A DNA stretch of 64,000 bases from Pseudomonadota bacterium (GTDB lineage Bacteria > UBA10199 > 2-02-FULL-44-16 > JAAZCA01), in the NCBI GenBank assembly GCA_043798915.1, contig JAZDOG010000089.1, positions 33,158 through 97,157 on the forward strand, in the 5' to 3' direction. The translations under genes were made by a program, and so were the position numbers. The number at the start of each line of letters is the position of its first letter. The first letter of the stretch is position 1. Below the pieces are notes generated by a model that had not been told where the DNA came from, did not search any database, and saw nothing but the letters and a program-made list of their open reading frames with translations. This document shows positions 1 through 64,000 of the stretch, one piece after another.

Positions 1-1132
1 GGGAAGAAGAGGTCATCTTGATGCCACTCTCACCATTGGGTACGATGGAGATGGTGATGGGGAATGATTTGCCTTGTTGCATGGCGTCTACTTCGGGATA
101 GGCGGTCTTAAATTCGAGTATGGTTCCTTTCCCTTCCCAGCGACCGATGAGATCGTCTACCTTGTCTGGAGCCGCGGGCTTGCCGTCTCCCGTTAGTATT
201 TGCTCCCCATTGTTTTCCGCCGGCGCTCCGGCCACAGTCACGGTGACGCTGTCGGCGATATTATCGCGCGTCGCCCTCACCACAAAACTCTGGCCCGGTT
301 TCAATCCTTTAGCCGAGCCGGTGGGGCCATTCTCCCAGCGTGTGCCAGGATCATTCGTAAGATCAAACTCTTTTAAGCCACCGCCGCTATAAGCGAAAAT
401 GCCCAGCGCCGTGCAACTGACTGTTCCGTCCGGTGGGACCGGGTTGGGTGTGCATTTGACCGTAAAACCGGTTGGTGAACTCGATGGGGCCAGTTCCTGC
501 TGTTGCTGCGGTCTTGCGGTTGGTGACTTCGATGGAGCCAGTTGCTGCCTTGCAGCTGTCAGCTGACTCTCAAAATCAGCGCAGGCTTCGGTCGTGGACG
601 CAAGGATTCGCACCAGCTGTTGGCAGGCTTCAGACCCACTCACACAGTGTTTGTAATCCTTTTCTTGCTTGGCGATTTCTGCGACCCAGAGCTTCTTCTC
701 ACGCTCAAAATAAAACTCTGCGCTTTGTTCACGGTTTTTTCTATAGGTTATGTCGTTTAACAATCGATCTGCAACTGGATCGGTTGACCTCATATCAAAA
801 AGACTTTTACCTTTGCCTTTGGATTTTTCATAGGCAACAGCCTCTTCAGAGGCCTTAAAATATCTATTTGATGCATCCATTACCTCTGTATGTGCCTTTA
901 GATATTTTATTGGGGGTTCCGTGCGAATCAGTTCAAGGTTTTTCTTGATGGCGCTGCAAGCCTGGTCGTTTTGCTTGCAATCCCTCTGAATCCGCTCATT
1001 CTGCGTCCGCAATGAACTCTTACATTTATTGAGGCTGACCTCGATTTCATTAACCGTCGCCCCGGATGCCGGGGCAACTATTCCAAAAACAAACACAAGA
1101 ACAACCAGCAGTCTGCTTGTTGATGTAATCAT
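1..1132 (-). CDS. Secreted protein, 5' partial (runs off the window start). Signal peptide MITSTSRLLVVLVFVFGIVAPASGA, then a Cys-containing helical domain (DUF1311/LprI-like lysozyme-inhibitor-type N-terminal domain, tentative) and a beta-rich Ig-like region.
   Basis: ATG at 1132 preceded by GGAGGTAAAAAA. I read the frame by hand and found no stop down to position 1. The ORF track omits it because it has no in-window stop. Minus strand in keeping with neighbours. Confidence 0.5.
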   Translation of the reverse strand, partial: MITSTSRLLVVLVFVFGIVAPASGATVNEIEVSLNKCKSSLRTQNERIQRDCKQNDQACSAIKKNLELIRTEPPIKYLKAHTEVMDASNRYFKASEEAVAYEKSKGKGKSLFDMRSTDPVADRLLNDITYRKNREQSAEFYFEREKKLWVAEIAKQEKDYKHCVSGSEACQQLVRILASTTEACADFESQLTAARQQLAPSKSPTARPQQQQELAPSSSPTGFTVKCTPNPVPPDGTVSCTALGIFAYSGGGLKEFDLTNDPGTRWENGPTGSAKGLKPGQSFVVRATRDNIADSVTVTVAGAPAENNGEQILTGDGKPAAPDKVDDLIGRWEGKGTILEFKTAYPEVDAMQQGKSFPITISIVPNGESGIKMTSSS

Positions 1133-1386
1133 TTTTTTACCTCCTAAATAATAGGAAATAATGGGGTCAGCCCGTGGACAGCAAATGTTCCTTATAGGCT
1201 CTGGCTTTTTCGGCTATTTGGAATTCAGATGCCCTATACTGACACATAATGCAACCCGTCAGACGCACCAAACAAACATCTGCAATAACATGCACCCAAA
1301 CAATTAGCGCGCTTGCTCCGTTTGATAATCTCCAGAGGGGTCAGCACTCCGTCTGCCTTGCCCCTCTCTTTTACACTGTACACATT

Positions 1387-1403
1387 ATATCATTTTATGA
1401 TAT
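1387..1403. promoter_or_regulatory. 17-bp palindrome ATATCAT-TTT-ATGATAT just upstream of abiEi; candidate autoregulatory operator.
   Basis: Perfect 7-bp inverted arms seen directly in the sequence. AbiEi antitoxins are known autorepressors that bind inverted repeats (established knowledge). Confidence 0.3.
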
Positions 1404-1415
1404 TATACCAGCATC

Positions 1416-2027
1416 GTGAAATACAACATCATTTCAATCGCTGCAAAGATCGAAAAGCACAAAAAGGGTATGGCGGGGGTATACTCCTATGCCGACCTTT
1501 GCAATTTAATCGGCCTTGGCTCCCCTCTTGCGACCGCGCGCATAATAAAGCGGCTTGTGCGGGATGGGCTATTGTTCGGGGTTCAGAAGGGAATTTACAC
1601 GACCGCCGAATTCGACACTCTCCGATTGGCAGGGCGCATCAATCCGGAGTGCTATATTTCAATGGATACAGTTCTGGCGCGGGAGGGGCTAGTGGGTACC
1701 GTGCCGAAGTATTCTTTTTCAGCCGTTCAGCGCCAGCGCTCGAGAATAGTTGAGACCCAAGCTGGAACCGTCAGGTTCTATTCCCTTGCGGAAGAACTTT
1801 TCTTCGGATTCATGCCGGACAAAAACGGCGTCCGGATCGCCGATCCGGAAAAGGCTTTTTTGGACACGCTTTACTTCTACACAAGAGGCAACAAGTTCGT
1901 GTTCGATCCGCTGAAGGAAATAGCCGTTCGGAAGCTGGATCAGAAGAAGATCAACCGCTATCTCAAGAGATACCGCAATCCGAAGTTTGTGAAATTTACA
2001 AGGAGGGTAATCGGTGAAAACATCTGA
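1416..2027 (+). CDS. abiEi: AbiEi-family type IV toxin-antitoxin antitoxin / transcriptional regulator. The listed start is GTG; the true start may be the ATG at about 1470.
   Basis: N-terminal wHTH-like segment (ADLCNLIGLGSPLATARIIKRLVRDGLLFGVQKGIYT) typical of AbiEi. Its last codons overlap the start of the downstream AbiEii gene by 14 nt. Confidence 0.55.
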   Translation: MKYNIISIAAKIEKHKKGMAGVYSYADLCNLIGLGSPLATARIIKRLVRDGLLFGVQKGIYTTAEFDTLRLAGRINPECYISMDTVLAREGLVGTVPKYSFSAVQRQRSRIVETQAGTVRFYSLAEELFFGFMPDKNGVRIADPEKAFLDTLYFYTRGNKFVFDPLKEIAVRKLDQKKINRYLKRYRNPKFVKFTRRVIGENI

Positions 2028-2751
2028 AGAACTCCTCGTAAGGATCATTCATTTTTTAGCCGAGCGCTATAAGACCGGCCTGGCCCTTGAGGGAGGAATG
2101 CTGTTGCGCCTGCTCAATTGCCCGCGTTCCACGCAGGATGTGGACTATATTCTCCTGTCATCCGAATCCAAAAAAATACTGGCTAAACATATCAAAGGTG
2201 TCCTGGGCCGGATGAGGGGCATCAAAATAGATTCTGTAAACCTCAATTCACGCGGTATCTTTATCGATGTGAGCACAGCCGATGACAGCCAAATCAAGGC
2301 GAAGATCGAAATCGATGTGCGACCGGCGCTGAATTTGCCGATTGAAAGCCTTTCCACCTCAACCCTTGCCGGCCGTTATTCTCTGGGCGGCCGGATAGTT
2401 TCAACTATTGCGATGGCCGAGGCCTTCGCCAACAAAATCGCCGCAGCCCTGGAAAGGGATTCGGTCCGCGACCTGTATGACTTAAGCCAGTTTGAACCCC
2501 TCTGCATCTATGATGAGGCCACGTTGGAAAGGCGGCTGGAGAATCTATCCGTCGATCGAAAGAAACCAGCAGGGATATCTCTCGAAAAGGCTGCGGAGCT
2601 CCTTCGAATCAAGGGCGCCAGACTTACGGAAAAGGTGTTGATGAGGGAGTTGTATCCGCTCCTGCCCGTAGAACAGAGAAAGGGAACGCTCCTTCTCATC
2701 AAATCCTCGCTTGGCAGGTTGGCCTCCAGGTTGATAGGATCTAAATATTAA
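2014..2751 (+). CDS. abiEii: AbiEii/AbiGii-family nucleotidyltransferase toxin.
   Basis: MKTSEELLVRIIHFLAERY...LEGGMLLRLL...RSTQDVDYIL matches the conserved GG..LRL / R.S.DID nucleotidyltransferase core of AbiEii. Translationally coupled to the upstream antitoxin. Confidence 0.65.
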   Translation: MKTSEELLVRIIHFLAERYKTGLALEGGMLLRLLNCPRSTQDVDYILLSSESKKILAKHIKGVLGRMRGIKIDSVNLNSRGIFIDVSTADDSQIKAKIEIDVRPALNLPIESLSTSTLAGRYSLGGRIVSTIAMAEAFANKIAAALERDSVRDLYDLSQFEPLCIYDEATLERRLENLSVDRKKPAGISLEKAAELLRIKGARLTEKVLMRELYPLLPVEQRKGTLLLIKSSLGRLASRLIGSKY

Positions 2752-2760
2752 GAGGAACAT

Positions 2761-3381
2761 ATGAATAAAAACAATTTCATGACTACGCTGCTATCGACAG
2801 TCCTTGTGATCATCGCAGCAATTGCATTCAAGCCATCCCTTTCCCTTGGATCGGACAAAAAGCCTAAATTCGTGGAATATGTGTCCACCGAAAATTACTT
2901 CAAATGCCGCATCCCTGAGGACTGGAGCAAATCCGAGCAGGTCTTCGGCTTGTGTGAGGAGGAAAAAAGAGTATATGGCGTTACCCTCCTCGGTCCGCCA
3001 AATGAAAACCAGGTCTCCACGTCGATCTCCATTCACTATTACGCCCCGGGAAATATTGTGCACAAAACGATGGATAAGTTTATCAAGCTGCACGCCAAAC
3101 CTGTCTTTGGCGTCGCAGAGGAGGGGCAGTCTTTCAGCAAGGTCCGGCAGGTCAGAATTGCTGGAAGAAAAGCGATGGCATTCGATAGAATCGATATCCG
3201 GTTCCTCGGGCATGAGGAAATAAATCCGAAGAAAGTGTCAGTCTATGAAAGATTTGTCGTCGTCCCGGCCATGGATGATATGGGGTTTTATGTCCTTATA
3301 TTGTCTGTCCCTGAAGAGATAAAAGATAAATATAAAGAGACATTCGAGAAGACCGTAAAATCATTCCTGCCGGAGAAGTAA
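2761..3381 (+). CDS. Hypothetical secreted protein with N-terminal signal peptide/TM segment.
   Basis: Hydrophobic N-terminus MTTLLSTVLVIIAAIAFKPSLSLGS. No recognisable domain. Confidence 0.45.
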   Translation: MNKNNFMTTLLSTVLVIIAAIAFKPSLSLGSDKKPKFVEYVSTENYFKCRIPEDWSKSEQVFGLCEEEKRVYGVTLLGPPNENQVSTSISIHYYAPGNIVHKTMDKFIKLHAKPVFGVAEEGQSFSKVRQVRIAGRKAMAFDRIDIRFLGHEEINPKKVSVYERFVVVPAMDDMGFYVLILSVPEEIKDKYKETFEKTVKSFLPEK

Positions 3382-3385
3382 GCTT

Positions 3386-4513
3386 CTATCGCTTTTTAAA
3401 TAAACCCTTTATCCCCTTCTCGATCTTGAAAGGAATGGCCTTGGCGGGCACCGGGGCAAGCTCCTTCAACTTGCCAAGCGCCATCTCAGGCGCTGCGGCA
3501 ACCGAACGGCGCGTCAATTCATCGAAGAAACCCTTTGAGACCGCAGTGGAGACCGAAAAGTCGCCGGACGAAAGATCGCCGTTTACGGATGTATCGACGC
3601 CGATCGGACCGGATTGCGACAGGACAAATTTGTTCAGGACGTCGCCCTTGATCCCGCCGCCCACTTTAAGGCCGGAAATGGTCGCATGGTACGTGGATAT
3701 AAGCCTGTCCTTTTGCGCGCGAGCGCGGCTTGTCACGGCTATCGAACCGCCCATGACAGGGAGCGACACCGAACCGGCATAGAACGAAGCGAATGTCGTG
3801 ATCGGCGTGCTGGCAAGCCCCCCTGTCAGGTCAAAGGAGATTCCGTCGCCGAACACATCCGCGCTGCCGGCCACCGAAATGACGCCTCCCGCCTTGCCTG
3901 CATTCGCTTTGAGTTTAAACGATGTCGGCAGCTCATCTGCCCTCGCTGCAGCCTTGATATTTTCGACCGAAATATCGACATTTTCAAGATCGAGATGCGA
4001 GCCTTTCACCTGATCACGATAGGCAACCGCGCCATGCTCTATCTCTATTTTATCGACGGTGATGGGCCAGGATTTGGATTTGCTTTTCTTGTCGACGCCA
4101 CTCTCTTCAACCTTTTTCTTGCTTCCGTCGCCCAGCGAGAGCACGTCCCAATTTGAACTCTTTATCCCGGTTATCACGTATGAAATGGAGGGCCCCTTCA
4201 ACGTAATCTTTCGCGCGTGCAAGGCGCCCCGCAAAAGGTCAAGCGGTGCAACTCTTATGGTGAGTTCATCGGCGGAAGTGAGAAGTGATTTTTCATCCTC
4301 GTGCCCAGCAGGATAAATCCTGATGCGTTCCAGTTTTAACTCGGCCCGGGCCAGAGAAGCTTCATAACCGCCGATATCAAGGGCCAGGCCCGCAATGTTA
4401 TGCCGCCGCTCTTCGATCATCTTTTTTGCGGCGCCGGCACACCAGACACCGATGGCGATAAAAACAGCAACCACCCCGACAACTATCACCGCCACAACGA
4501 TCAATTTTTTCAT
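3386..4513 (-). CDS. AsmA-like / DUF748-type membrane-anchored protein.
   Basis: Start moved to MKKLIVVAVIVV (RBS GGGGGA 6 nt upstream). N-terminal TM anchor followed by Gly/Ser-rich beta-repeat region typical of AsmA-like proteins. Confidence 0.45.
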   Translation of the reverse strand: MKKLIVVAVIVVGVVAVFIAIGVWCAGAAKKMIEERRHNIAGLALDIGGYEASLARAELKLERIRIYPAGHEDEKSLLTSADELTIRVAPLDLLRGALHARKITLKGPSISYVITGIKSSNWDVLSLGDGSKKKVEESGVDKKSKSKSWPITVDKIEIEHGAVAYRDQVKGSHLDLENVDISVENIKAAARADELPTSFKLKANAGKAGGVISVAGSADVFGDGISFDLTGGLASTPITTFASFYAGSVSLPVMGGSIAVTSRARAQKDRLISTYHATISGLKVGGGIKGDVLNKFVLSQSGPIGVDTSVNGDLSSGDFSVSTAVSKGFFDELTRRSVAAAPEMALGKLKELAPVPAKAIPFKIEKGIKGLFKKR

Positions 4514-4581
4514 AGCATCCCCCGGCTTCTGGAAAGTCGGCATTTTGTTGGATTTTATGAATTTTTGGAACTGTCGAATAT

Positions 4582-7086
4582 TTAACTGACGCTCTGTTCT
4601 TCCTCCAGAGGAGAAGCCGACAGAGGCAGATAGAAGTAGAAGCGGCTCCCCTTTCCGGGAACGCTCGTGACGCCGATCGTTCCGCCGTGCAACTCCACCA
4701 GCTGTTTCGCAATCGGGAGCCCCAACCCCAGCCCCTTCTCGCCGGGACCGTATGTCCTGCCTATCTGATGGAACCTCTCAAACATCGACCGCTGTTCATC
4801 GGGAGAGATGCCGACGCCGGTGTCGGACACCGAGACCTCGATCCTTCCGGGCTTCTTTGCCACGGAGAGCGAAACCTCTCCGCCGCGCGGCGTGTAGCGG
4901 ATGGCGTTGCCTAGCAGGTTCGAGACGACCTGGCCTATCATGTTCGGGTCGCAGTAGACATCGACGGGTTCCTTGGGGAGCGTCAAGGAAAACTCAAGCT
5001 CCTTGTGGGCGATGAGGTCCTTCATGGACTCGCAGGTTTTTTCAATCAGAGGGATGAAATCGACAAGGGATCGCTGCGGCGTCGCCCGGCCGGTGTCCAG
5101 CGCTGCGATGTCCAGGAGGTTGTCGATGACGCCCCCGAGGCGCCTGATATCGTCGCGGCACATCTCGAGATGGGTTTTGAGCTTGTCCGTGATGACGCCG
5201 GTCACGCCAGCCAGGGCGCCCGACACGACATTGCTGATTGCGGCCAGCGGCGTGCGGAGCTCATGTGAGACGTTGGCGATCAGCTCGTGTTTGGCCTGGT
5301 CGAGCTCCCGCTGGCGGGTGATGTCGCGCATCACGAGCATCGAGCCGATCCTCTCTCCGCCCTTTGCCGCCACCGGCAACGTTTCGACGCGTATGGCGTG
5401 CTTCACGACGGCGCCAACCATGACTTCGTAAGAGACGCGCTCCTGCAGCCCACCCTCCCCCTCCGATTTCGGAAGGTTCTCGAGGTTCAGCCCGAGGGCC
5501 TTCGACAGCATCATGACTTCGTTAGAGACGCGCTCCTGCAGCCCGCCCTCCTCTTCCGACTTAAGAAGGCTCTCGAGGTTCACCCCGAGGGCCTTCGACA
5601 GCATCATGGCTTCGTGAGAGACGCGCTCCTGCAGCTCACCGTCCCCCTCCGATTTCAGAAGGCACCCGAGGTTCAGCCCAAGGGCCTTCGACAGCATTCC
5701 GATGTCCACCTCCGTATCCCTGCCCAGATTCAGCATGCTGCGCGCCGCAGGGTTGATCAGCAGGATACTGTTCCCCTCAGAGAACATCACGAGACCGTCG
5801 GTCATCGAGAAAACTGCCGCGGTGGTCTTCTGCTTTTCCGCCTCCGCGACTGCGCGCGCCTTCTGGTTGTCGTCGAGGATGGAGAGGAGGGCCTTCTGAT
5901 AGTCTTCGAGGTCGGCCGCGCGCGCCTGGAGTTTTTCCACGAGCGAGATGGTTTCGCGCATATCGCGCACCACCGCCACTACGCCGCGCAGTTCGCCGGA
6001 GAGGTCCACCATCGAGGCTGCTGACAAGTTGACGGGCATCGTTTCTCCGCCCTTGGCCCTGAAAGACGCCTCGACGTCGAAAATGTTCCCTCCCGCAAGG
6101 AGCCCTCGCCATCCCTCTTCCGAGAGCGGGCCGGATTTGCGATCTGCGAGCAGAAGATCGACCGGCCTGCCGAGCAGCTCCTGTTGGGTGTAACCGAGCA
6201 GCTCCTCTGCTGCCCTGTTGACCGTATGGACCGACTTGGTCCGGTCGATGACGATCAGGGCCTCGTTCATGGAGCCGACGATGTTGTCCACATAATCCTT
6301 GGAAACGGTGGATTGCCTCAGCGCCATCGCCATGGAATTGAACGCGACCGCCAGCTCGCCAATCTCGTCTTTGCTGGCGACCTTGAGGGTTATGTCGAGG
6401 TTGCCGGCGGCGATACGCTTCACCCCATCCTTCAGCGCGGCCAGCGGTTGCAGGATGCGCCGGCTGAGGAACAGGGCGATCGACACGGCAAGCAACAGGA
6501 CGACGACCGCTATCGCTGCAGAGACCTTCAGATCGTCATTCTCCGCCGCCTGGATTCTGGCCCTTGTGTGAACGACCCGGGCAAACCCGATCTTTGTCGG
6601 CGGCGCCTTTTTCCCCTCCGGGGATTCCTCGGGCGCTTCAACTGCGCTCCCTTTTTCAGCGGGGATCAGCACCGGGGCATAAAAATCATCCGCGTCTTCA
6701 GTCGCAAAGCTTATTTGCCTCCCCATGAAAGGTTCTTGAGCGGTGGAAAATCTGGAAAGGGTCTCGTCGGTCAAAGGGAGTTCGACCACCCTGCGCGACA
6801 TCTTTTTGATGACCTCTCCCTTGACTTCGTAGACGGCGGCAAAGATCGTCCCCTCATCCTTCATGATAACGGCAAGCGGCTCGTCGATGAGCTTCATATC
6901 GGACGCCTGCACACCGATCCCGGCGCTCTGCGCCAGCATGCTGACCAGCACGGTGCCCCCTTCAAACTGTTGTTCGTTGAGAGCGCTGCTGATGTGGCTC
7001 GTGTGATAGGCAAAAAAGGATATCGTCAGAAGAGAGATGAGAGCGACGATGCTGAAGAGAATCTTGTTTGCCAGGCGCCTTCTCAT
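4582..7086 (-). CDS. Sensor histidine kinase: N-terminal TM, periplasmic region, second TM, HAMP, PAS, three tandem 31-aa repeats, HisKA (HELRTPL) and HATPase_c (GLGLGL...G.G..F).
   Basis: Conserved H-box 'SHELRTPL', N-box 'NLLGNAIRYT', and G1/G2 boxes 'DTGVGI' and 'GLGLGLPIAK'. Confidence 0.85.
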   Translation of the reverse strand: MRRRLANKILFSIVALISLLTISFFAYHTSHISSALNEQQFEGGTVLVSMLAQSAGIGVQASDMKLIDEPLAVIMKDEGTIFAAVYEVKGEVIKKMSRRVVELPLTDETLSRFSTAQEPFMGRQISFATEDADDFYAPVLIPAEKGSAVEAPEESPEGKKAPPTKIGFARVVHTRARIQAAENDDLKVSAAIAVVVLLLAVSIALFLSRRILQPLAALKDGVKRIAAGNLDITLKVASKDEIGELAVAFNSMAMALRQSTVSKDYVDNIVGSMNEALIVIDRTKSVHTVNRAAEELLGYTQQELLGRPVDLLLADRKSGPLSEEGWRGLLAGGNIFDVEASFRAKGGETMPVNLSAASMVDLSGELRGVVAVVRDMRETISLVEKLQARAADLEDYQKALLSILDDNQKARAVAEAEKQKTTAAVFSMTDGLVMFSEGNSILLINPAARSMLNLGRDTEVDIGMLSKALGLNLGCLLKSEGDGELQERVSHEAMMLSKALGVNLESLLKSEEEGGLQERVSNEVMMLSKALGLNLENLPKSEGEGGLQERVSYEVMVGAVVKHAIRVETLPVAAKGGERIGSMLVMRDITRQRELDQAKHELIANVSHELRTPLAAISNVVSGALAGVTGVITDKLKTHLEMCRDDIRRLGGVIDNLLDIAALDTGRATPQRSLVDFIPLIEKTCESMKDLIAHKELEFSLTLPKEPVDVYCDPNMIGQVVSNLLGNAIRYTPRGGEVSLSVAKKPGRIEVSVSDTGVGISPDEQRSMFERFHQIGRTYGPGEKGLGLGLPIAKQLVELHGGTIGVTSVPGKGSRFYFYLPLSASPLEEEQSVS
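5419..5697. repeat. Three tandem 93-bp direct repeats inside the histidine-kinase gene, encoding MLSKALG(L/V)NL..L.KSE..G.LQERVS.E(A/V)M.
   Basis: Period 93 bp with starts at 5419, 5512 and 5605. About 85-90% identity between units, in frame. Confidence 0.8.
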
Positions 7087-7111
7087 CTATCTGTATCCCC
7101 CTGCTTTTTCT

Positions 7112-7378
7112 CTATTTCCCTGCCTTGCCACCCTCTTCGCCAGGCATCGGCATCCCCATTCCAGGCATGGGCCGCATGCAGTGACCCCTGTAGTACTGTG
7201 CACACATGACCACCTGGCCGATGAGCAGGAGCGCGGAGACGAGGATCGCAACCCATGCGATGAACTTGGCGAACTTCTGGCAGCAGATGCCCGCCTTGCC
7301 CTCGACCCATATGAGCAATGCCGTCGATGCGACGAGCGCCAGAACAGCTAATGCAGCACCACTGTGTCCGTAACCCAT
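7112..7378 (-). CDS. Small membrane protein (two TM helices) with a Met-rich C-terminal tail (MRPMPGMGMPMPGEE); possible Cu(I)/metal-binding peptide.
   Basis: ATG at 7378 with AAGGGGGAA RBS 4-5 nt upstream. Hydrophobic segments AALAVLALVASTALLIW and FIAWVAILVSALLLIG. Lies upstream of and co-directional with the histidine kinase. Confidence 0.35.
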   Translation of the reverse strand: MGYGHSGAALAVLALVASTALLIWVEGKAGICCQKFAKFIAWVAILVSALLLIGQVVMCAQYYRGHCMRPMPGMGMPMPGEEGGKAGK

Positions 7379-7802
7379 GGTTCCCCCTTGGAAAGTGTAC
7401 GTCATTTTGGCAGCTGATCTTGTAACATACAAAACCAGCGGCGGCAATCGCCGGATTTCACCCTGTCGATGAGGGGGCCCGCTGTTGCCTGGCAGCCCGG
7501 CGGGCTTCCTTCTTCTGTTGTTCGATGCGGGCGCGCTCCTCGGCGGACATCACTGTTTGGGGAGCAATCCTGTCGAACCGGTCCCTGCCCCTTATGCGAC
7601 CTTTGCAATTGCATGGGATTGCCGCGTCGCTTCGCTCCTCGCAATGACATCAGATGACTTCGGAAACAGCCTCTGAAGGGGAGAGGAAAATGAGCGTGTG
7701 TCCTCTATTGTCATTTCTTTTATCGGGTGCTAGGGTTTCGGCTCTTTTGGTCGAGGGTTGCAACATATTGAAATAACTAGCAAAGAGGAGCACGGGGGCC
7801 GC

Positions 7803-10397
7803 ATGAAGGCACATGAAATCCGGGAGGCATTTCTCTCCTATTTTGAAAAAAACGGCCACACGCGCGTGAGGAGCAGCTCGCTCGTTCCCGCAAACGATTC
7901 CACCCTCTTCTTCACGAACGCGGGCATGGTCCAGTTCAAGGAGACCTTCATCGGCGAGGAGAATCGTCCGTATAACCGCGCCTGCTCGTCGCAGAAGTGC
8001 ATGCGCGTCTCCGGCAAGCACAACGACCTGGAAAACGTCGGCCACACTCCGCGACATCACACGTTTTTCGAGATGCTCGGCAACTTCAGCTTCGGCGATT
8101 ATTTCAAGAAAGAGGCGATCGCCTTCGGCTGGGAGTTCCTGACCAAAGAGATGAAGCTCGATCCGAAGAGGATGTGCGTCACGGTCTTCCGCGAGGACGA
8201 CGAGGCGGAAAAGCTCTGGCTCGCGCACGTGCCGAAGGAAAAGATATTCCGGCTGGATGAGAAGGACAACTTCTGGTCTATGGGCGACACGGGGCCCTGC
8301 GGCCCCTGCTCCGAGATCGCATGGGACTTTGGCTCCGGGGCAGTGAAGAAGGAGGACCTCGAATCAGATCGCTTCATGGAGATATGGAACCTGGTCTTCA
8401 TGCAGTACAACCGCAGTGCAGACGGCACGATGACGAATCTCAAGGCGCCGTCGATCGACACCGGCATGGGGCTCGAGAGGCTCTCCGCGATCATGCAGGG
8501 CGTGAAATCGAACTGGGAGACCGACCTCTTTATCCCGATCATCGACGGCGTGTCAAAGATCACAGGCGTGAAGGCCGGCCAATCCCCGGAAGTGGATATC
8601 GCGCTCAGGGCCATCGCGGATCACATCCGCGGCTGCGTCTTCCTGATGGGCGATGGTGTGATGCCTTCCAACGAGGGGCGCGGATACGTTCTGCGCAGGA
8701 TCATGCGGCGCGCCATCCGCTACGGCAAACGCCTCGGCAGAGACGAGCCGTTCCTCGCCGGGCTTGTGCCGACCGTCGTTGAGGAGATGGGCAGAGCGTA
8801 TCCTGAAATTGCGACGCACGAGCGCTTCATCACGAAGGCCGTCTCGGCGGAGGAAGAGCGCTTCTACGCCACACTCGACCGCGGCCTCGAGCTCCTGGAG
8901 CAGGAGATGAAACGCGCAGGGGCGAAGAAAATGATCGCAGGGGATATCGCCTTCAAACTCTATGACACCTTCGGATTTCCACTCGATGTGACGCAGATCA
9001 TCGCCGCAGAAAAGAACTTCTCCGTCGATGAGGCCGGCTTCGCCGCCCTCATGGAGAAGCAGCGCGAGCGGGCGCGCGCCAGCTGGAAGGGATCGGGCGA
9101 GGAATCCGTCGCGTCGATCTACAAAGAGCTGGCGGCAAATGGCATCAAGACGAAATTCGTGGGCTACACAGAGGAGAGCTCGGAGGCGAAAGTCCTGGCG
9201 ATCATCAAGGATGGCAAGCGCGCCAGGGACGCCGATCAGGGGGAAGAGATCAGCTTCGTCGCCGACGCCACGCCTTTCTATGGCGAATCCGGCGGGCAGA
9301 CGGGGGACACCGGCCTCGCGGCAGCGGAAGGGCTGGAGGTCGAGATCACCGATACCAGGCGCCCCATGTCCGACATCATCGTCCACACAGGCAAGGTGAA
9401 GACCGGAAGACTCGCCGAGGGCGCAACAATCACGCTCGCCATAGACATGGAACGCCGCCAGCAGACGCGCTGCAACCACACGGCCGCGCACCTTCTGCAC
9501 AAGGCGCTGCGCGAAGTGCTGGGAGAACATGTGAAACAGGCCGGGTCGCTGGTCGATCCCAGGCATCTGCGCTTCGATTTCTCACACTTCCAGGCGATGA
9601 CAGATGAAGAGCTTCGCGAAGTCGAGCACCACGTGAACGACGCGATACGCAGGAATTATCCTGTCACGACATACGAACTCGCCTACGACGAGGCTGTCGG
9701 AAAAGGCGCACTAGCCTTCTTTGGCGAAAAATACGGCGAGCGGGTGAGGATGATCGACGTCTCCGGATTCTCCCGCGAGCTGTGCGGCGGGACGCACGTC
9801 TCGGCCACCGGCGAGATAGGTATGATGAAGATCGTCGCGGAGTCCTCCGTCGCCGCGGGCGTGAGGAGGATCGAAGCGGTGACCGGCGTCGGCGCGGGAA
9901 AATACATCGAAGAGCTGGAGGGCAGGATTGCGGAGGTCGGCCGGATCGTCAGGGCGGCCCCTTCCGAGATCGCCGACAGGACGAGGAGGCTCGCGGATGA
10001 AGTCGCGCGGCTGGAGCGCGAGCTGAAGAAAGCTCGAAGCAATGCCGGCGGCGCCGTCAATCTCATGGGCGAGGTCCGCGATATCGGAGGGATCAAGGTG
10101 ATAACGGCGAAGGTCGATGCCCCGGATCGTGACACGCTTGGGGCATGGGCCGAGAAGTACCGCGACAAGCTCGGCAAAGGGGTCGTCGCACTGGCAAGCG
10201 TCATCGACGGCAAGGTCGCGCTCGTCGCGGCGGTCTCGAAGAATTTGACGCCGAAGGTCCACGCGGGGAAGATCGTGCAGGCGCTGTCGGAAGCGATCGG
10301 GGGCAAGGGCGGCGGCCGCCCGGATTTCGCTCAAGGCGGCGGCGCGGATATCGCGAAGATCGAAGAGGCGCTGAAGAAAATCGATGATCTGATATAG
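7803..10397 (+). CDS. alaS: Alanine--tRNA ligase.
   Basis: MKAHEIREAFLSYFEKNGH...FTNAGMVQFK class-II motif, then the C-terminal editing and DHHA1-like regions. True start taken as the ATG at 7803. Confidence 0.95.
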   Translation: MKAHEIREAFLSYFEKNGHTRVRSSSLVPANDSTLFFTNAGMVQFKETFIGEENRPYNRACSSQKCMRVSGKHNDLENVGHTPRHHTFFEMLGNFSFGDYFKKEAIAFGWEFLTKEMKLDPKRMCVTVFREDDEAEKLWLAHVPKEKIFRLDEKDNFWSMGDTGPCGPCSEIAWDFGSGAVKKEDLESDRFMEIWNLVFMQYNRSADGTMTNLKAPSIDTGMGLERLSAIMQGVKSNWETDLFIPIIDGVSKITGVKAGQSPEVDIALRAIADHIRGCVFLMGDGVMPSNEGRGYVLRRIMRRAIRYGKRLGRDEPFLAGLVPTVVEEMGRAYPEIATHERFITKAVSAEEERFYATLDRGLELLEQEMKRAGAKKMIAGDIAFKLYDTFGFPLDVTQIIAAEKNFSVDEAGFAALMEKQRERARASWKGSGEESVASIYKELAANGIKTKFVGYTEESSEAKVLAIIKDGKRARDADQGEEISFVADATPFYGESGGQTGDTGLAAAEGLEVEITDTRRPMSDIIVHTGKVKTGRLAEGATITLAIDMERRQQTRCNHTAAHLLHKALREVLGEHVKQAGSLVDPRHLRFDFSHFQAMTDEELREVEHHVNDAIRRNYPVTTYELAYDEAVGKGALAFFGEKYGERVRMIDVSGFSRELCGGTHVSATGEIGMMKIVAESSVAAGVRRIEAVTGVGAGKYIEELEGRIAEVGRIVRAAPSEIADRTRRLADEVARLERELKKARSNAGGAVNLMGEVRDIGGIKVITAKVDAPDRDTLGAWAEKYRDKLGKGVVALASVIDGKVALVAAVSKNLTPKVHAGKIVQALSEAIGGKGGGRPDFAQGGGADIAKIEEALKKIDDLI

Positions 10398-10411
10398 AGG
10401 AGAATACGGAT

Positions 10412-10969
10412 ATGGTTCAGGCAAACAGGCTGAGATCGGGTTCGGTCATAATGTACAAGGGCGATCTCTGCCGCGTCCTCTCCGTCACGCACCTGACGCC
10501 GGGCAACCTGCGCGCGATGGTCCAGGCCAAGGTGCGCAACATAAAGAGCGGCGTGCAGTTCGAGCAGCGCTTCCGCGCCACGGAGGACGTCGAGGCGGCA
10601 TTCCTGGAGAAGCACTATATGGAATATCTCTACGACGACGGCAGCCGCTATCATCTCATGAACTGCGAGACATATGAGCAGATCGAGATGGACCGCGACA
10701 TGATGGGCGACGCGATCCACTATCTCCTTCCCAACACGAAGGTCGAGGTGACCTTCTACGAGGGCCAGCCGATCGGCGTGGAGCTCCCCTCCACCGTCGA
10801 CCTCAAGGTGATCGAGGCGGAACCATCCGTCAAAAAGCAGACCGCGTCCTCCTCGTACAAGAAGTGCACGGTCGAAACGGGCATGGTCGTCATGGTCCCG
10901 CCTTTCGTCGAGGCCGGGGACAAGATAAGGATCAGCACGGAGACAGGGGAGTATCTCGAAAGGGCCTGA
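10412..10969 (+). CDS. efp: Translation elongation factor P.
   Basis: 185 aa, with the KPGKG-like loop region (here 'KSGVQFEQRF') and three OB-domain architecture. Sits in the canonical position after alaS. Confidence 0.9.
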   Translation: MVQANRLRSGSVIMYKGDLCRVLSVTHLTPGNLRAMVQAKVRNIKSGVQFEQRFRATEDVEAAFLEKHYMEYLYDDGSRYHLMNCETYEQIEMDRDMMGDAIHYLLPNTKVEVTFYEGQPIGVELPSTVDLKVIEAEPSVKKQTASSSYKKCTVETGMVVMVPPFVEAGDKIRISTETGEYLERA

Positions 10970-10976
10970 CCTTCAC

Positions 10977-13397
10977 ATGCGATACACCAAAATAATATAT
11001 TCACTCGCCATCCCGATCGTCCTCGCCTCGCTCGTCCTCTTTGCGGTCAGCATCCACTTCGTGGCCAAGCTCTCCGTCAAGAGCAACTTCAAGGAGATGC
11101 TGCCGCAGCACGCGCCAAGCGTCATTGAGCTGGGCCGCATCGAGAAGCGGGTGCGCAGCACCGACAACCTGATTATCCTCGTGGGCAACTCCGACTGGCC
11201 CACGATCCGCGCCTTCGTCGACAACCTGGTGGAAAAAATCCGCACCGATTTCAAGGGCGACGTCGGCAGGATCGAATACGACGTGACGAAGGTGAAGAAT
11301 TACTACGACCACAACAAATACCTTTACATCGACCTGGAGGATTTGAAGGAGCTCTACACGAGGCTCAAGACCCGGATCGACTGGGAGAAACTCAAGAAGA
11401 CGCCGCTCTTCGTCCAGATAGACGAGGAGGAGCCGACCTTTGACAGCAAGGACATCGAGAACAAGTACAGTTCGAAGACCGGCCGTTACCAGAACTATCA
11501 GGATGGATACTTCACGGACCAGGCCGCCGACCTCGCCGCAATCATCGTCTGGCCCAGGGAGCCCGCGACCAACGTCGAGTTCTCGAAGAAATTCATCGAG
11601 CGCATGAGCGAGACCATCAAAGCCACGCCCGGTTACGGGCCGGATATAAAATTCGCTTTTGCCGGCCGCATCCAGAAGATGATCACCGAGTACAGCGCGA
11701 TCATAGGCGACATACTCACGACGACGCTCCTGTGTTTCGTCCTGGTGGGCGCGGTCGTCTTCTTCTATTACAAAAGGGTGCGCATGTGCATCCTGATGCT
11801 CATCAACGTGGCCCAAGGTGTGCTCATGGCGCTGGCGTTCGCCTATTTCGCCATCGGGCACCTTACAAGCCAGACCGCATTCCTCGGATCGATCATCGTC
11901 GGAAACGGCATCAACTTCAGCCTGATCCTCATGGCGCGGTACCTCGAGGAACGCCGGGGCGGTTCTCCGGTGCAGGGCGCCCTCTCGGTCGCGCTGGCCC
12001 GGACGTGGAAGCCGACCTTCGTAGCGGCGATCGTCACAAGCGCGTCGTTCGGGGCACTCGTCGTCACCCACGTGCGGGGGATCAGCCAGTTCGGCGTGAT
12101 AGGCGGCATAGGCATGATCCTCTGCTGGATATGCACCTACACGGTGCTGCCGGCCTGGCTCTGCGTCTTCGAAAGGGTATGGGAGACGAAGGTCCCGCCG
12201 CACACGACATCGACCGCGATGGAGAGATTCGCCGCCTTCATCGTCGCCAGGCCCTGGAAGATATTGAAAGTGACGGCGGCCCTGACTGTCGCATGTGCCG
12301 CGCTCATCGCCTGGTATATGCCGAGATCGCTCGAATACGATTTCTCCCGCCTCTCCTTCAAGGCCCCGAAGGCCACGAACAGCTGGGAGGAGAAGGCGGG
12401 CGACAAGATGGACGAAATATTCGGGCAGTCCACCTCCCCTTCCGTCGTCGTGCTGGACAGGACCGATCAGGGGATGTCCTACTGCGACGCGGTCCTGGCG
12501 AAGGATCCCGGAAAAAAATACGTCGAGAGCTGCAAGACGATCTTCTCCTTCGTCCCGACAGAGCAGCAGGAAAAGCTCTCTATCCTGGCGGATATGCGCA
12601 ATCTCCTCTCCGGCTCGACGCTCAAGTTCTTGAACGAGGAGCAGCTCAAGGAGGTCAACAAGTTCAGGGATAGCTTCGACCTCAGAGAGCTCACGCTCGC
12701 GGATGTCCCGCGCGAGATAATCGAGTCGTTCGCCGACATCGACGGCAAGGAAGGCATCCTGGCTTTCGTCTATCCCAAGGCCGATCTGTGGAACGGCAAG
12801 GAGCTGGAAATATTCGCCGACATAATCCGCGAGGTGAAACTCCCCAATGGCGAGGTCGTCCGCGCATCCGGCCAGCCGGTGATACTCTCCGATCTGCTCA
12901 ATGCGGTGGTGAAGGAGGGGCCAAGGGTCACGCTCCTCTCCTTCTGCCTTGTCCTCGCCCTCATATGGGCCAGCTTTCTGCGCTGGAAGTCTGTCTCGAC
13001 GATCCAGATGTCCCTCATCACGGGCGTCGTCTGGCTCGTGGGCTGCATGGCGATCATGGGGATCAAGCTCAACTTCTTGAACTTCGTCGCGCTCCCCATC
13101 ACCTTCGGCATCGGCGTGGATTATGCGGTCAACATCTACCAGCGCTACAGGGTCGATGGGCCCGGGAGCATCTCGCAGGTCATCGGCAGGACCGGCGGCG
13201 CGGTGATCCTCTGTTCGCTCACGACGATCATCGGCTACTCCGTTCTCCTGATGTCCCGCAGCCGCGCACTCGTTTCCTTCGGCATGGTGGCCCTCCTGGG
13301 CGAGGTCACCTGTCTCAGCGCAGCGCTCATCTCTCTGCCAGCCTTCATCATATGGCGGGAGAAAAGGGAGGCCGCGAAGCAAAAGTGGAACCCCTGA
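10977..13397 (+). CDS. MMPL/RND-superfamily exporter: two 6-TM bundles with large extracytoplasmic loops (HpnN/MmpL-like).
   Basis: Two hydrophobic blocks (about 230-420 and about 640-790) with the duplicated RND topology. Starts 7 bp after efp. The 793-aa antisense ORF is rejected. Confidence 0.75.
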   Translation: MRYTKIIYSLAIPIVLASLVLFAVSIHFVAKLSVKSNFKEMLPQHAPSVIELGRIEKRVRSTDNLIILVGNSDWPTIRAFVDNLVEKIRTDFKGDVGRIEYDVTKVKNYYDHNKYLYIDLEDLKELYTRLKTRIDWEKLKKTPLFVQIDEEEPTFDSKDIENKYSSKTGRYQNYQDGYFTDQAADLAAIIVWPREPATNVEFSKKFIERMSETIKATPGYGPDIKFAFAGRIQKMITEYSAIIGDILTTTLLCFVLVGAVVFFYYKRVRMCILMLINVAQGVLMALAFAYFAIGHLTSQTAFLGSIIVGNGINFSLILMARYLEERRGGSPVQGALSVALARTWKPTFVAAIVTSASFGALVVTHVRGISQFGVIGGIGMILCWICTYTVLPAWLCVFERVWETKVPPHTTSTAMERFAAFIVARPWKILKVTAALTVACAALIAWYMPRSLEYDFSRLSFKAPKATNSWEEKAGDKMDEIFGQSTSPSVVVLDRTDQGMSYCDAVLAKDPGKKYVESCKTIFSFVPTEQQEKLSILADMRNLLSGSTLKFLNEEQLKEVNKFRDSFDLRELTLADVPREIIESFADIDGKEGILAFVYPKADLWNGKELEIFADIIREVKLPNGEVVRASGQPVILSDLLNAVVKEGPRVTLLSFCLVLALIWASFLRWKSVSTIQMSLITGVVWLVGCMAIMGIKLNFLNFVALPITFGIGVDYAVNIYQRYRVDGPGSISQVIGRTGGAVILCSLTTIIGYSVLLMSRSRALVSFGMVALLGEVTCLSAALISLPAFIIWREKREAAKQKWNP

Positions 13398-13535
13398 CCT
13401 TCGTCCTGCTTTCTCTCGCCGGCCTCGCGGCGGGTCTCTCGGCAGCCATTACGCGATGAAACACGGCGCCGCGCTCATCCATAAGCTCGTCTTCGTCTCG
13501 CTTGGACTCTTGTTCGCTTATCTTGTGTGGAAGTA

Positions 13536-14783
13536 TTATTGACCGCTCAGAATACGGTAGGTTATTGCAACGACTCCAATGATCGAGAGGATGAGGAGCG
13601 TTCCATAAAAAGCTGCGGTGACCCACTTGAATCTGCCTGGCCGTTTGAGATTGCCCCATCGCCACCACGGGATGAACTGATAAGGGAGATCATCGGCCGG
13701 GCCGTCGTCGCCAAAACCGCCGTGCCTGGCCCTCAAGCCCTTCGCCTTCTGGCTCAAGTGCGCCGCAAGCGGCAGCCCCAGCGCCTCGGCCGCCATCGCC
13801 TCCGCTCGACCGCCCACGAACTTGCCCTGCATCGGGAGCATCGCCGCGGCGAACCGGCGCCCGCGCGAGACGGCCAGAGCGAGATACATCAGCTCCTCGC
13901 CCGAAAGTTTTCCCAGCATGCCTTTGTCGAATGCGTCACCCGGCAACAGCCCTTTGAGCTTCGCCAGCGCCTCAGCGAGAATTGAAAAGCGGACAAACTT
14001 CTCGGCGCGCCCGTTCTCAAGCCGCATGTCGCTTATGACTATCCCTTTTTCGCCCTTGGATATGAGGCCGCGGAGGAGAAAATCGCGGATGTCGGAGAGC
14101 AGCACTTTCTTCTGCACAGTGCGGTCAAAAAACATCTTGAAGAATTCGCGCCACTGGGCCGCGCTCTTCTCGAGAAATTTGGGTTTTCCGTCGGGGCTCT
14201 CGCTGGCTACCTGCCTGCCGCCCTCGAAGCGCTCGAGGACCATCCGCTCGAACGCGGACATCATCCTCTCGACCCGCTCGCCGGCCGCCTCCGCATCGAG
14301 GCCTCCCCTTCCCGCGCCGCGATCGCCAAGATAGTTCTCATAGGTGCGCTCGCGATGTTTTATCAGCCGCCCGTCCTTGAGATGCATCTCACCTGCCGCA
14401 TCTCGCCCCTTCCCGTCCGTCTTTTTGTCGTCCGCACCCTTCTTCGCGGCCTCGCGCTGCGCTTCCTGCGGCTTGCCATGCTCCGGTCCCTCGCGGCGGT
14501 CGGACACGACGCGGTCGGTCCCAGGCAGTCGGAACTGTTGGAAGGCCGTGCTGGCATCCAGCTTCTTCGCCACCGCCTGCAGAAACTGCGGGAGCTGTTT
14601 GGCAACTTCGAATGGCTGCTGCTTGAAGGCCTCAGCCACCTGCTGCTCCGCCTCCTGGATCTGCATCTGACCCTGCTCCACGAGCTGGGTGATCTGCGCG
14701 ACGCGCTCGCCGGGGTCAAACGGAGCCGTTACAGATTTTACCGACCCATCAGGCGGCTGATCTGGAAATCCTCCTGCAAACAT
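13536..14783 (-). CDS. Hypothetical protein with a C-terminal tail-anchor TM helix and a charged coiled-coil N-terminal region.
   Basis: Long ORF with a C-terminal hydrophobic segment VTAAFYGTLLILSIIGVVAITY. No domain recognised. The N-terminal start is uncertain. Confidence 0.4.
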   Translation of the reverse strand: MFAGGFPDQPPDGSVKSVTAPFDPGERVAQITQLVEQGQMQIQEAEQQVAEAFKQQPFEVAKQLPQFLQAVAKKLDASTAFQQFRLPGTDRVVSDRREGPEHGKPQEAQREAAKKGADDKKTDGKGRDAAGEMHLKDGRLIKHRERTYENYLGDRGAGRGGLDAEAAGERVERMMSAFERMVLERFEGGRQVASESPDGKPKFLEKSAAQWREFFKMFFDRTVQKKVLLSDIRDFLLRGLISKGEKGIVISDMRLENGRAEKFVRFSILAEALAKLKGLLPGDAFDKGMLGKLSGEELMYLALAVSRGRRFAAAMLPMQGKFVGGRAEAMAAEALGLPLAAHLSQKAKGLRARHGGFGDDGPADDLPYQFIPWWRWGNLKRPGRFKWVTAAFYGTLLILSIIGVVAITYRILSGQ

Positions 14784-15051
14784 TCCGATTTTCCTCCAAA
14801 TTTATTTTTTGATTATAAACTTTTACGAAAAAAGGACAACAACTTACAAACCGCTTCGACGGAAGACGCCAGCCCCTTCCCTATTATCGGCACAACCACA
14901 CCCGAAAGTTGCCCGAGAAAAAATCCGGCGTTCCGTCAAAAAAATGCCGTTTACGGTAAATAAATACCCATCCATCCATTTTTCAGGCTTTTGTAGAATT
15001 ATAACTTATTGATATATCACGCCTTTTTATGGCGGCGAACGCGCATCGCGT

Positions 15052-15067
15052 TGGCACGCATTTTGCT
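15052..15067 (+). promoter_or_regulatory. Consensus sigma-54 (-24/-12) promoter TGGCAC-gcatt-TTGCT.
   Basis: Exact match to TGGCAC-N5-TTGCW at 15052-15067. The downstream ORF begins at 15107 with RBS AGGAGAGG...GGGGG. Confidence 0.5.
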
Positions 15068-15106
15068 TAATATAAAGACAGGAGAGGCAGGAAGGGGGCT
15101 TCGAGT

Positions 15107-15328
15107 ATGATACGGGCGAGGGCAATGGCGGACAGCAGGCCATTCTGGTGGGTCATCGTCGCAGCAGCGCTGTGCACGATTGCCCTGTCGATCTCGCCGC
15201 TCTTCCGCGGCCTGACCAAAGGAACGAGCGCCGCAACGAGCGGGATATCCGCCGTCTCATCGTCCGTAGTCGCGACAACCGATTCGCGCGAGGACGACTC
15301 CGAAGAATCCGACACAGAATACGCGTAG
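15107..15328 (+). CDS. Small (73-aa) membrane protein with an acidic Ser/Asp/Glu-rich C-terminal tail; apparently sigma-54 dependent.
   Basis: TM helix FWWVIVAAALCTIALSISPLF. Lies downstream of the consensus sigma-54 promoter. The competing minus-strand ORF 15067-15342 is rejected. Confidence 0.35.
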   Translation: MIRARAMADSRPFWWVIVAAALCTIALSISPLFRGLTKGTSAATSGISAVSSSVVATTDSREDDSEESDTEYA

Positions 15329-15331
15329 CCA

Positions 15332-18049
15332 TCAGTGAGCATCGGACCAGGTGGGGCCTGTGCCTGCGGCTACTTCGAGCGGAACTTTGAGTTGAGCTGC
15401 GGAGACCATCTCTTTTATCGCAAACTCCTTCACGCCCTCGACTTCATCCTTCGGCGCCTCGAAGAGGAGTTCGTCGTGCACCTGGAGGATCATCCTCGCC
15501 CTCTTCGATATCTTCGGGAGCCCGGCGTGGATGGAGATCATCGCGCGCTTTATGATGTCGGCGGCGGTGCCCTGGAAGACGGTGTTGAAGGCCGCCCTCT
15601 CCGCGAACTGCGCGAGCTGCCCGTTGGTGCTCGTGATGTCGGGGACGAACCTGCGACGGCCGAAGAGCGTCTCCACCATCCCCTCTTTCTTCGCCCGCCC
15701 TATGACCTCGTCGCGGTATTTCGCAACGCCGGGATATTTTTTGAAGTAGTTGTCTATGTATTCGTTCGCCTCGCCCACGTCGATCCCCAGCTGGCGCGAG
15801 AGCCCGTAGGCCGTCTGCCCATAGATCGTGGCGAAGTTTACGGTCTTTCCCACCGCGCGCTGCTCGGAGGTGACGTCCTTCGGTTTGACGCCGAATATCC
15901 CCGATGCCGTGATCGCGTGGACGTCCTCGCTCTTTTTGAATGCCTCGGTGAGCGTGGCGTCGCCGGACATGTGGGCCAGGACGCGAAGCTCGATCTGAGA
16001 ATAGTCCGCGGAGAGAAGCACGAATCCATTCTCCGCCACGAACGCCTCGCGGATCTTTCGCCCCTCATCCCCGCGGTTCGGGATGTTCTGCAGATTGGGA
16101 TCCGACGATGAGAGTCGGCCGGTCGCCGTGACCGCCTGGTTGAACGACGTGTGGATCCGCCCGGTCTCCGGGTCGACGAGGAGCTGCAGCGCGTCCACGT
16201 ATGTGCCCTTGAGCTTGGAGAGCGACCTGTAGTCGATGACAAGCCGCGCGAGCTCGTTTTTTGATGCGAGCTCCTCGAGTATCTCCTGGTTCGTCGAGAA
16301 TCCTGTCTTCGTCTTCCTGGCGCCCGGGAGCTTCATCTTTCCGAAGAGGATATCGCCCAGCTGCCGCGGAGAGTTTATGTTGAAGGGTTCGCCGGCCAGA
16401 TCGTGAATTATCTTTTCAAGGGCGCCTATCCTCTTCGAGAAATCATCGGCGAGCGCGGCAAGCTTTCGCGAATCGACCCTCACGCCGGAGAACTGCATGT
16501 CGACCAGAACTTCCAGCAGCGGCATCTCCATGTCGTGAAGAAGCCCTGAGAGACCCTCTTTCTCTATCTCGCCCCCGAACTTTGCCGCCAGACGCAACGC
16601 CACATCCGCCCTCTCGCAGACGTAGTCGCGCGCGCTGGCAGGCTCCGCCTCGGCAATGCCTATCTCATCGCGGCCCTTGCCTATCACATCTTCAAGGCGA
16701 ACCATGCTTTGACTGAGAAATCTCTGCGCCAGCGCATCGATGCCATGATCGCGCGATGGATCGAGCAGATACGATGCGATCATCGTGTCGATCGCAATTC
16801 CTTCGACGGCCACGCCCATCCGCCGGAGCATGAGGAGCGCGCCGTTCAAGTCGTGCCCGATCTTGCGTATGGAGACATCGGCTAAGATTTTGCGCATGGC
16901 CTCCACAACTTCACCAAGGCCGACCTGACCTTTGATCAAACTGCTTCCCCCGAAGAGGTCGGCCGTCTCGCCCTTCTTTTCGGAAACGCCGGACACATGC
17001 CCGACCGGTATGTAGGCCGCCTCGCCCTGGCCCCAAGCGAGCGCGAAGCCGATCACATCGGCCCTCATGGGGTTTGGCAAAGACATCTCGAGGACAAACG
17101 AAAATGCGCCAGTCTTCCCCGCCTTCGCCAGCACATCATCGAGCGCTTTTCGATTTTCCACTAGGCGATACCCATCGCGCGCTATCGACCCTACAGGCGA
17201 GAGCTCTCCCAGGAGCTTTGTGAACTCGAACTCGCCGAAGAGCTCGCGCATCCTTTTGTCGTCTGGTTTCCTGAGGCGGAGATCAGACTCGCTCATCTCT
17301 ATCTTCACCCCTGTGTCGATCTTCACGAGCTCCAGCGAAAGCCGCGCCTGGGCGGCCTGTTTCTTGAGCTTATCGCCGAGCGACCCGCCGACCTCGTCGG
17401 CGTGCGCGATCGCATTCTCGACCGTGCCGTATTTCTGGATGAGCACCGTAGCCGTCTTGGGGCCCACACCGGATATGCCCGGCACATTGTCGGATGCGTC
17501 GCCGGAGAGCCCCAGCACCTCTACCACCTTATCAGGGCCCACGCCAAACCTGTCCTCGACCTGTTTGGGGCCTATTCGCAGCCCCTTCATCTCGTCGAGG
17601 ATCGAGATGTTCGGGCCCACGAGCTGCATGAGGTCCTTGTCGCCGGAGACGACGACGACCTCGCACCCCTTCGCCGCGTACTCCTTCGCGAGCGTGCCGA
17701 TCAGGTCGTCGGCCTCGAAGCCTGGCTTGTCGATGATCGGCAGGCCCAGCACCTCCGCTATCGGCCGCATGAAAGGAAACTGCTGGACGATCTCCTCCGG
17801 CGGGGCCTTCCGGTTGGCCTTGTATTCCTTGTACATCTCGTCGCGGAAGGTGGGCTCGGGTGTGTCGAAGCAGACGGCGACGAGGTCCGGTTTCTCCTCG
17901 CGCAAGAGCTTGAGGAGCATCTGGGCAAATCCATACAGCGCGCCGGTCGGAAACCCCTTCGAGTTCGACAGATTCCTGATGGCGTAGAACGCGCGGAAGA
18001 AATAATTCGCGCCGTCGATCAGATAGAGTTTTTGGGGTTTGTCAGCCAT
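15332..18049 (-). CDS. polA: DNA polymerase I (5'-3' exonuclease, 3'-5' exonuclease and polymerase domains).
   Basis: MADKPQKLYLIDGANYFFRAFYAI..., plus the polymerase motifs 'RRAAKTVNFATIYG' and 'LQVHDELLFE'. Confidence 0.95.
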   Translation of the reverse strand: MADKPQKLYLIDGANYFFRAFYAIRNLSNSKGFPTGALYGFAQMLLKLLREEKPDLVAVCFDTPEPTFRDEMYKEYKANRKAPPEEIVQQFPFMRPIAEVLGLPIIDKPGFEADDLIGTLAKEYAAKGCEVVVVSGDKDLMQLVGPNISILDEMKGLRIGPKQVEDRFGVGPDKVVEVLGLSGDASDNVPGISGVGPKTATVLIQKYGTVENAIAHADEVGGSLGDKLKKQAAQARLSLELVKIDTGVKIEMSESDLRLRKPDDKRMRELFGEFEFTKLLGELSPVGSIARDGYRLVENRKALDDVLAKAGKTGAFSFVLEMSLPNPMRADVIGFALAWGQGEAAYIPVGHVSGVSEKKGETADLFGGSSLIKGQVGLGEVVEAMRKILADVSIRKIGHDLNGALLMLRRMGVAVEGIAIDTMIASYLLDPSRDHGIDALAQRFLSQSMVRLEDVIGKGRDEIGIAEAEPASARDYVCERADVALRLAAKFGGEIEKEGLSGLLHDMEMPLLEVLVDMQFSGVRVDSRKLAALADDFSKRIGALEKIIHDLAGEPFNINSPRQLGDILFGKMKLPGARKTKTGFSTNQEILEELASKNELARLVIDYRSLSKLKGTYVDALQLLVDPETGRIHTSFNQAVTATGRLSSSDPNLQNIPNRGDEGRKIREAFVAENGFVLLSADYSQIELRVLAHMSGDATLTEAFKKSEDVHAITASGIFGVKPKDVTSEQRAVGKTVNFATIYGQTAYGLSRQLGIDVGEANEYIDNYFKKYPGVAKYRDEVIGRAKKEGMVETLFGRRRFVPDITSTNGQLAQFAERAAFNTVFQGTAADIIKRAMISIHAGLPKISKRARMILQVHDELLFEAPKDEVEGVKEFAIKEMVSAAQLKVPLEVAAGTGPTWSDAH

Positions 18050-18100
18050 AGATGATGCCTGGATATAGGGTCGGGCCGTAATAGTTTAACAACCGACATA

Positions 18101-19096
18101 TTATGACGCCGCCTCCAATAGTGGATCAGCTATCGTATAAAGACCTTCGCTTTTTTCGATAAAACCGCTATCCATCAATCTGTTTAGCATGGAATACAGC
18201 TGTTTATCCGATATTTGTGTCTGACTTTTAATTTCTTCCCACCTTGCCCCGCCCTTTATCGTTTTCATGATTTTTTTGTATCTCGCTTCGGCATTTGAGG
18301 CAAATTTTGCAAACTCCTCCTTTGCAAGCGTCTTGCCCTCTTCGACAGTTCTTCTCAAAGATTCCTTGGGGGCATATTTTAATCTATACCACCCATACTT
18401 TGTGAGCCATCCAATGATACCATCTAATTCCTTTATGGCTGTCAGGGTTTCTTCATCGCCAAAATCCATTTTTGCCTGTTTCGCGCCCTCTTTTAAATAG
18501 ACAAAACCGCTCTCCTTGTCCAGCCGGCTCGTTTTGAGCTCAAACACAGCCCTTCCATAAAGCGGAGCCTTTGCATTATTTTTGCCCAGAAAATTTTTCA
18601 ACATTCCAGATTCTGAGCCAGATATAACAATCTTGATATTTCGGAAATTGTCATAAATGTAAGCAATCGAATTGTCCAGATGCAATCTCTTTAATAACTG
18701 AGCCTCGTCTATAACCAGAATCATTTTATGTTTATCCAGATAGTCCAGCCCTTTTTTTATGAAATTTAACGACAGACCAACCCCTTTCAAAATCAGTCTA
18801 TCAATTTTAACTCGTTTGACCTTGTCAATTTCATCCGCAAGCTTGTTATGGAAGTCGTCGCGTGAAGCGACGTCGCGGCTGTCAATCCATACGTATTTTC
18901 TGCCCAATGAATTGAGCACCACCTTGATAAGGCTGGTCTTGCCGGTTCGCCTGAGTCCGTATACTGCAATGAGCGGAGTCAACTTGTCCTGCAGGGCTTT
19001 TTTTAGCTCTTCTTGAATCACCTCAAAATTGAAGAAGTCTTTCCTATGATCTTTTACCTGCGGATTAAAATACACGAACACCTCCCGTCTGGCCAT
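18101..19096 (-). CDS. ATP-binding protein of the archaeal-type ATPase family (PF01637-like P-loop NTPase with a DUF234-like C-terminal wHTH region).
   Basis: Walker A 'GLRRTGKTSL' and Walker B 'ILVIDEAQ'. Markedly AT-rich gene in a GC-rich context. Confidence 0.65.
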   Translation of the reverse strand: MARREVFVYFNPQVKDHRKDFFNFEVIQEELKKALQDKLTPLIAVYGLRRTGKTSLIKVVLNSLGRKYVWIDSRDVASRDDFHNKLADEIDKVKRVKIDRLILKGVGLSLNFIKKGLDYLDKHKMILVIDEAQLLKRLHLDNSIAYIYDNFRNIKIVISGSESGMLKNFLGKNNAKAPLYGRAVFELKTSRLDKESGFVYLKEGAKQAKMDFGDEETLTAIKELDGIIGWLTKYGWYRLKYAPKESLRRTVEEGKTLAKEEFAKFASNAEARYKKIMKTIKGGARWEEIKSQTQISDKQLYSMLNRLMDSGFIEKSEGLYTIADPLLEAAS

Positions 19097-19107
19097 CCTA
19101 CATTATG

Positions 19108-19124
19108 GTGTAAGTTACTTACAC
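19108..19124. promoter_or_regulatory. Perfect palindrome GTGTAAGT-T-ACTTACAC, 12 bp upstream of the ATPase gene start; candidate operator.
   Basis: 8-bp arms with a 1-nt spacer, seen directly in the sequence. Located in the 5' region of the AT-rich ATPase gene. Confidence 0.3.
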
Positions 19125-19224
19125 TAAGGGTTAGTTGCTGTCAATTATTTGATAAACAATCCATTTGTCTTTGATAACGTTATTGAGAACTGGATAAGCA
19201 ACGGAACCGATGAGGTGCCGATGG

Positions 19225-19372
19225 ATAAATAATGGGACCAGCATGCCCTCGAGCGGCCTCTGGAGGCGACGACATCCAAGCCTGCAATTTTGCGTCGCCG
19301 AAAGGGCAGGCGAGCGAGCGGCGTTTGAGCGAGCGAGACGAAGCGAGAGGGCATGCTGGTCCCATAATTTAT
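19225..19372. repeat. Long imperfect hairpin. 17-bp perfect inverted repeats GGGACCAGCATGCCCTC / GAGGGCATGCTGGTCCC (extendable to about 26 bp) flank 96 nt of GAGCGAGC-rich sequence that contains a nested 7-bp hairpin.
   Basis: Arms at 19234-19250 and 19347-19363. Lies immediately downstream of the hemB stop, between hemB and the AT-rich ATPase gene. On the minus-strand transcript it is followed by AUUAUUUAU. Confidence 0.5.
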
Positions 19373-20348
19373 CTAGTCATCAATAATCTGGCGAAATCGC
19401 GGGCGAAGTAGGTCAGGATGATATCGGCGCCGGCGCGGCGGATCGCGGTGAGCGTCTCCTCCATCGCGCGGCGCTCGTCGAGCCAGCCGTTCGCGGCGGC
19501 GGCCTTGATCATCGCGTATTCGCCCGAGACCTGATAGGCGGCAAGCGGCACGCCGACCGCCTCGCGCGCGCGTGAGATTATGTCGAGATAGGGCATGGCT
19601 GGCTTGACCATCACGATGTCGGCGCCCTCCTCCACATCCTCTATTATCTCGCGGATCGCCTCCCGCGCGTTGGCGGGATCCATCTGGTAGCTTCTGCGGT
19701 CGCCGAACGCTGGCGCGGAGTGCGCCGCGTCGCGGACTGGCCCGTAGAAGCAGGAGGCATACTTTGCCGCATAGCTCATGATCGCCGTGTCTTCGAAGCC
19801 CTTTGCATCCAGCCCCTGCCTGATCGCCGCGACGCGGCCGTCCATCATGTCGGATGGCGCGACGATATCGGCGCCGGCCTTCGCGTGCGCAAGCGCCATC
19901 GCCGAGAGCAACTCGAGGGACGGGTCGTTCAAGATGCGCCCGCTCCTGTCGGTCACGCCGCAGTGGCCGTGGTCGGTGTAGGCGCAGAGGCATACGTCGG
20001 TGATGATAGTCGTCGCCGGCACGGCTTCCCTGATGGCGCTGACTGCGCGAGGAACGAGGCCGTTTGGATCCGTGGCCCCGGATGCCTTCGAATCTTTTTT
20101 ATCCGGCACCCCGAAGATGAGGATCGAGCCCACCCCTTCCTTCGAGGCGTCGCGGACCTCCTTCGTCAGCTCGTCGACCGAGAGATGGCAGATGCCCGGC
20201 ATCGAGGAGATCGGCTTTCTGACGCCCTCTCCCTCCACCACGAACGCAGGATAGACGAGCATCGATGGATCGACGCGCGTCTCACAGACGAGCGAACGCA
20301 TCCTCTCGCTCACCCTGAGCCTTCGCAATCTGGTTTGAGGAAATGACA
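19369..20348 (-). CDS. hemB: Porphobilinogen synthase (delta-aminolevulinic acid dehydratase).
   Basis: True start taken as MSFPQTRLRRLR. Active-site and zinc region 'DVCLCAYTDHGHCG'; 'SDMMDGR' and 'SYAAKYASCFYGPVRDA' motifs. Confidence 0.9.
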
Positions 20349-20353
20349 TTTTT

Positions 20354-21562
20354 TTATTTATTCCGTTGAGCAAAAAACGCCTTCGCCTCACCCACCATAG
20401 TGAACGAGCCGGAGATGACCAGGGTATCATCGCTGCCGAGGCTGTCCATCAGTCCCGACAGGGCGAGCGCAATATCCTTCTCGACCTTGACGAGCGCCCC
20501 GGACGAGCGCGCAGCCGCCGCCAGGTCCTTGGGCGATGCGGCGCGCTCCGATGGCGCCTTTGTGCAGACTATCTCGCGGAAGAGCGGCGCCAGAGGGCGC
20601 ACGATCCCTGCGACGTCCTTGTCGGAGAGCACCCCCAGCAGAAGCACCGATTTTTCGCGCTTGAGATTATTATGGACGTACGAAGCGAGCGATTCCGCCC
20701 CGGCGACGTTGTGCGCGCCGTCGAGTATCACCCGCGGCCCCTCCGACACGGTCTCGAGCCTTCCCGGCCAGCGCGTCCCTGCCAGCGCCTCCTCGATTTT
20801 GCCTATATGAAATCCGGCCTGAGCAAGAAGCCCGGCGGCCTCGACGGCGCACGAGGCGTTCTGCCGCTGATGTTCCCCGGCGAGCCCCAGCGGCACCGTC
20901 ACCTCATCGGGCGTCGCGAGGCAGAGCGGGGAGCCCACGTCGTCGCAGAAGCGGCGGACGACCTCCATCACCTCCGGCGGTTGGTATGCTACGGCCGTCG
21001 GCACACCGCGCTTGATGATGCCGCATTTCTCAGTCGCTATGTCCTTGAGTGACTCGCCCAGGTGGCGGGTGTGGTCGAAGGAGACGGACGTGATGACGGC
21101 CACCTTGGGGAACAGCACGTTGGTAGCGTCGAGGCGGCCCCCGAGCCCTGTCTCGATGACGCCCATGTCGATCTCCCGGTCGTTGAAATGCACGAACGCC
21201 GCGAGCGTCAGCATCTCAAAATAGCTCAGCATCCTCTCATCGGGTAGCGTCTCGCGGATGCGCGAGACGACTCCGGCCAGTTCCTCGGGGGCGATCATCT
21301 CCCGGTTGACCTGTATCCGCTCGCGAAGATCCATCAGATGCGGCGAGGTGTAGAGGCCGACCCTGTAACCGCTCTCCCTGAGTATCGAGTCGAGGAACGC
21401 GGCGGTCGATCCCTTGCCGTTCGTCCCGCTTATGTGCACCGAGGGAAAACCGCCCTGAGGGTTGGACATGATGCTGCACGCCTCCGTGATCGGCCCGATC
21501 TCGAGGCGAAACGCCCTGGGCTGGAGGGAATCGAGATATTTGATCGTCTGGTCGTAGTTCAT
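20354..21562 (-). CDS. folC: Bifunctional folylpolyglutamate synthase / dihydrofolate synthase.
   Basis: Start at MNYDQTIKYLD. P-loop 'ISGTNGKGST' and Mur-ligase-family architecture. Confidence 0.85.
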   Translation of the reverse strand: MNYDQTIKYLDSLQPRAFRLEIGPITEACSIMSNPQGGFPSVHISGTNGKGSTAAFLDSILRESGYRVGLYTSPHLMDLRERIQVNREMIAPEELAGVVSRIRETLPDERMLSYFEMLTLAAFVHFNDREIDMGVIETGLGGRLDATNVLFPKVAVITSVSFDHTRHLGESLKDIATEKCGIIKRGVPTAVAYQPPEVMEVVRRFCDDVGSPLCLATPDEVTVPLGLAGEHQRQNASCAVEAAGLLAQAGFHIGKIEEALAGTRWPGRLETVSEGPRVILDGAHNVAGAESLASYVHNNLKREKSVLLLGVLSDKDVAGIVRPLAPLFREIVCTKAPSERAASPKDLAAAARSSGALVKVEKDIALALSGLMDSLGSDDTLVISGSFTMVGEAKAFFAQRNK

Positions 21563-21570
21563 ATGGATTC

Positions 21571-22827
21571 CTATATGACTTTCAAGACCAGCGCCGTTAT
21601 GTCGTCGCGCGGAGGATCCGGATCGACGAACGCCTGCACCGATTCCACGATGACGTCGCATATCTGGCGCGCGCTTCCCACCAGCGCATCGGAGAGGACC
21701 TCGACGAGCCTCGCCCTTCCGAAGCGCTCCCCGCGGCGATTTGCCGCTTCGGTGATCCCGTCGGTGTAGAGCAGGATGACATCCCCCTTTGAGACGACCA
21801 TCTGCCTCTCGTGGAAGACCCCGCGCGCCTCGAGCCCGATGAGGCAATCGCCCGTCCCTATCTCCTCGAACTGCCCGCCGGCGGCGCGCCAGACGATCGG
21901 AGCGGGATGGCCGGCCGACGTGTACTGGATGACCTGCCGGGAGCGGAGATACTGCAGATAGATCATCGATATGAATTGCTCCGACTGAAAGAGATCGTCG
22001 TAGAGAATCGTGTTGATCCTCTGCACTAGGAGCGAAGGCGAATAGTCCGCGTCCATCTGGGAGCGGATGGCCGCCCGAAACGCGGCCATGATGAGCGCCG
22101 CCCCGATCGAGTGCCCCGACACGTCGGCGACGACGAAGGATGGGCGCTTCGCATACGTGAAGAAGCAGTCGTAGTAATCGCCCCCGACGCGCTCCGCGGT
22201 GATGAGCCGCCCTGCCACCTCCAGCCCCTCGACCTCAAGCGGGGAAGCGGGCAAAAGCCGGTACTGTATCTGACGCGCGATCTCCAGCTGCCCGCGGAGC
22301 TTCTCCGTCGCATTGCGCTCTTCGACGAGGCGGCAGATGTGGAGATAGGCCGCGGCCTGGTTGGCAAGCGTAGTGAGGAGCTGGAGATCATCCTCGGTGA
22401 AGGCGCTTCCGTCGGTCCTGTCGGTGACGTTTATAACGCCCAGGGGCTCCTCGCCCACCTTCATGGGGAAACACGTGACCGGCGCGGAGATGAGGGACTT
22501 CGTCTGATAGCGGTCGCGGCCCGGGCCCATCTCAGACGCCTTGATTTCCGAAACGAGCAGCGGCTCGTGGCTCGCGAAGACCTTGCCCGATATCCCCTCG
22601 CCGACCTTCACGACGGCGTGCTCCATGATCCCGGGCTCCATGCCGCGGGCCGCCGCGATGCGCAGCGCGCCGATTGCGGGATCATAAGTCATGATCGAGG
22701 CCTTCTCGACACCCAGAAGGCGCACCACTGCATCGAGGATCAGCTCGTAGACCTCCCTCGGGTCCTGGGCCCGGACGATCGCCTGGCTTAAACCGTGGAT
22801 CGCATCGATTGTCGCTCTTTCATTCAT
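21571..22827 (-). CDS. GAF-domain PP2C-type serine phosphatase (RsbU/SpoIIE-like) of a partner-switching module.
   Basis: N-terminal GAF domain, C-terminal PP2C domain ('SGHSIGAALIMA', 'LLYTDGITEA'). Overlaps the upstream anti-sigma kinase gene by 4 nt. Confidence 0.8.
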   Translation of the reverse strand: MNERATIDAIHGLSQAIVRAQDPREVYELILDAVVRLLGVEKASIMTYDPAIGALRIAAARGMEPGIMEHAVVKVGEGISGKVFASHEPLLVSEIKASEMGPGRDRYQTKSLISAPVTCFPMKVGEEPLGVINVTDRTDGSAFTEDDLQLLTTLANQAAAYLHICRLVEERNATEKLRGQLEIARQIQYRLLPASPLEVEGLEVAGRLITAERVGGDYYDCFFTYAKRPSFVVADVSGHSIGAALIMAAFRAAIRSQMDADYSPSLLVQRINTILYDDLFQSEQFISMIYLQYLRSRQVIQYTSAGHPAPIVWRAAGGQFEEIGTGDCLIGLEARGVFHERQMVVSKGDVILLYTDGITEAANRRGERFGRARLVEVLSDALVGSARQICDVIVESVQAFVDPDPPRDDITALVLKVI

Positions 22828-23228
22828 AGCTCGTAGACCATCCTCAAAGAATGGCGCCCGTTCTTCATGCGGCTCTCCACCCGTGTCATCAGGCGGTGGA
22901 TGAGGAAGAGGCCCCTGCCATGGCTCACCGGCTCTTCCGGTTCAGACACCACGTGGCGGCCTATGCCGCAACCGGTGTCGACCACCTCGATCGTCATGCC
23001 GGACAAAGACAAGGCAAGCGAGACGCGGATCGGCAACCGCCTCCTGCGGCGGTGGGCGTGGAAGATCGCATTATCGACAGCCTCTATCAAGGCCAAAGTG
23101 CACGCTGTGACGGCCTTTGGAGGCAAGGCCCTGAGCCCCGCGACGCTTACCGCCACAGAGACCCACTGGCGCAAAAGCGCCAGATAGCGGGTGTCGCTCC
23201 TGATCGTGAAGGCGCAGCGAAATGGCAT
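22824..23228 (-). CDS. Anti-sigma regulatory factor, RsbW/SpoIIAB-like GHKL serine kinase.
   Basis: HATPase_c motifs 'EAVDNAIFHA' and 'VVDTGCGI'. 134 aa, the typical size. Confidence 0.75.
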   Translation of the reverse strand: MPFRCAFTIRSDTRYLALLRQWVSVAVSVAGLRALPPKAVTACTLALIEAVDNAIFHAHRRRRRLPIRVSLALSLSGMTIEVVDTGCGIGRHVVSEPEEPVSHGRGLFLIHRLMTRVESRMKNGRHSLRMVYEL

Positions 23229-23240
23229 AGGCGTCTCGCG

Positions 23241-23585
23241 TTACGGTTTTTTGGAGAACTGCCGCACGGCGGCGTTCCAGTCGGCGCAGACTTCGAAGAG
23301 CCGGTGCAGCCTCGTGATCTCGAATATCGTCTTCACCTCGTCGGAGAGGGCGGCCACCTTGACGTCCCCGCTGCGGCTGCGCACACGGCGCAGCAGCGAG
23401 ATGAGAACCCCGAGCCCCATCGAATCGATGAACGTGAGATTCGTGCAGTCGATCACGAAGCGCGTTGCGCCCCCGCTCACGAGATCGTAGGCGATCTTCT
23501 TGAACGCCGACACCGTATCGGCATCGAGGCTCCCGCCGCAGTGCATGACATGAATGCCGTTCTCCTGTTTCACTTCGATGTTCAT
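23241..23585 (-). CDS. STAS-domain anti-sigma-factor antagonist (RsbV/SpoIIAA-like).
   Basis: Conserved phospho-Ser region 'FIDSMGLGVL'. 114 aa. Confidence 0.8.
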   Translation of the reverse strand: MNIEVKQENGIHVMHCGGSLDADTVSAFKKIAYDLVSGGATRFVIDCTNLTFIDSMGLGVLISLLRRVRSRSGDVKVAALSDEVKTIFEITRLHRLFEVCADWNAAVRQFSKKP

Positions 23586-23610
23586 GGGAAACTCCTTTCT
23601 TGAGCTGTGT

Positions 23611-24993
<1,383 letters not shown>

Positions 24994-25012
24994 CTCGCTC
25001 GCCTCCTGTCCA

Positions 25013-26437
<1,425 letters not shown>

Positions 26438-26443
26438 GAATTC

Positions 26444-26523
26444 CTCCCCCTCCTTTGTAAGGAGGGGCTAGGGGAGGTAGATCCATCGCTGACTATTTTG
26501 ATCTACCCCACCCTTCCCTCCCC

Positions 26524-26541
<18 letters not shown>
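26444..26541. repeat. Copy A of an approximately 95-bp imperfect palindromic repeat element (two terminal CCCTCC..TTTGTAA..GGAGGG hairpins around an inverted GGGTAGATC / GATCTACCC core).
   Basis: Shares an identical 41-nt block (GATCTACCCCACCCTTCCCTCCCCTTACAAAGGGGAGGGTT) with a second copy at 59371-59465. Overlaps the stop codon of the upstream activator gene and the RBS of the next. Confidence 0.55.
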
Positions 26542-27936
<1,395 letters not shown>

Positions 27937-27937
27937 G

Positions 27938-29113
27938 TTATCCCCCCTCTGTCGATGCCGGCAAACGTACTACAAACTCGGTTCCGCCGCCCTTCACATC
28001 CTCGCACGATATCTCGCCGCCGTGCTCCTTCACTATTCGATAGCTGATCGAAAGGCCGAGCCCCGTGCCCTTGCCCGGCTCCTTGGTCGTAAAAAATGGA
28101 TCGAAGATGCGATCTCTGTTCTCGGGCGAAATGCCGACGCCGGTGTCGCGGACCCTCACCTCGACGAATCCATCCCCATTGCTGCAGCCGGTCTTCACGG
28201 TGAGGACCCCGCCCTTGGGCATCGCATGGCATGCGTTCGTTATGAGGTTCAAGAAGACCTGCTGCAGGCGGTCGGGAATCCCGACGACCTGCGGGAGTCG
28301 CGCGGCACCGTCGAAGTTGAGCTCGATGTTCATCGACCGGAGCTCTCGCTGCACGAACGGAAAGACCTTCTCCAGGAGGAGATTCAAGTCCACGCCGTGC
28401 CTCTCCCTGTCCTTGGAGACGCGCGAAAAATCCAGGAGGTCGGCGACGATCTTCTTGCACCTGACTGCCGCCTTTTCCATCTCGTCCAAGTCGGCCAGCA
28501 GCGTCTTGTTTCCATGCACGTCGCGCTTCATGAGCTGGGCGAAGGCGAGAATCCCGCCAAGGGGATTGTTGATCTCGTGGGCCACGCCGCCGGCGAGCAT
28601 GCCGATCGCCGCCATCTTCTCCTGCTGGATGACCTCGCGCTGGAGGCGGCGCTCTTCGGTGATGTCGCGGTAGTAGAGGACGGCGGACCCGGCCGCGGCG
28701 GCGCTCATCGGGTAAGCGCTCGTCTCGTAATCCCTGCGGCTTATCTGGCAGCCCAGCACGGAGGTCGTGTGCGCGTCGCGCTTGAGGGCCGCGGGCAAAG
28801 GGCATCCTTCGCACGGCGCCGTGCGCCCGGCGAAGACATCGTGGCACCTCTTGCCGATTATCGTCGCGATGTCCTTGCCGCAGGCCGCGGCGAGGGAGAG
28901 ATTTGCGCGAATTATCTCATAGTCGCGCGAGACGATCTGCACGGGGGATGTGATGGCATCGAAGGTGGACTCCCACATGTACTTGCCGCGGGAGATGATC
29001 CCAACCAGTTCCTCGAGCTTTGCGGCGCGGCCGGAGAGGATTTTGAGCCTCTTGACGAACTCTTCCCGGCTCAAGGATTCAATGGATGGGTCTTTTTTTC
29101 TGGATGAGGCCAT
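27938..29113 (-). CDS. PAS-domain sensor histidine kinase (cytoplasmic).
   Basis: PAS region, H-box 'AHEINNPL', and HATPase 'DTGVGI...GTGLGLSI'. Confidence 0.85.
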   Translation of the reverse strand: MASSRKKDPSIESLSREEFVKRLKILSGRAAKLEELVGIISRGKYMWESTFDAITSPVQIVSRDYEIIRANLSLAAACGKDIATIIGKRCHDVFAGRTAPCEGCPLPAALKRDAHTTSVLGCQISRRDYETSAYPMSAAAAGSAVLYYRDITEERRLQREVIQQEKMAAIGMLAGGVAHEINNPLGGILAFAQLMKRDVHGNKTLLADLDEMEKAAVRCKKIVADLLDFSRVSKDRERHGVDLNLLLEKVFPFVQRELRSMNIELNFDGAARLPQVVGIPDRLQQVFLNLITNACHAMPKGGVLTVKTGCSNGDGFVEVRVRDTGVGISPENRDRIFDPFFTTKEPGKGTGLGLSISYRIVKEHGGEISCEDVKGGGTEFVVRLPASTEGG

Positions 29114-29286
29114 ACGGTAACGAGATTGCTCGTCATCGATGGTCTACACGAAGGGGTGACAAATAGCCAGCGTAATTTTGACGCCTGACCTAACTGGTCT
29201 ATTTTAAATGTTATTTAAAAATATTCCATCTGGTGGGTGTGTTAAAAATAACCCGGATGACCGGAAGGAAAAACCGCTAGTTCACA

Positions 29287-32200
29287 CTATCGCGCTGGCT
29301 GAAAGGTGAAGGAAATATCATCTGAGACCTCGCTCTTTTTCACGAGGCCGCGAGGCAGCTTCTTCCTTCTTGCAATTTGGCATAGACGCTCTCCGAATTC
29401 TTTTGAATCACCTTCCGTGCCCTCACCAACTTTGCATCCAACATCTCCGGAAGGATCGACGGTATATTTAAGGCTCCCCGTGGCCGCGAAGTCGGGATTC
29501 CTTTTCAAAAAACGCTCGTAACAATACGAGAACTCCTTCTTCAGCTCATCCCTAAGACGCTGGAATATAACCGCAGAATCTCCCTTCGACCACTGGCTCA
29601 ATTTCCCCAGCTCGCCAGTCAGGCGTTTGATTGCCCCCTTGACTTCACCTCTTCTGTTTCTGTCAGCTGGTCCTCGCAGCTCCTCCAGCGTGATCTTTCC
29701 GTATTCCTCCAGAGCGCTTTTGATATCCCGGATCTTTATATCCCGAAGGTCGTTCAGGCGCGCCTCTTCCTCGAACGAACGCGCCAGATAATAATGAGCA
29801 CTGGCTACAAATGAGGGCGCTTTTGCGCGGATAGTCGAAGCAGTTGCGGAAAAAGACGGGGATTCCATGTCCCTGAAAAACTTCTGATAGGAAGCGGTTG
29901 CCTTATCATAGTAACCTACCCCCATAGCAAAATAAAGACGACCCTGACAGGCAGAGGACTGGATAAAATCAGGATGGAGCCCGCGAAACTCTTCGAGGGC
30001 CTTAATCTCCTTTTCTTTGTCGTCGTCTGATTGGCTGGTATACGACCAGCCGAGATCCGCTCTGGCAGCGAGGAGTTTGGCCTCGGCTTCCTTTTTTTTG
30101 TCTTTCATCTCAAGCTCTGATGCTATCCTGATGATCCCCTCGAGGGTGGAAATCAATCTCTCTTGCTCCGCGATGGATTTTGACTTCTTCGCATCACTTG
30201 AGAATCGTTTAAAGGTCACTTTGGCTTCATCTGTGAATGTTTTAAGGGCTTTGTCGCGCGCCTCGTCTATCTCTCTGTCACGCTCATTGGCCCATTTTTT
30301 CTGCTCGTCGGATGGCTGAAGCCCTCCATATCTAATAACCAGCCCCTTGGCTGACTTGATGCAATCAATGACACTTTTATAATTGCGCGCATGCACGGCT
30401 TTCTTAACTCCATCAAGTGAGGCCCGCACCTCCTCGAGAACCTCCTTTTTTGCCTTTTCATTTCTCTCTGCCTCGGTCAGCGGGGGTGGAGGTGGTTTTG
30501 GCACGACTGGTGCAGGCACAGGCGCCGGCGGTTTGGGCGGAGGAGGCGGAGCGACATGTGGCAGTTGGGCAACCGGCGCATTTTTAGCAGGAGGTGCAAC
30601 AGGAACGGTCGGCCTGAGAGCGGGAGTCGCGGCTGCAGGAGGTGCTGGAGCAACCGAAGGTTTTGTTGGCGGCGGAGCAGGCGGTGCAGCGGGAGCGGTC
30701 GGTTTGGGAGAGGGAGTGCCGGCTGCCGGAACCGGTGAACGGGGTTCGGTTTTGTCCTGAGGGGCAAGCCCAAGCAGCTTTGCTATATTCACATCAACCA
30801 TCTGCCTCGTCGCCCCCTTCGGACCACTGAATAGATAAATTTTAGGCTGGTCGGGGACCTCTGCCCCCCCCCTGTTGACGCCCGGCCAGTTCACGCTGTC
30901 GACAAACACGAGCGGCACCAGAGGCTTGCCATTCTCCACCTGTTTGTCCTCAAGCGCGACAAGCCTGCGCCTGAGTTCAGAGGTCTTCTCCTTGCCGGCC
31001 CCTTCCGTCGGAGCCACGAACACAATGACGCGCTCGTCTGTATTGTAGATTGCGCCGGCCGCCTCGCTGTTGGCAACTTCGACAAAACCCACCGGCTTGT
31101 AAGTTTGTGCCTTCCATCTGCCGCCATGCTGGGCGACCTTATAGATGTGGTATTTGGCTTTTTTGGATTCTATCTCCCTTGGTTCAATGCCGAGTTTTCG
31201 CAGAAATCCGCGGCGAAGACTTTGGAGTGTTGCCCCATCATGGCGCTCAGGCATATGCGGGATGAAGAAATAACGGCGCTTGATTTGCAAGTCCCTGCCC
31301 TCGCTGTAGAGACGATAGGTCAAATCGCCCGCCTGCGTATCGGTCGGATCACCGACGATGACAAACGCATCGCCGGCGCCCGGACCGAAGTGGGCCCCAA
31401 AATGACGATAATCGATATAGCAGAAACCATTCTCGTCGGTCGTCTCGCCGTGCTTCTTTATCAGTTCCTCAACATCGACATCTGGCACTTCGATCGGGGC
31501 CTCGATGCCCACAAAGCGGCCGTCCTTGATATCCCCTTCGAACTGGATCTTTGCGTATTTCGCAGTGGGCTGCGGCATCAAGATCCCAAGCCTGTTGGCA
31601 ATCTGTCTCCCCCGCTTGCTTGAAATATCCACGACGGCGATCATGCCCCTGTTCCCTGCTTTATCTTTCGTCGGCTCAGTATTATTCACAAGCTTCACAA
31701 AATCTTCTTCTCTGAAGAACGCGCCCGTGACAAAAACGGTGACGGAGCTTTTCCATTCATTTTTGTAGTTATCAAGCGTGAGTTCGACCACTCCGGGCTT
31801 GAAGGCCTGCTCCGGCTTCAGGGCAGGCGCCGTCGGGCCGGCGGGAGGGAACTCGGCATCTGGGACCTCGGAATGACTCACAAGCGCCTCCCGGATATCG
31901 AAGTCCTCACAGTGGCGATTGCCGGCGCTGCCGGTGCAGATTAAGAATGCCCGGCCGCTTAATTGCACATGGGGCAGATCCGCGAGTTTTCCCTTCAACT
32001 TCAATGGCACATAGATCGCCTCGACGTCGAGCTTTCCTCCGATGTCCTTTTTATTTATGAGTCTATCGTCCAACTTGGCCATGATCTTCTGGTTCTTGGC
32101 TTCCTTGTCCCGGTCCTCCTCCTCTATGACCACCAGAACATTGCCCGATGACTTTAAGATGTAGCGTTCGAGATCGCCGGCGGATTTGATATCCGTGAAC

Positions 32201-33864
32201 ATCACGACCTTGCGCGAAGTCTTCCTGTCCCACAGCTCATTTATCTTCGCCTGTCCCCTGGCAATCATCTCCCCCCAATTTTTCTTATCATCCGCATTCC
32301 CGGTCTTCTCATTCAACTTGGCCGCATCGTTGAATGCAGCGAGGGCCGCATCCTTGTCGCCCTCTTTCCCTGTCCCCTGAAAGACCGCTTTGAGAACAGT
32401 GGCCTTCAAGAAATGGGCGTGTGCCTTGACGGACTCCGAATCCCCTTCCTCGATATGGCCCAGATAAGCCTCAACGAATTTGCGGGCCTGCTCCAGCTCC
32501 AGGTTTACCTTGCCGGCATCCTGCGCGGCTTGAATCGCACCATCCTCAAAAATCTTCGCCGTCTTGAAATATTTCTCGATCTTCCCATCGATGTCCTTCA
32601 GCATCCTGGAGCGGACATCCGAACGTTTTTGCTTCGCAGCCAAAACCTGCTGGAACTCTTCGTCATTCTGTGTCTGCATGTCTCTGAGTCTATTATAAGC
32701 GTCATCAAGGACGGCAAAAACGGTGCTCATCGCATCCAGGTGGCGGGGATCGATCGCGAGCGCCTTCGCCTTTCTCTCCTGCTCCGCAATCATCTTATCG
32801 ACCGCACCCAGCTCTTCCTTGAGCTTTTTCGCCGCCGCCTTGTCTATCTTCGGGGGTTTTGCAGCAGGCGGTTTGGCCGCAGCCGCATCTTTCTGCGGCG
32901 TCTCTGGTTTCTGGACAGCGTCGTCCTTGAACTTCCTGGTTCCGAAACTGGCTTCAAAACTGAATTTGGCCGGACCGGCTTGATCCAGCTTCTCCGCGGT
33001 CCTCTCATTAGGAACCCCGCGCGGTGCAAACTTTGAGAGGAGAATCGGGTCCTTCTCGACTATGAAACGAGAGGCATCGGGATTATCTATTCTTACCTGA
33101 TCCAGGTATTTTTTGAGACCCCTGTCGCTCAAGTCGGCTGCGATGATCACCACCTTGTTAGCAGATTTGATGCTCTCCTCAATCTCGTCGGGCCCGATCA
33201 CAGGTATTCCGTACATTTTTTTTGCAGGCTTTGCGGCGGGCGGCTTTTCTGCGGCTGCCGCCTTGTCCGCCTTCTGAGGAGCCTCGGGCTCCTTGTCAGC
33301 ATCGTCCCTGAACTTCATGCTTCCGGAAATGAGTTCAAAACTGAATACGGACGGACCGGCCTGATCCAGCTTGTCCGCGGCCCTCTCCTGCGGAACACCG
33401 CGCTGCGCAAGCTTCGAAAGAAGACTCGAATCCTTTTCGACTATGAAGAGACAGGCTTCGGAATTGTCTTTTTTTACCTTATCCAGATTTTTTTTGAGGC
33501 CCTTGTCGCTCAAATCGGCCGCGACGATCACCACCTTGTCGGCGGAATCGATGCTCTTTTGAAGCTCGTCGGCCCCGATCACGGGTATTCCGTACAGGTT
33601 CTTTATCTTTGTTCTTGCCTTTGTCGGAACCTGGCATGCTCCAAAGAGTTTGATGATCGAGGGAAGCTGGCTGGCAAACTCGCCCTTTGTGGAAAACGAC
33701 CTGTTAAACTTTCCATCGCAGGACTCGAATTCAAATTTTCCGCCCGATTTCGTGTCGTGCTCAAACTTCTCCATCTGCTCCTCGCAATAGGAGCGTTTGT
33801 CCTCGTCGGCCGGACTGGAGTAAGTCTTTTTGCAGACATCGAAGGGGCCGCTTCCACCTGTCAT
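29287..33864 (-). CDS. Very large (about 1525-aa) multidomain protein of unknown function. N-terminal 4-Cys region, two tandem about 125-aa duplicated modules, coiled coil, three alpha/beta (thioredoxin-like?) modules, about 110-aa Pro/Ala-rich linker, alpha-helical TPR-like C-terminal domain.
   Basis: Single uninterrupted ORF. Start moved to MTGGSGPFD (RBS GGAGGAG 6 nt upstream); the listed GTG start is spurious. Duplicated module YGIPVIG.DE...KVVI.AADLSD.GLKK seen twice. Low-complexity linker PAPPAPPPTKPSVAPAPP... Confidence 0.7.
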   Translation of the reverse strand: MTGGSGPFDVCKKTYSSPADEDKRSYCEEQMEKFEHDTKSGGKFEFESCDGKFNRSFSTKGEFASQLPSIIKLFGACQVPTKARTKIKNLYGIPVIGADELQKSIDSADKVVIVAADLSDKGLKKNLDKVKKDNSEACLFIVEKDSSLLSKLAQRGVPQERAADKLDQAGPSVFSFELISGSMKFRDDADKEPEAPQKADKAAAAEKPPAAKPAKKMYGIPVIGPDEIEESIKSANKVVIIAADLSDRGLKKYLDQVRIDNPDASRFIVEKDPILLSKFAPRGVPNERTAEKLDQAGPAKFSFEASFGTRKFKDDAVQKPETPQKDAAAAKPPAAKPPKIDKAAAKKLKEELGAVDKMIAEQERKAKALAIDPRHLDAMSTVFAVLDDAYNRLRDMQTQNDEEFQQVLAAKQKRSDVRSRMLKDIDGKIEKYFKTAKIFEDGAIQAAQDAGKVNLELEQARKFVEAYLGHIEEGDSESVKAHAHFLKATVLKAVFQGTGKEGDKDAALAAFNDAAKLNEKTGNADDKKNWGEMIARGQAKINELWDRKTSRKVVMFTDIKSAGDLERYILKSSGNVLVVIEEEDRDKEAKNQKIMAKLDDRLINKKDIGGKLDVEAIYVPLKLKGKLADLPHVQLSGRAFLICTGSAGNRHCEDFDIREALVSHSEVPDAEFPPAGPTAPALKPEQAFKPGVVELTLDNYKNEWKSSVTVFVTGAFFREEDFVKLVNNTEPTKDKAGNRGMIAVVDISSKRGRQIANRLGILMPQPTAKYAKIQFEGDIKDGRFVGIEAPIEVPDVDVEELIKKHGETTDENGFCYIDYRHFGAHFGPGAGDAFVIVGDPTDTQAGDLTYRLYSEGRDLQIKRRYFFIPHMPERHDGATLQSLRRGFLRKLGIEPREIESKKAKYHIYKVAQHGGRWKAQTYKPVGFVEVANSEAAGAIYNTDERVIVFVAPTEGAGKEKTSELRRRLVALEDKQVENGKPLVPLVFVDSVNWPGVNRGGAEVPDQPKIYLFSGPKGATRQMVDVNIAKLLGLAPQDKTEPRSPVPAAGTPSPKPTAPAAPPAPPPTKPSVAPAPPAAATPALRPTVPVAPPAKNAPVAQLPHVAPPPPPKPPAPVPAPVVPKPPPPPLTEAERNEKAKKEVLEEVRASLDGVKKAVHARNYKSVIDCIKSAKGLVIRYGGLQPSDEQKKWANERDREIDEARDKALKTFTDEAKVTFKRFSSDAKKSKSIAEQERLISTLEGIIRIASELEMKDKKKEAEAKLLAARADLGWSYTSQSDDDKEKEIKALEEFRGLHPDFIQSSACQGRLYFAMGVGYYDKATASYQKFFRDMESPSFSATASTIRAKAPSFVASAHYYLARSFEEEARLNDLRDIKIRDIKSALEEYGKITLEELRGPADRNRRGEVKGAIKRLTGELGKLSQWSKGDSAVIFQRLRDELKKEFSYCYERFLKRNPDFAATGSLKYTVDPSGDVGCKVGEGTEGDSKEFGERLCQIARRKKLPRGLVKKSEVSDDISFTFQPAR

Positions 33865-34011
33865 GACCTGCTCCTCCAAAAGGGCGTACGGACATCCCCC
33901 CACTTTATTATCGGCAGATTTCCAATAATGTTGCGTCCTTTTGGCTGAAAAATGAACCGATAGCCATCGTCAGCAACGGCTTACGCTAAAATAGACATGA
34001 ATATCAATTAA

Positions 34012-34800
34012 TTATATCGATTTCTTGATACGTTGGATGAACATTGCCTTGCCGCTTTTCTCATCTATTTCGATCACAACCCCTTCCAATCTCACGCCTC
34101 CCTCGGCTACTTTGAACTTTCGCTTGTCGCCGGTGAGGAAGCGATGCAGGGCAATATCCTTGTCCAGGCCGATGACCGAGGCGTGAGGGCCGGTCATCCC
34201 AAGATCGGAGATATAGGCGGTCCCGCCGGGCATGATCTCCTCGTCGGCTGTCTGGACATGCGTGTGCGTGCCGACGAAGGCCGCGACGCGGCCGTCCAGA
34301 TACCAGGCCAGCGCGCGCTTCTCGCTCGTGGCCTCGGCGTGAAAATCGACGAATATCGCGTCGCAGAGCTTCGAAAGCTTAGGGATGAGGGCGTCCATCG
34401 CGACGAAGGGACTCTCCGCCTTTTTGCCCTTCTCATCCATGTAGACGATCCCCTGGATGGAGACGACCCCGATGCGCGCCCCGCCGCGGGCGGCGAAGAC
34501 GCACCAGCCCTTTCCGGGCAGCGACTCGTGGACGTTTTGGGGACGGAGTATCGGATGCGTGTCGAAATATGGATGGAGTTCGTCGTGCTCCCAGATGTGG
34601 TTGCCGGCCGTGAGGACATCGATCGGCCCCTCGAGTATCTCATCAGCGATCTTCGGCGTGAGCCCCCTGCCCCCTGCGGCGTTCTCGGCATTCACCACGA
34701 CGAAGTCGATGCCCATCTCTCGGACGATGCCGGGCAGAAGCTCGCGGAGCGCCTGCCTCCCGGGCTTTCCAAATATGTCTCCAATCGCCAATAACTTCAT
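34012..34800 (-). CDS. ymdB: YmdB-family metallophosphoesterase (TIGR00282; 2',3'-cyclic-nucleotide phosphodiesterase).
   Basis: MKLLAIGDIFGKPGR... with 'VVVNAENAAGG' and 'GNHIWE' metallophosphatase motifs. Follows rny, as in Bacillus. Confidence 0.85.
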   Translation of the reverse strand: MKLLAIGDIFGKPGRQALRELLPGIVREMGIDFVVVNAENAAGGRGLTPKIADEILEGPIDVLTAGNHIWEHDELHPYFDTHPILRPQNVHESLPGKGWCVFAARGGARIGVVSIQGIVYMDEKGKKAESPFVAMDALIPKLSKLCDAIFVDFHAEATSEKRALAWYLDGRVAAFVGTHTHVQTADEEIMPGGTAYISDLGMTGPHASVIGLDKDIALHRFLTGDKRKFKVAEGGVRLEGVVIEIDEKSGKAMFIQRIKKSI

Positions 34801-34805
34801 CGAGT

Positions 34806-36374
34806 CTACTTTGCGTATTCTGTGGCCCTGGTCTCGCGGATCACGGTGACCTTGATCTGGCCTGGGTAGGTCATCTCCTGCTCGATCTTCTTTGCGATGT
34901 CCTTTGAGAGGACGGTCGCCTCCGCGTCGTTCACCTGATCGTTGACGACCATGACCCTGATCTCGCGGCCGGCCTGAATGGCGTAGGCCTTCTCGACGCC
35001 CTTGAATGATGTCGATATGCGCTCTAACTCCTCAAGCCTCTTGACGTACGCCTCGAGCACCTCCCTGCGCGCGCCGGGGCGGGCGCCGGAGAGGGCGTCG
35101 GCAGCGTCGACGACGAGGTCGAGCGGAGAGGTCTGTTCGAGATCCTCGTGGTGCGCGCCGATCGCATGGCATATCTCCGGATCCTCCCGGTACTTCTTCG
35201 CATACTCCATGCCGATGAGCGCGTGGCTCCCCTCCACCTCGTGGCTCACCGCTTTTCCGATGTCGTGCAGGAGCCCCGCGCGCCGGGCCTTGTTCTCGTC
35301 GATCCCAAGCTCGGCGGCCATCATGCCAGCGAGATACGCGACGTCCCGCGTGTGCTCCAGGACGTTCTGCGCAAAACTGTATCGATACTTGAGCGAGCCC
35401 AGGAGCTTCACGAGCTCCGGGTGGACGTTCGGGACATTGAGTTCCAGGCACAGCTGCTCGCCGGCTTCCTTTATGGAGCCCTCGACCTCTTTGGTCACCT
35501 TGGCGACCATCTCCTCGATGCGCGTCGGGTGTATTCGGCCGTCGGCTATCAGGTTCTGGAGGGTGATCCTGGCCACCTCGCGCCTCACCGGATTGAAACC
35601 GGAGAGGATCACCGCCTCTGGCGTGTCGTCGATCACGAAGTCTATGCCGGTGGCGGCCTCAAGCGCGCGGATGTTTCTGCCCTCGCGGCCGATGATCCTG
35701 CCCTTCATCTCCTCGCCCGGCAGCTGCACGACGGAGATCGCCCGCTCGGACGAATAGTCTGAGGCCATACGCTCCATGGCTGTCGAGATGATGAGCCTCG
35801 CCTTCTTGGAGGCATCCTCCTTAGCCCTCTCCTCAATCTCCAGGATCTCGCGCGCCGCGTCCTTCTTGGCATCCTCGACGATCGACTCGCGGAGCTGGCG
35901 CCTGGCCTCCTCCGCAGAGATGCCGGCCACCTGCTCCAGCTGGCGGCGGACATCCGCGACCATATCCATGAATTTTTTCTCCAGGCCCTCGGCGTGCTTC
36001 TTCCGGTCGACGATGGACTGCTCCTCCTTGTGGAGCTCCTCCTCTTTCTTCTCGACCAGGTTGAACTTCTTCTCGAGGTTGTCCTCCTTGGCCTGGAGGC
36101 GCTTTTCCATCTGCTGCAGCTCGCGCGTCTTCTCCTGCGATTCCTTTTCGAACTCGGCCTTGGCCTTGAGCTGGACGTCCTTGGCCTCCAGCTCCGCCTC
36201 CTTCCTGATGGAGCGCGCCTGCTGCTCGGCATCCTTGAGGATCGATGCCGCCTTGCCCTCCGCCTCTTCCGTCTTCTTCTTCGCGATCTGCTTGCGTATC
36301 GCAACGCCCACGCCCAGACCGACACCGAGGGCCACGACGATAAATATGATTGCCTGCCATAGCTGCAGTAGCAT
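34806..36374 (-). CDS. rny: Ribonuclease Y (N-terminal TM, coiled coil, KH, HD domain).
   Basis: N-terminal TM helix, Lys/Glu-rich coiled coil, KH motif '[15 protein letters not shown]', HD motif 'LLHDIGK'. Confidence 0.9.
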
Positions 36375-36427
36375 TTAACACCTCCTATATAATCAAGGCA
36401 CCCGCAGGTGCTCGTGTGAGAACAAGA

Positions 36428-37072
36428 TCAGCACTTGATGAGCCGCTTCTCGGTCACTATCCAGTCGAGCTTTCTCCCTCGCACGGCCGTGGGGAGATCG
36501 GGGACGACCTGAAAATCATAGGCGAGCGCGATGCGCTTGCCGCGGAACCCCGCAAGGCACTTGTCGTAAAAACCCTGGCCGAACCCCATTCGCCCGCCAT
36601 GCAGGTCGAAGGCGACGCCGGGGACGATGAGGACGTTCAACGTGTTCAATTCTCGCAACCTGCTCTGCTTTGCTGAGGGTTCCCTCATGCCGACCTCTGT
36701 GAGGCGCAGGTCCTCGAGCTTCATGACGCGGAAAAAGGCAAGGCCGCCGGCCTCTGCATCGACCGCAGGGTAGTATATCTCCTTACGATTCTTGTCCCCC
36801 TCCTGGAAGAGAAGCTCGGTGCGGATTTCATTCTTGAAGGCCGCATAGAGGCCGACCCGCAGGGCCGTTCGAAACTCGCCCATCTGCAGCACGCGGTGCC
36901 CTATTGCATCGCTCGCCTGCTCCACCTCCTCGATCTTCAGTTCATCGCGGGCGGACATCATCCGGTTGTAGAGTTGAAGCTTGGACTGGCTCGACATGGC
37001 TCCATCCTCCTCAATGAATTTCAGGAAGACACCTTTAAGCCACTCGAACTGTGGATGGAAACAACCGAACAA
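36428..37072 (-). CDS. ygfA: 5-formyltetrahydrofolate cyclo-ligase (YgfA/MTHFS). The true start may be MSSQSK at about 36997.
   Basis: Family motifs 'LIVPGVAFD..G.R.G.G.GFYD' are present. Confidence 0.8.
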   Translation of the reverse strand: MFGCFHPQFEWLKGVFLKFIEEDGAMSSQSKLQLYNRMMSARDELKIEEVEQASDAIGHRVLQMGEFRTALRVGLYAAFKNEIRTELLFQEGDKNRKEIYYPAVDAEAGGLAFFRVMKLEDLRLTEVGMREPSAKQSRLRELNTLNVLIVPGVAFDLHGGRMGFGQGFYDKCLAGFRGKRIALAYDFQVVPDLPTAVRGRKLDWIVTEKRLIKC

Positions 37073-37083
37073 CCAGAAAAAAG

Positions 37084-37289
37084 GACAAGATATGAAGGTG
37101 GATGCGCCCTGTCACTCCCACTGACACGTCAGCCGGAAAATTGCGCCTGTAGCCGCACCCGCCTCAATGAAACCCCTTAAACTGCGCTGAAAAGCCAACG
37201 CATAATTGCTCATACATGAGTCCTGCCTGGGAGTTCCTGCCCTCGCCCGCCGCCTTCTTTCAAGCAGGCAAGGCATCTTGTCCATTCTT
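37084..37289 (-). ncRNA. ssrS: Candidate 6S RNA (ssrS): about 206-nt element closed by a perfect 9-bp terminal stem GGACAAGAU / AUCUUGUCC. Strand assigned by synteny.
   Basis: Conserved gene order zapA - ssrS - ygfA (5-FCL) is known from E. coli and many bacteria. About 690 bp with no convincing ORF lies between zapA and the 5-FCL gene. A terminal closing stem was seen in the sequence. Confidence 0.3.
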
Positions 37290-37764
37290 CGATCATCCAT
37301 CAGTTCAAGCGCCGCTTCAAAATCGCAAAGCCTATAACGCATCCCTTTTAACAGTTCAACTGTGAATTCTTGCCCCTGTATCGCGGGCTGTTCAAAAGGG
37401 CCCAGATGCGAGGCGTCCGACCGAGGCCGGCCGAGTCGTACTTGGATGTACGTCGCAGGCCGCGCCGAGGGAGGAGAACGAAGCAGATGGGCCCTTTTCA
37501 ACAGCCCGCCCCTAAAAAAATCCCCCCGCTTGGGCCGTTTGGTGTCACCATTTTTGAACCCGACTCAATCAGGTGGGTGATCGTATTGCTGCTTTAGGCT
37601 TCCCCACCCCGTCAAAAAGGCCGCACCGCCGGCCTTTCAGAAAGGGCGGGGCATGCACACCACAGCAAGGGACAATCCCCAAAATGGCAATGTCGGTTCT
37701 AAAATTACGACACCGAGGTCGCACCCAGCAGGGGGAAACCCTTGTCCTATGTGAAAGAGCAAAA

Positions 37765-38043
37765 CTACAATTGTATATCAATTAGTTCTATTAAATCCTT
37801 CACCCTTTTCTCAACAGCCGCGAACTTGGCTCCGCGATCACGCTTAAACCTTAAAAACTCATCCGCTATGTTCATCGCCGCAAGTATCGCTACGTTCAAA
37901 GACGCAACCGACTTCGTATTCTGGATGACCTCGTCTATTTTCTGATCGACGTACTTCGCAACCTCGCCGACATAATCGTCATCCGAATCACTCTTGACCA
38001 TGAACTTCTGGCCCATGATCGATATTTCCGTCGTTTTCTTCAC
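37765..38043 (-). CDS. zapA: Cell division protein ZapA.
   Basis: 92 aa; 'ISIMGQKFMVKSD' ZapA N-terminal motif and a coiled-coil C-terminus. Confidence 0.8.
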   Translation of the reverse strand: MKKTTEISIMGQKFMVKSDSDDDYVGEVAKYVDQKIDEVIQNTKSVASLNVAILAAMNIADEFLRFKRDRGAKFAAVEKRVKDLIELIDIQL

Positions 38044-38192
38044 GCCCCTCCCTTTCCCGCTAAGTTAATGATATGAGTTAGACTGTGGAGAGTCAAGATA
38101 ATTAACCGCTCGGACCACTCCGATTTTTATTGAAAAACAGCTGGTTCCAACGATATCCGGGAATCCTGTTCAGGAATATATAAAGTGATTCT

Positions 38193-40226
38193 TTATACAG
38201 GCAGAAAGAGGATTTCCCGGGCTGGAATATCGACCTCGCTCACCTCGATGAGGACCCGATCGCCGATCTTGAACGCCCTCTTCTTCTTCTGGCCGCGGAT
38301 CAGCATCCCGGCCTCCTCAAAACGGTAGCGATCATCGGAGAGCGCCTCGATGCGGACGAGCCCTTCCACGAAGAAGTCGATGAGTTCGACAAAAAATCCG
38401 AATTTGGTGAGATGCGAGACCACCCCTTCGAACTTGTCGCCCACATGCGCCTGCATGAACATCGTCGCATAAAGTTTGGCCATCTCGCGCTCTGCGTCCA
38501 TGGCGATGCGCTCGCGGCGTGAGCAATGCCCCGAAATTTCCTCCAGAGGCCGCTTCTGCGCGTCTTTGCTGCCGCGCACCTGCGCTTCGACGTTCAAGGC
38601 GCGCGTGAGGAGGCGGTGGACGACGAGGTCAGGATAGCGCCTGATCGGCGAGGTGAAGTGACAATAGCACCTGGAGACCAAGCCGTAGTGGCCCTTGTTC
38701 TCTGCACTGTAGACGGCCCGCGACATCGACCTCAGGAGCATGTGGTTGACGAGCCTCTCCTCGGGCGTCCCCCGCACCTTCTCCACCACCTCCGCCAAGC
38801 TTTGGGGCGGTGCATCCGCATCGAACCGGAATTTGTAACCAAGGTTGTGGAGGAGGATCGAAAACTCGCGCAGGCGGTCCGGCGGCGGCGGCTCGTGGAT
38901 GCGGTAGATGCATCCGGCGCGCCTCTTGGTCAGAAACTCGGCCACCGCCTCGTTAGCCGCTATCATGAATTCCTCGATCATCATGTGGCTCACATAACGC
39001 TGGGCGCGCACGATGTCGGAAACGTCACCCTGCATGTCTATGACGATCTCGGGTTCGGGGAGATCGAAGTCGATCGAGCCGCACCGCAGCCGCTTGGCGC
39101 GCATGCGCTTATAGCATTCCTCCATCAGCTCGAACGCGGGGAGGAGCTTGCGGTAGCGGTCGCAGGTCGGAGCGTCGCGATCCACGAGTATCTTCTTCAC
39201 CGCCGTGTAGGTCATCCTCTCCCTGCTCTGGATGACGCTCCGGCAGAAGCTCGTCCGGACGGTGTTGCCCTGCCCGTCGATATCCATCTCCGCGGTCATG
39301 GTGAGCCGGTCCTCGTCAGGCTTCAAGCTGCAGAGGATGTTAGAAAGCTGCTCGGGGAGCATCGGGAGACAGTCGCCGGGGAAATAGACTGATGTGCCGC
39401 GTTCGTAGGCCGCCCCATCGAGCGCCGTCTGCGGCCGAACGAAATGGGATACATCGGCGATCGAGACCCAGAGGCGAATGAGCCCGCCTTCGATGCGCTC
39501 GACAGCCACCGCGTCGTCGAAGTCCTTGGCGCTCTCGCCGTCTATCGTGACAAACGGCACGTCGCGGAGGTCGCGGCGCGAAGCGATCTCCCCCTCGTCC
39601 ATGAGCCTGAATGCGGCATCCGCATCCTTGAGCACGGCCGGCGGAAAACCGCGGCTCAACTGGTGCCTGGTCATCACGGCGGATTTCTCCGTTGCATCAT
39701 CGCCGCGCTGCCCAAGTATCTCGACGACCTCCCCAACCATCTGAGCCGAACCCGAGGGATAGCTCAGAATCCGGACCACAACGTTGTCGCCTGCTTTCGC
39801 GCCACCGCGCTTCTCCTGTGGAACTACGATCCGGTGACGGACGCGCTGGTCATCGGTGATCACCTGCAGGCCGGAACCCGACCTCTCGAGCCTCCCCATG
39901 AGGCGCATCACTCGGCGCTCCACAACGCGGACGATCCGTCCTTCGACCTTTCCGCCACGCCCCGGCGCCGTGCGCACCTCGACCAGGTCGCCGCCCAACG
40001 CGTCGCCCATAAACCTTGCGGGCACGAAGACATCGTCTTCGCCCGCGCGCGCGGAGATAACGAAACCGTAGCCGTCGCGGTGGAGGCGAAGATCTCCCGC
40101 GCGAAGCGCCGACTCGCCGCCGCCCTTTTGCGGCGCAGCCTTCGCCTGGGTGCGCTCCTTCTTGCCTGGCCTTCCAGCGCGCCTGACAATGCCGCCACTC
40201 CCCTTTTGTCTCCCGCGTCCTCTCAT
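38193..40226 (-). CDS. rnr: Ribonuclease R (RNase II family 3'-5' exoribonuclease: cold-shock/OB, RNB, S1).
   Basis: RNB catalytic motifs 'FTIDGESAKDFDDAV' and 'HYGL...YCHFTSPIRRYPDL'. C-terminal S1 domain and basic tail. Confidence 0.9.
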   Translation of the reverse strand: MRGRGRQKGSGGIVRRAGRPGKKERTQAKAAPQKGGGESALRAGDLRLHRDGYGFVISARAGEDDVFVPARFMGDALGGDLVEVRTAPGRGGKVEGRIVRVVERRVMRLMGRLERSGSGLQVITDDQRVRHRIVVPQEKRGGAKAGDNVVVRILSYPSGSAQMVGEVVEILGQRGDDATEKSAVMTRHQLSRGFPPAVLKDADAAFRLMDEGEIASRRDLRDVPFVTIDGESAKDFDDAVAVERIEGGLIRLWVSIADVSHFVRPQTALDGAAYERGTSVYFPGDCLPMLPEQLSNILCSLKPDEDRLTMTAEMDIDGQGNTVRTSFCRSVIQSRERMTYTAVKKILVDRDAPTCDRYRKLLPAFELMEECYKRMRAKRLRCGSIDFDLPEPEIVIDMQGDVSDIVRAQRYVSHMMIEEFMIAANEAVAEFLTKRRAGCIYRIHEPPPPDRLREFSILLHNLGYKFRFDADAPPQSLAEVVEKVRGTPEERLVNHMLLRSMSRAVYSAENKGHYGLVSRCYCHFTSPIRRYPDLVVHRLLTRALNVEAQVRGSKDAQKRPLEEISGHCSRRERIAMDAEREMAKLYATMFMQAHVGDKFEGVVSHLTKFGFFVELIDFFVEGLVRIEALSDDRYRFEEAGMLIRGQKKKRAFKIGDRVLIEVSEVDIPAREILFLPV

Positions 40227-40391
40227 AGGGCTGGAGAATAACTTTGTTATGGAAAGATTACAAGAAAGGAAAAGATGGAAGCTTCGCCCTTCGGCCGCAT
40301 TTAGTGCTCTGAAGCGGTCTTCCTGCGATTAGAGCTTGACCCTGGTCGGGCTCAACGTTATACGAACCTTATCTTATCGGAGGGCGCTATC

Positions 40392-41678
40392 ATGGGCGGC
40401 TGCAAAATCAACTTCACACAGGAAAGCAACGCATTGGCCTACAGGTTTTATCAGGCCCTCAGCAAAGACGGCATCTCATGCGCGGATTTGGACGTGGGCG
40501 CCGGCACCATAAATTACACTGGAACCGAATGTCCTGCCAAAAACGACAGAACCTGCACCAAAGGCAAGGGCGACAGTATCGTGGAGGCAGAAGAGGTCTT
40601 TGAATATGCGCTGAACAATTACGAAAAGTATCAAAAGCTGATCGAAGGGACGCTCAGCCGTCCCCTTCCGTGGGTGCTGGACGATTTGAACCCCAATACG
40701 CCAGATGACTTTGACGGTAAAGTACGCGGGCGTATCAATGAAGCAATTGCTGAGTTCAAGAAGATTCTCGAGGAAGATGGCTTGAAGGAGGGGACGCCAG
40801 AATATAGCGAGAGGCTGGCGGCTGGGCTGTTCTGGCTGGTGACGAGTCCGCCAAAAGGGGCATCTAATGGCTCTGTTAAACAAAAAATAACAAGCGGTCT
40901 CAATGGGGACAACTTGGGAAAATTTTGGGATTATACAGAAAAAAACGGAGGCCTTCGTATTAGAGGCGATTCTTCAGAAGAATATACCGCTCTGGAGGCC
41001 CTGCAACATAAAAAAGGCAAATGCACCGAAACTTCAAAAATCCTCTTTGCGGTCCTCAAGATGGCTGGCTTCAAACCCATTTTTACATACGAAGATATCG
41101 CCAGAGAGAAAATAGATGATCCGGAAATTAGAAAACTTGTTGAAGGATCTCCGCCAGGCAAGTTTCATGTTTGCATTGGACTTGCCATCAACGGCAGATT
41201 CAGAACGTTTGACCCTTCGCTGATAAACTCGGACGCGGACTACAAACACTTTTATCCATTGTCGTTGAGGCAGTTTTTAAGCCTTGATTATAGCAATCGC
41301 GGAGCTACCTGGCACGAAAAAGGTGAAGGTGACAAGGCGATCGCTGAACTTTCGGAGGCGATAACGATCGATTCAAAGTGTGCATGGGCATATTATAATC
41401 GCGGCCTTGTCTGGGGCAAGAGAGATAAACCTGACAAAGCAATCGCTGATTTTTCAGAGGCGATAAAAATCAACCCAAAATTTGCAGTAGCACATCTGAA
41501 CTTAGCAGTGGCCTGCGCGATAATGGGTGGAAAATTGGAAATAGCTGATGATAAAAGGCAGGCACTTGAAATGTATCAAAAGGCTCTGAAAGAAGCTCAA
41601 ACAGCAGCGGAATTTGGCATGCCGATGTCCGATGGAAATCTGATTGAGCTACGAAGGAGAATTGAAAGATTGAGGTAA
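40392..41678 (+). CDS. Transglutaminase-like cysteine protease-fold protein with C-terminal TPR repeats.
   Basis: Putative Cys-His-Asp triad 'GKCTETSKILFA', 'FHVCIG', 'RTFDPS'. TPR-like 'AIADFSEAIKINPKFAVAHLNLAVA'. Gene is AT-richer than its flanks. Confidence 0.55.
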   Translation: MGGCKINFTQESNALAYRFYQALSKDGISCADLDVGAGTINYTGTECPAKNDRTCTKGKGDSIVEAEEVFEYALNNYEKYQKLIEGTLSRPLPWVLDDLNPNTPDDFDGKVRGRINEAIAEFKKILEEDGLKEGTPEYSERLAAGLFWLVTSPPKGASNGSVKQKITSGLNGDNLGKFWDYTEKNGGLRIRGDSSEEYTALEALQHKKGKCTETSKILFAVLKMAGFKPIFTYEDIAREKIDDPEIRKLVEGSPPGKFHVCIGLAINGRFRTFDPSLINSDADYKHFYPLSLRQFLSLDYSNRGATWHEKGEGDKAIAELSEAITIDSKCAWAYYNRGLVWGKRDKPDKAIADFSEAIKINPKFAVAHLNLAVACAIMGGKLEIADDKRQALEMYQKALKEAQTAAEFGMPMSDGNLIELRRRIERLR

Positions 41679-41749
41679 GAAACGCAAGGCGAAGGGCATT
41701 GCCCAGAATCCAGAACGGTATTTTTTTGAAACCCATCAGACAAACCCAA

Positions 41750-42142
41750 TCATTCTCCTTCTATCGATGACAGCTCCATCTCCCTGCCGGCGACGACAGA
41801 GACATCGCCTGAGGAGCAGGCCGGACAATCGGGCGGGAGATAGAGGGCCGGCGCATGCGCGATGTGGTGCGCGAACTCGCAATCGTCAAACCGGCTGTCG
41901 GCAAAGCGCTTCCCGCAGGGGGCGCAGGCGAGCTCCACCGGGACTTCCTCTATATCGAAGCTCATCCCTTCGAGGGCTGGGGCCTTCTCATATGACGAAA
42001 GGCAGAACTCCAGCTGCTCCCTCTGGAAGGCGGCCATCTTCCCTATCCTGAGTTTTGCGCTCGCCACCTTCGTAAAACCGTTTTCAACCGCCTTTTCGGC
42101 TACCGTCTCGATGATCGTCTGTGCAATCGACAGTTCGTGCAT
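41750..42142 (-). CDS. hypA: [NiFe]-hydrogenase nickel-insertion / maturation factor HypA.
   Basis: MHELSIAQ... N-terminal 'MHE' Ni site and two CxxC zinc motifs (CAPCG, CPACSSG). Confidence 0.85.
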   Translation of the reverse strand: MHELSIAQTIIETVAEKAVENGFTKVASAKLRIGKMAAFQREQLEFCLSSYEKAPALEGMSFDIEEVPVELACAPCGKRFADSRFDDCEFAHHIAHAPALYLPPDCPACSSGDVSVVAGREMELSSIEGE

Positions 42143-42143
42143 A

Positions 42144-42635
42144 TCACTCCCCTTTCAACCAACCGCGCTCGTCTAACGTTTTAACAATAGACTCGGCCAT
42201 CTTCGGTATCGCCTCCGCAACCTTTGGAGTCGGGCTCTCTCCAAATGAAAATTCGTCCTTCACCTCCATCACGAATATTGCGATCTCGTTCGGGAAAGGG
42301 ACGCCCATCCTCTTCGCCAGCTCGCATGCCGTGGCGAAGTCGATCTGATGGAGCGACGAGAGGCGCGCAGAAGGCTTGAGGGCGGCCGGATCCAGCTCAT
42401 AGAAATCGCCAGGCGTCCCGCCCTTCGTGTGGATGGCATCTATTATCACGGCCCTGTCGTATCCAGAAAGGAGGTCCACGAAGTTAAAACCCCCGACAGA
42501 GGCCTCTTTGATCGAGATTCGAGACTTCGACCTCAACAGAGATTCAATATCGCGCACAACATAGATGCCGGCGCCGTCGTCGGTCAGGATGGTATTCCCG
42601 AGGCCTAGAATTATTGTTTTGGAAGGCATTCTCAA
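42144..42635 (-). CDS. Hydrogenase maturation endopeptidase (HyaD/HycI family).
   Basis: 'ILGLGNTILTDDGAGIYV' motif and 163-aa size. Overlaps mvhA by 4 nt. Confidence 0.85.
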   Translation of the reverse strand: MRMPSKTIILGLGNTILTDDGAGIYVVRDIESLLRSKSRISIKEASVGGFNFVDLLSGYDRAVIIDAIHTKGGTPGDFYELDPAALKPSARLSSLHQIDFATACELAKRMGVPFPNEIAIFVMEVKDEFSFGESPTPKVAEAIPKMAESIVKTLDERGWLKGE

Positions 42636-44092
42636 CGCGTCAACTTTTGCACTACATTGCGGTCTGAATCGTAGACCACGACCTCAAGGGGCATCTGGCC
42701 GGGGAGCGAGTGCGTGGCGCAGCCGTAGCAGGGGTCGTAGGAGCGGAACGACATCTCGACCATATTGAGGAGGGCGTCGGTCACGGGCTTTCCGGCCTTG
42801 ATCACGCCCTGCGCCGCCTTCTTGATCGACATACAGATAGGCGCATGGTTGTTCGTGGTGCCGACGATGAGATTCGCCTTCGTGACGATGCCGTTCTCGT
42901 CGGTCCAGTAGTGGTGCGTGAGCGTCCCGCGCGGGGCCTCGACGATGCCGACGCCCTCCGATGGGGTCTTCGTGGGTAGCGCGCGATAGTCGGCGCCCAT
43001 TATCCCGTCGTCCTTCACGAGCTCCACGAGCCTCTCTGCGGCATACATGAGCTCGATCACACGCGCCCAGTGCATCGCCAGGTTGTGCTTCACCGGCTTG
43101 CCGCCGAGGGTCTTGTACATCTTGTCATATTCCGCCTGCGCAAGGGGCGTCGTCATCCCGTCTGCGGCGTTCAGGCGGGCAAGCGGCGTTGCCTGATACA
43201 CGCCGGAGTCCTTGCCCGAGACAAATCCCTTACAGCCGATCTTTTTGAGATATGGGAATTTGAGGTACGTCCACGGCTCAACGTGTTCAGCAACATATTC
43301 GCGGTAATCATCCGGTGCATACTTACAATGTTCCACACCATCAGGACCGACCACGCGCACCTTGCCGTCGTAGAAATTCACCTTATTGTTCCCGTCGACG
43401 AGCCCCATATAATACGTCGGGAACGTGTATGGATCTGAGAGGATGAGGTCCACGTAGGCCTTGTTCTTTAGGACGATGTCCTCGAAGACCTTTAGCGTAA
43501 ACTTCGCAAACTCCACGCCATCCGTTGCGATCTGTGCGATCCTTGTGCGCTCCTCTTTGGAAAGCCCCTTGCTCACCCCGCCTGGCAGGGCATTGATCGG
43601 ATTTACCGGCTTGCCGCCGAGGATGGCTGCGATCTCGTGGCACTCTCTGCGCGTCTTTATCACCTTGCCGCCGACCTCGAGGCCGACCTTCTTTATCACG
43701 CCGATGATGTTTCTCTCCGCCTTGGGCGCGTCCGGACCGCAGACGAAATCAGGGCCGGCGAGCGCGTAGAAGTGCGTCGTATGATCGCCGAGGAAGAACG
43801 CGCTGTACTGTAGTTCACGGAGCTTCTTTGCGGTCTCAGGGATGTCGATGCCATATACCGCATCGCACGCCTTTGCGGAAGCCATGAGATGCGCCTCGGG
43901 GCAGACGCCGCAGATGCGCGAGGTGATGCGCGGCATCTCTTCGACCGGGCGCCCCTCCGCAAATTTTTCAAACCCGCGAAGCTCCGGCACCTGAAAGTAT
44001 GCGTTGGCGACGTCGCCCTTGTCGTCGAGGAATATTTCGATTTTTCCGTGCCCCTCAAGCCTCGTCACGGGGTCTATGGTGATGCGTTTCAT
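42632..44092 (-). CDS. mvhA: [NiFe] hydrogenase large subunit, Mvh-type (group 3c-like).
   Basis: N-terminal 'RICGVCPEAH' and C-terminal 'DPCYGCATH' Ni-Fe ligand motifs. Confidence 0.9.
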   Translation of the reverse strand: MKRITIDPVTRLEGHGKIEIFLDDKGDVANAYFQVPELRGFEKFAEGRPVEEMPRITSRICGVCPEAHLMASAKACDAVYGIDIPETAKKLRELQYSAFFLGDHTTHFYALAGPDFVCGPDAPKAERNIIGVIKKVGLEVGGKVIKTRRECHEIAAILGGKPVNPINALPGGVSKGLSKEERTRIAQIATDGVEFAKFTLKVFEDIVLKNKAYVDLILSDPYTFPTYYMGLVDGNNKVNFYDGKVRVVGPDGVEHCKYAPDDYREYVAEHVEPWTYLKFPYLKKIGCKGFVSGKDSGVYQATPLARLNAADGMTTPLAQAEYDKMYKTLGGKPVKHNLAMHWARVIELMYAAERLVELVKDDGIMGADYRALPTKTPSEGVGIVEAPRGTLTHHYWTDENGIVTKANLIVGTTNNHAPICMSIKKAAQGVIKAGKPVTDALLNMVEMSFRSYDPCYGCATHSLPGQMPLEVVVYDSDRNVVQKLTR

Positions 44093-44097
44093 ATGAA

Positions 44098-45096
44098 TTA
44101 CACCTTTGCCCTTCCCAGAACAGAATTCGTCACGCCAAACCTGTAGAACGTCCCGACCGGGTCGACAAGCCCCGCCGCGATTGCCTCGCCGCGCTTCTCG
44201 TCGCCTTTGGTGTCGATCAGAGAGCCGATCGCCGAAGCCGCCCTCGCGCCCTGATCCTCAACACCTTCTGCAGGACCGTAACAGCCGCGGCACGGCATGT
44301 TCGCCTTGAGACACTGCGCCTCGCATCCGGAGCGCGTGGCCGAGCCAACGCATACAAAACCCTGCTCCAGCAAGCACTGCGGCTTGTTCTTGAGCTCCGG
44401 CCTGGGAGTCAAGTCAGGCTTGTCCAGGTGAGGCCGCTTGAAGCGCTCGATGCGGACATCCTTCGTCTTCTTCTCGAACGGGCACTCGTCGCAGACCGAC
44501 TTGTCGCCCACGCCGACGATAGAGCCCTTCGGCGGGAGTTTTCCGGAGGCGATCGCCTCTATCACATTCCACGTCTGCTTTGCGGTCGGAGGACATCCGG
44601 GGATGAAGTAATCGGCGTCCACGACATCCTTCAGCCTCATCACCGAGCTGTAGAATTCAGGTATATGCAGCTCCCCTTCCGGCATCGTCACCTTCTCCTG
44701 CGGCAGGATGCCTTTGGGATTGTCGGTCGATTCTGTGGTCTTATACGCCCGTTCAAGGATGGAATCCTTCGTGTAGAGGTTCGCAAGTGAAGGAACCCCG
44801 CCGAAGCATGAACAGGCGCCGTATGCCGCGAGCACCTTCGATTTTTTGCGGAGGAGCTCCGCGATCTCTTTCGTCTCGCTGTTTCTCACGCCGCCGTTCC
44901 AGAGGCAGACGTCTATGTAGCCATCGGCATATTTGCGGACGTCGTCATATTTGAAGTCGGCGATGCACGGCCACATCACGATATCCGCGATATCTATCAC
45001 CTTGAGTATCTTCTCCGCTATCTCAAGCGTGGAGATATCGCATCCGCCGCAACCAGCGCCCCAATATACCCCGAGTTTTAATTTTTTATCGGCCAT
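44098..45096 (-). CDS. mvhG: [NiFe] hydrogenase small subunit, Mvh-type, with an extra C-terminal Fe-S region.
   Basis: 'WGAGCGGCDIS' proximal-cluster motif and additional Cys clusters. Confidence 0.85.
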   Translation of the reverse strand: MADKKLKLGVYWGAGCGGCDISTLEIAEKILKVIDIADIVMWPCIADFKYDDVRKYADGYIDVCLWNGGVRNSETKEIAELLRKKSKVLAAYGACSCFGGVPSLANLYTKDSILERAYKTTESTDNPKGILPQEKVTMPEGELHIPEFYSSVMRLKDVVDADYFIPGCPPTAKQTWNVIEAIASGKLPPKGSIVGVGDKSVCDECPFEKKTKDVRIERFKRPHLDKPDLTPRPELKNKPQCLLEQGFVCVGSATRSGCEAQCLKANMPCRGCYGPAEGVEDQGARAASAIGSLIDTKGDEKRGEAIAAGLVDPVGTFYRFGVTNSVLGRAKV

Positions 45097-45502
45097 CGCC
45101 TCTCCAATTGAGAGGTCCCAGCTTCCTGATCTGCTCGGTCATCTCATTTGTCACCGATGCGACGCGATCGCCCTCGGAAGCTGATATCCATTCAAGGCGA
45201 AAGCGCTCTGGCTCGATGCCGAATTGACTGAGCATCTCCTTCAGGATCGGCATCCGGCCCATCGTCTTGTGATTTCCCTCTATATAATGGCAGTCGCCAG
45301 GATGGCACCCCGCCACGAGCACGCCATCGGCCCCGTCCTTGAACGCCTTGAGGATGAAGAGCGGATCGACTCGGCCCGAGCACATAACACGGACGATGCG
45401 CATGTTCGGCGCGTACTTTATGCGCGCGATGCCGGCAAGGTCAGCGCCGGTGTATGAGCACCAGTTGCAGAAAATGCCGAGTATTTTGGGTTCAAAAGAC
45501 AT
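45086..45502 (-). CDS. mvhD: MvhD-like [2Fe-2S] electron-transfer subunit (methyl-viologen-reducing hydrogenase delta subunit).
   Basis: Start moved to MSFEPKILG. Motifs 'FCNWCSY', 'MCSGRVDP' and 'AGCHPGDCHY' are diagnostic. Confidence 0.85.
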   Translation of the reverse strand: MSFEPKILGIFCNWCSYTGADLAGIARIKYAPNMRIVRVMCSGRVDPLFILKAFKDGADGVLVAGCHPGDCHYIEGNHKTMGRMPILKEMLSQFGIEPERFRLEWISASEGDRVASVTNEMTEQIRKLGPLNWRGDGR

Positions 45503-45516
45503 TTCAGCACTCCGCT

Positions 45517-47304
45517 CTATGCCAACACCCCTTCTATCTCCGCAAGCACCTGCGAATTCTTGAAGTTTTGCGCCGCTATGACGCCGCACGGACATGCCGC
45601 GACGCACGTGCCGCACCCCTTGCAGAGCGCCTCGTTCACGCGCGAGACCTTCTTATCTTCAATGTAATCTATCGCGTGGTACGGACACATGTCATTGCAT
45701 ATCCTGCAACCTGTGCAATGATCTTCGTCGATGAGTGCAGTGGCCGCGTCTATCTCGATCTTACCCTTTGCCGCGAGCATCATCGCCTGTGCCGCGGCGC
45801 CCGATGCCTGCGCGACCGTGTCCGGGATGTCCTTGGGGCCCTGGCAGCAACCGGCGATGAAGATTCCGTCGGTCGCCGTGGAGACCGGCGCAAGCTTCGG
45901 ATGCTTCTCCGCGAAGAAGCCGTCCTTGCTCTGGCAGAGAGTGAGAAGTCTGGCCACCTCCGGCGCGTCCTTCCCCGCCTCGATGGCCGAGCACAGGACG
46001 ACCATATCCACCGGCACGCGGCGTATCCGGCGCAAAAGCGTATCCTCGCACGTAACGACGAGCTTGCCCTCCTCCTCCGGATAGAGCGCAAAATCGCTGA
46101 CCGAGGCCGCCTTGCCGCGAATAAAGCGCACATCCTCCTCAAGCAGGCGATTGTAAAACTCTTCATATCCCTTGCCGAATGAGCGCATGTCGATATAAAA
46201 AGCGTATACCTCCGCGCCTGTTTTTTCCTTCACGAGGTGCGCAAACTTCAGCGCGTACATGCAGCAGACGCGCGAACAATATTCATGATAGTTTTTGTCC
46301 CGGCTTCCTATGCAATGAATTATGCCGATCGATTTTGGCTCGGAACCGTCGGCAAGGACGATCTTGCCATTGGTGGAACCGGCGGCACAGTTCATCCTCT
46401 CAAACTCAAGGCTTGTTATGACATTGTCGAACCGCCCGTAGCCATACTGCATTGTCTTGCGCGGATCAAAGAGTTGAAAACCGGTGGCGGCGATTATGGA
46501 CCCGACCTCCACCTCCCGGGTTGTGTCCTTCATCTCGTGATCGATAGCCTCGGTGGGACATATTTTCGCGCAGATCTTGCACTTCCCGTTTCTGAAGTAG
46601 ATGCACGACTGCGTGTCGATGACCGGCTTGTTGGGGACAGCCTGCATCGTGGGCACATAGATCGCGGTGTTAGGGCCAAGGGTGATGTCGCCGTGCACGA
46701 TCTTGTCTTCCATCGTCCCCGTCACACGGATATGGCCCGTAGGGCAGACCTTCGCGCAGGAGCCGCACCCGATGCACCTGTCGGAATCCACTTCAAAAGG
46801 CGTAGTGACGCTTCGCTCGATCCCCCGTCCCGCGAACGCGATGGCCTTGGCGCCGACCACCTCATTGCAGACACGGACGCAAAGGCCGCAGAGAATGCAC
46901 CCCTCTTCGCCTTTGCCGAAACGAGATTCATCAATGCCGAGTTCAGAAGCGAGCTCGCGCAGCACTTTTACCTTTGAACAGCGCGCAAGGAAAAACTCCA
47001 CCAGGAGCTTTCGAATGGACCTTATCCGCTCGTTGTATGTGACAACCTCAAGCCCTTCCTCGACGGGATAATTGCAGGCGGTCACATAACGGACCCGTTT
47101 CCCGCGACGGACCTCAACGGTGCATATCCGGCATGCCGCATAAGGCTGCACGTGTCTGTAGTAGCAAAGGGTCGGGATCTTTATCCCCAGTTTCTCCGCC
47201 GCGGCGAGTATGTACGAACCCTTCGCGACCTCAACCTCCCTGCCGTCGACGACGAGTTTGACCGTTTCCACAGGAGCTTTTGTCTTCACATTATCGTTCG
47301 CCAT
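45517..47304 (-). CDS. Fusion protein: NuoG/FdhA-like N-terminal Fe-S module ([2Fe-2S] ferredoxin, His-ligated cluster, 2x[4Fe-4S]) joined to the C-terminal half of HdrA (second ferredoxin cluster, second half of the FAD domain, C-terminal ferredoxin domain).
   Basis: Start at MANDNVKTKA. N-terminus 'CYYRHVQPYAACRICTVEV' with CILCGLC / CIGCGSC. The HdrA part begins 'DTQSCIYFRNGKCKICAKICP' and contains 'CSRVCCMYALK', 'GIFIAGCCQGPKDI', and terminal 'CTGCRIC..CP..CKGCGTCVAACP'. Confidence 0.75.
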   Translation of the reverse strand: MANDNVKTKAPVETVKLVVDGREVEVAKGSYILAAAEKLGIKIPTLCYYRHVQPYAACRICTVEVRRGKRVRYVTACNYPVEEGLEVVTYNERIRSIRKLLVEFFLARCSKVKVLRELASELGIDESRFGKGEEGCILCGLCVRVCNEVVGAKAIAFAGRGIERSVTTPFEVDSDRCIGCGSCAKVCPTGHIRVTGTMEDKIVHGDITLGPNTAIYVPTMQAVPNKPVIDTQSCIYFRNGKCKICAKICPTEAIDHEMKDTTREVEVGSIIAATGFQLFDPRKTMQYGYGRFDNVITSLEFERMNCAAGSTNGKIVLADGSEPKSIGIIHCIGSRDKNYHEYCSRVCCMYALKFAHLVKEKTGAEVYAFYIDMRSFGKGYEEFYNRLLEEDVRFIRGKAASVSDFALYPEEEGKLVVTCEDTLLRRIRRVPVDMVVLCSAIEAGKDAPEVARLLTLCQSKDGFFAEKHPKLAPVSTATDGIFIAGCCQGPKDIPDTVAQASGAAAQAMMLAAKGKIEIDAATALIDEDHCTGCRICNDMCPYHAIDYIEDKKVSRVNEALCKGCGTCVAACPCGVIAAQNFKNSQVLAEIEGVLA

Positions 47305-47312
47305 AGATCCAT

Positions 47313-49295
47313 TCACTCGATGATGACAGCCCCGAACCTGCACACTTCCTGACACGAACCGCATTTGATACAGCGGGGGCCATCAATTATATGAGGTTTC
47401 TGTTTTTTACCGCTGATACAGTTCTCAGGGCAGGACCTCACGCACAGCGTGCATCCCGTGCACTTCACCTTGTCTATCGAATAACGCACGAGCGCCTTGC
47501 AGACGCCGGCAGGACAGCGCTTGTTGAATATGTGCTCCTCATATTCGGACCTGAAATAACGAATGGTGGACAGGACCGGATTGGGTGCCGATCCACCCAG
47601 GGCGCAAAGCGACGCATCCTGAAGGACCTGCGCGATCTCGACCAGGGTGTCTATGTCGTCCGCCCTTCCCCCGCCCGCAACGATGCGGTCGAGTATCGCC
47701 AGCATGTTGCGTATGCCTTCGCGGCACGGCGCGCATTTTCCGCACGACTCATCCTTGAGGAAGTTCAGGAAATAGCGGCCGATGTCGACCATGCACGAAG
47801 TGTCATCCATGATGATCATGCCGCCCGAACCCATCATGGACCCGGCCTCTGTCAGGGTGTCAAAATCGACGGGCAGGTCGATCAGGCTCTCGGGAACGTA
47901 GTTCACCGATGGCGGGGCTGTATCGCCCAGATAATCGCGGTGTTTCCATCCGAACGTGTCCACGATGAGGCAGCCGCCCGAGGGGCCCCCGGTCTGTACC
48001 GCTTTGAAGCGGCGTCCTTCGGGAATGCCTTCGCCGAGCTCATAGAGTATTTCGCGAAGCGTGATCCCCATCGGGACCTCCAGCAGACCGGTATTCTTCA
48101 CCTTGCCGACCAGCGAGAACACCTTGGTCCCTTTGGAGCCCTCGGTCCCGATGGACGAAAACCACTCCGCCCCCCGCGCCATGATGGGGGGGATGTTCGC
48201 CCACGTTTCAACATTGTTGAGGTTCGTGGGCCTTCCCCACAGACCCGTCTCTGCGGTATGCACATACTTTGCGCGCGGCTCGCCGACCTCGCCCTCTATT
48301 GAAGCCATGAGCGCCGTGGACTCGCCGCACACGAACGCCCCACCGCCACGATTGATCTTCATGTCAAAATCAAACCCGCTGCCGAATACATCTTTGCCCA
48401 GGATCCCGTATTCGCGCGCCTTATCAATCGCCTGCGTGAATTTGCGAACCGCCTGCGGGTATTCGTGACGCACGTATATGTAGCCCTGATTCGACCCTAT
48501 GGCATAGGCGCCGATGATCATTCCCTCGATGATGGCATGCGGATCCCCTTCGAGGACGCTGCGGTCCATATATGCCCCTGGATCCCCTTCATCGGCGTTG
48601 CATATGACATACTTCACGTCTCCGGGGGCATTCTTCACTGTTTCCCATTTTCGGCCGGCCGGGAAGCCGCCGCCACCGCGGCCGCGAAGGCCCGACTTTT
48701 TCACGGCCTCGACCAGCGAATCCGGACTTTTGCGTTCGGACAATATCCTGAAGAGCGTGAAGTAACCCCCCATCGCGATGTATTGGTCTATATCATCCGG
48801 ATCGATGAAGCCGCAGTGTCTCAGGACGATCTTGAACTGCTTTGAATAGAACGGAACATCGCTCAACAGGCGTATCCCGGATATTTCCGGAGGGAGCTTG
48901 CCCGAAGAATAGCTGAACACGGATTCATCCAGGAGATTTGTCTCATTCAAAATCTTTCCAAGGGCCCATTCCGGTTTGTGCGCGCCCCCGGCAAGGGATG
49001 CAACGAGTTCGCGCGCTTTGGCAGGCGTCATTTCACTGTAGAATATCCGAGGGAAACCCGGCATCCAGACGTCGAGGATAGGTTCTTCCTGACAGAAACC
49101 TATGCAACCGGCCTCGGCAACTATCGCGTCCAGCTTCCGCTTCTCCACTTCTTCCCTCACGGCCTTCAAGACCTCGCCCGAACCTGTCGCCAGACCGCAC
49201 GTGGCCGTTCCGACCGTGATCTTGATCCTCCCGGGATGGAGCTTCGCCTCTCCCCGTTTTTTTATCTCCTGAAAGTCCCGCAAAGTTCTGATCAT
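47313..49295 (-). CDS. NuoF-like NADH-binding flavoprotein subunit (HydB/HndC-type). N-terminal thioredoxin-like [2Fe-2S] domain, FMN/NADH site, [4Fe-4S], and a C-terminal 2x[4Fe-4S] ferredoxin.
   Basis: Start at MIRTLRDF; its ATG overlaps the nuoE stop (ATGA). Motifs 'GRGGGGFPAG', 'ESCGKCAPCREG' and two CxxCxxCxxxCP. Confidence 0.85.
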   Translation of the reverse strand: MIRTLRDFQEIKKRGEAKLHPGRIKITVGTATCGLATGSGEVLKAVREEVEKRKLDAIVAEAGCIGFCQEEPILDVWMPGFPRIFYSEMTPAKARELVASLAGGAHKPEWALGKILNETNLLDESVFSYSSGKLPPEISGIRLLSDVPFYSKQFKIVLRHCGFIDPDDIDQYIAMGGYFTLFRILSERKSPDSLVEAVKKSGLRGRGGGGFPAGRKWETVKNAPGDVKYVICNADEGDPGAYMDRSVLEGDPHAIIEGMIIGAYAIGSNQGYIYVRHEYPQAVRKFTQAIDKAREYGILGKDVFGSGFDFDMKINRGGGAFVCGESTALMASIEGEVGEPRAKYVHTAETGLWGRPTNLNNVETWANIPPIMARGAEWFSSIGTEGSKGTKVFSLVGKVKNTGLLEVPMGITLREILYELGEGIPEGRRFKAVQTGGPSGGCLIVDTFGWKHRDYLGDTAPPSVNYVPESLIDLPVDFDTLTEAGSMMGSGGMIIMDDTSCMVDIGRYFLNFLKDESCGKCAPCREGIRNMLAILDRIVAGGGRADDIDTLVEIAQVLQDASLCALGGSAPNPVLSTIRYFRSEYEEHIFNKRCPAGVCKALVRYSIDKVKCTGCTLCVRSCPENCISGKKQKPHIIDGPRCIKCGSCQEVCRFGAVIIE

Positions 49296-49771
49296 AACGC
49301 CTTTTCCTTCGCCGCAGTTGTCTTCTGCGGCCGGACAAGCCTCACAGCCTTGTCCTGATTGAGCCTGCCATGGACGTTCTCGTCCACGATGACGATGGGT
49401 GCCAGGCTGCAGGCTCCGACACAGCGCACGGTCTTCAAAGTATATTTGCCATCCAGGGTTGTTCCGCCCTCTTTTATGTGCAGTTCCCTCTCCATCCTGC
49501 TCACGATCCTGTCTGCGCCTTTGACATGACAGGCCGTGCCGCAACAGACATGGACCATATGCTCGCCCTGCGGAGTCAGGCTGAAAGCCTTATAAAAGGT
49601 CGCAACCGCATAAATCTGTGTCAACGGAATATCCATTTTGTCCGCCAGATAGCGGAGGGCCTCCTGAGGCAGGTGTCTGTAGGTATCCTGAATATCTTGC
49701 ATCATCATTATGAGCGATTCCCGATCCGCGTTGTATTTGTCAATAATCGCCGCCGTTTTTTCCTGTATCAT
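49292..49771 (-). CDS. NuoE-like [2Fe-2S] thioredoxin-fold subunit (24-kDa / HoxE family).
   Basis: 'CCGTACHVKGA...CVGACSLAP' cluster motif; 159 aa. Confidence 0.85.
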   Translation of the reverse strand: MIQEKTAAIIDKYNADRESLIMMMQDIQDTYRHLPQEALRYLADKMDIPLTQIYAVATFYKAFSLTPQGEHMVHVCCGTACHVKGADRIVSRMERELHIKEGGTTLDGKYTLKTVRCVGACSLAPIVIVDENVHGRLNQDKAVRLVRPQKTTAAKEKAL

Positions 49772-49784
49772 AATCGCGTCCTTG

Positions 49785-50612
49785 TCAGTCCCAATGCCTT
49801 ACCAGGTGGTCTCCGATCCTTATCAATCTCTTTACCGGGATGCGTCTCGCAGGACACGCATTCCAGCAATCGCCGCAACCTGTGCACTTCCCCTCATCCA
49901 CATAACGGCTCTTCTTCCTGACTGTGACCTTGAAGTTTCCCACGAATCCGTCGACTTTTTCAACCTCGCTATAGGACATGAGCTCTATGTTCTGATGCTG
50001 CCCCACCTGCACCATCTTAGGGGTCAATATGCACGCCGCGCAATCGAGCGTGGGGAAGGTCTTGTCGAACTGCGCCATATGTCCGCCGATGGAGGGTTCC
50101 TTTTCGACCAGATAGACCTTCCGGCCGCTGTCGGCGATGTCCAGCGCGGCCTGTATGCCGGCGATGCCTCCTCCTATAACCATCACGTGCGGATGGACGG
50201 GAACTTCCTTCGCCTGCAACGGCTCAAGCAAAGAGGCCCTTGCAACTGCGCCGTTGATCAGCGCCTTGGCCTTCTCGGTAGCGAACACGGAGTCATCGGT
50301 CACCCATGAACAGTGTTCCCGAACATTCGCCATATGAAACAGGTATTGGTTGAGACCGGCCGTCTGGCATGCCTTGCGAAAGGTCTTTTCATGCATCAGC
50401 GGAGAGCAGGATGCGACCACGACCCGGTCGATCTTGAGCTTCTCAATATCTTCCTTGATCAGGTTCTGGCCTGGCTCCGAACACATGAACTTGTATTCAC
50501 GCACAACGGCCACATTTGGCAATGATCGCGCATAATCGCAGACCTCGTCGATCGCGACCTTCCCCGCGATGTTCGTGCCACAGTGACATATGTAGACGCC
50601 TATCTTGGGCAT
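49785..50612 (-). CDS. hdrA: N-terminal portion of HdrA (heterodisulfide reductase subunit A): N-terminal Cys domain, first half of the FAD-binding domain, and the first [4Fe-4S] motif of the inserted ferredoxin. The ORF ends there.
   Basis: '[15 protein letters not shown]', FAD motif '[30 protein letters not shown]', terminal '[12 protein letters not shown]'. Ends with an in-frame stop 13 nt before nuoE. Confidence 0.75.
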
Positions 50613-50625
50613 GGCACCTGTCCGT

Positions 50626-51513
50626 TCATTTCATATATTTTGCCAGCACGTCGTTCGCCGACACTATCTCCTGACCTATCCCGAGGTCGGCGGGGCTCAA
50701 CCCCAACGCCAGGCCTATGAGCTGGGTGAAGTAGAGTATCGGTATATCGAACTTCATCTTATATTTTTTGGCCGCACGCTGCTGATAAGCATCTATGTTG
50801 AGCTGACACAGAGGACACGGCGTGACAAGTATCTGGGCGCCGCTTCGGATCGCGCTATGCAACAGGTTCTTTATCAGCCTGAGTCCTATCCATTCCTCCG
50901 TCCCCATGAGTGCGCCCCCGCAACAGTTTGCCTTCATGGCAAAATCGACCGGGGTCGCACCGCAGACCCTCATCAAACCCTCCATCGTTTCCGGACATTC
51001 CGGATCGTCTATCTCATTTTTGGGCCTTACCACCTGACACCCGTAATAACAGCCGACCTTCAGACCCTCAAGGGGTCTGACAACGAATTGTCTCACTTTT
51101 TCGGGCCCGATATCGTGGGCAAAGACGTCCAGCAGGTGGCGGACCTTGACAGTGCCCTTGTAGCTGAGGCCTCCCTCCGACAAGGCCGCATTGACCTTCT
51201 GACGCACCTGCGGGAACTCCTTCAGGTAGTTGTTCGTCTTGTTGAGTCCCACATAACATCCGCTGCAAGGTGCGACGATCTCTCCACTTTTTTGTTCCGC
51301 AAGCGCCAGATTCCTGGCCGAGATGGCGAAGGCAGTGAGCTCCTTGATGCCCATGTATGCGGTGGCGCCGCAGCAATTCCAGTCCTCAAGTTCCACGAGC
51401 TTTGCGCCAAGTGCGGCGGAAACCACGCGCGAAGACGCATCATAAGCTTTCGACGAGGAATGCAGCGAACAGCCGGGATAATAGAGATATTCTTTCCAGT
51501 AGGTCTCAGCCAT
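50626..51513 (-). CDS. hdrB: Heterodisulfide reductase subunit B (two CCG domains).
   Basis: CCG motifs 'CCGATAY'...'CSGCY' and 'CCGGAL'...'CPLCQ'. Confidence 0.85.
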
Positions 51514-51524
51514 TAAATCACCCT

Positions 51525-52097
51525 TTAAGACATCGATTCCGCTTTCATCACTATCGCACGAAATTGTTTGCGACCTTTTATCTTATGCGCTGTCAGCGGG
51601 AGTCTCCCTTTAAGCCAAAGTCTGAGCCCGATCGTCATGTTCTTGAGGAGCGCGAACGGGTTCGTCTTCAAAAAGAAACGGAGCAAAAGCTCCATTTCGT
51701 TATTGCGGCCATATCGATTGACCACCTTCATAAAGGATTTCGCCAGATGGAATCCGCGCCATTGCAGGGAAAACCGCTCCTTGCTTGAAAGGCGTTTGAG
51801 CGCATACATGATATCGGTGACCTTGATGTTTTTCGGACAGCGGACATAACAGAAATAACAGGAGGTACAGAGCCAGATATCCGGGCTTTTGAGGACCTCC
51901 TCGCGAAGACCCGCGCGGATTTTATAGAACAGGTTGCGCGGGCTGTCCTCCATGAGATATGAGGTGGGACAGGAACCGGAGCAGGTGCCGCATTGAATGC
52001 AATCGACGATCTTCTCTCCGCCCGGGATAGCGCGCACCTCTTCCAGAAAACTCAGATCCATCTCGCTTTCGCGCTGTATGTCGCGCTTCTCGGCCAT
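51525..52097 (-). CDS. hdrC: Heterodisulfide reductase subunit C (2x[4Fe-4S]).
   Basis: 'CIQCGTCSGSCP' and 'CTSCYFCYVRCP'. Confidence 0.8.
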   Translation of the reverse strand: MAEKRDIQRESEMDLSFLEEVRAIPGGEKIVDCIQCGTCSGSCPTSYLMEDSPRNLFYKIRAGLREEVLKSPDIWLCTSCYFCYVRCPKNIKVTDIMYALKRLSSKERFSLQWRGFHLAKSFMKVVNRYGRNNEMELLLRFFLKTNPFALLKNMTIGLRLWLKGRLPLTAHKIKGRKQFRAIVMKAESMS

Positions 52098-52215
52098 CCC
52101 GCCCTCCGCCGATAAATCAGTTCATCTTGGAAGGCGTGGGCTAACACAATAAACCTCCTTCGTCAAATCGCTCACACAGATTTCACACTTACATTTTTTA
52201 CAGGGAAGGCAGCGC

Positions 52216-53586
52216 CTACATCAGTCCCAGTTCCTTCATCTTGCCATAGAGCGTCGTGCGGCCCAAATCGAGACTCCTCGCGGCCTTGCTTTTGTCGCCG
52301 TTGCATATCCGCAGGGCGTGCTCGATATACTGCCGCTCGGCACGGGCGACGTAGTCCTTGAGGGCGCCGACCGTCGCATCGGCCGTGGGGAGGCCCACCG
52401 GCGCGGCCGCGCCGGTCCTGCAGCCGTTGAGCGCCCATGACGGGAAGATCGATTCGTCGATACGGTCGCCAGGCGCCAGGATGGACAAGCTCTGGACGAT
52501 GTTCGCCAGCTCCCTCACATTCCCCGGCCAATGATAGGCCATGAGCCGCCCCATGGCCGCGGGTGTGAAGCTCTTCACCGCGCCATCCTTCGCAAACCGC
52601 GCGAGGAAATGATCGATGAGCGGCGGGATGTCCTCCACGCGCTCGCGCAGCGGAGGCATCGAGAACTGTATGACGCGCAGCCGGTGGTAGAGGTCCATGC
52701 GGAATTCGCCGCGGCTGACCTTCTCCTCGAGCAATTCATTGGTCGCCGCAATCACGCGGAAGTCGGCCTTGATGAGTTCGTTGCCGCCCACGCGGCAGAA
52801 CTCTCGCTCCTGCAATACACGCAGGATCTTCGCCTGCATGTCGGCCTTGAGGGCGCCCACCTCGTCCAAGAAAATGTCGCCTCCGTCGGCGAGCTCAAAC
52901 TTGCCGAGCCTGCGCTTTATGGCGCCGGTGTAGGCGCCAGCCTCGGCGCCGAAGAGCTCCGCCTCGATCAGGTTGTCGGGGATGGCCGCGCAGTTGACTG
53001 CGATGAAAGGTCTGCGGGCATCGCCCTCGATGCGGTGTATGTGGCGGGCCAGGAGTTCCTTGCCGGTGCCGGTCTCCCCGACGATCAGGACGTTTGCCCC
53101 GTGGCCTTTGAGCTGCTCCGTCTGGGAGAGGATGCCGCTCACCGCGGCGCTCCTGTGTATTATGCCGGGACAGCAACTTCCGGTGTTTTGGGCCTCGACG
53201 AGGGCGTCGTACCGCTCGCGCACGCGGCGCGCAGCCGCCTGCCTCTCGGCTATCGCCTGAAGCTCCTCCATGTCGAAGGGCTTGGTGAGATAATCGATCG
53301 CACCGGCGCGTATGGCCTCGACCACCGTCTTCGGATCGCGTTGGCCAGACAGGATGACGATGTCCACGGCGGGGTCGACGGATTTTATTCGGCGTATGCC
53401 CTCTATTCCATTCTCCCTGCCAAGCCCAATATCCAGAAGGACCATATCGATCGAACCGCCCCGCATCAGCGACAATCCCTCCTCTATGGACGGCGCGGTG
53501 GAGACGGCAAATATCCCGTGAAGCTGCATGCGCATGCCGATGAGAAAATCTGGATCGTCGTCGATGCAAAGAACTTTATACGTCAT
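52216..53586 (-). CDS. Sigma-54-dependent response regulator (NtrC family); no adjacent kinase.
   Basis: Start moved to MTYKVLCIDDD (GGAGGA RBS 4 nt upstream). Receiver 'MVLLDIGLG...YLTKP'; 'GETGTGKE'; 'GAYTGA'; C-terminal HTH. Confidence 0.85.
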   Translation of the reverse strand: MTYKVLCIDDDPDFLIGMRMQLHGIFAVSTAPSIEEGLSLMRGGSIDMVLLDIGLGRENGIEGIRRIKSVDPAVDIVILSGQRDPKTVVEAIRAGAIDYLTKPFDMEELQAIAERQAAARRVRERYDALVEAQNTGSCCPGIIHRSAAVSGILSQTEQLKGHGANVLIVGETGTGKELLARHIHRIEGDARRPFIAVNCAAIPDNLIEAELFGAEAGAYTGAIKRRLGKFELADGGDIFLDEVGALKADMQAKILRVLQEREFCRVGGNELIKADFRVIAATNELLEEKVSRGEFRMDLYHRLRVIQFSMPPLRERVEDIPPLIDHFLARFAKDGAVKSFTPAAMGRLMAYHWPGNVRELANIVQSLSILAPGDRIDESIFPSWALNGCRTGAAAPVGLPTADATVGALKDYVARAERQYIEHALRICNGDKSKAARSLDLGRTTLYGKMKELGLM

Positions 53587-53615
53587 AAGTTCCTCCATGT
53601 TTTCATCCTTATCTT

Positions 53616-53631
53616 AGCAATTTTCGTGCCA
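53616..53631 (-). promoter_or_regulatory. Consensus sigma-54 promoter TGGCAC-gaaaa-TTGCT on the minus strand, about 30 nt upstream of the regulator start codon.
   Basis: Reverse complement of 53616-53631 is TGGCACGAAAATTGCT, an exact TGGCAC-N5-TTGCW match. Correct spacing to the GGAGGA RBS and ATG at 53586. A TGTTC-N8-GAACA inverted repeat at 53749-53766 is a possible activator site. Confidence 0.55.
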
Positions 53632-53818
53632 ACCCCACAGTTGTCGTTATGAACCGCGTATTCCTTGAAAAAATCATTCCTGCTGATAAACAATCAAATA
53701 AAAAATCCGGAATTCAGAACACCCCTGATGTTCCAATTCTCGGATTATGTTCAGTTGTCCGAACAACCAGCATGCTCGGAATTAAGCACACGCGGCTCGC
53801 ACAAACAAGAATAATCCT

Positions 53819-53838
53819 GGTTAAAATTGGTTAAAATT
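53819..53838. repeat. Tandem direct repeat GGTTAAAATT x2 in the divergent promoter region between the sigma-54 regulator and the DUF4912 gene.
   Basis: Seen directly in the sequence; possible regulator-binding site. Confidence 0.4.
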
Positions 53839-53947
53839 CGTCGATTGCTTTTCCGGAAGGCCTGTTATATACGGGTTATTGGAAAAGTAATTTATATCAA
53901 GTGGTTTAATCCGCAACGTCCCAAAGGCCGACAAAAAGGGGGACCAG

Positions 53948-54871
53948 ATGCCCAGAGCCAGCGGAATAAAGAAAAAGGGTGCGATGGCACGAAAAAAATC
54001 GACCTCCAGACCCAAGGCCCCTGTGAAGAAACGCAAGACCGCCGCAAAACGCCCCGCAATAAAGAAAGCCAAACCGCAAACAAAAAAAATCTCTACGAGG
54101 AAGGCGCGGCCCCAAAAAGCGCGGCAGGTCGGGGCACGCAATATCGCGGGGGTCGATCTAGGATTCGAAAAAATAGTCGCACACATCTCGCGTGGCCAGA
54201 CGGATGAGGGCAGTATCGAGAAAACGAAATTCGACATCGGCGTCGCGCACAACGCGCAGGCTATGGCGGTCCATGATATCCCCTCGCACTACGGCAAGGA
54301 CCACGCCTCCATTCTCGTCGTCGACCCCAGGTTCGTCTTCACCTACTGGGAGGTGAGGCAGAAATCGATGCTGGAGGCGGCCAAGAGGCTCGGCTCAGAG
54401 GCAAAGCTCACTCTGCGCTTCTACGACATCACCCGCACGCACGCGCCGGAGGACGCGCCGTCCTGGGACGTCGAAGTCTTCGACAGGCTCGGAAACTGGT
54501 ATCTGAAGCTCGAGTATCCGGAGCAGATCCTCTGCCTCGATGTCGGCATGAGGAGCGCTTCGGGCGCGTTCCACTGCATCGCAAGATCGAACTTCCTGCG
54601 CATGCCGCCGGCCTCGCTCGCCCGCCCGGGACCCATCAAGTGGATGGTGGTGACGCCCGCCGGCGACAGGCTCATAAGCGACGTTGAGGAGTACACGGAC
54701 GCGGACCTCTCGCTCCTCAAGAAGATACTGGGCCCGTACTTCTTCGATCTGCTCATGCGCGGACGATTCGCCTCGATCGCCGGATCGAGCCTCGAGGCGA
54801 TCTTCTACGACGTCCAGGCGCTGCGCGTCGGGGAGTCCCCAGCCGGACGCCCGCCGTGGATAAAATCGTGA
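53948..54871 (+). CDS. DUF4912-like protein with a highly basic Lys/Ala/Pro-rich histone-H1-like N-terminal tail; co-occurs with GH57 enzymes.
   Basis: Tail 'KKKGAMARKKSTSRPKAPVKKRKTAAKRPAIKKAKPQTKK'. Overlaps the GH57 gene start by 16 nt (translational coupling). Confidence 0.55.
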   Translation: MPRASGIKKKGAMARKKSTSRPKAPVKKRKTAAKRPAIKKAKPQTKKISTRKARPQKARQVGARNIAGVDLGFEKIVAHISRGQTDEGSIEKTKFDIGVAHNAQAMAVHDIPSHYGKDHASILVVDPRFVFTYWEVRQKSMLEAAKRLGSEAKLTLRFYDITRTHAPEDAPSWDVEVFDRLGNWYLKLEYPEQILCLDVGMRSASGAFHCIARSNFLRMPPASLARPGPIKWMVVTPAGDRLISDVEEYTDADLSLLKKILGPYFFDLLMRGRFASIAGSSLEAIFYDVQALRVGESPAGRPPWIKS

Positions 54872-56448
54872 CCAAAGGGTATCTATCGCTGGTTCTGCAT
54901 GCTCACCTGCCGTACGTGAGGCACCCTGAGCACGAGGAGTTCCTCGAGGAACAGTGGTTCTTCGAGGGGATGACGGAGACCTACATCCCGCTCCTCACCG
55001 TGTTCGAAGGGCTCGTGCGCGACGGCATCGACTTCAGGATCACGATATCGCTCACCCCTCCCCTCATCTCCATGATGACCGACGGCCTGCTTCAGGACCG
55101 CTATTCCAGGCATCTGCAGAGGCAGCTCGAACTCGCAGGAAAGGAACTCGACCGCACGCGGCACAACGAGGCCTTCCGACCGACCGCCGAGATGTACCAC
55201 GGCAAGCTCTCCCACGCCCGCTGGCTCTTCGAGGAACGCTGGGGGAGAAACCTCGTCGCCGGCTTCCGTCACTTCCAGGACATGGGGAAGCTCGAGATAA
55301 TCACCTGCGGCGCTACCCACGGCTTTTTGCCGCTTCTGCGCGTATCCCACGAAGCGGTGCGCGCGCAAGTTTCCGTCGCATGCGACCTGCACGAGCGGCA
55401 CCTCGGGCGCCGGCCCCGCGGCATATGGCTGCCGGAGTGCGGCTACTACCCGGGCCTGGACGAAATACTGTGGGACCACGGGATCAGATTCTTCTTCGTC
55501 GACTCGCACGGCATCCTCCACGCCGAATCGCGCCCCAAGTACGGCGTCTATGCGCCGCTCTATTGCCCGTCGGGCGCCGCTGCGTTCGGGCGCGACTACG
55601 AGTCGTCTAAACAGGTATGGAGCGCAAAGGAGGGCTACCCGGGCGATTTCGTCTACAGGGATTTCTATCGCGACATCGGCTTCGACCTTCCGCTCGACTA
55701 CATCCGGCACTACATTCACCCGGACGGCATCAGGATCATGACCGGCTTCAAATATCACCGCATCACCGGAGTCACGGACCACAAGGAACCCTACAATCCT
55801 TCGCACGCAGCCGAGACAGCTGCATCACACGCCGGAAACTTCATGTTCAACAGGCAGCGCCAGTGTGAATATCTCCACGATGTGATAGGAAAGCCGCCGA
55901 TCATCGTGGCGCCCTATGACGCGGAGCTCTTCGGCCACTGGTGGTATGAGGGCGTGGACTGGATCAATTATCTCTTCAGAAAGATTGGCTGCGACCAGGA
56001 CACGGTGAAGCTTGCAACGCCGTGGGAGTATCTCTGCTGGCATCCCAAGAACCAGCTGGCCCGCCCCTCGGAATCGAGCTGGGGCAACAAGGGCTATGCC
56101 GAGGTGTGGTGCAACGGGACCAACGACTGGATCTACCGGCACCTGCACGAAGGGGCGTTCCGGATGACGGAGCTGGCGCGCGCGCATCCCTCGCCCGACG
56201 GCAACTTGAAGCGCGCGCTGAACCAGATGGCGAGGGAGCTCCTGCTCGCGCAGTCGTCCGACTGGGCCTTCATCATGAACAGCGGAACGATGGTGGAATA
56301 CGCGGTCAAGCGCACGAAGGAGCACATCTGGCGCTTGACGAAGCTCTATGAGGACATCAAGGGCTGCCGCCTCGACATGAACTTCGTGGGCGAACTGGAG
56401 TGGAAGGACAACATATTCCCGGACATCGACTACAGGACATATGTGTGA
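54856..56448 (+). CDS. Glycoside hydrolase family 57 enzyme (alpha-glucan branching/amylase type).
   Basis: GH57 N-terminal signature 'GYLSLVLHAHLPYVRHPE' with catalytic-region conservation ('WLPECGY', 'FFFVDSHG'). Confidence 0.85.
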   Translation: MDKIVTKGYLSLVLHAHLPYVRHPEHEEFLEEQWFFEGMTETYIPLLTVFEGLVRDGIDFRITISLTPPLISMMTDGLLQDRYSRHLQRQLELAGKELDRTRHNEAFRPTAEMYHGKLSHARWLFEERWGRNLVAGFRHFQDMGKLEIITCGATHGFLPLLRVSHEAVRAQVSVACDLHERHLGRRPRGIWLPECGYYPGLDEILWDHGIRFFFVDSHGILHAESRPKYGVYAPLYCPSGAAAFGRDYESSKQVWSAKEGYPGDFVYRDFYRDIGFDLPLDYIRHYIHPDGIRIMTGFKYHRITGVTDHKEPYNPSHAAETAASHAGNFMFNRQRQCEYLHDVIGKPPIIVAPYDAELFGHWWYEGVDWINYLFRKIGCDQDTVKLATPWEYLCWHPKNQLARPSESSWGNKGYAEVWCNGTNDWIYRHLHEGAFRMTELARAHPSPDGNLKRALNQMARELLLAQSSDWAFIMNSGTMVEYAVKRTKEHIWRLTKLYEDIKGCRLDMNFVGELEWKDNIFPDIDYRTYV

Positions 56449-56687
56449 TCGGCGGCAAACCGACTGCTGCAGAGGGAGAAAGTAAGACAATGGGGGGCTA
56501 GGACTCAATTGTCTTGAGGGTCTCAATAAAACGGAATGTCGAATTTTTCCCCACCACTCATATCCGCTTTAATGACACTTTTATCATTGTATTTATGGCT
56601 GGCTTGGTTTGAGTAGGCACGGCCCAGCCGCTGCGGGAAAAGGACAGCAAATCGTTCAATCACATTAGCCTTCGGAGCTGCTATTTT

Positions 56688-58091
56688 ATGAAGACGGCTG
56701 ATCTCGATATTCTCGTCCAAGAGGGTGAGAGCACGACGCTGGAGTTCAAAGAGGGGCTGTCGTCGTCGTTCGCGCGCGAGCTGGTTGGGATGGCCAACAC
56801 GATCGGCGGCAAAGTTTTGCTCGGCGTTCGGGATGATGGCGCGGTGCTCGGCCTGACGGACTCCAACGCCTTGCGTGCCCGTGTCCAGGATATCGCCCGA
56901 AACTGCGATCCGCCAGTGGAGGTAGTGGTCGAACTGGTGGGGCGGGTGCTGGTGGTGCATGTTCACGAAAGCAATGCCAAACCGGTACAGTGCAGCGACG
57001 GCTTCTTCTGGCGGCAAGGGGCTGCTACTCAAAAGCTTTCTCGGGACGAAGTTAGGAATTTCTTCCACGCCGAGGGTGCGATACATTTCGACTTATCGCC
57101 TTGCCCGCGCTTCCGCTATCCGGAGGACTTCGACCGCGAGAAATACGCTGCGTGGCTGGAGCTCAGTGGCATCAGCGGACGGCCGAGCACGGAGGATGTG
57201 CTGGTCAATATCGAAGCCGCCGAGCGCACGGGTGGAAAACTCTTGTTCCGCAACGCGGGCGTGCTGTTCTTTGCCAAGAATGTTCGGCACTTTTTTAACC
57301 ATGCCTACGTCACATGCCTTTTGGCCAAGGGCACCGACAAGGTTCGTGTGCTGGACCGCAAAGATTTCGACGGTGGCATTGTGGCCGATATACAGGACTC
57401 CATGCGTTTCATCGAACGCAACACTCGAACCGCCTGGCGTATCGAAGGTCTGCGCCGGGAGGACATCCCCGAGTATCCGATGAAAGCCCTGCGCGAAGCT
57501 ATCACCAATGCGGTCATGCACCGCGATTGGTTCGTTGATGGGGCCAATGTTTTCGTGGAGATATACACCGATCGGATCGAAATCTCGAGCCCTGGCGGCC
57601 TGCCAAAGGGCATGAAGCTTTCCGACCTTGGCCGCAAGAGCATCCGACGCAACGCCCTTATCGCCGATTTGCTCCATCGCATAGAGTTCATCGAAAAGGC
57701 GGGAACTGGCATAAAGCGGATTCGCGACGAGGCACACGAGCAAGGCTGCCCCGAGCCGGTTTTCGAGGTGGACGGCTTTTTTACTTCGATATTCCGCCCA
57801 AATCCCGAAGTCAGGGCCCAAGCTGGGGTTGTAGCCAAATCATCGACCGGGGAAGTCACCGGGGAAGTCACAAGGCTTCTGGCCGTCATGTCCAGCGAGA
57901 TGAAACGCAAGGAAATCCAAGAGGCTCTGGGGCTTAAGCACGAGGACCACTTTCGGGAAGCGTATCTTTTGCCGGCTATCAGGGCTGGAGTTGTCGAATT
58001 GACAATCCCCGATAGACCCAGAAGCAGCAGGCAACGCTACCGCCTGACGGCCAAAGGGCGCAGTCTGTTGAGGAAGAAAAACAAGGAGTGA
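56688..58091 (+). CDS. AlbA_2 (divergent AAA / Schlafen-like) + HATPase_c_4 + C-terminal wHTH protein ('putative DNA-binding/ATP-binding transcriptional regulator' architecture).
   Basis: N-terminal 'ESTTLEFKEG...GGKVLLGVRDDGAVLGL' AlbA_2 signature, followed by a GHKL-like region and a C-terminal helix-turn-helix. Confidence 0.65.
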   Translation: MKTADLDILVQEGESTTLEFKEGLSSSFARELVGMANTIGGKVLLGVRDDGAVLGLTDSNALRARVQDIARNCDPPVEVVVELVGRVLVVHVHESNAKPVQCSDGFFWRQGAATQKLSRDEVRNFFHAEGAIHFDLSPCPRFRYPEDFDREKYAAWLELSGISGRPSTEDVLVNIEAAERTGGKLLFRNAGVLFFAKNVRHFFNHAYVTCLLAKGTDKVRVLDRKDFDGGIVADIQDSMRFIERNTRTAWRIEGLRREDIPEYPMKALREAITNAVMHRDWFVDGANVFVEIYTDRIEISSPGGLPKGMKLSDLGRKSIRRNALIADLLHRIEFIEKAGTGIKRIRDEAHEQGCPEPVFEVDGFFTSIFRPNPEVRAQAGVVAKSSTGEVTGEVTRLLAVMSSEMKRKEIQEALGLKHEDHFREAYLLPAIRAGVVELTIPDRPRSSRQRYRLTAKGRSLLRKKNKE

Positions 58092-58422
58092 CCTCTAAAA
58101 GCGATATTGGAACGTGACATCGTTCGGCAACAGCATTGGTCGCATAACAATTACATTAAGCATAAACGATCTAACCCCTTGAAATTGCGTAATATTTAAT
58201 GTCGTATAACATATCTTATGTCTAATTACCCTTATTTCTCCATATTTTCACTACTATTATTTCAAGTATTACTTGATCGTCCTCTCTATATAGTAGTCGT
58301 TCAACGCTTCACATCTTTCTCCGCTGATCGCCGTCTGATTATTCTTTCCTAAAACCTTCAAGTTCATAGGTGCCAAAGACATATGTAACACGAGGGGCTG
58401 TCAAATCGTGAAATTTCCGTGA

Positions 58423-59054
58423 TCAGTGGGAAGGCGCAGCGGTCGGCGCCTTCTTGGTAGATTTTCCTCCCTGAACTCCGTTTCCGACAGCGTCCCCGAG
58501 TTTGCTGATATAGTCCAATGCCTCACCCAGCGTTTCGCAGGTCTGTTCAATTTTCGTGATTTCCTTATTCACGTCCTTGCCCTTGAATCCCTTGGCTTCC
58601 AGGGTCATTCTGATCTGATCTTTCCCATTCTGTTTGCCCGCGGTGTCGGGCAGACCATCAAGGCCATAAAGGGCGTCAACAGTGAGCGGCTTCTGGCCGT
58701 GCAGGTGAAGGAACGCATTGACGCGACCCATGACCCTGGCAAAATCCGCGTCACTCGGCGGCGTTATGCCTTGTGGCTTGAGCTTCCATTGAGCCAAATA
58801 ATATTTTGCTATGCTCTTTCTCATTTTTTCCGGTGTCGGCTGAAAAACCGTCGTGACAATCTTCCATTCCTTTGCGTCCGACTTGTCCAGCACAATGGCG
58901 ATATATTGCCGCTGACCGTTGATGGCAGACGGAGCAATATCAGACGGAGGAGCGTCAGACGGAGCGCCATGGTGGATATCGAGCGGCGTGGAGGCGATAA
59001 GCTCCTTTTGCCCCTGACCGCCTATTTTATTGGTGTCTCCAGCCCCGAACATAC
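58423..59054 (-). CDS. Hypothetical 210-aa protein (no signal peptide, no recognised domain) expressed from a sigma-54 promoter. Gene is AT-richer than its flanks.
   Basis: ATG (MFGAGDTNK...) immediately follows the poly-G tract. The listed TTG start at 59100 lies inside the promoter element and is rejected. Confidence 0.5.
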
Positions 59055-59067
59055 CCCCCCCCCCCCG
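59055..59067. repeat. Homopolymeric tract, 13 x C on the plus strand (G13 on the coding strand), sitting between the sigma-54 promoter/TSS and the ATG of the downstream gene.
   Basis: Counted directly: 59055-59067 are all C. It is the longest homopolymer in the window. Confidence 0.9.
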
Positions 59068-59096
59068 AATAAACTCCTGATCGGTAGTATTTGATC

Positions 59097-59112
59097 GCAA
59101 TAGACGTGCCAG
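59097..59112 (-). promoter_or_regulatory. Consensus sigma-54 promoter TGGCAC-gtcta-TTGCG on the minus strand, about 40 nt upstream of the MFGAGD start.
   Basis: Reverse complement of 59097-59112 is TGGCACGTCTATTGCG, an exact GG-N10-GC core with full TGGCAC / TTGC. Confidence 0.5.
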
Positions 59113-59328
59113 GAGGGCGACTAATATAACTATTTGATATTAATGGTTTTTTTGACGTATTACAAGGGATGCATGCACCCCTGCTGAGGACTTCGATATT
59201 CGCATCGGGGCTTTTTGTCCCCAACATCACTAGGGCCCTTCTCATTCTCCGCTCAGGGCGATCGCCAAGTCCTTCCCTCCCGCAAGCGCCCATTTTGCAA
59301 AGCTCTCTCACAGATTTGAATAGCAACC

Positions 59329-59357
59329 CTTGATATTCCTTATAAAGGTCCCATATT
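59329..59357 (+). promoter_or_regulatory. Sigma-32-type heat-shock promoter candidate CTTGATA-N14-CCCATATT upstream of clpB.
   Basis: Matches CTTGAAA-N13-15-CCCCATNT with one mismatch in each box. About 120 nt upstream of the clpB ATG. Confidence 0.35.
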
Positions 59358-59370
59358 ATTGAGGAAGTTA

Positions 59371-59465
59371 CCCTCCCCCTTTGTAAGGGGGAGTTAGAGG
59401 GGGTAGATCGTGCGGAATCTACATGATCTACCCCACCCTTCCCTCCCCTTACAAAGGGGAGGGTT
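59371..59465. repeat. Copy B of the approximately 95-bp palindromic repeat element, located in the clpB leader directly upstream of the clpB RBS.
   Basis: Identical 41-nt right arm and near-identical left arm to copy A (26444-26541). Confidence 0.55.
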
Positions 59466-59479
59466 AAAAGGAGGTTTTC

Positions 59480-62071
<2,592 letters not shown>

Positions 62072-62076
62072 ACGCG

Positions 62077-62430
62077 TTAAAGAGATAGAATGGTTCTCAG
62101 CACTTCTTCTATTTCCAATAGAGTGCCGCTGGATACAATTCCCAATTTTTTAACAAAGCGGCTTTTGGAAATCGTGCGTATCTGGTCGCACTTAACAAAG
62201 CTGGTTTTTCTTAATCCTCCTTCTGGAGGAGCTAATTTTATATGAGAAGGAATATTTCTAAACGTTGTCGTGATGGGAAGAACTATTACAAGATCAGCCT
62301 GACAATTATTAATTTCATCGACCGATATTACGAGCGCCGGCCGCTCGCCATGAATTTCCTTGCCTTGGCCAGGGGGATTTAGATTAACAAGCCACACTTC
62401 AGAGCGATACATGTTTTCCATCAGCGTCAA
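62077..62430 (-). CDS. mazF: MazF/PemK-family type II toxin (endoribonuclease).
   Basis: 'SEVWLVNLNPPGQGKEIHGERPALVIS' matches the PemK/MazF N-terminal core. Overlaps the upstream antitoxin by 4 nt. AT-rich. Confidence 0.75.
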   Translation of the reverse strand: MTLMENMYRSEVWLVNLNPPGQGKEIHGERPALVISVDEINNCQADLVIVLPITTTFRNIPSHIKLAPPEGGLRKTSFVKCDQIRTISKSRFVKKLGIVSSGTLLEIEEVLRTILSL

Positions 62431-62675
62431 TCCTTTTCCAGACCATCACCACCTGTTGAATCCCAAGCTTCCCTCTCAATAATTTCATCTTTCCATGCCT
62501 TGCTGTCCGACTTGAGAGATGCATAGGCTTCAGCACAATTATTTAAAAAACATTTTCGTCGATAAATGACCAGGGCTTTCTGAATAATCCTTCCCCTTGA
62601 GAGATGTTCTCGTTCTGTCATTTCTCGAAGTATATTTTCAGACTCCCTGTCTATTCTAACAGTCGCAGTATGCAT
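62427..62675 (-). CDS. Ribbon-helix-helix-type antitoxin partner of the MazF-like toxin.
   Basis: Start moved to MHTATVRIDRES (AGGAGG RBS 8 nt upstream). Small basic N-terminal beta-strand 'ATVRID' typical of RHH/MazE-like antitoxins. Confidence 0.55.
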   Translation of the reverse strand: MHTATVRIDRESENILREMTEREHLSRGRIIQKALVIYRRKCFLNNCAEAYASLKSDSKAWKDEIIEREAWDSTGGDGLEKD

Positions 62676-62876
62676 ATTATTACCTCCTATATGGATAGTA
62701 TACATTATTGCATACTAATATGTCTACATATATGTTATCGGCAATGTGGCCATATATGTTGCTAACTATTTCGTATATCCATATTTATATATAAATATCA
62801 ATGAGTTGTTTCGCGCCACCAGTCGCTCCGTCTGACAATTTTGTTCGATCGTGACAACGGGTAGCAAGGTTGCCGT

Positions 62877-63947
62877 TCACTTATCAAGGCAAAGATGGGA
62901 GATCTCATCCACGAGCTTCCGGTGCTCGCGGCAGCCGATCATTTTTATCGGGGGGCGTTTGGCAGAAGACAAGCAAAAGCGCGACTTGAAATCAGCGACG
63001 CGTTTCAGAGATCGCGAAACATTCTCCTCGCCGACCGATCCTTCATCCACCGCGCGATTCAGTCGCTCCACCGCCATGCGCCCTTCGTCTAGGCCCCGGC
63101 AGATCATAGCCACATCGGCGCCTGCGGCGATCGCGCGCCACGCCGCCTCGTGCGGCGGGTAGATCGAGGCGCTCCCCTCCATCCTCAGGTCGTCGGTGAA
63201 GACCACGCCGTCGAAGCGGAGCTCCCCCCTCAACATGTCCCTCGTGATCGTGCGGGAGATCGACGCGGGCGAGACGGCGTCGATGTTCGGTATCATCAGA
63301 TGGGCGGTCATCATGGAGGCCACTCCCGCATCTATCGCGGCGCGAAACGGGAGGAGCTCGCACAGGTCGAAGCGCCTCCGCGTGTGGTGGAGCATCGGCA
63401 GGCCGAGGTGCGAATCGACGTCGGTGTCGCCATGCCCGGGGAAATGTTTACCGCATGCAGCGACACCTTCTCCCTGAAGGCCTAAGATGAAGGCCGAGCC
63501 CAGCCTCGCAACCGCATGCGCGTCGGGAGAGAATGCTCGATCGCCGATCACCGGGTTGAATGCGTTTGTCCGGACGTCGAGCACGGGGGCGAAGTCGATA
63601 TTAAAACCGGCGGCCGCGAGTTCGCGGCCCAGGAGTTTGCCCACGCGAAGAGCAAGCTCATCGCCCTCCCCCGCCGCCTGCCCCACCGCAGCCATAGGTG
63701 GCAGGACGGTGAATGGTGCAGAGAGCCTCGCTACGCGCCCGCCCTCCTGATCGACACCGAGGATGAGCGGCTCGGAAGCGGCATCCTGCAGATCGCCGAT
63801 CAACCGGACGAGTTGTTTCAAATCGGCGATGTTGCGTTTGAAGAGGATAACGCCGCCGCAGCCGGTGTCCTTGAGGAATTGCTTCACCTCCGGCGTGACC
63901 TTCGTGCCTTCGATGCCGACCATCAAGAGCTGGCCAAGATTTTTCAT
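62877..63947 (-). CDS. nagZ: Beta-N-acetylhexosaminidase NagZ (GH3; peptidoglycan recycling).
   Basis: 'LMVGIEG', 'GGVILFKRNI', 'KHFPGHGDTDVDSH' and 'VFTDDLRMEG' GH3/NagZ motifs. Confidence 0.85.
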   Translation of the reverse strand: MKNLGQLLMVGIEGTKVTPEVKQFLKDTGCGGVILFKRNIADLKQLVRLIGDLQDAASEPLILGVDQEGGRVARLSAPFTVLPPMAAVGQAAGEGDELALRVGKLLGRELAAAGFNIDFAPVLDVRTNAFNPVIGDRAFSPDAHAVARLGSAFILGLQGEGVAACGKHFPGHGDTDVDSHLGLPMLHHTRRRFDLCELLPFRAAIDAGVASMMTAHLMIPNIDAVSPASISRTITRDMLRGELRFDGVVFTDDLRMEGSASIYPPHEAAWRAIAAGADVAMICRGLDEGRMAVERLNRAVDEGSVGEENVSRSLKRVADFKSRFCLSSAKRPPIKMIGCREHRKLVDEISHLCLDK

Positions 63948-64000
63948 GATGTCATCTCCCTCTGGGCGCGAAGGAATCTCTTAAGCCCTCGCCCAGAAAA

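Follow-up and report, generated by a model that had tools for sequence, protein, structure and literature searches.

On the minus strand of the 64-kb window analyzed here (the whole stretch of DNA, taken from one contig of a metagenome-assembled genome [MAG] of a Pseudomonadota bacterium), a sigma-54 -24/-12 element is followed by a run of 13 G residues (G13) and a 209-aa open reading frame (ORF). The whole analysis rests on that single contig. Direct reading of the sequence gave the minus-strand order CC-TGGCACGTCTATTGC-GATCAAATACTACCGATCAGGAGTTTATTC-G13-T-ATG, with 30 nt from TTGC to the run and 44 nt from TTGC to the ATG. This is the order, and the gap of about 30 nt between element and tract, that a previous sequence-only reading had described. 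The run reported there is real, but its plus-strand coordinates (C13 at 59055 to 59067) were one base too high, the true position being 59054 to 59066. The ORF, given as 210 aa, has an actual length of 209 aa (ATG from 59052, stop at 58425 to 58423). Its product is identical to NCBI MAG protein V2A66_08485 (annotated as "hypothetical protein," Pseudomonadota bacterium). The features of the locus, and of a similar promoter elsewhere in the window, are as follows.

59166 to 59181, minus strand: imperfect 16-bp palindrome GGGGTGCATGCATCCC, centered ~88 nt 5' of the predicted transcription start site (TSS); candidate enhancer-binding protein (EBP) site
59127 to 59139, minus strand: IHF consensus TATCAAATAGTTA, an exact match to WATCAANNNNTTR, between the palindrome and the -24 element
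59097 to 59111, minus strand: sigma-54 -24/-12 element TGGCACGTCTATTGC, exact consensus TGGCACG-N4-TTGC
59085, minus strand: predicted TSS, ~12 nt past the GC of the -12 (standard sigma-54 geometry), giving a leader of ~33 nt
59074 to 59078, minus strand: canonical AGGAG, 21 nt before the ATG (8 nt if the G tract were absent)
59054 to 59066, minus strand: G13 homopolymer occupying -14 to -2 of the leader, counted from the ATG; probable surrogate Shine-Dalgarno (SD) sequence and potential slippage or G-quadruplex tract
59053 and 59052 to 59050, minus strand: single T and then the ATG (direct reading)
58423 to 59052, minus strand: 209-aa ORF with a TGA stop at 58425 to 58423
58926 to 58965, minus strand: 15-nt tandem repeat (2.7 copies) encoding APSD/APPSD/IAPSA, at the place of the family's EIPSNRD
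58483 to 58932, minus strand: residues ~41 to 190, with homology to a module located internally or C-terminally in giant 2H-SAK/HD proteins
56688 to 58091, plus strand: AlbA_2/HATPase_c_4/Fic-like_C gene, convergent with the ORF (GC3, 0.69)
15002 to 15014 and 15052 to 15066: second IHF consensus and sigma-54 element, respectively, before a 73-aa hydrophobic ORF (15107 to 15328)

Genomic context

The 209-aa ORF has a GC content of 0.54 and a GC3 of 0.61, compared with GC3 values of 0.76 to 0.87 for the ClpB, GH57, EBP, and NagZ genes; the earlier remark that the gene is AT-richer than its neighbors was thus borne out. In related MAGs (55 to 61% identity), the arrangement EBP-DUF4912-GH57 is kept, and both the 209-aa ORF and the AlbA_2 gene are absent. 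These two genes form a lineage-specific, low-GC3 islet flanked by clpB and the gene for the GH57 branching enzyme. The atypical GC3 and the absence from relatives both point to a lateral origin of the 209-aa ORF.

Other elements were observed around this islet and farther away in the window. The AlbA_2 (Schlafen-type) protein gave partial matches to PADLOC models associated with pAgo. Just after clpB, a MazF/PemK toxin gene and its upstream 92-aa partner (62077 to 62705, minus strand) lie in a very low-GC islet (GC3, 0.30 to 0.38). Directly 5' of the clpB SD sequence lies a compound palindromic element of ~100 nt (59368 to 59467), in which CCCTCCCCTTACAAAGGGGAGGG arms surround a second hairpin (-65 kcal/mol; z = -5.6), and a second copy of this element is located between two EBP genes (26440 to 26540). 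It looks like a REP/MITE-like sequence or, alternatively, a clpB leader structure 3' of a sigma-70-like site (59330 to 59359). The sole Rfam match in the window was a 6S RNA (RF00013; 97 bits) at 37519 to 37737 on the minus strand.

The predicted sigma-54 promoter

Exact matches to TGGCAC-N5-TTGC occur three times in the window, where 0.09 is expected, and none of 100 shuffled sequences reached three. All three are in the correct orientation and lie 20 to 45 nt 5' of ORF starts, the remaining two preceding a response-regulator EBP gene and the 73-aa membrane ORF. The IHF consensus WATCAANNNNTTR was found five times (1.07 expected); two of the five matches (59127 to 59139 and 15002 to 15014) are directly 5' of exact sigma-54 elements and adjoin two of the three promoters. 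The window also contains genes for four EBPs, identified by their Sigma54_activat domain. The rpoN gene is not among the genes of the 64-kb window, and we infer that RpoN is present in the organism.

The palindrome upstream of the 209-aa ORF lies at a distance from the predicted TSS at which sigma-54 upstream activating sequences are typically found. A search for an activator motif common to the three sigma-54 upstream regions yielded matches at the chance level only, the palindrome included, and no known EBP motif was found upstream of the 59097-to-59111 element, where the palindrome (approximately -88) and the IHF consensus are present. A sigma-70-like promoter was likewise sought in the intergenic region, and none was found on its minus strand. 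Because the consensus is exact and enriched, is placed directly before an ORF, and is accompanied by an IHF consensus, a palindrome, and four EBP genes, with no sigma-70-like site, the promoter at 59111 to 59097 is very probably functional. The sigma-54 control proposed in the sequence-only reading is well supported by the exact consensus, its placement, the IHF consensus at two of three promoters, and the four EBP genes.

The arrangement resembles known sigma-54/IHF/NtrC-family EBP promoters in its exact GG-N10-GC element (TGGCACG-N4-TTGC), in the IHF consensus between promoter and palindrome, in its short leader, and in the four EBP genes nearby in the window. It differs from them in that the window lacks rpoN and in that the target appears to be a laterally acquired orphan rather than a nitrogen, flagellar, or stress operon.

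Three tandem genes for sigma-54 enhancer-binding response regulators adjoin a PAS histidine kinase gene (23611 to 29113). The fourth EBP, an NtrC-type response regulator (52216 to 53598, minus strand), is preceded by an exact sigma-54 element of its own (53617 to 53631), which suggests that it is autoregulated. The 73-aa hydrophobic ORF has no Pfam match, and its leader contains AGGAG followed by a G-rich SD sequence.

The G13 tract and the leader

The G13 run is a clear outlier: G/C runs of at least 13 nt are expected 0.003 to 0.009 times per window (about 0.2 to 0.7 times per 5 Mb). Since only one other G/C run of at least 8 nt was found in the window (C9, 30864 to 30872), against about four expected, long G/C runs are otherwise avoided there. 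The C9 run reads as G9 on the coding strand inside a 1538-aa ORF without a Pfam domain (29287 to 33903, minus strand) and could frameshift that gene.

The tract most likely serves as the ribosome-binding sequence of the 209-aa ORF. This role is plausible because other genes in the window have G-rich SD sequences, with GGGGG or GGGGGG at -9 to -15 before the starts of the DUF4912 gene, the third EBP gene, and the 73-aa ORF. A run of 13 nt far exceeds the needs of an SD sequence, and this reading leaves its length unexplained. The tract had been described as the sole purine-rich, RBS-like sequence, which overlooked the AGGAG at 59078 to 59074. The spacing of this motif to the ATG is 8+n (where n is the length of the G run), so only big contractions of the run would bring it into range. 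Because the chance of AGGAG occurring anywhere in such a leader is ~0.04, it is a weak hint of a displaced SD sequence.

The ORF does not include the tract, and a single base always separates the 3' end of the run from the ATG. It follows that the distance from the SD register to the AUG would be constant at any tract length, and the proposal in the sequence-only reading that length changes alter RBS spacing fails if the tract is the SD sequence. An in-frame upstream TTG (59100 to 59098) had also been put forward as a start codon through which slippage would change the reading frame. That TTG belongs to the TTGC of the -12 element, 5' of the expected TSS; it is therefore unusable as a start on the predicted transcript, which leaves no frame-shifting route. 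With the frame and the SD-AUG spacing both unchanged, slippage by one base is predicted to be nearly neutral for initiation. As in contingency loci, the repeat is long enough for hypermutability, but unit changes here would alter neither the frame nor the promoter/RBS geometry. On these sequence grounds, the phase-variation reading of G13 appears mechanistically weak.

The ordinary fold of the leader is unexceptional (z = -1.9). Rough ViennaRNA predictions with G-quadruplex energies gave no quadruplex below n = 11, a two-tier structure at n = 11 to 13, a structure at n = 14 that uses the GGGG after the start codon and holds the AUG in a loop, and three tiers at n of at least 15. On this speculative basis, tract length might have a graded effect through leader structure.

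The 209-aa protein occurs a single time in a collection of 5.8 billion sequences (V2A66_08485, on a 121-kb contig). An exact-protein look-up returned no second copy of the locus, and word-indexed protein searches with the sequence and with a profile found V2A66_08485 and no other contig. Genome, viral, and metagenome scans by protein or core alignment, scans of the same three kinds of data with a DNA pattern that tolerated any tract length, and tblastn searches of phage and plasmid collections also detected no second copy of the locus.

Precedents are known for G runs that precede an ORF and grade its expression. In Moraxella catarrhalis, a G(n) tract upstream of the uspA1 ORF tunes expression (PMC7302503), as does a poly-G run in the 5' untranslated region of Mycobacterium tuberculosis espR (PMC11898584). 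As in those genes, the G run here is located between the TSS (predicted in our case) and the start codon, a position in which a change of length can alter mRNA level or translation without a frameshift. Unlike in uspA1 and espR, the tract abuts the ATG and is probably itself the SD sequence, the promoter is predicted to be sigma-54 dependent, the product is cytoplasmic and encoded in an environmental MAG, and the locus is known from one contig with one tract length.

The 209-aa protein and competing explanations

No credible domain was detected in the 209-aa protein with Pfam, NCBIfam, PHROGs, or PADLOC, and no consistent match emerged from profile and family searches against NCBIfam, PHROGs, PADLOC, PDB sequences, and Pfam, the last run on every copy of the module. 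The earlier statement that the protein has no recognizable domain holds for these databases, but it does not extend to an exhaustive phmmer (HMMER) search against 1.84 billion representative sequences, which revealed homology to a module of giant proteins. Eight relatives besides the query were retrieved. The best matches were proteins of 1438, 2643, 728, and 2427 aa (E values of 1.8e-35 to 2.3e-28), and weaker matches were proteins of 7998 and 4355 aa and a 129-aa piece. One of the eight, P0007, was rejected as a relative, being an S-layer protein with a low-complexity match. Residues ~41 to 190 match an interior or C-terminal part of the giants with 40 to 50% identity.

The giants carry the Pfam domains 2H-SAK ("Swiss Army Knife" 2H phosphoesterase), HD, and tRNA_NucTran2_2. 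What the ORF has in common with these SAK proteins (2H-SAK, HD, and CCA-type nucleotidyltransferase) is the module downstream of their HD/NTase region; in contrast to them, it is stand-alone, only 209 aa long, and devoid of 2H-SAK, HD, and NTase domains (Pfam). It is the only stand-alone copy of the module among the relatives found, because the 129-aa relative runs off the end of its contig and the 728-aa relative (P0004) corresponds to the distal portion of a giant gene of the SAK type, which is interrupted right after an A10 run. The break in the latter gene (L002, ~1690 to 1760) reads ...GMETKKKKI and then a stop after A10; its cause is a frameshift or assembly error, unless the gene is truly split at the homopolymer.

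The module signature (..YxAVVVDKxDPxxWKIVTTxF..) and a helical region with KGYxGK are both present in the ORF. In the alignment, the ORF corresponds to the last two-thirds of the module and, in another difference from the giants, lacks its first ~70 residues. The missing segment contains the most conserved motif of the module (GWQG..EHxGxGGFHxGAQRL..KPGET..SRF), and a search for it upstream of the ATG gave only noise. The EIPSNRD segment of the family is replaced in the ORF by the 15-nt repeat (2.7 copies), and the family-invariant residues W63, T67, R78, L86, N112, L115, and G119 are kept. For residues ~41 to 190, the predicted structure is a three-stranded beta meander plus six helices. With the giants as queries, tblastn matched only positions 58426 to 59004 in the window. 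Upstream of the giant genes themselves, no sigma-54 consensus is present, and no G tract occurs where the gene begins. The 209-aa product has no signal peptide; it is probably either a binding or accessory protein without catalytic activity or a recent gene fragment. SAK proteins were reportedly described as RNA-repair proteins by Burroughs and Aravind in 2016.

The explanation that we favor, with moderate confidence, is that the locus is a laterally acquired monocistronic orphan with a genuine sigma-54/IHF promoter, G13 as its SD sequence, and a truncated SAK-module product. We consider it unlikely that the locus is instead a contingency locus, in which slipped-strand mispairing often alters the length of the G tract and reversibly switches or grades the sigma-54-driven gene. 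G/C runs turn hypermutable at 8 to 9 nt, a length that G13 clearly exceeds, and the tract stands out strongly in a window where such runs are otherwise underrepresented; uspA1 (PMC7302503) and espR (PMC11898584) are precedents, and the G-quadruplex energies in ViennaRNA predict thresholds at n = 11, 14, and 15. The position of the tract outside the ORF, the location of the upstream TTG within the -12 element, and an SD-to-AUG spacing independent of tract length all speak against such a switch. The same is true of the product, which is cytoplasmic and without a signal peptide, whereas typical contingency genes encode surface or restriction-modification functions, and of the source, an environmental MAG with no second contig bearing the locus in the collections searched. 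It is very improbable that sequencing or assembly of the MAG produced the tract, or its length of 13 nt, as an artifact. Poly-G is a known artifact of two-color Illumina sequencing, homopolymer lengths are error-prone (above all in long-read assemblies), and a single MAG contig is the basis of the analysis. However, G13 lies well within a 121-kb contig and is flanked by unique sequence, composition shows no break at the tract, and reads must span G13 because the run is shorter than assembler k-mers.

Decay deserves about as little credence as a contingency locus: the ORF would then be a 3' fragment of a once-giant SAK-type gene with a functionless product, and the G tract and N-terminal low-complexity segment would be scars of truncation. 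All other family members are within proteins of 728 to 7998 aa or run off a contig end, the most conserved N-terminal segment of the module is absent from the ORF, the EIPSNRD region has given way to a 15-nt triplication, and the gene has an atypical GC3 and is missing in relatives. In addition, IGGQGQKELIAS weakly resembles the IGSQRLSDLLAS of the family, with the G tract at the position of GWQGG (E value of about 1.5). Against decay, the frame is open over 209 codons, the seven family-invariant residues named above are retained, a complete and statistically improbable sigma-54/IHF promoter is positioned exactly before the ORF, and the rest of a SAK gene leaves no trace in the window (tblastn). 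We also considered that the G13 leader is a length-dependent RNA/DNA G-quadruplex switch on the sigma-54 transcript, tuning the translation of a domesticated fragment of an RNA-repair SAK protein. Tracts of at least 11 G would fold within themselves, at certain lengths the fold would draw in the GGGG that follows the start codon and hold the AUG within a loop, and slippage would set the translation level of the SAK-derived fragment. Such a switch, which is built on the predicted folds, seems highly unlikely.

Under the orphan-gene explanation that we prefer, transcription would proceed from the -24/-12 element, with the IHF consensus as a bend site and the upstream palindrome as the likely activator site. 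It would start near 59085 and produce a ~33-nt leader, in which G13 fills -14 to -2 and serves as the ribosome-binding sequence. Any variation in tract length would grade expression via leader folding or a G-quadruplex rather than turn it on and off. The product would be a stand-alone, N-terminally shortened copy of the giant SAK (2H phosphoesterase/HD) module. Counting against this explanation, the palindrome is not common to the other two promoters beyond chance, and the ORF starts mid-module and carries an internal 15-nt triplication; it could be a non-functional remnant.

As it stands, the locus presents a clean sigma-54/IHF promoter that was captured by, or built before, a laterally acquired orphan gene, and it points to an uncharacterized protein module with approximately eight occurrences among 1.84 billion representatives. 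Should the length of the tract truly vary, the locus would be a rare example, from a free-living bacterium, of a sigma-54 transcript under a simple-sequence rheostat, and such control would be linked to a stand-alone part of the giant SAK proteins, which have barely been studied.
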